From: Amoebidium appalachense
Lineage: Eukaryota; Protista; Ichthyosporea
Length of the DNA stretch: 64,000 nt
Direction: 5' to 3'
NCBI GenBank assembly: GCA_963693365.1
Contig: CAVNZM010000012.1
Span: forward strand, 5,156,389-5,220,388
In this document: one piece after another, positions 1 through 64,000 of the stretch
How positions within the stretch are numbered: the first letter of the stretch is position 1
Layout of the letters: the number at the start of each line of letters is the position of its first letter
The notes under the pieces: model-generated
The model's database searches: none
The model's input: only the letters and a program-made list of their open reading frames with translations
What the model was told of the DNA's origin: nothing
Made by a program: the position numbers and the translations under genes

Positions 1-21
1 GTTCCCCCCCTCGTCACCCAG

Positions 22-992
22 ATCGCAGACGGCGAGAACGGGGGTGTCATGATGAACGAATTTCCGAGAGACTTTCCCCCCATGTGGCAGAGAATGAGGG
101 ACGAGGGAAATATGGGGACCAAGGGGGGCTCAAAGGGGGTGGTGGGGGTCAATGTGTCTGAATATCTCGAGTTGATATTCGGGGCCGGGATAGTCAGAGA
201 GGACCTGCCTGTGTGCATGGCTGTGGGCCAACACCGCATCTGGGATAAGTCCGTGACCCCCCCCCCCCCCCCCCCCCCCACCCAACCTCCTAACCCCTCC
301 CCCCTCCCTCCCCCTCCCCCGCCTTTGCCTGAGGATGGGCTCTGGTTTTGGTGCTTACATTCTGTTGTTTCCATGCCATTCTTATTCAGAAACACGTTTT
401 CGTTCTTTATTTCTCACGACTTCAGCTTCGTACAGTATAGTAGCTTCCCCCCTCCCCCCCCCCCTTTCTCACCAATCCGATGATATCCTTAATCAGGAAC
501 ATGTTTTTGTTCTTTGTTTCTCACGACTTTCACTCCCTACAGTATAGTAGCTTCCCCCCGTCCCCCCCCCCCCCCCCCCCCCCCTCTTCTCAGCAATCCG
601 ATGATATCCCGTCACTAAATCCCCTCCCACCCACCAGGCTGCAAGGACAGACCATCACCCCCGATAGTGTCGAGAAAGCCATTACCGAGGTGAAGCTGGC
701 CGACCCGAATTTCCACATGGAGGGGGCTTCATGGACAAACAACATGAGCTGGGTGAAGGGGTACGAGCACGTGCTGGGGCCTATGGCCAAGCTGAGTGCG
801 AAATTTCACGAAAAATGGGACGCAAAAATACGGGAAAATGACCGGGATATTACGCGCACTCGGGAGTATGTGGAGTCGTTGGTGTATGTTTTGCTTATGG
901 AGACGAGCTGCTTTAGGTATTGGGGGAGTGGGGAGTGGACGGATTACGCTATCGAAATTGCAAGGAGGGGGGAGCTGGTGCTCGAAAAATAG
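22..992 (+). CDS. 3' part (last two exons, ~22-248 and ~638-992) of a bacterial-type glycoside hydrolase family 57-like gene; 5' end lies upstream of the window
   Basis: Exon after ...cccag (AG at 20-21) reads IADGENGGVMMNEFP...AVGQHRIWDK. A GT..AG intron (249-637) joins in frame to LQGQ...FHMEGASWTNNMSWVKGYEHVLGPM...LLMETSCFRYWGSGEWTDYA...RRG, with stop TAG at 990-992. I recognise these motifs from cyanobacterial/actinobacterial proteins annotated as GH57 (from memory, not searched). Confidence 0.8.
389..609 (+). repeat. Two diverged tandem copies (~110 bp) inside the GH57-like intron, each containing a poly-C tract
   Basis: ttctttRtttctcacgac...tacagtatagtagcttcccc...caatccgatgatatcc occurs at ~389-488 and ~498-609. 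Confidence 0.8.
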
Positions 993-2547
993 GGGTGAAG
1001 AGGGGGGGGGGGGGGGGGGGGGGGGGAGACCGATGTGGTTTATTGGGCTGAAAAGGGAATGGGGTACGGGTCCGTATATCCTTTTTTGCAACATGTCTTT
1101 TTTAAAAAAATTGTTTTAATATAGGTGGCCTAAATTGTCCATTCAAACATTTGTCCTTTGTTTTTTTCCCTATTGTCAACGGCCCGAAGCCACGGAGACC
1201 GACCCATTAGCAAGGACGAGAGAAATAAAAAGAGAAGAAAACGCACATTTGATGGTGACGATGCGCGTCTCACGTTGCATTGGACACTATTCTGCTATGT
1301 ACACGTGTGTGCCTGTGTGTTTGTGCACGTGTCTGCAGTGTGTGCACAGGTGCAAGCTGTGTTTATAACTGCACGTTACGTAGAGTGTACGGTAAGTGTT
1401 CGAGCTCATTCACGCTTGTGTATCTTTGTGGATATATACATTCCTGTATGGACATTTGTGTGATGTGTTTAAGTTGTTGGTACGCATATGCATTGGTACG
1501 TATGCATCCACGCGCGTGCTTGCAGCATAAACAACCAATAAATAATATAACTATTATGTAGTGCATGCAAGTTTTTCCTAGCAGCTCGCATGTGGATCGA
1601 GCTAAGTTTTAAGCTTGTACAGTCATACATCCATGTATCATCATGCCACACTCGTATCGGATCTGATATATACGTGTCGTGTCGCTCGTCGTACATGTAT
1701 ATATGTTGTACTTCCAGGACCTACACTGAAGCATCAGAACATCGACAATATTCACAACTTTTACACTAGGCCACACGCACAAACACGCACACACACACAC
1801 ACACACACATGAACACCATGCACGTGACACACAGATCTAGAGATCTGGAGACACACACTCAATATGGCTTAGGTTTTAATGGGAGGCAAGTGAATTCACG
1901 GGCAGTGCTGACTCCGTCTACAGTACACAAACCTCGTCGCCGCGTACGGCGCCGGCTAACAAATTTCAACAGTGGTTCCAGTGGTGTTGAATATATCCTC
2001 TCCCCCCCCCCCCCCCCCCCCCCCCCCCCCTTCTCCCCCCACTTCCTTCCTGCACCCTATCATACCACCCCCACGACCATTTCCGCTCCTTAAGCCTATA
2101 CTCGATGACATGCATGCTCCAATGTGACATCAGGGCCTGGCCATGGCTGTGCTGCCCTGATCTGATCATACACCAAACATAAACGTATTGGGTTTCCCCG
2201 GAGATTTATACACATATTGGGATCCACCAAGGCAATATAACTTCTCCCGCAATAGAATTTAGCTTACAGGCAAACTGAGAACCACATATTCTTTATTCAA
2301 TTATTTCTATGAGCTCGTCACCCAGCCAAAGGTCAGACCCGATAGCGCATATGCGTGATTCAGGCCTTGGATAATGTATACTTGTAGACTATGGATAGAA
2401 TTCAAGATGCAGAGTAACCAAATACCAACACACACAACTTTCTACCTTCTCTGTCATTCATAAGGAAATCTGCAACCCGCACCGGAAAGAAAAAATCAAT
2501 GCTCTTAATTCAACAAAATTCAAAGGAACACAGACACAAACATTTAA

Positions 2548-2633
<86 letters not shown>

Positions 2634-2963
2634 ATCCCCCCACCTCCCCCTCCTCCGGAGCTCTTAGACTAGATACGTATACTATCCGTCCATCTGAATG
2701 CTTACATAAAACCATACATCATATATGGGGAGCCCCATCATAATGAAATATAACAGTTGCACTTCCAAAACACGCCAAATCCTACCAATATCAACCACAA
2801 CCGTACACCCACGAGGCCACTAATTAGATCAAATTCATATTCCTGTCAAAATCCTGCTACATTTTTCTAGCATCATTGACCCACCTTTATGCCTACTAGT
2901 ATAATGACTTGAAATCCTGCACTATCCCGTCGAATCATGCCAAAATCCCGCCATTTCCTGCCA

Positions 2964-23199
<20,236 letters not shown>

Positions 23200-23366
23200 C
23201 CTCCTGCTAATACCTCACGGTTTTAGTTTTGTGATTATAAATGGGCCACACAGCTATTATCATACAGCTAAATTGTTGGTGCATGTGGTGAAAAAATGTA
23301 AACGATATGCCATCGTATCAATGGGTTGAAGTAGGATCGGTTGTGTATATGTGTCCACCTCCCCCC

Positions 23367-23444
<78 letters not shown>

Positions 23445-23769
23445 GGACCTAACGCAGGTATCACCATTATTTACACACACACACACACACACTGCACCAC
23501 ACCCCACACCCGCATGCATGCACACAACACAGAAGCATGGGTTTGCCTGAGTAAGCCCGAACCTTTTTTTGTTGTTGTTGTTGCAGACACAAACACAAAA
23601 GCAAAAACAAAACTGTACCGAGAACATGATTCAAGACAGTGTAAGCAAACACGAAAATGAGTGAATAGAAGAACATAATTGCGCACATCTGTAGTTAACC
23701 TGCACAAAACCACCACACCACGCACGTACAACAGACACGAACACACACCCATGTGTCACTATTACGCGT

Positions 23770-23973
<204 letters not shown>

Positions 23974-24706
23974 GCACCCATGCAACCAACCATCCCCACC
24001 CTCCACACACACACGGACAGAAAGGCAAACACACAAATATAAAAAAAACCACACACGTTTGCACACAGGCCGCCCCCCCAGGGGGTGGGGGGAGGGGGGG
24101 GGGGGGGGAAGAGAAGGAGAGAAGGAACGAGAGAGAGGGAGAGAGGGAGACGCACAGAGGGGGACAAAAGAAGAAGAGGGGGAGGGAAGGGAGGGGCGGG
24201 CTGTATAAACGAAGTATTCATACCTTGTAAATGGCAACCCGGGGCACGTCCCAGCCACCAGTCCTGTTGGGTGTGTGCTTGTCGCTACACAGGTGTATCT
24301 GTGTGTACAAAAAAGCGCCAAGCAAATACAATTTCTAGCCTTGCGGTCGAATCCCTTTCTGGCGAGTTTAAAAAAAAAAACACTGCCAGAGCAAAAATAG
24401 ATTTGTTGCGAAATAGATAGCCAAATCTGGACTAGCAACTCGGCACGCGACCGGGCCCTTATGGGAGTCTAGGCTGTGTGCGTGTGACAAATGATGGTGC
24501 GAAGTGGCACGAGACAAAAGGAGAAGGGTTTATAGCAAGTTGTCCTACGTTGGTGGCTCTAAAGAACTGAACGGTCAATGCTATAGTTAATCTGTGCACG
24601 TATGCATGGTTTGCATCGCCGTACATCTCCAACGTTGGCACAAACGAGACTCAAGTCAGTGTACCTCAGCTGCAGGGGAGGCCGCTGTGTTTGCGCCATC
24701 AAAAGT

Positions 24707-24819
24707 TTTGGCGCGAAATCAAGACGGACCGGACTAAAAATAGACACCGAATCAGAACACCTTTAAATGCGACTAATATGTTTATATTTACATCACTGTG
24801 ATTGGTTCAGCTTTGGCGC
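24707..24819 (-). promoter_or_regulatory. Putative SMARCC promoter elements: E2F-type sites and CCAAT box
   Basis: tttggcgcgaaa at 24707-24718, attgg at 24801-24805 and tttggcgc at 24812-24819, in a repeat-free stretch ~1.5 kb upstream of the ATG. Confidence 0.45.
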
Positions 24820-25828
24820 AATCGCATACATATGATTTCGATACAGTCTGACTCTGATAGCTCTAGATCTTGGCCACTGTCATGAAGTGAAGATCTTCGG
24901 GAGGGGTCTCCAACTCCCCCCCCCCCCTCCCCCTCCCCGAGCCTCCTCGGCGCCCCTCCCCTCCCTCCCTCCCCCCACCCCCCAATAATCCCCAACCCCC
25001 CCAGTGGCCACCCCTCTTTTTTCTTTTCTTTTTTCTTTTTTTGTTGCTGTGCACGTGCGTGTTTGTGTGCGTTTGGGGGGGGGGAACACCGTTGTGTGAT
25101 TGCCCCATACATAGTTCGATTGACTCATGATGCGCTTTGAATGCATATGAAAACCTTGTCTCCGTCTTCATATTCTTCTGTGCAAATTGGAAACAAAGTC
25201 ACAGATTGTTGTCTCGCGGCCACTATGATGATTATGCATGATGCTGCAGGCACACGCAGCTAAACATTCCCACATATGAACGAGAGACTCATTGTCACTG
25301 AGAGAGGGCACGTGCCAAATCAATAATTTACTCTGCAAAGAGCCAGAACGGATACATATATTCGAATCTAAGTTTTAAATCTTAGTATACATGCATATTT
25401 CGACCTTATCTAATTAGTTGATTTTCCTGGTGCAATGTCGTAAACAAAAAACCCCGAAAAACTCACAAATGAAGAAAACGACATAGCGCAACAAAGTACT
25501 GATATAGTCTCATAGAAGCACATCCGCCACAAAAGGTTTCACCCATGAACTTGTTGTCAATGATATGCCGATACAACAACATACGCACATGTGATATTCG
25601 AACTAGTTATGCATACTGCATATCACAGCAATACATGATGCTTAACAGTCGCAACCAACAACTTATACATTCAAACTATAATACCAATACATTCTCTCAT
25701 ATGTAGCCAACTTCTTGTTAGTAACCCATATTCAAATTTACAGACAACAAGAAAATTATACAGGCATGATAACCGGTCATATGTGGCCAACACTGGCACC
25801 ACAACTCATCACCACCCGCCACAACCAC

Positions 25829-28599
25829 CTAATCAAACACCTTCAGATACGGCGCCCAGCTTTCATTCGACGGTGGCACGGGTTCGAGCATCTCCACAAG
25901 ATCAATCGAATCAGTGAGCACTGGTGTCTGGCCGTCGGGCACTCGGTATGGTGCCCATGAAGACCTGGTTTAACAAAAAAAAAAAAAAAAAAAAAGGAGA
26001 AGAAGAAGAAGAAGAAAGAGAATGTGAGAGGGCAGAACTTGTTCGATGACTCAGAGCATGAATGGGCGTTGTCCTATATAGGTACAGTCAAGAAAAGAAA
26101 AAAAGGATTGGGTGGGGGGGTTCCCCGGGGAGGGGGGAGGGGGGGGGGGGGGGGGGGGGGGGGGATTATGCAGTTTTGTCCGGAGGATATTATTGAACGG
26201 TACACAAGCTAATAGTTCAATCGTTTGGCACAGACATAGCTTCATTTCGCTGCATTCTTGCTGCTCACTAAGGAAATAAATGAAGAGAGAGTCCATCCTG
26301 TACAGGAAGTACCCCAGGCAGCAAGGCAGCAAGGGGGAGGTGATGTGTGTGCTTGTGTGTGCGTGTGGGTGTGCATGCACGTGTGCGTGTGTGTGTGCAT
26401 GTGCGTGTGTCTCAACCTGTGAATATGTGTGTGTGGCACTACGGGTGTGCGTGTGTGTGTCTGTGTGGCACTACGGGGGGGGTGTGTGTGTGTCTGTGTA
26501 GCACTACGGGTGTGTGTGTGCCAGTGTGTGTGCGTGTGCCTGTGCGTGTGTGGAGGGGGGAGGGGGGAACCCACCTGACATTTTCCAACCCTTCAGCCGA
26601 CAACTCTGCCTGTCTCCAATACAGCTGATACTCATCCATGGTGTCCGCATCCATCACTGCTTGCCCGTTGTCCTTGGTGCCACCTACACTAACTGCTCCA
26701 TTCATTCTATCATCACCTCCAGTGGTTTGAACACCATCCGCATGTCCTGTTCCTTTTTCTCCTCTTTTTCCACCAACGCCATTTGAAGCCTCTCCCTCGC
26801 CCTCGCTTGACACAGTCTCTTCTCTTTCCGACGAACAGCCAAAATTATCATTATCATATCTTGTGTGTTCTTTTCCCTCTTGCATCTCATTCATTTCCTT
26901 GATCTTTTTATCCTGTTGGTCCCGTTCGGCATTAAGTCTCTCCAATTCTGCACCTGTGATGGTCTGTGCCTGTGCAAGTATATTTTGTGCATGTTGAAAG
27001 CCACGGTGGAAGGCTGAATCCTCCTCGGCAGAGCTGGGCACATAGCCTGTGTGCAGGTGGTGGGTAAATAGGTGGGTGAGTGAAAACGTGGGTAGGAGCG
27101 CCCGAGGGAGACGGGAGGGACGGAGAGAAAGAGTGAGTAAGGGATGGGGGGTGAAAGGCCACGGGCGGGGTGCTGAAGGGGCCTGAAGGAGTAGGAATAA
27201 GGCATTTTTTTTTCCTCCATAAGTGAAGAACGAGCAGTAGTGAATAAGGGTGTATGTTTGAGTGTTCTCGTCCAATCTCGGGGAAGGAGACCGGGAGCGG
27301 GGGGGGGGGGGGGGGGGGGGGGTTGAAGAGCATCAGCTAACAGTAAGCTAATCACGTAACTTATGACCCATAACCCTTAACCCCGTTTCCACGTCGTGTT
27401 ACCTTGCCTGAGGGCGTCCGTGTGTCGTGCCTGTCTAAGCTGCAGTAGTAAATCCAACATCTGTGCCCATGCCCCCAATTCGTCCCCAATGCGCCCTACG
27501 TGTTTGCTGCGCACCCGTGCAAGCTGACGTTCCTCCTCTGCCTGTGTACAGCAATAGAGAGTGAGGTTACATTACATTGTGAGTTAAGGAATAAATCAAA
27601 GCTACAACGGGAGTTGAGATGGCATAGAAAATATTGAAGAGCAAAAAAGGAATCTGATTGAGGGTTGGTTGCAAGGGGGGGAAATGGGGAAGGGGGGGAA
27701 GGGGGGGGGGGAGGGGGGGGGGGGTATCAATGCAAGTTGATTTGAAAGCTGTGTTGGCAGGCATGGTGAGTGAGCTCTTTTGGAGACAAGGGTTATTTTT
27801 AGTCTTCCCTTTTTCCTTCTTCTTCTTCTTCTTTTCTTTTTTTTGTGGGGGGGGGGGGGGGGGGGGGGGGGGGGGAGAAGGGGGGGGGGGGGGATGTATG
27901 CGTTAGAGGGTTGGAAATATGGAGGAGACAACAAAGAGCGTCAACAAAACGTCACAAACGTGGGAAATCCAAAATCAAAACAATTAAGCATGTAGGCAGA
28001 AGACACTTGAACAGAGCCCATCATCAGGGGGGTTCCGGGGGAAAGGGGGTTGCACAATACAGAGTTCAAACCACACACGATGAAAAAACGGTGCAGAACA
28101 CCACATCATATTCTGCTCAGCAACAACATTCAGAGCAGGAAACACAGGTGGAGCGCCATCTCTCCAGGTGTGGAACGCAAGCGGGTGGGCGGGCGGGCGG
28201 GTGGGCGGGCGGGTGGGCGGGCGGGTGGGCGGGCGGGGGGGGAGGGGGGGGGGGGGGGGGGGGGAGGGGTTGGCAACCTTTGCCGTTTCCGCCATCAAAT
28301 GTCTGCGGGTGGCCAGCCACTCATCAGCCCTTGCATGTGCCCTCTGGAGTCTTGCTTCCTCACCCTCTCTTTCCTCTGCACGCTTCAACCTTGCACGCCT
28401 TCTGTAGGCCTATATTTCCACCTTAGTGTGGCCAAAAGAAAACGTGTGCACAGCTACAACACAACACACAAAACTTAAGTGAGGAATGCAGAACGCAAGG
28501 GTGGTTGCCCCTTAATTTTTTTTCTTTTTTTTCTTTTTGCAAGAAAGGATCCAAATGGAAAGGCAAGGGGCGGCAGGGGGATGGCGAGGGCGGGGAGGG

Positions 28600-28630
<31 letters not shown>

Positions 28631-30188
28631 TCAATCTAGGCCTCTGAGATCGTCTGCGGGAGGCACCACCGATAGAGTGTGCGTCACCCATCCCACATCT
28701 CTGCCCCCTCCTCCCCCCCCCCCCCCCCCCCATCCCCCCCCCCCCCCCCCCCTCCCCCTTCCCTCCCCTCCTTCTCCCCGTTTAGGCTTTCACATACATA
28801 CATACTCCCTTCCTCCCTCCCACTCCCCACCTTCCCTATCAACACACAGCAGGTACACCGACCTACCTTTTTGAGCTGTTTCCTGCTCTTGTAGCTGGCT
28901 AGCTGTATCCGAAGCTGTGCCATTGCTTCATCAAGACGAACCTGGATACAACCATTCCGTTATACTCCATGACTCAGACATAATCACAGACATCGTCACA
29001 CTTGCCATTCACAAGCACATGCACAAGAACATGCACATGCACATGCACATGCACACGCACAAGCGCACACGCACACGCACACGCACACGCACACGCACAC
29101 ACGCACGCACGCACGCACGCCCGCCCGCCCGCCCGCCCGCCCGCCCGCACACACGCACGCACGCACGCACGCACGCACACACACACGCACACACGCACAC
29201 ACGCACACACACACACACACACACACGAACCTATGTACACACCCACTTCATCGCAGCCGCCAGCACCAAAACAGATGCACGAGCAAATCCCAAGCCACCA
29301 TCGTAGCTTTATCATGCACACACTACCCGTTGGTGCCGCAACCTACCATGCTCTAAAAACTATTGTACAGCCTAGCGGTGTTTTGTGCACCAAAAAAGAA
29401 GGACGAGTGTATGTCTCTCGGATACATTCTTCAACATCACCGACACTTTTCTTTCAGCATTGTGTGTCTATGGGACAGGGAAGCAGAATGATGTGATGGG
29501 CAATCCCGGTTTTTTGTTAGCACACATATACTGTCATCAATTTGGAGAGCGAGGTTGGGGGAGGGGGGGGGGGGGGGGGTTTGGTTGAGTGGGATTGAGG
29601 GGAGGGGGGGGGGGGGGGGAGGGGGGGAGAGGGGGGAGGTGTGTCGGGGGAAGGGGGGGGGGGGGGGTGTGGGGGGGGGAGGGAGGGGGAGTGTTACCTG
29701 AAGAAGTCGTATCTGCTCCAGACGTGGTGGCTCTATCTGGCGATCTGGGCCCTGCCACATAGTTCCCATCAGCGAATACACATGACGCTAAGAAGCAATA
29801 ACAAATATCTCTCATTAGCATGCATCATGCTGCCATTCCCACACACACACAAAAAAAAAAATATAAAAAAAATAGAAACCGAACTGACCATTTTACTTGT
29901 AAGATAGAGCAATGTGTGCAGGTTCCGCCATCAGCCCAGCTGTGGTGGGTGCATATGTGATGGGCTATGTTGGGTATGTTATACTTGCTCGAACCTCTTC
30001 ATTACCACAAAGAGCCTAAGGCAGGCTGCAAACCCAGCCGTGTGCAGGATGGGGGGTGTTCCCACAATTCCTCTGACCCCGTGCCCAACCCCAAAAGTCC
30101 ACAACACACACTCACATACACACTCATTCTCCCTCTCTCCCTCCCCCCAGCTTCTCCTCTAACTCCCCCCCCCTCACTCTCTTTCTCC

Positions 30189-30233
<45 letters not shown>

Positions 30234-30821
30234 TTGGGGCGCACATTGACAGACATGCACAGAGAAACACACTCCTTTCCCTCCTCCTCTTACTCACTCT
30301 CCTCCCTTCTTTGCATCTCGCACTGTATTCTTCTTACTATTCTCATTATATGATGGTGATGGCAATCGTGGTATTGATGCTGAGTTTGTGTGTGTGTGTG
30401 CGCGTGTGCGCATATGTTCGTGAATGTGTGTATTGAAGGGGGGGAGGGGGGGGAGGGGCAGGCATGAGATACCATGGCAGCCAGTTGTTCTTTCTGTGCC
30501 CTCATGTCTCTGTACAGAGCCAGCACCGTGTGGCCTGCAGGCACGGGGCATTGCAGCAGTTGCTCCTCAGTCATATTCCCACCACTGTGAAAAATGGAGA
30601 GCACAGGGAAATGAGGTGGGATATGCAGCAAACTTTTCTCTTTCTTTTTCTACTGTATTTTCCCTGGATTTTCGGTCGGGCGTGACGTGAGGGTGGATGT
30701 GCAGACACTTCTTCTCCCTCTCTACCACATTTATTTCCTCTGTGTTTTCCTTCTCTTTCTTCTCTTTTCTATTGATGGAAGCAGTTGATGTGTTACGGGA
30801 TATATACATAGAGAGAGAGGG

Positions 30822-30876
<55 letters not shown>

Positions 30877-31035
30877 GGAGGCCGCAAGTGGATGCCGCAG
30901 AAATTAGACAGGGAGAGACAGAGAGGGTCAGAGGGAGAGATACTCCTGGTGGGGAGGGGGGGGAGGGGAGAGTGACCGAGGCAGTGAGAGAGGGACAGAG
31001 CGAGAGAGAGCAAGAGAATGTGGGGGGAGGTTTTT

Positions 31036-31066
<31 letters not shown>

Positions 31067-31923
31067 GGGGGGACTGACGGACAGAAGGAAGGGGGAAGGG
31101 AGATGGGGGAGTGAAGAGAGGGAGCGAGAGACACATTCTTTTTCCAGCGCCTGGCCCCTGACCACCACGAAACTACGAAACTTGTTTGCTCCTCACCCTT
31201 CCCCCTCCTTCTGCCTCCCCTCCTACCTTCCCTCCTGCTCTTTCGATCATTTCTCTCGTGTCCGCATCGTGCATCAACCTCCCAAACTCCATTTTTCCTT
31301 TCACGACTTTCTCATTTTGCGTAAAAACCAGAGCTTACCTCTCAGTTTGGTCGGCCCTTGCCATGCCTGCTGGGCACCATCTTTCCCTCCACTCCACCAA
31401 CCACCTCTGAAGCTCTCCTTCCTGCTCTCCAGGATCTCGTTTTGTGCCTGCACCACTTTCGCTTGAAAACGTTTGCACGCTTGACGCGCTTGGCCGCCTG
31501 TCGCTATGAAACATCGGGGGATTGAGTAGTGGTGGGTGTATGGGGGGGAGCAATCGGGTGGTTGGGCACTTGGAACTGGAACTGTGAGCCAGAAACCCTC
31601 ATCGGCATGGGTGTATTAAACCCTCCTCCGTGCATGGGTAGAAAGGGAGGACGCATCTGTGCATGATTCGTCTGATTCGACTGCGGGGGCGGATTCCATG
31701 CAGCTTGCATCCCTGGGATGTTGAGTGGTTGGGGGTTGTAGTTCACAGATCCTTGATGCATACCTGCATGCTCCGGCTGAAAGAACTGTGGTGGCTGAGC
31801 CATGTATGGTGGTGCGGCCTGGCCCAGGGGGGCACTCGGTGGTCTCCCAGCTGGGGGCACTGGCGGTCCTAACGTGTGTGGGAACGGTGGTGGCCCACCT
31901 GCTGCAGTTTGGTAATTCCACAT
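25829..31923 (-). CDS. PDCD7: PDCD7 / U11-U12 snRNP 59K homologue (minor spliceosome), multi-exon, with an apparent 1-nt frameshift in a G7 run at ~31542-31548
   Basis: Pro-rich N-terminus from ATG 31923. Coiled-coil exons read [16 protein letters not shown] / [21 protein letters not shown] / [13 protein letters not shown] / EEDSAF...[19 protein letters not shown]. The final exon (~25965-25829) reads SSWAPYRVP...[17 protein letters not shown], matching the PDCD7 C-terminal pattern Y..QAE.S...L..IR..W..Y.VP...PPS...WA..L. One or two internal exons are uncertain. Confidence 0.75.
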
Positions 31924-32186
31924 CTCGTCGTGCTGGTAGGAGTGATTTTTCCAATGGAAGAGGGGGCATTCGAAGAGTGGGTTGGTAAGCAGCAGGGCAA
32001 ACAGGGGGGGTGGGGAGGGTGTGTGTGTGTGTGTGTGTGTGCACATATGTGGGGGGGGGGGGGGGGGGGGGGGGGGGGTATCTTAGGTGGTGGTGGTAGC
32101 GGCGGGTGGGGAGGGGGGAGGGGGAAAGGAGGGGGTGGGGGAGAGGGGGGGGAGGTGGAGAGGGAGGGGAGAGGGAGGGAGGGATG

Positions 32187-32228
<42 letters not shown>

Positions 32229-32650
32229 GGGGGGGGGAGGGGCGGGGGGGGGGGAGAGAGAGAGAGAGAGAGCGAGAGAGAGAATGAAGGTGGGGGGGTT
32301 AGGAGAGGAGGGAGAGAGAGGGGGGTGGAGGGGTTGGGAGGGAGGGGGGAGGGGGGGGGGGGGGAGGGAAGAGGAGAGTGAGAAACGAGAGAGAAAGAGA
32401 GAGAAACGGGGTGTGTTGCATGTATGTGACTATCAGTGGCTGATACTATCTAATTATGCAATGTGCAGTTTCCTACTTATCATTTCTTTATTCGTAGCCG
32501 TGAGGCTGACCCTTGTGTAACTGTACAAAGCCTCACAAAGACGACACATCGCCGTGCCGCCGTGACAACGCAGCGCTGCGCATGCAGTCACACTCAGACC
32601 CAAATGTTTTTGTTTGCGCAAACCGAATCTTGCGCCAGATCTGCAGTTGA

Positions 32651-32835
32651 CCAATCAGCACGAACAACTATCAGTGCTCATTAAAGCAGCCAATCATCTC
32701 ACAGGAGCTTTCAGGGTTGTGATTGGCTGAAAGTTTCGCGCCAACATGATTCAAAAACTGTCGCCGCGTTTGCGTTGCCGCCGTTGCCCACACACCCGCT
32801 GTGTGCCGTGCCTGTGTGCTCTTGCGCGAAAAAAC
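32651..32835. promoter_or_regulatory. Putative bidirectional PDCD7/CDC45 promoter with three CCAAT boxes and E2F sites
   Basis: CCAAT at 32651 and 32690, ATTGG at 32722, tttcgcgcc at 32734-32742 and gcgcgaaaa at ~32824. All lie between the divergent start codons at 31923 and 33393. Confidence 0.55.
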
Positions 32836-33392
32836 TTACACAGCAGCGCACTGATGTGCGAGTATATAAACCAGAATCTACAGTAGATAACGGATGTTAA
32901 GTTAGATAGGGTAAAAGGGGAACTTCTAGTACCGTTGTTAATAGTTCAGTATAGAGCAGGGCTAGTGAGCTAGTAGCGAAGTCGACAGTGGCATCATACA
33001 ACCAGAAAGGAAATCGTTAGCACTAGGAAGCTGTTCCCGTCGAAACTACGTTCGTACACTGTTCACCAATAGCTTTGTTACATGCATATGTTTTCCCTTG
33101 GATTTTCGCCTTCTGTTTGATGTTCTACTAGTACACAATCACTTCGCACCCAGAAACAGTCACGTTGAACCGTCGAGCCCTTCGGACTCTGTTTTCACGC
33201 GAGCGAACCACTACATACCCTAATCGTACATATAAGTAGCGTTTACTTCAAACCCTCTTCTTCATAACTAGTCTATTGTTTTCGGCCTTTCAAAGGCGAT
33301 GTCCTGCTACACGAACCTGCCAAGGTAGTACACACTTTCACAGAACAACCAATCCTGGTTGTAAGCCCTACCGCTGTGTAGGCGACGGTCCG

Positions 33393-47580
<14,188 letters not shown>

Positions 47581-48290
47581 GTTCCAGATGCCACGGGACG
47601 ATGGTGTGCGGACAGTGCATGTAGGTGTGTAAACACGTGTGTGTATGCGTTGTGCACTTGGGTATGTGTGCACGTGAAATAGTGCCATGAGCGGTGCCGC
47701 GGTGAATCGTGGTTATGTAAGCACTTGAAAGTGTGCATGGGTTTGAATGCATGCTGCAAGTAGAGTGAGTTCTTGAATGCTTCTCAAATAGTATACAGCT
47801 TAAGGTGAGCCGTGTGCAACTCATCTTCGCGGTGTCCCTGTGTTTGCCATATTATATGAGCCATGCGTAGGTGATAAAGCAATAAATAGGGAGGTTTTGT
47901 GGTGTCGGTTGTCTCAGTAGGCTGCACTACTGAGTCGGAATAGTGTCTGTGTGTGGTTGTTTTCTATGGGAAGTCTTAGAGACCAGAAAAGGTTATTTGG
48001 CTGTAATTAGACTAAGTCTAAGGCGCTCCTCCATTTGGAGATGCAGGTTTTCCTTCCGGGCCGGTGTGGCCCCGTTTTGTAGCCGGCCCTAGTTATGAAA
48101 ACGTTTTCGGATACATTGTTTATCACCAAGCGCACCCTCTTGCTTTTAAACAATGTCATGCTTGTCATGTATGAAGTTGTTGTAAGCCGCCATTTATGAG
48201 TTAATCAGTGGTAGTTACTGACTTGAATTAGACCCCTTGCGTGGAGTCCGAGTGGCTGCGAATATAATAATCGTGCTTTCACCGCGGGAA

Positions 48291-48328
<38 letters not shown>

Positions 48329-48769
48329 CACACACGTTATAATCATAATTCCTCAAGTGTCCTTTTTCTGACACCGTGTGCCATGCCACGGTACCGGGGC
48401 ATACCATCAACTATTATTCCGAACAGGAAAGGCTTGCATGTGTGTTTCAAAATATAGTCGTAATTCAGTTGGATTCCAGTACTGAGTCACGGTTCGGCTT
48501 CAGAGTCTTCGGCCTATACGCAACGTATTGGTTTCAAAATTCAGAAGTTACCTACTGCGGCAATGCACGCTGTGATAAAAATAAAGGTTACGGCGCCGGG
48601 TAGCACCTTGCTCGAACGACTCATAGTGTGAATGTGACTTTTTCCGGAGTGTGCTCGGTACGTTAGTACTAATCAGACCCTCTAGAGTCAGGCTGGTCCA
48701 GGAAGCCTTTGCAACCTTTACTAAAAGCCAATAGTATTATGCTAATAGTATTAATTATTATATTGCAAT

Positions 48770-49078
48770 GGGATAGCTGAAATTTGGACCGGTACCCCCT
48801 CCCCCCCCGGTGAAGGCCGTTCGATCCGGATCCCCACTGCACAAGTTTTTTCCCCGTCCGGGTGACCCCGGGGCACATTCAGTCGATCGGCAAAAGCATG
48901 CTCGCAGGGGCTACATCATAGTACAATATACCGTTTGCACTTGCCAATCACTCTTAAAGATTCTTCCCATCTCCCTCTCTCCCCCCCCCCCCCCACCTTC
49001 CCCCCAACGTTAACAGTGACAACAACAACGTTAACAACAACAACAACAACAACAACCGGCAACAACAACAAACAACGA
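48770..49078 (+). mobile_element. Candidate tRNA-derived SINE
   Basis: A-box-like tagctgaaatttgg (~48775), B-box gttcgatcc (~48819) within a cc..gg T-arm-like stem, and an (AAC)n tail at ~49020-49078. The cloverleaf is not intact. Confidence 0.35.
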
Positions 49079-49140
49079 CCCGCTCGAGCCCCCCCCGGCC
49101 CCCCTCCCCCCCCCCCCCCCCCCCCCTCCCCCCCCCCCTC

Positions 49141-49188
<48 letters not shown>

Positions 49189-49284
49189 ACACACACCACC
49201 ACCACCACCACCACCACCACCACCAAAAAAAAAAAAAAAAAAAAAAAAAGAAAGAAAGAAAAAAAAAACTAACTTTGTCCGATC

Positions 49285-51223
<1,939 letters not shown>

Positions 51224-51414
51224 GTCCGATCGCGAGTGACGTCTCACTTGCGTGACGCATCAGCTGATGCGTGGTGATCCGGCATGTGAAATTTTGCGGA
51301 TCACGGACACCATTGGTGGCTAAATGCCCCTACAATGACAAGTCCCAAATGTAGCCCTAATTTTAAGTATAGCCAGTGGAAGTCTTCTTATAAAAGAGGC
51401 AAATATAACGGTCG

Positions 51415-52423
51415 GTGGCGGCCAGCCCAACCCGAAGCAGCCCCGTGGCCAGTTGTCGGGGAACGAAATCTCGCTTTTCACACCCTGCTCAGATCTCCGC
51501 TTATCGATCGCGACCAAACTTTATGGTCCACCTATACAATCGTCTTAGTATATTTCGCACACATATTCGCCCTTTGTCGGAATACGGGTTGCCCTTACTA
51601 GCTATGGCACCCCCTGATACTGTTACTAATGTCCTCAAATCATTAGATGATTTCCATTACACAACTTGTTGTATGTTTCTCACTGGTCTTTCCACACCTA
51701 TCCCTAGTCTAAGACGCCTTTTTGATTCTCTCTACGCACTCACACCACCATCACAACGCGTACACGAATCTTAAATTTCACGAGCACATCACCCGCCTGT
51801 CCGCTTGTGCCCCGGACCACCCGCTCTTCCGGCTACACGCATCCCCGCCGGATTCGCTCCTCTACCTCTTCCCTTCCCCATCGTCTCTGCCCATTGCCGA
51901 GCGCTATGTGGAATGGCTGCCGGAGGTACGGCTAGATCATAGTGTGAAGATGAATAGTTTCAAGTGACTGTCTATGGCTGATAGATATCTTTTTACTCTA
52001 CGTGTTGAGTCCCTTCCGGTGTTAGGACCGCAAAAACACCAACTACTAGTAGCCTATATGGCGGATACGGTTAGAGAGTCTCGTTCATACATAGATTCGT
52101 TTATTCGTAATGTGGTGTGGTGTAAAAACGCAAAGATGATTATGGCTTGGCGGTGTAATCGGTTTCTGGTGTCTCCTTCTCGTATGTGTAATATGTGTGG
52201 GGGGCGGTTTACTCGCGGCTGCATATCTATCAATAAATGCAACCTGTTAGCTAATGTATTAGAACCGGAGGTTATTGGCGGTTTTATTCTCTTTTCTTCC
52301 TCTCTTCCTCAATATATCCGTTTTAAGATGACTATCCTAGATCACCTTATTAATGCTGCACAGTATGATATTGTGATCCGGTGCCTTAACTTTCTTTCGG
52401 AGCTAGCATCTGCTTACCCATAA
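51415..52423 (+). pseudogene. Decayed 3' portion of a non-LTR retrotransposon ORF (post-RT thumb region plus C-terminal Cys-rich knuckle)
   Basis: RLSIFRTHIRPLSEYGL resembles the R..lyk.fIRP.lEYg motif downstream of LINE RT domains. WRCNRF..CNMCGGRFTR..C...TILDHLIN resembles their C-terminal zinc region. The reading frame is broken at ~51774 and ~51967. Confidence 0.6.
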
Positions 52424-53450
52424 TATGTAATAGGGGTGTCAGATACTACGATGGCGCTCATTGTTGCCTAGCAAGTACATATGTCACTGGCTGCATTTGA
52501 TTGGCTGTGCTGGAAAACGCAGTAGGCCGTCGAATGTGGCTGGGCCTCCGGTAATGTCCACGCAATAAAAAGTGTGTAAACCCCATGGTGCTATGCATCA
52601 GACTGTATGGTGCTATGCATCAGACTGCATTGGACACAAGGCCAAGTCGAGCTCCAAGTTTATTTATTATGGTGGTGTGCGAATATGGACTGTAAGTGTA
52701 TAGCCGTGTATACCCATCTGACACAAAAAACTGAACATCATTCATTGACGTCACCTTATCAATTGCAACCGTTCATCCACACTGTGCCACATACAGATCC
52801 ACGTACAGAGTTTCGTACAGAGTGCACGCACGCGCCAGTTGGTATGTACGTGACGTTCCCCAGTGACTCCAACAAAACCCCGTTCCCCCCGCGGCACACC
52901 GGAATTCATTTTTTTTTATAATGACTTTATTGATAATAATTATGCTCATCAAAAGAGAAGCATGGGAGATATCACAGATATATATCTTAGAGAAGATTTC
53001 GGAATGTCCAAAAATGCCTTACTCTCGGATACGGAGGAGATAAAGACTGACTTTATTGATATGCTCATCAAAAGAGAAGCATGGGAGATATCAACCGGAA
53101 TTCATGTAACTGCATGCGCAGTCATGTTGGTGATGTCACAGGTGACAACCAGTAACTGTTGGTCATGTGATCGATAGGTCAATTCATTCAACTCAATTGA
53201 CTCCAACACGGTACACTCCTACAGCCACCCCCACACGTAAAAGGGCTGATGCAGATAAGCAGATTAATGCACAATAAAGCTTCCATATTCCTGCTAGAGC
53301 CCGATTTTTCGCTTGTATCTCAGGGCCAGGAATCGTTACCTTATGAAATTCAGAAAATTATATGAAAATAATCTTTAACCGAGATTTGTACGCTTGGTCG
53401 TGGGGTTCATGTATTGGGAGGTTGCTAAATGAACTTCAGTTTATTCAGAT

Positions 53451-53527
53451 GAGGTCGCATGGAAACCAGGGAGGGTGGGTAGAAACCAGCTGGTTTCCCC
53501 CCATCCTCCCGGTTTCCATGCGACCTC
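53451..53527. repeat. 77-bp imperfect palindrome/hairpin
   Basis: Outer arms gaggtcgcatggaaacc ... ggtttccatgcgacctc; inner gaaaccag|ctggtttc centred on CAGCTG. Confidence 0.9.
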
Positions 53528-53810
53528 GACAAATTTTCTAAAAACCCATCGCACTAGACTATTGGCGATGTGTCCAATCAAACATCAATGAATGCAGCAC
53601 TGCAGGCTGCTACGGATTTTTTCCGGGGTGCCACCGTACATAGAAACATCAATATTTAAGTAAATCAGCCTTTTGAAACCCAGCAGGATAATAAGGAAAA
53701 TTAAATATACAACACTTCACAAATAATATTTTTAGTGACTATGTAAACAAGACTGGTTCTGGATTATGCAAATAAATACAGTAGACTAAGCGAGTTCTCG
53801 CGTACAAACC

Positions 53811-53964
53811 GAGTCATATTTACCTCGGTCAGCTTGCCTCCATCAGAGTTCACAGGCCTCGTCGGGTGGGTTAATGACCTCCGCACCTTCGGTGCGTCGG
53901 TCATGAACCCACCCGACTCGGCCTGTGAACTCTGATTTCGGCAGCTGACCTCGGTATATGACTC
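53811..53964 (-). repeat. 154-bp imperfect hairpin with regularly spaced TC/TC (GA/GA on minus strand) mismatches and a TTC (GAA) triloop
   Basis: Arms pair as gagtcata/tatgactc, tacc/ggta, ggtcagct/agctgacc, gcc/ggc, atcagagttcacaggcc/ggcctgtgaactctgat, gtcgggtgggtt/aacccacccgac, atgacc/ggtcat and cgcacc/ggtgcg. Confidence 0.95.
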
Positions 53965-54188
53965 TTGACTCAGACTAATACCTATGTACCTTCGACGAGA
54001 CGAGAAGACACTATCAATCGACCTAGCTTTAATTAATATCCAATGGTTAGCTATCTCTTAAATTTTGTAATTTGATTTGCTTCATTCTGATTGGTTGTCA
54101 CACCGCGGGATTTCCCGATTGTTCTTCCAATGACATTTTCTATCACTATCGACAGTTCTCCAATATTAGAACAGAAAACGGTTTATAC

Positions 54189-54285
54189 CCAGATGGCCAG
54201 ATGGCCAGATCAAATTCAGTCTGTGAGCAGGGGGGGGGGGATCCACCTGAAGTCAAAACAATCTGGCCATCTGGCCATGTGGCCA
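54189..54285. repeat. Inverted pair of short 8-bp tandem repeats
   Basis: ccagatggccagatggccagat ... atctggccatctggccatgtgg. Confidence 0.75.
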
Positions 54286-54745
54286 TAGAATAGATTAGCA
54301 TGTAAGGCACTGGCTGCCACCACTGGGGGCCGTGGTTCCGGCAGGAGGGGGGGCACACGTGCAGGGGAGGCAGGGGGTCGGGGGAGGCACACGTGCACAG
54401 GAGGCTGGGGAGAGTGGGGGAACCATGGTTGTGTGATACTATCTATCCCCCATGTATGGCTGAGTTAAGACCATTTGTTCATGTAGCACGATCTTCTAGC
54501 ATGCACGTGTTGGAATGCCACCACTGGGGGGCCTGGTTCCGGCAGGCAGGGGAGCAGGGGAGGCACCCAGTGTGTGGGTGTGCATATGGCAGGGGAGCAG
54601 GGGGGCAGGGGAGCAGGGGGGCAGGGGGGCTGGGGGGCAGGGGGGCTGGGGGGCAGGGGGGCTGGGGAGACTGGCATGCCACTCACGGGGAGGATAGTGT
54701 ATGTTGGCACGTGTGGGTGTGTGGGTGATAAAGGCAGAAGCCACA

Positions 54746-55536
54746 ACACGTGTGGTGTCTAAACAGCCTATAGGCATGCTCCGTGTGCAGGCACCAATTT
54801 CTACCCTCTTCTGGTTGGTGCCAAGAGGCAGCGCCCTACACGTGTGGTGTCTAAACAGCCTATAGGCATGCTCCGTGTGCAGGCACCAATTTCTACCCTC
54901 TTCTGGTTGGTGCCAAGAGGCAGCGCCCTACACGTGTGGTGTCTAAACAGCCTATAGGCATGCTCCGTGTGCAGGCACCAATTTCTACCCTCTTCTGGTT
55001 GGTGCCAAGAGGCAGCGCCCTACACGTGTGGTGTCTAAACAGCCTATAGGCATGCTCCGTGTGCAGGCACCAATTTCTACCCTCTTCTGGTTGGTGCCAA
55101 GAGGCAGCGCCCTACACGTGTGGTGTCTAAACAGCCTATAGGCATGCTCCGTGTGCAGGCACCAATTTCTACCCTCTTCTGGTTGGTGCCAAGAGGCAGC
55201 GCCCTACACGTGTGGTGTCTAAACAGCCTATAGGCATGCTCCGTGTGCAGGCACCAATTTCTACCCTCTTCTGGTTGGTGCCAAGAGGCAGCGCCCTACA
55301 CGTGTGGTGTCTAAACAGCCTATAGGCATGCTCCGTGTGCAGGCACCAATTTCTACCCTCTTCTGGTTGGTGCCAAGAGGCAGCGCCCTACACGTGTGGT
55401 GTCTAAACAGCCTATAGGCATGCTCCGTGTGCAGGCACCAATTTCTACCCTCTTCTGGTTGGTGCCAAGAGGCAGCGCCCTACACGTGTGGTGTCTAAAC
55501 AGCCTATAGGCATGCTCCGTGTGCAGGCACCAATTT
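54746..55536. repeat. Tandem array of ~8.6 identical 92-bp units
   Basis: Unit acacgtgtggtgtctaaacagcctataggcatgctccgtgtgcaggcaccaatttctaccctcttctggttggtgccaagaggcagcgccct starts at 54746, 54838, 54930 ... 55482. Confidence 0.97.
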
Positions 55537-55726
55537 GTTGTGCCTTCCTTTTTTGGTTAGATCTATACCCGGCCAATGGTTAGCAGCCACGGGTTTGTTT
55601 TCATCAAGCTTAGACGTGATACTTTGCCAACCATCAAGGCCGTTTGAGTGAAAATGACCGTTGATTGGAGAGATCTATCCCATTGAGCCTTGGCACCATT
55701 GCTGTAAGCTGCTTTGTACCGTGGCA

Positions 55727-55735
55727 TATAAAAGC
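55727..55735 (+). promoter_or_regulatory. TATA box upstream of the 406-aa ORF
   Basis: atataaaag about 100 bp upstream of ATG 55830, followed by an A/C-rich leader. Confidence 0.5.
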
Positions 55736-55829
55736 AGCACACACGGTCACATTCACTCATTTCAACACTGACACTCAATAGTAAAAGGCGACACACAACA
55801 AACTTGTTTTTCAAACACTCACACGAAAC

Positions 55830-57050
55830 ATGGATTCTTGGAAAGAGGAGCTTCAACAGCTGCAGAAGCGCTTTGATTTTCTGTACACGGACCATTCGTC
55901 TCGCTTAACGGCCCTGCACACCGACGTCACCAGCCTCCGCACCGACCTCACCAGCCTCCGCAGTCAAGTGACCAATGAGAATGCTGCGCGTACCCCCCGA
56001 CCCCCCCAACCCCAGCCCTCTGATGTAGAGGCACGACTGAGGGCAGCCGAAGAGCAGATCAAGACCCTGCAGGCCGAGCTTGCCAGCCTGCAACGGGCTG
56101 CAGCACCCCGTCGGGATGGCCAGGTGGCCTATGAAAACTACATTTTCAGTGGCCCTCGCAAGACTACCATTGCCGCCAACACCACCACTGTGACTGCTGA
56201 CCCCACCCCTGCCGCCAACACCACCACTGTGACTGCCCCCACCCCTGCCGCAAAGACCACCCCTGTGACTGCCCCCACCCCTGTCGCAAAGACCGCCCCT
56301 GTGACTGCCCCCACCCCTGCCGCAAAGACCACCCCTGTGACTGCCCCCACCCCTGTCGCAAAGACCGCCCCTGTGACTGCCCCCACCCCTGCCGCCAAGA
56401 CCACTCCTGCCAAGACCACCCCTACCACCAAGACCACTCCTGCCAAGACCACCCCTACCACCAAGACCACTCCTGCCAAGACCACCCCTACCACCAAGAC
56501 CACTCCTGCCAAGACCACCCCTGCCGCTAAGCCCAGGCCCAAGCACACCAAAACACCTGAGACTTCGTTGCATGACCATACGATGGACCTCGATGCACAG
56601 CTAACTAGTGTGAGGGGGGAGCTCCAGAATGCTCGAGAGCGTGTCAAAGAGGCAAAGGCGGCTGAAGATGAAATGGCGGAGGGCCTGGCCATTGCTGCTG
56701 TGTGTGCAGCCCAAAACACCATAAAAAGCATCCGAAGGAAGATTCTGCGACGGGAGAAGAACTTGAAGGCATACACAGGTGGTAATGAGTCTGTCTCTTC
56801 ACCTGCCTCACCCGCCAAACGCGTCCATGATCAATGTGATTGGGACTCAGATGAAGCATTCAACCCCAAGCGGCTCAAACGACGGGCAAATCAGGTACTC
56901 GATGATATGACAGATGACGAATCTGCGTCTGATCGTGAGTCGGTCGTGTATGACCGCAAACCTGAACCCAAACATAAACAAACTGAAGAAATTCCCCTCA
57001 TTGATCTTGACCAGGAAGAGTTTGACCAGTATGAGCATGAGATGTACTGA
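55830..57050 (+). CDS. Intronless 406-aa orphan: N-terminal coiled coil, T/A/P/K repeats (TAPTPAAKTTPV, KTTPTT), second coiled coil, basic NLS-like motifs and acidic tail
   Basis: Long ORF with an ATG in good context, an upstream TATA box and a T-rich 3' flank; in-frame 36-bp and 33-bp repeats. No family recognised. Confidence 0.75.
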   Translation: MDSWKEELQQLQKRFDFLYTDHSSRLTALHTDVTSLRTDLTSLRSQVTNENAARTPRPPQPQPSDVEARLRAAEEQIKTLQAELASLQRAAAPRRDGQVAYENYIFSGPRKTTIAANTTTVTADPTPAANTTTVTAPTPAAKTTPVTAPTPVAKTAPVTAPTPAAKTTPVTAPTPVAKTAPVTAPTPAAKTTPAKTTPTTKTTPAKTTPTTKTTPAKTTPTTKTTPAKTTPAAKPRPKHTKTPETSLHDHTMDLDAQLTSVRGELQNARERVKEAKAAEDEMAEGLAIAAVCAAQNTIKSIRRKILRREKNLKAYTGGNESVSSPASPAKRVHDQCDWDSDEAFNPKRLKRRANQVLDDMTDDESASDRESVVYDRKPEPKHKQTEEIPLIDLDQEEFDQYEHEMY

Positions 57051-57449
57051 TTTGATTGGTCGACTAAGTGGCATTCTCTTTTGATTTGTATTTGAATTGA
57101 TCGGTCTTGATTTATTTGTTTCTTTTCTCTTTTAGTTTGTATTTGAATATACTCGGTCCAAGTTGATTTGTTCTTTGTAATCTGACTAGACTATCATGTA
57201 CGTACGTACTCTTTTTCTATACAATCACTTGTGTTCATATTAAAGGATTCTGTGTACGTGGACCACGGAAACATACACCATTTTTTGCAGTGCTTCATGC
57301 TATAAAATAACCATGAGAGACACAAACAAATACACTAAGTGTGTACACGTCTACCCATAGGCCCAAGTGTTGACATGTCTGCCCACAGTTCCCTAAGGCT
57401 TAAAGCACACATCTGCCTGTATGCCATAAACTTTACTTTCACCACAAGA

Positions 57450-58480
57450 CACCCACCTAAGTACACTCTGCACCACCCTAAGTACACTGTGGTGCACAGC
57501 CCCACCCTAAGTACACGTCTGCACCACCCTAAGTACACTGTGGTGCACAGCCCCACCCTAAGTACACGTCTGCACCACCCTAAGTACACTGTGGTGCACA
57601 GCCCCACCCTAAGTACACGTCTGCACCACCCTAAGTACACTGTGGTGCACAGCCCCACCCTAAGTACACGTCTGCACCACCCTAAGTACACCTCTGCACC
57701 ACCCTAAGTACACGTCTGCACCACCCTAAGTACACCTCTGCACCACCCTAAGTACACCTCTGCACCACCCTAAGTACACCTCTGCACAGCCCTAAGTACA
57801 CCTCTGCACAGCCCCACCCTAAGTACACTCTGCACCACCCTAAGTACACGTCTGCACCACCCTAAGTACACTCTGCACAGCCCCACCCTAAGTACACGTC
57901 TGCACCACCCTAAGTACACTCTGCACAGCCCCACCCTAAGTACACGTCTGCACCACCCTAAGTACACGTCTGCACCACCCTAAGTACACCTCTGCACCAC
58001 CCTAAGTACACGTCTGCACCACCCTAAGTACACCTCTGCACCACCCTAAGTACACGTCTGCACCACCCTAAGTACACCTCTGCACCACCCTAAGTACACG
58101 TCTGCACCACCCTAAGTACACGTCTGCACCACCCTAAGTACACCTCTGCACCACCCTAAGTACACGTCTGCACCACCCTAAGTACACCTCTGCACCACCC
58201 TAAGTACACGTCTGCACCACCCTAAGTACACTCTGCACAGCCCCACCCTAAGTACACGTCTGCACCACCCTAAGTACACTCTGCACAGCCCCACCCTAAG
58301 TACACTCTGCACCACCCTAAGTACACGTCTGCACAGCCCCACCCTTTAAGTACACGTCTGCACAGCCCCACCCTTTAAGTACACGTCTGCACCATCCTAA
58401 GTACACGTCTGCACAGCCCCACCCTTTAAGTACACGTCTGCACAGCCCCACCCTAAGTACACTCAATGTTAAGTACACCT
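57450..58480. repeat. Modular minisatellite built on a 21-28 bp unit (caccaccctaagtacac[g/c]tctg and variants)
   Basis: About 40 copies of the core cctaagtacac, with variant spacers (gtctg, ctctg, tctg, tgtggtg; caccacc vs cacagccccacc) arranged in higher-order blocks. Confidence 0.95.
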
Positions 58481-58541
58481 GCACACAAGCACTAGAATAG
58501 CCTGAGGCTACTCTCTAATAACGGCCCCTTTTTTCACCGTG

Positions 58542-59288
58542 TCAAGGCCAGTTGATATCTCCGTCTGAAGACTCGGAAGACGCCCCAGAGCTGCTGGCTT
58601 CACTGGCTCGTGCCCTTTTCTGCTGTCCCCGTGTCAAGGTCTTGGACTCGGAAGACGAGTGCTCCTCAGAAGACGAGTACTCCTCAGGTCCCCATAGCAA
58701 GGTCTTGAACCAAGGAGGCACTTCCTCCTGTACCTCCGACCCAGAGCTTTTGACTTCCTCTCGTGTCCTCTTCTGCTGTCTTCGTGGTTTCTCCCGTGTC
58801 TTGGACCCCTGTGTGAAGGTCTTCCAGTTGAACCAAGGAGGCACTGGAGAATGGTGCTCCTCCTCCGACCCAGAGCTTCTGACTTCCTCTCGTGTCCTCT
58901 TCTGCTGTCTTCGTGGTTTCTCCCGTGTCTTGGACCCCTGTGTGATGTGCAAACGTGAGCGCTGCAGGGGCAGGGGGGCCAAGTCCACGGGATAGGAGCT
59001 GCCATGCTCGCCAGCACGAAGTGCAGGTGCCGCTGCCAGGACAGGGGGTGCCACGGTCAGCGCTGGGGGTGCCACGGTCAGCGCTGGGGGTGCCACGGTC
59101 AGCGCTGGGGGTGCCACGGTTGCTGCTGTAGTGGTGCGCTTGCTTAAAGCCATGCGGGCGTGCCTAGCAAGGGCGCACGCGAAACGGGTCTGGGTGTCCC
59201 GCAGGACCTTTGCATCCTCCTCCAAAGTCTTGAGTCTTGTCTCTATTTTTTTAGCGCGCCTTTCTAGATCTTTGATGTTAGAACTCAT
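58542..59288 (-). CDS. Intronless orphan: N-terminal coiled coil, (TVAPPAL)n repeat, duplicated basic segment and Ser/acidic tail
   Basis: Part of ORF 58542-59408; likely start MSSNIKDLERR at 59288 (alternative Met at 59342). Contains in-frame 21-bp repeats and a duplication of TQGSKTREKPRRQQKRTREEV.SSGSE..VPPWF. Confidence 0.65.
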   Translation of the reverse strand: MSSNIKDLERRAKKIETRLKTLEEDAKVLRDTQTRFACALARHARMALSKRTTTAATVAPPALTVAPPALTVAPPALTVAPPVLAAAPALRAGEHGSSYPVDLAPLPLQRSRLHITQGSKTREKPRRQQKRTREEVRSSGSEEEHHSPVPPWFNWKTFTQGSKTREKPRRQQKRTREEVKSSGSEVQEEVPPWFKTLLWGPEEYSSSEEHSSSESKTLTRGQQKRARASEASSSGASSESSDGDINWP

Positions 59289-59340
59289 TTTCGTGACAGT
59301 TGGATGTACGTTGTGTGCCAAGGGAGAAGTTGTCACTGAC

Positions 59341-59871
59341 ATGTACACCCCCGCCCTCGAATACTGCCCCTTGTGCAGCTGCCGCCGCCGCCCAGCTTCG
59401 CCCGGCACACCCCAGGCCTACGTGGCCGCCGACCTCCCCCTCCGCTTCCATTCCTGTCCTTGTCCACACTGCGTGCACGTCTTTGCACGCCCTGCCACCG
59501 TGCTCGTGTGTGCCGACTGCCACACACTCGTCCTGCAGCATCAGCATGGTGTGGACGGCTGCGCGAGGAGGCTTGTTGGCCGTAGACGACAGCTGCGACC
59601 GGGTTTGGCCCCCCGAAGACTTGTTCCTGCCCCACAAGCCCACACAAACACCCATTTTTCTCCCCAACCCCCACCATGCACATCTCTTCCACCAAGCCCA
59701 TACCCATCCCCAAGCCCGCTCACACCGCCTGTTAAAGATACTGTATGCAAGAATTTAGAAGTTGAAGACCCCAACTCCCCCCAGGGTGAGTGGTTGTGGA
59801 TGCTTTTCCCCTCTGGGTGGCAAAATGTGTGGGTGCCGGCCACCCCGGGCACCCCGCAAAATAAATCGTGA
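59341..59871 (+). CDS. Possible small Cys-rich (zinc ribbon-like) orphan protein
   Basis: From ATG 59341: CPLC...CPCPHCVHVFARPATVLVCADCHTLVLQ, loosely like the eS27 zinc ribbon. Divergent from the neighbouring ORF. Confidence 0.35.
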   Translation: MYTPALEYCPLCSCRRRPASPGTPQAYVAADLPLRFHSCPCPHCVHVFARPATVLVCADCHTLVLQHQHGVDGCARRLVGRRRQLRPGLAPRRLVPAPQAHTNTHFSPQPPPCTSLPPSPYPSPSPLTPPVKDTVCKNLEVEDPNSPQGEWLWMLFPSGWQNVWVPATPGTPQNKS

Positions 59872-59892
59872 AGACTTGGCATCTGTACATCT

Positions 59893-59925
<33 letters not shown>

Positions 59926-60495
59926 ACACACACACACCACACACACACCACACACACACACCACACACATGCACACACACACACACACCACACACACACA
60001 CACACACACCACACACACACCACACACATGCACACCACACACACCACACACACCACACACACACACCACACACACACACACCACACACGCACACACACAC
60101 CACACACACACACCACACACATGCACACCACACACACACCACACACACACACACCACACACGCATACGCACATGCATGTTTCAGATACGTCCAAGTGTGG
60201 TTATGTATTGACTTTTGTGTTTATTCACTCTTGCTGTCGTTAAGTCTCGCTTACATGTTAGGGTTCAGATACATAGATGATGTTTGCACCAAATCGTGCT
60301 TATGAGAAGACATCGTAAGAAACAAACGATGGGATATTTGCGCTGGTTTGCACATTTGCACATGTATGGGTTGGGGCATGTCATAGCATCTCACATTGTG
60401 GTACTTGTACACACTGCCCTGTCTATATTTGTCTATTGGGTATAGCATTCCTCTCTCCCATACACACTCACCCACCCAGCAATCACCCCACACCA

Positions 60496-61479
60496 CTATC
60501 CTGGTCGAATGCACACCCACACCTCATTCACCGCAACGGTGTTTTCTCCATTGCCTCCTATGACTACACGCAAAGGTTTCTCGTTGTCCTTAAATTGCAG
60601 TTGCCACAGCTGCTTGGAGGTGGCCTCGTCGGATGCGATGTGTATTTTAGAACCCTTGTTTGTTACTTGCACTATGACATGCTTCACGTTGTAGTAGATG
60701 TATGGGGGGTGCGGAGATCGATCGACAGACACCCAGATCTCGCACTGCTCTCCCGCTGTCTCCGACTGGGGGCTGCTTGTGGCTACCACCTGCTCCGTGA
60801 AGGCCACCTGGTCGTCGACGTCGACGGAACTGTGGTCCTCGGACACGAGCGGCTCGCGTGCTGCTTCGCACACCTGGCTGCTTGGGGGCGCTGCTGCTTT
60901 CTCCTTATCCGCTGCCTCCGTGGTCTCTTCCGTGTCCAAATCCGGAAAAGAGAGTGGTCGCCAGGGCGCATTGGGTTCGGGGTTGACTGCCACTGGTAGG
61001 CGCAGGGACGTGGGTTTTTTGGAGGCCCCCATCTTGTTTGGGCGTATGTTGCGCCCACATCTTTTTGGATTCGCCCCTGCCTTCCAATAAAATGCATCCT
61101 GTTGCTTTTGTACCACGCCGCTGGCCGCGGCACCCGAAGTCTTGTACGGGAGAATCCTGCGTAGCGGGATCTTGCCCGGTGGTGGTGGCCATGTTGTCTG
61201 CAACGGGTACACTCGCACGTCCTTGCTGCACAGGGGCGGTGCGTGCACAGCTGCAAGAGGGGGTTGAGAAGGCTGTGCATGCACGCAGTCGTCTTTGAGC
61301 GGTATTGCGCGTGCGGGTTTTGTGTTGGCGGGGAACGAGTGCATGTTGGCTGGGGGCGAGTGCATGTCGAATTCGCCGAAGACGGGAACGCCCATGAGCG
61401 CTGCCTCGCTGGCCGGTGTTGTCGCTTGGAAGAGCTTGTCGCGCAGGCGCCACAGGTTAACGTTTGGCTTGTGGTTCAT
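60496..61479 (-). CDS. Intronless 327-aa hypothetical protein
   Basis: ATG-initiated long ORF of non-repetitive composition with a globular-looking C-terminus. TATA-like (tataa) and CCAAT motifs lie upstream at ~61525-61555 on the minus strand. Confidence 0.55.
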   Translation of the reverse strand: MNHKPNVNLWRLRDKLFQATTPASEAALMGVPVFGEFDMHSPPANMHSFPANTKPARAIPLKDDCVHAQPSQPPLAAVHAPPLCSKDVRVYPLQTTWPPPPGKIPLRRILPYKTSGAAASGVVQKQQDAFYWKAGANPKRCGRNIRPNKMGASKKPTSLRLPVAVNPEPNAPWRPLSFPDLDTEETTEAADKEKAAAPPSSQVCEAAREPLVSEDHSSVDVDDQVAFTEQVVATSSPQSETAGEQCEIWVSVDRSPHPPYIYYNVKHVIVQVTNKGSKIHIASDEATSKQLWQLQFKDNEKPLRVVIGGNGENTVAVNEVWVCIRPG

Positions 61480-62046
61480 AGCTGCAAGTTTGCAAGACTG
61501 GCAGCATCCGAAGCAGTGATGGGGTTATATGGGTCCTATATCCAATTTGATTGGTCCCAGGCTTTGCCAGGGTGCGAAAGTGTCCTTCGGCGCAATAAAA
61601 TTGCAACCGAAATGAAACGAAATGAATAGGCTATAGAAGAATTAAATGTTGTGAAAGCCACAAGAATGGGAGGAACGCGGTCAATTTGATTTAACGAAAC
61701 AGACATCCCATTACATACAGGGTTTTTGTTTCAGGGTTCTCGATTCGGTTATAACCCTGACCGCGAGTCGCTTTTCCGAACTCTGAGTAGAAACTAAAAC
61801 AACAACCTGTTCAATAGGAAAACAATGGCAAAAATGTTCTTATAAATCGAGTTTAAATATTTCTGTTTTGTTTTCAAATTAATATTTCGGTTTTGTTTTC
61901 AAATTGGCGTTCACATCACATCAATACTGTATCATAACCAGTCAATTTTAAAATAACACAATTGCTGTATCTGAGCCAATCAGACGCTGCATGCCTTGGT
62001 TACAGATCCTTCGGTCATCTTCCACAGGAATACAAGACCCTCTATC

Positions 62047-62143
62047 CGATTGGACATCACGCTGATTGGTCGGCAACTCCAAACGTCTGATTGGTCAACG
62101 CGTCTGATTGGTCAACACGTCTGATTGGTCGGCGCGCTATTGG
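62047..62143 (+). promoter_or_regulatory. Cluster of six ATTGG (CCAAT) boxes, partly as an ~18-bp tandem repeat, upstream of the F-box ORF
   Basis: cgtctgattggtc occurs three times (62084-62130), plus gattggac, ctgattggtc and tattgg. Confidence 0.6.
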
Positions 62144-62219
62144 TGCGGTGGCTCTCAGGGAGGGGTATACCACAGCACAGCTTTCAAACTTCACTCTCCA
62201 TACGAGCGCGTTCATCACA

Positions 62220-63686
62220 ATGGGCGCCGATCAGTCCACCCTTTCTCCCAGCGCGCAACAGCTGGTCTTGGGCAACCACTACCTGCTTCTGTACATCTGC
62301 TCCTTCCTGGATGCACGCTCACGTCGCAGCATTGCGCTCACCTGCCGAGCGCTTCGCCACGTACACGAGGCAGAGCTGGCGCGCCCGAACAGCCACATGC
62401 GCGTCGACCTGTCCAAAGGTCCGAAGTCAATCGAGTTTGCCACGCGCGTCCGTGCCACCCACGTCCTTGCCACCACTGCTGACTACAAGCGCCTTGCCGA
62501 GCTTCCGCCCATGCGCTTCGTTCTCCACATGGTTCTTGATGAGTACCGGGACCTGGCCAACCACCATGCAAAGGCTGCCCATAACCACCGCTACACCAGC
62601 ACGGAGCCCATCTACCCAGACCTGTTTCCCAACCTCAAGGTCGCAGAGGTCAACTCCTTCAAGTGCCGCACCCCCCTTGTCGCCCCCTTCGCCTTGCTGG
62701 GCCGCGCTATCCAGAACCTGACGAGTCTGACCCTTGCCTTCTCTGCCACTCCCAGGCCCACACCTGGTGTAGTCATGGATCTTGCTGCGCTCGAAAACCT
62801 GGCCCATCTGCACGTCCACCTGTGCACGCGTGTGAACCCCTCGAACATCTACGCCATCCCCAGCACGGCGCTGCATGTGCCTGCGGGCCTTGTGAAACTG
62901 CATCTGGACTACCGCTTCCGCTCCATGTGCGGCCACCAGTACGGCTACGGCAGCGGCGGCTCCGCTCCCGGTATCCACAACATACACAACATCGAGTCCT
63001 GCGTCAACATGCGCAATGTGCACGTGTGCGTCTTTGGCATGGTGGTGTTCGACACCATCAATCGTGCCCACCGTGTCGAGCTGCTGTGCTCACAGGCCCG
63101 CGGCACGCTGCGCGGGTGCACCAGCGTCCAGATCGGCCAGGAGGTGCGCGACATCGAGATCACCACCACCGGGGACAGCGCCAGTGACTACCCAGGCAAC
63201 CGGCTCCTTGTGGCCGGCGCCCGCGAGTTCGAGTGCTTCCATCCCGCCCACAACTGGGCGCTGCAGGACGTCCATGTGCTGGAGATCATGCACGTGCCCC
63301 ACAGCCCGCGCGCGCTGGCGGCCATCGCGCAGGCCGTCAACCTGCGCTCGCTGACCGTCACGGCGCCCATGTTCAGCGACAGGGAGCTCGTCTACCACAT
63401 GCCCCCGACCATCGAGATGGTGAACTTCAGGCACGTGCGCCTGGTCGTGCTCGCAGACCCCAGCGGGCTCATCCGCCCGCTTGTGTTTTCCAGCGACTGC
63501 GACCTGGTCCTCTACAACCACTGGCTCCTCCGTGCGGCCGGGTTCCTGATGGACTCGAAGTGGGACCGGTTCATGACACGGCTGCTCCACATCACGCAGT
63601 GCGACATGCCGTGGGCGCTCGGGCGGAAGCTGCAGTACATGGGCGACAAGTCGTACAGGCACCTGCCGTTCCCCGAGGGGGTGTAG
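62220..63686 (+). CDS. Intronless F-box protein (~488 aa) with an N-myristoylation signal and LRR-like C-terminal region
   Basis: First ATG at 62220 gives MGADQS (MGxxxS), then LVLGNHYLLLYICSFLDARSRRSIALTCRALR (F-box-like), then LxxLxL segments (FPNLKVAEV, NLTSLTL, NLAHLHV, NLRSLTV). Strong C/G bias at third codon positions. Confidence 0.75.
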   Translation: MGADQSTLSPSAQQLVLGNHYLLLYICSFLDARSRRSIALTCRALRHVHEAELARPNSHMRVDLSKGPKSIEFATRVRATHVLATTADYKRLAELPPMRFVLHMVLDEYRDLANHHAKAAHNHRYTSTEPIYPDLFPNLKVAEVNSFKCRTPLVAPFALLGRAIQNLTSLTLAFSATPRPTPGVVMDLAALENLAHLHVHLCTRVNPSNIYAIPSTALHVPAGLVKLHLDYRFRSMCGHQYGYGSGGSAPGIHNIHNIESCVNMRNVHVCVFGMVVFDTINRAHRVELLCSQARGTLRGCTSVQIGQEVRDIEITTTGDSASDYPGNRLLVAGAREFECFHPAHNWALQDVHVLEIMHVPHSPRALAAIAQAVNLRSLTVTAPMFSDRELVYHMPPTIEMVNFRHVRLVVLADPSGLIRPLVFSSDCDLVLYNHWLLRAAGFLMDSKWDRFMTRLLHITQCDMPWALGRKLQYMGDKSYRHLPFPEGV

Positions 63687-63696
63687 GGGGGGGTGT

Positions 63697-64000
63697 TTAG
63701 AGCCCTAGACACTTAGTCATGTGATTGTAGTCGAATCTGTGGGCCTTGATGGTCACCTTGTTTGCACTTAGTTTCTTTGTACTTACTGGTTTCATCATGA
63801 ATATTTGCCGTAGAACTTTGCCAAATACACATAGGTTCATGTGAACCTCCATGTCTGACCCTTGTCGTCTCACCCATTCGGAGTACAGTGCATAGAGAGA
63901 CGATGTTTTTACGGGGGATCCCGGGGGGAACTTGTGCCTGTTGTGTTCGTCTTTCAAAAATTCAATAAAAAACTGCTTGACCAGCTCGTATCCCTTGCTG
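63697..64000 (-). CDS. C-terminal end of a probable D5-like primase-helicase (winged-helix tail), ORF open beyond the window edge
   Basis: The frame is open from 64000: SKGYELVKQFFIEFL...VKTSSLYALYSEWVRRQG...MNLCVFGKVL. This matches the s.LY..Y..W....G......FGk.L pattern at the end of NCLDV/Polinton/phage D5-P4 helicases. Only about 100 aa are visible. Confidence 0.5.
   Translation of the reverse strand, partial: SKGYELVKQFFIEFLKDEHNRHKFPPGSPVKTSSLYALYSEWVRRQGSDMEVHMNLCVFGKVLRQIFMMKPVSTKKLSANKVTIKAHRFDYNHMTKCLGL

What the first reader, a model, noticed from the sequence alone, without database searches (positions are those of the whole stretch)
53400..64000. Abrupt switch to a compact, intronless, virus-like gene block with hairpins and repeat arrays: probable terminus of an endogenous DNA virus or Polinton-like element
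Seen: the host genes in this window have up to about 26 exons each. From 55.8 kb there are instead five or six intronless ORFs packed closely (divergent ATGs 52 bp apart at 59288/59341; convergent stops 10 bp apart at 63686/63697). They are preceded by long hairpins and an identical 92-bp array, and end in a D5-helicase-like C-terminus. Established: D5 primase-helicases, F-box proteins and MGxxxS-myristoylated proteins are typical of nucleocytoviruses and Polinton-like viruses, and terminal regions of such genomes are enriched in repeats and orphan host-interaction genes. Inference: this is the left end of a large integrated element whose core genes lie downstream.
Basis: partly seen in the sequence, partly recalled or inferred. 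Interest (0 to 1): 0.8.

Follow-up and report, generated by a model that had tools for sequence, protein, structure and literature searches.

The report
Multi-copy endogenous virus end in Amoebidium
This is one end of a repeated, intron-free gene block in the genome of the protist Amoebidium, likely an integrated polinton-like DNA virus of a kind already reported in this genus, so it is real but largely ordinary.

Summary
The host is Amoebidium: the window's 16-exon CDC45 matches a EukProt A. parasiticum protein at 617 of 619 residues. Six intronless frames lie at 55.8-64 kb. The last is a winged-helix domain that best fits the C-terminus of a D5-like primase-helicase (Pfam E 0.003, below cut-off; ESM Atlas 0.96); its ATPase part is outside the window. 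Contigs of public DNA runs show 60.2-64 kb is a repeat: about 50 times single-copy depth in two runs, about 13 times in a third (rough). Endogenous 'adintoviruses', giant-virus insertions and Plavaka giant repeats are already published for Amoebidium (PMC11244446). A shared end and tens of similar copies fit a polinton-like virus best (0.55), then a Plavaka-type repeat (0.2) or a giant-virus fragment (0.15). Capsid, polymerase, integrase, right end and target duplication could not be tested. Low novelty.

The parts
33393..47577 (+). Host CDC45 gene, 16 coding blocks (context; identifies the host genus)
   Evidence: 617 of 619 residues match P0001 = EukProt EP00123_Amoebidium_parasiticum_P010126; Pfam CDC45
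51526..52585 (+). Very high-copy repeat, likely the 3' remnant of a non-LTR retrotransposon (context, not part of the element)
   Evidence: Summed contig depth about 1500-2000 times single-copy, rising towards the 3' end; broken frames; AATAAA at 52564. No Pfam support; the LINE label is recalled
53385..53968 (.). Separate, lower-copy repeat carrying the two long hairpins (53451-53527; 53811-53964); other copies have different sequence at 53574-53577; right end not fixed (53968 to about 54028)
   Evidence: Repeat contigs begin at 53385 in X1 and X2; depth 4.8-18.7 times single-copy and 0.1-1.4 times the gene block; single-copy-like depth at 54029; hairpins
54077..55536 (.). Inferred left terminal region of the element; candidate terminal repeat
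   Evidence: X17 contig ends and an X2 joint lands at 54077; X2 bin depth jumps 634 to 29769; depth at 54139 is 2.0-2.9 times the gene block in 3 of 3 calibrated runs.
54184..54287 (.). 27-bp inverted repeat whose loop differs between copies
   Evidence: z -5.2; other loop letters in X1, X6, X17
54588..54667 (.). G-rich 8-bp tandem array (10 copies)
54746..55536 (.). 92-bp tandem array, 8.6 identical copies; the unit has no unusual fold
   Evidence: z -0.8
55830..57050 (+). ORF1, 406 aa: N-terminal coiled coil, Thr/Pro/Ala repeats, charged tail; orphan
   Evidence: (coiled-coil hits below cut-off)
57473..58462 (.). 22/29/51-bp tandem array between convergent ORF1 and ORF2
58542..59342 (-). ORF2, 266 aa (248 aa from the ATG at 59288): coiled coil plus internal repeats; orphan
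59341..59871 (+). ORF3, 176 aa, Cys-rich (CxxC motifs) then Pro-rich; least certain frame
   Evidence: no family; overlapping alternative frames
60496..61479 (-). ORF4, 327 aa; low-complexity N-part, probable beta-rich C-terminal domain
   Evidence: Atlas lead only (0.80; CBM32/F5-F8-type at 0.75-0.76); multi-copy
62083..62130 (+). 17-bp tandem repeat with CTGATTGG (CCAAT-box) upstream of ORF5
   Evidence: CTGATTGG 6 times in 54077-64000 vs 2 in 1-50700
62220..63686 (+). ORF5, 488 aa: MGxxxS start, F-box-like domain at residues 22-48, LRR-like motifs; likely captured cargo gene
   Evidence: Pfam F-box-like E 0.0027 whole protein, 0.00014 on residues 1-60, both below cut-off; Atlas 0.94-0.96 to eukaryotic F-box and unnamed clusters; GC3 0.85 vs 0.55-0.66 in neighbours; LRR-like motifs
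63697..64000 (-). ORF6, last 100 codons of a gene that runs out of the window: winged-helix domain, best fit C-terminus of a D5-like primase-helicase
   Evidence: Pfam Pox_D5 E 0.0032 (18.3 bits, cut-off 21.4), RFX_DNA_binding E 0.011; PHROG primase positions 751-819 of 855, E 0.002; Atlas 0.96, 25 of 30 hits in the Pox_D5 set; model pLDDT 74 with winged-helix neighbours

Best explanation
The stretch from about 54077 to the window end is repeated DNA in the Amoebidium genome and is likely the left end of an integrated mid-size polinton-like DNA virus (the 'adintovirus'-type insertions reported in this genus). Shown: the host genus, the intronless frames, the multi-copy state of 54077-54740 and 60200-64000, a shared left edge near 54077, and a winged-helix last domain. 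Inferred: (1) the element integrates through fixed ends by its own integrase or recombinase and has spread to tens of loci; (2) 54077-55536, with its inverted repeat, G-rich array and 92-bp array, is a terminal repeat that would carry replication or packaging signals; (3) ORF1-4 are terminal accessory genes transcribed by host RNA polymerase II from CCAAT/TATA promoters; (4) ORF5 is a captured, swappable F-box/LRR gene that would hook host proteins to the SCF ubiquitin ligase, perhaps membrane-anchored by myristoylation; (5) ORF6 is the DNA-binding end of a D5-like primase-helicase that would serve viral replication, with capsid, ATPase and integrase genes further right; (6) the copy is likely silenced by 5mC, as published for this class.
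For: Host: CDC45 617/619 identical to EukProt A. parasiticum. Repeat state: single contigs on ORF5 at depth 431 and 497 in X6 vs 6-8 for unique flank contigs; a 1574-nt contig at 207 in X1 vs 13-28; 1316 and 663 variant contigs in X2 and X6 on 3.8 kb, most 95% or more alike; rough ratios 13, 48, 50. Shared left edge at 54077 in X17 and X2. Depth at 54139 is 2.0, 2.7 and 2.9 times the block, as a terminal repeat present twice would give, while the hairpin repeat gives 1.4, 0.1, 0.4. D5-like C-terminus (BFVD neighbours include an iridovirus DNA helicase, prob 0.97, E 0.047, and a Satyrvirus D5-like helicase-primase, E 0.33). Of 12 indels shown, 11 lie between genes (12 more not shown). ORF5 and ORF6 have other neighbours in other copies (loose ends at 63652-63696). 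PMC11244446 reports ~30-kb adintovirus insertions with terminal repeats, 44 in one genome and 4 in another; primase-SF3 helicases are common replicases of polinton-like viruses.
Against: No capsid, packaging ATPase, pPolB or integrase lies in the window, so no defining gene was seen. All D5 hits are below curated cut-offs, RFX scores nearly as well in Pfam, and the top Atlas clusters are small 86-122-aa proteins. The text read lists D5 primase among giant-virus genes, not among adintovirus genes. Summed contig depth is not a copy number and could include free viral DNA. ORF4 differences show no synonymous excess (6 of 20, 23.5% expected, p 0.32; only the 40 best-supported of 181 places were shown). 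The left edge does not begin with the AG recalled for Polintons. No GC step.
Confidence: 0.55

Rival explanations
1. It is part of a Plavaka-associated giant repeat or a similar capsid-less giant transposon: a cargo cluster of intron-poor genes moved by a transposase or tyrosine recombinase outside the window.
For: [quoted passage not shown] A shared end, high copy number, modular gene neighbours and a cellular-type F-box gene fit equally well. Interspersed satellites fit a transposon.
Against: A D5-like domain is a viral/plasmid replicase feature and is not listed for this class in the text read. No recombinase, transposase or tandem gene duplicates in the 10 kb seen.
Confidence: 0.2
2. It is the edge of a giant-virus insertion (Medusavirus/Clandestinovirus-related GEVE), integrated by chance and later duplicated.
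For: D5 primase is named among the GEVE core genes, and 90 + 42 GEVEs are reported. F-box and myristoylated proteins are common in nucleocytoviruses (recalled).
Against: GEVEs are described as highly divergent from one another and of stochastic integration, whereas this block has tens of copies mostly 95% or more alike and a shared left edge.
Confidence: 0.15
3. It is a cluster of host genes or a segmental duplication, ORF6 being an RFX-type host DNA-binding protein and ORF5 a member of a host F-box expansion, next to unrelated small repeats.
For: RFX_DNA_binding E 0.011; RFX domains among fold neighbours (Z 6.2 and 5.4); F-box neighbours are fungal and algal; host-like CA microsatellite and CpG level in 53.4-59.9 kb.
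Against: Tens of copies with strong differences between runs; intronless frames beside a 16-exon host gene; Atlas prefers Pox_D5.
Confidence: 0.07

Closest known systems
Amoebidium 'adintovirus' insertions (Sarre et al. 2024, PMC11244446)
   Same: Same host genus; compact intron-poor block among intron-rich genes; tens of related copies that vary in number between samples; terminal repeats reported there and suspected here.
   Different: [quoted passage not shown]
Polinton-like viruses and group 2 Maverick-Polintons with AEP-SF3 primase-helicase (PMC10120064, PMC7805220, 10.64898/2026.06.19.733378)
   Same: D5-like replicase end, multi-copy endogenous state in a protist, modular accessory genes.
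   Different: No capsid, ATPase or integrase seen; no GC contrast to the host; no sequence relative found in IMG/VR.
Amoebidium giant endogenous viral elements (Mamonoviridae-related; PMC11244446)
   Same: Intron-poor gene blocks that encode D5 primase.
   Different: Those are up to 200 kb, divergent from each other and without fixed ends; this one has many similar copies with a shared edge.
Plavaka-associated giant repeats (PMC11244446)
   Same: Repetitive, intron-poor gene clusters of tens of kb in the same genus.
   Different: No Plavaka transposase, tyrosine recombinase or tandem paralogues in the window.

Membership tests
Polinton-like virus / adintovirus (Polintoviricetes and relatives) | Double jelly-roll major capsid protein and minor capsid protein | not testable with these tools
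   Not among the six frames; sequence right of 64000 not held
Polinton-like virus / adintovirus (Polintoviricetes and relatives) | A32/FtsK-like packaging ATPase | not testable with these tools
   Not in the window; no downstream sequence
Polinton-like virus / adintovirus (Polintoviricetes and relatives) | Replicase: pPolB or primase/PolA-SF3 helicase | tested here: inconclusive
   Only a 100-aa C-terminal winged helix; Pox_D5 E 0.0032 below cut-off, Atlas 0.96, no fold hit at E 0.001 or Z 8; ATPase motifs outside the window
Polinton-like virus / adintovirus (Polintoviricetes and relatives) | rve integrase or tyrosine recombinase | not testable with these tools
   Not in the window
Polinton-like virus / adintovirus (Polintoviricetes and relatives) | Terminal inverted repeats and target-site duplication | tested here: inconclusive
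   Shared left edge at 54077 and 2.0-2.9-fold depth over the block; no second copy in the window; right end not held
Polinton-like virus / adintovirus (Polintoviricetes and relatives) | Multi-copy endogenous state with similar copies | tested here: met
   (rough depth ratios 13, 48, 50)
Nucleocytoviricota giant endogenous viral element | Core genes (NCLDV capsid, PolB, A32, VLTF3, D5) over tens to hundreds of kb | tested here: inconclusive
   Only the D5-like end is seen; length unknown
Nucleocytoviricota giant endogenous viral element | Stochastic, divergent insertions without common ends (as described for Amoebidium) | tested here: inconclusive
   Shared edge and similar copies point the other way, but linkage of the edge to the D5-like gene is inferred
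Plavaka-associated giant repeat | Flanking Plavaka transposase; tandem intron-poor genes with tyrosine recombinases | tested here: inconclusive
   None in the left 10 kb; the right part is not held
F-box protein (SCF substrate adaptor) | N-terminal F-box domain followed by a substrate-binding repeat region | tested here: inconclusive
   F-box-like 22.0 bits vs cut-off 24.3; Atlas 0.94-0.95 to F-box clusters with 119-138 shared features; model unusable, pLDDT 34

The most novel reading that the evidence does not exclude
This is a fourth, uncatalogued class of endogenous virus in Amoebidium: a primase-helicase-type polinton-like virus without pPolB, missed by PolB-based annotation, expanded to about 50 copies in some strains, whose copies swap a host-derived myristoylated F-box cargo gene in and out at a fixed junction beside the helicase gene.
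Probability: 0.15. Interest if true: 0.5.

Novelty: already known. Interest (0 to 1): 0.27.

Why it matters
Endogenous DNA viruses silenced by 5mC are an established feature of Amoebidium, a close unicellular relative of animals, so the finding mostly re-detects a published phenomenon. What it adds is anatomy: a candidate terminus at about 54077, a separate hairpin repeat beside it, and signs that an F-box cargo gene is exchanged between copies. If the element proves to be a primase-helicase type without pPolB, it would extend the catalogue of viruses in this genus and offer a testable virus-borne ubiquitin-ligase adaptor in a culturable host.

Tried and rejected
No whole genome is held, so the downstream genes, right end and target duplication could not be read. 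Sequence searches found no relative: ORF5 near-length, ORF6 against 1.84 billion representatives (0 at E 0.001) and among longer proteins (0 of 18 candidates); none of 5 window proteins looked up is in the 15-billion collection. IMG/VR: no confirmed relative for ORF5, ORF6, ORF1, ORF2; for ORF4 one stretch was counted as a relative but no locus was returned, so it is not used; no match to an 18-nt piece of the 92-bp unit. The one metagenome locus, L001, is a chance match on the strand opposite a bacterial seryl-tRNA-synthetase-like frame (label from my reading of the sequence) and was dropped. Phage tblastn gave only E 0.1-0.3 hits; PDB sequence search only chance Rieske matches. Fold searches with the ORF6 model gave no hit at E 0.001 and best Z 7.2; no solved D5 structure was listed. 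The ORF5 model was unusable. Rfam: 7 matches, all far below gathering scores, generic hairpins. Sigma-70 and terminator scans were at chance level and do not suit a eukaryote. No RNA holder listed for 60200-64000; this says nothing on expression. No empty-site joint appeared among the rows shown (28 joints and 874 loose ends not shown). Earlier scan findings: none. Rejected: 53400 as the element end (depth pattern); a GC or CpG step as a boundary marker; synonymous excess in ORF4 as proof of selection.
Full report
Observation. Six frames lie between 55830 and 64000 and cover 65% of it; four are 250 aa or longer, which 0 of 300 Markov simulations of the block reproduced. The two long hairpins fold far better than shuffles (z -9.9, -13.8) and the 92-bp array has 8.6 identical copies at 54746-55536. 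The switch is less abrupt than stated: simple repeats drop from 17.6% to 1.6% already near 51.1 kb, GC and CpG barely change, and the block itself holds a 1-kb 22-bp array and a CA microsatellite.

Host. One CDC45 exon found a single protein, P0001, which is EukProt EP00123_Amoebidium_parasiticum_P010126. It maps on the window in 16 blocks with 617 of 619 residues identical. The host is therefore Amoebidium (Ichthyosporea); the species label is EukProt's. No whole genome is held for the window.

Proteins. ORF6 (63697-64000, minus strand) is the last 100 codons of a gene that leaves the window. Pfam gives Pox_D5 at E 0.0032 (18.3 bits, cut-off 21.4) and RFX_DNA_binding at E 0.011; PHROGs places it at positions 751-819 of an 855-position primase family (E 0.002); the ESM Atlas scores 0.96 with 25 of 30 hits in the Pox_D5 set, the top three clusters being 86-122 aa long. 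A single-sequence model (pLDDT 74, the other four models 47-50) matches winged-helix domains, without a significant hit: Cdt1/ORC in the PDB, viral helicase-primases among the BFVD rows (best named: iridovirus DNA helicase, E 0.047), best Z 7.2 with RFX5 at 6.2. So 'winged helix' is well supported, 'D5 C-terminus' is the best but not proven reading, and the SF3 ATPase could not be seen. ORF5 has an F-box-like domain just under cut-off, LRR-like motifs and an MGxxxS start (motif only); its Atlas neighbours are fungal and algal or unassigned and its GC3 (0.85) stands apart from its neighbours (0.55-0.66) and CDC45 (0.66), which suggests captured cargo. ORF1-4 are orphans.

Copy number and boundaries. 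Twenty public runs from three studies hold 60200-64000 or part of it; 4 of them were laid on 60200-64000 and 50680-54740. Unique stretches (51142-51555, 52558-52970, 53064-53414) are covered by single contigs at depth 50-59 in X2 and 6-8 in X6, without differences, and 13-28 in X1; X17 does not cover them and was left out of the ratios. On the gene block, single contigs reach 431 and 497 in X6 and 164-207 in X1, and X2 and X6 break into 1316 and 663 variant contigs. Using the ten lowest per-place depths I read for X2 and X6, the block is roughly 48, 50 and (X1) 13 times single-copy. The tool warns that summed contig depth is no copy number, and free viral DNA would also raise it; the many variants argue for genomic copies in X2 and X6. 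Left of the block there are three distinct repeats: a very high-copy one at 51526-52585 whose depth rises to its 3' end (LINE-like; label recalled, no Pfam hit); a hairpin-bearing one from 53385 to about 53968 whose depth does not follow the block (1.4, 0.1, 0.4 times) and whose other copies differ at 53574-53577; and, after a spacer at about single-copy depth (54029), a high-copy sequence whose contigs start at 54077. Loose ends at 63652-63696 in all four runs show that ORF5 and ORF6 each have other neighbours in other copies. Eleven of the 12 indels shown are intergenic, but listed ORF4 substitutions show no synonymous excess (6 of 20; p 0.32).

Comparison with what is known. PMC11244446 (I read the abstract, sections 6-10 and 19, keyword passages, part 1 of 2 of the supplementary legends; no figures) reports three kinds of methylated giant repeats in Amoebidium: giant-virus insertions up to 200 kb with D5 primase, divergent from one another; ~30-kb adintoviruses with terminal repeats, VLTF3, Dam, capsids and PolB, 44 in one genome and 4 in another; and Plavaka-associated clusters up to 50 kb. 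Passages only were read in PMC8502044, PMC10120064, PMC7805220, 10.64898/2026.06.19.733378, 10.64898/2026.05.21.726589 and 10.64898/2026.10.13.758929; they establish that primase-SF3 helicases are common and exchangeable replicases in polinton-like viruses. Five paper searches gave no gene-level description of an Amoebidium element with a D5-like and an F-box gene; figure S4 and the deposited annotations, which I could not see, may contain it. Whether this window derives from a published assembly was not examined.

Mechanism and verdict. Many similar copies with a shared edge fit an element that integrates by its own enzyme; the D5-like end tips this towards a polinton-like virus (0.55) over a capsid-less giant transposon (0.2), a giant-virus fragment (0.15) or host genes (0.07). 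It works like an endogenous polinton-like virus; membership is not shown, since capsid, ATPase, integrase and right end lie outside the window. The phenomenon is published for this genus, so novelty is low; the open possibility is an uncatalogued primase-helicase type with swappable F-box cargo (0.15).

Noticed in passing
window 53385-53968: Separate repeat with two long imperfect hairpins and a 9-nt inverted match between its first bases (53385) and 53800; this copy looks internally deleted or spliced together at 53574-53577. A Helentron-like non-autonomous element is a recalled lead only.
   Followed up: partly
window 51526-52585: Extremely high-copy repeat with a 5'-truncation depth gradient, broken frames, a CxxC motif and a polyadenylation signal; probably a LINE 3' remnant with no Pfam match.
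   Followed up: partly
window 51018-51227: Nested 21-25-bp inverted repeats with mildly raised contig depth; possibly a small MITE.
   Followed up: no
window 60496-63686 vs 53400-59870: CpG o/e is 0.9-1.0 in ORF4 to ORF5 but 0.5-0.65 further left and in ORF6, hinting at modules of different age or origin.
   Followed up: partly
window 61557-61726: An X1 contig skips 168 nt between ORF4 and ORF5: a structural variant of the intergenic region.
   Followed up: no
window 1-989: Coding pieces on the plus strand that I recall as resembling a bacterial glycoside-hydrolase-57-like family; no Pfam hit at E 0.01; possible lateral transfer.
   Followed up: no
window 3959-11215 (minus strand, probably extending further): Multi-exon SWI3/SMARCC-like host gene (Myb/SANT hit; family label from my reading of the exons); exon count not determined.
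   Followed up: no
window 7401-7978 and 12242-13330: Tandem repeats of 288 bp (2 copies) and about 225-234 bp (4-5 copies) in host introns.
   Followed up: no

Follow-up and report, generated by a model that had tools for sequence, protein, structure and literature searches.

A G·A-looped hairpin that terminates a non-autonomous transposon, probably of the CryptonA type, in a unicellular relative of animals

Background

According to the main text of Kojima and Jurka (2011; PMC3212892), animal Cryptons have no terminal repeats, and the main text of the 2026 paper on the fungal Glomhoppers reports no detectable repeats (PMC13465315). Eulor5/6 are classed as ancient Cryptons, and the main text describing them makes no mention of a hairpin (PMC5753468). 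The present locus bears on how animal-type Cryptons have their ends recognised, these papers reporting no terminal repeats for them. Some Eulor repeats are annotated as hairpins in Repbase/Dfam. Among the tyrosine recombinases, comparable folded-strand systems are CTXphi attP(+) with XerCD and the integron attC sites with IntI (see also PMC2727003). In attC sites, unpaired features favour one strand over the other in recombination, and the homology for strand transfer comes from a conserved short word (PMC5027507). As regards DNA structure, C-GA-G blocks have been reported to form stable sheared G·A pairs by NMR (PMC10085684), and among 64 triloops GNA alone was reported to give a stable mini-hairpin, which current parameters fail to explain (PMC13037366).

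In the article text of the Amoebidium genome paper (PMC11244446), recombinases come up solely in connection with giant repeats, and the word "Crypton" is absent; PMC12130899 had nothing further on the subject. In the text of the open-access literature searched, we found no description of G·A hairpin ends or of single-strand recombination for Cryptons; the novelty of what is described here may be affected by supplements 2-6 of PMC3212892 and by the supplements of PMC13465315.

Results

Anatomy of the hairpin

The window, i.e., the whole 64,000-nt stretch of Amoebidium appalachense DNA analysed here, contains a 154-nt sequence that folds into a single long hairpin on either strand (Table 1), with -67.0 kcal/mol for the plus strand and -68.5 kcal/mol for the minus strand, a fold z of about -17 and no equally stable fold among 200 shuffles. 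It was the sole long non-microsatellite hairpin in a gapless scan of the window (score >14), a scan that overlooked the bulged 77-nt hairpin at 53451-53527. The sequence-only reading had described three TC/TC oppositions, one TCC/TTC opposition and a TTC loop on the plus strand, and fold and sequence confirm all of them, the TC/TC oppositions at 53880-81/53897-98, 53859-60/53918-19 and 53825-26/53951-52 and the TCC/TTC opposition at 53839-41/53937-39. Its list of interruptions was complete for these four symmetric loops and the triloop, and it lacked a single A·G mismatch (53873/53905) as well as a 1-nt and a 2-nt bulge, both on one arm. The description of the minus-strand contexts as mostly C-GA-G fits two GA/GA loops (C-GA-G/C-GA-G), while the innermost is C-GA-C/G-GA-G and the fourth loop is GGA/GAA. 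Under a rough null that was set up after the fact, the chance of the loop letters is ~1e-10.

Folding of both strands makes the minus strand the more stable one, as had been expected, by a margin of just 1.5 kcal/mol; because the folding program separates the strands by so little, the claim of a stability asymmetry rests on the published structures cited above. A UUCG-tetraloop reading of the plus strand is ruled out by the pairing register. An Rfam scan gave 18 matches, all far under the gathering threshold and mostly on both strands, with no microRNA or other family among them.

Table 1. Coordinates of the window element and its parts, and the recombinase-bearing elements of the same design
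Feature	Position	Strand	Length	Details and basis
Non-autonomous mobile element	53385..53968 (equally 53383-53966, 2-nt GA overlap)	minus	584 nt	Empty site and repeat contigs
Terminal hairpin	53811..53964	minus		Stem of 64 pairs with four G·A loops, capped by a C-GAA-G triloop; element end 4 nt away
GAA triloop with C-G closing pair (plus strand TTC)	53888..53890	minus		Sequence; stability of GNA triloops as reported in PMC13037366
Four G·A internal loops, full span	53825..53952	minus		Three GA/GA, one GGA/GAA; TC/TC positions in the text
Far terminus, TTTGTACGC	53385..53393	plus		Pairs with 53800-53808
Internal 9-mer, exact reverse complement of far terminus	53800..53808	plus		2 nt from hairpin foot
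Deletion junction	53574..53577			4-nt overlap; about 424 extra bases in other copies
Private change of window copy	53873	plus		Other copies have C, which pairs with G53905
Second hairpin, G+C-rich	53451..53527		77 nt	No G·A loops; -37.3 and -37.4 kcal/mol, no strand difference
L344			2.3 kb	Both ends also present in six shorter relatives
L347			2.0 kb	Empty sites lie within a satellite
L346			1.6 kb	Two clean empty sites
L349	3930-5959		2.0 kb	Empty sites, 3-nt overlap; G·A strand reversed

The hairpin lies at the end of a mobile element

Copies were compared in contigs of seven out of 16 listed sequencing runs (X1, X2, X6, X7, X8, X9 and X13) from five samples, one of the runs possibly being the window's own source; X10-X12, a small share, were excluded. 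An X8 contig at single-copy depth, with 110 nt on its shorter side, joins 53382 to 53967 and thus skips 584 nt, two letters being assignable to either flank. Repeat contigs begin at 53385 in X1, X2, X8, X13, X6 and X7 and finish at 53968 in X8 and X7. Together with the empty site, these limits place the hairpin at a distance of 4 nt from an end of an insertion that is young and present in few copies, and the hairpin is almost certainly the end of a mobile element. Depth over the element is about 5x that of the flank in X1 and X2 and about 10x in X8, which implies about 5-10 copies, and other copies have differing flanks on both sides. The left flanks of these copies end in GAGA or GG, and the empty site reads GA then CT. 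High-depth contigs in X8, X7 and X13 extend 2 letters beyond an element end without matching the window; the family may be 2 nt longer or have a strict target.

Relative to its family, whose length is about 1.0 kb, the 584-nt element is a copy with an internal deletion. Positions 1-100 and 525-717 of a 717-nt X1 contig map on either side of the deletion junction, and loose contig ends are found at both sides of it in all runs compared. Element copies are 97-99% alike. Those from X1, X2, X8, X6 and X7 carry the A>C change at 53873 that repairs the sole A·G mismatch, and no variant was listed at the G·A loops, bulges or triloop in the covering contigs (X8, X6 and X7). The earlier suggestion that the interruptions are not random is borne out by these two observations, in that they are features of the family rather than decay; with copies 97-99% alike, loops shared within the family show inheritance only. 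The stretch 53770-53810 recurs, with 3-5 differences, in two or more sister families of this host, which then continue into differing arms, CCTCG-rich over the 30 letters of each.

The ends of the element are not inverted copies of each other, and there is no target site duplication, only the 2-nt junction overlap. An ordinary MITE with terminal inverted repeats and a target site duplication, which had been named beforehand as the alternative to a structured site, is thereby ruled out. Family-specific patterns had no match in the viral contigs or metagenome contigs searched, and the window element has no DNA similarity to 390 compared loci or to G001 and G002, two prokaryote-collection records described below.

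The far end of the element pairs beside the foot of the hairpin (Table 1). The chance of such a 9-mer near the foot, computed after the fact, is about 5e-5, and with a 10-nt mini-hairpin insert (53790-53799) looped out the pairing reaches 14 of 15 nt. In the lowest-energy fold of the whole minus strand the terminal 9 nt pair with the internal 9-mer and the ends are brought together; when the joined ends are folded, the hairpin is lengthened by a further stem and the junction lies in a small loop. Read from sequence as duplex DNA, the joined ends have no inverted binding sites. No circle or tandem junction of the window family was listed in the run contigs, which cannot show absence.

Several other features of the window were observed around the element. 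A CDC45 gene with 15 exons occupies 33393-47577 on the plus strand, its exons being 82-100% identical to an Amoebidium parasiticum protein and 54-84% to Ichthyophonus, which places the host as an Amoebidium-like ichthyosporean. A 1.46-kb repeat, probably another young transposon, is present in two 98%-identical copies of opposite orientation (19036-20492 and 41875-43352), the second within a CDC45 intron. High-copy dispersed repeats at 52900-53117 and 54077-54740, with depth of hundreds to thousands, flank the single-copy flanks of the element, and a 92-nt tandem array at 54746-55536 (8.6 copies, 100% identical, very high depth in the runs) is a satellite. The intron-poor ORF cluster at 55830-64000 comprises two coiled-coil ORFs, an unknown ORF, a weakly F-box-like 531-aa ORF and a weak D5-like fragment at the window edge, and may be a giant-virus remnant or a giant repeat of the type in PMC11244446. 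The 531-aa ORF had no homologue among 8000 scored candidates, and an atlas search gave F-box look-alikes only.

The same design in other repeat families

A pattern consisting of the loop and four CGAG words was found at at least 121 metagenome loci (about 820 estimated), and 26 of the 121 listed have a hairpin in which GA/GA loops occur at least twice. Within AT-rich loci, the 65 core matches form ten sequence-unrelated groups, whose neighbours include eukaryotic dynein and Ig-domain genes. In these metagenome families the G·A loops were partly selected by the pattern, and the element ends were unselected. The far end complements the segment after the hairpin in 23 of the 28 copies examined from animal-like repeat families; two of the remaining copies end elsewhere, and in three, all of one family, the end was not reached. 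In the largest group (18 of 30 copies) both sides had changed in 15 of 57 pairs (0 of 500 shuffles), and since the 18 copies belong to three related subfamilies, the independent covariation events are few; arm-to-arm copying in inverted repeats can also yield covariation without selection.

At locus L191 two copies stand head to tail, and the natural junction between them folds into the extended stem that had been predicted. In L190/L191 (about 3450-5440), and in L177, L178 and L188 as well, we observed a 0.9-1.1 kb element of the same design with a second small GA/GA-GAA motif. The L190/L191 record, which is multi-segment, filed as viral and has a BEN-domain ORF, is probably an insect polydnavirus. 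Near 235-250 of L151 two subfamilies meet directly, the hairpin end of one against the far end of the other, and a resemblance to the far end is seen in several targets, which together suggest insertion at junction-like sites.

Among 55 loci with the design pattern in viral contigs, one (L029) has a small two-loop hairpin. This is a 39-nt hairpin at 2999-3037 of a phage contig, with two GA/GA loops and a GAA triloop. In the prokaryote collection, 11 of 121 loci have at least 14 pairs; the long ones are AT-rich repeats, five of them in the two records that contain eukaryotic DNA. In Pfam searches, recombinase, Rep and Helitron domains were absent from 99 ORFs of 43 AT-rich metagenome loci, from 20 ORFs of four viral-record loci and from 83 short ORFs inside elements, and motif patterns gave nothing useful.

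Recombinase-bearing elements with the same ends

The records G001 and G002 contain much eukaryotic DNA, including DUF3504 genes (34 matches in one record and 5 in the other), Helitrons, satellites and repeats of the design. From these records, 18 regions covering 20 DUF3504 sites were scanned for hairpins without any G·A preference. The 68 kb lying within 1.5 kb of a DUF3504 match contained 11 long hairpins, and the 120 kb farther off contained 2. A C-GNA-G loop was present in 7 of the 11 near hairpins (6 independent) and in neither of the far ones, and 6 of these 7 carry GA/GA on the GNA strand and none carries TC/TC there. No long GNA hairpin lies within 1.5 kb at 13 of the 20 DUF3504 sites.

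Four G001 elements (L344, L347, L346 and L349; Table 1) enclose a DUF3504 ORF, as identified by Pfam, between the hairpin and a complementary far end. The catalytic motifs R-H-R-H-Y are kept in L347, and L344 has K for the second R; relatives carry DUF3504, QRICH1 and often Phage_integrase domains. The hairpin at L353 belongs to a 407-nt element beside a DUF3504 gene, not around it. L344, L346 and L347 share the polarity of the window element, whereas L349 is opposite: in L349, and probably in L343 (about 4700-6250), the G·A strand has the opposite orientation with respect to the terminus. The simple one-strand rule is therefore broken by two of the five hairpins linked to a recombinase, and L349 and L343 are possibly a second subtype.

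Among the enzyme systems proposed from sequence at the outset, the Crypton-type tyrosine recombinase has gained ground, since there are elements of the same design with a CryptonA-type tyrosine recombinase inside them. The proposed co-occurrence with tyrosine recombinase or HUH genes was found for the DUF3504 genes of G001 and not for HUH genes, such a hairpin being absent from all nine Helitron Rep loci scanned, the tenth locus overlapping another, which is a weak control because only 1.5 kb was scanned on each side. The DUF3504 profile had no match in the window or in L056-L191.

Discussion

A folded single strand as the likely recombination site

The interpretation we favour, with a rough probability of 0.55, sees in the locus a non-autonomous element of CryptonA-like type that likely recombines at its folded single strand, in the manner of integron attC. 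Because the window element has no DNA similarity to DUF3504 elements and no recombinase partner was found for it, it is assigned to Cryptons by architecture, and shared end architecture as a CryptonA criterion was defined in the present analysis and does not come from the papers. We consider it quite likely that an enzyme of the CryptonA type moves the element, a tyrosine recombinase likely acting in trans, and if so, the folded strand is probably its substrate.

Starting from the observed anatomy, i.e., the terminal position of the hairpin, the empty site, the several copies, the inherited G·A loops and the complementarity of the far end beside the foot, we infer the following sequence of events. 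When the DNA becomes single-stranded, for example on the lagging strand, the GAA loop and sheared G·A pairs would let the minus strand fold, and the TC strand would fold less readily. The far end would pair with the internal 9-mer, so that both element ends meet. The recombinase would then cut and join the folded strand and release a circle, whose junction would lie in a small internal loop between the 9-bp stem and the long stem. Finally, the folded circle could join a duplex target with which it shares only about 2 nt, and the product would be resolved by replication, as for attC.

In its general form, the proposal would be that CryptonA elements, from unicellular holozoans to animals, use a structure-defined single-stranded site, the eukaryotic equivalent of integron attC, with the strand selected by tandem sheared G·A pairs together with a GNA triloop and the stem completed by the far end; such an arrangement would predate animals. 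We give this generalisation even odds.

Alternative explanations

We regard it as somewhat unlikely that the element is of the CryptonA type with a recombinase that acts on duplex DNA, the hairpin serving instead in second-strand priming on a single-stranded circle, in resisting single-strand-binding proteins or in cruciform extrusion. The classical Crypton model is indeed a duplex circle, as printed in PMC3212892, and GNA mini-hairpins are reported at single-strand priming sites, where CCGAAGG in RSF1010 ssiA equals the seven letters of the window loop (PMC13037366); the reversed polarity in L349 and L343 would also fit a role independent of the cut arm. Priming, however, needs no far-end pairing beside the hairpin foot, and wherever family ends are defined the junction lies in a small internal loop between two stems; the joined ends of the window element, read as a duplex, offer no inverted sites for binding.

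A non-autonomous HUH element (Helitron2/Helentron or Replitron), with the 9-mers as asymmetric terminal inverted repeats and the hairpin as a rolling-circle terminal signal, seems to us quite unlikely. Helitron2, as described in PMC3627910, carries a repeat of 8-15 bp at 0-2 bp from its 5' end and the partner repeat just upstream of a 3' hairpin, and it has a T start and lacks a target site duplication, all of which are seen here on the plus strand, and HUH enzymes are reported to recognise single-stranded hairpins (PMC10288648). The partner repeat of Helitron2 is nevertheless 20-30 bp from the 3' end, and here it is 160 nt away; the empty site has no T run at the junction, and in place of the 6-nt terminal direct repeat of Replitron-1 there is only the 2-nt overlap. 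A 5' hairpin that includes the terminal repeat is a Helitron2 feature, and only a 3-bp stem is predicted here. The gene-bearing elements of the same architecture contain DUF3504, and the Helitron Rep loci lack the hairpin within the distance scanned.

That the loops are a mutational by-product without function is very improbable. Since TC is the reverse complement of GA, a 2-nt micro-inversion could make such a loop, and arm-to-arm copying could fix it; the likeness of the copies (97-99%) and the position of the outermost loop within a 3-bp mini-palindrome would agree with this origin. Inversions, however, predict GA/GA on either strand, whereas all four loops here and 6 of 6 exact cases in the unbiased set are on the GNA-loop strand. 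Ten sequence-unrelated groups share the design, though their loops were pattern-selected, and the sister families in this host have differing arms that are again CCTCG-rich over their 30 letters.

It is hardly credible that the hairpin is an ordinary MITE, given its non-inverted ends and 2-nt overlap, or an origin or attachment site of the neighbouring virus-like gene block, a tie suggested at first by the intron-poor ORF cluster with weak F-box-like and D5-like matches 1.9 kb away and abandoned here, since X8 lacks the 584-nt unit with the flanks joined, other copies at other loci are flanked differently, so that the element is independent of the cluster at 55.8-64 kb, and viral contigs contain no family-specific match.

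Significance

Overall, the feature is real and forms the structured end of a transposon that is non-autonomous and probably of the CryptonA type, its host being a unicellular holozoan; the link to the enzyme is indirect at this locus. What is new is the occurrence of the design in a non-animal host, an ichthyosporean and thus a unicellular relative of animals. The design allows Crypton ends to be found without sequence similarity, and the locus and comparison set give a defined substrate (hairpin, internal complement and junction loop) together with recombinase genes, and so a testable account of the way such elements move. If the proposal is true, eukaryotes have an integron-like, structure-specific recombinase, which could serve as a tool and would bear on where the ZMYM, QRICH1 and KCTD1 domains came from.

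Comparison with known systems

Helitron2/Helentron (PMC3627910) and Replitron (PMC10288648), as described in these papers, share asymmetric inverted repeats, a terminal hairpin, the lack of a target site duplication and orientation-specific ends with the window element. They differ in that the window hairpin is far longer, its partner repeat lies 160 nt from the end, and neither a T-run target nor a terminal direct repeat is found.

CryptonA elements are similar in having no terminal inverted repeats, no true target site duplication and short junction microhomology, for which the window element has its 2-nt overlap. They also have short non-coding derivatives (353-709 nt in supplement 1 of PMC3212892), and their reported autonomous size of 1.2-2.3 kb compares with 1.6-2.3 kb for the DUF3504 elements of the design. 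In contrast, the word "hairpin" is absent from the main texts on animal Cryptons, Eulor5/6 and Glomhoppers, in which the printed model is a duplex circle and the listed hosts are animals and fungi. The window element carries no gene and shows no DNA similarity within the 390 loci, G001 and G002.

As for integron attC, the GTTRRRY/RYYYAAC core does not occur at the window junction, which would read A then TTTGTAC, and the window element has no attI platform, dispersed insertion sites and a eukaryotic host. The strand bias here would come from tandem G·A loops and a GNA triloop, which are undescribed for attC. Single-strand recombination has been demonstrated for attC and would, by analogy, apply to the window element. 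The two nevertheless have in common a long imperfect hairpin whose strands differ in unpaired features, extra bases on one arm, an outer stem that is completed by the other end of the unit, a very short crossover homology, and a structure that is kept while the sequence is free.
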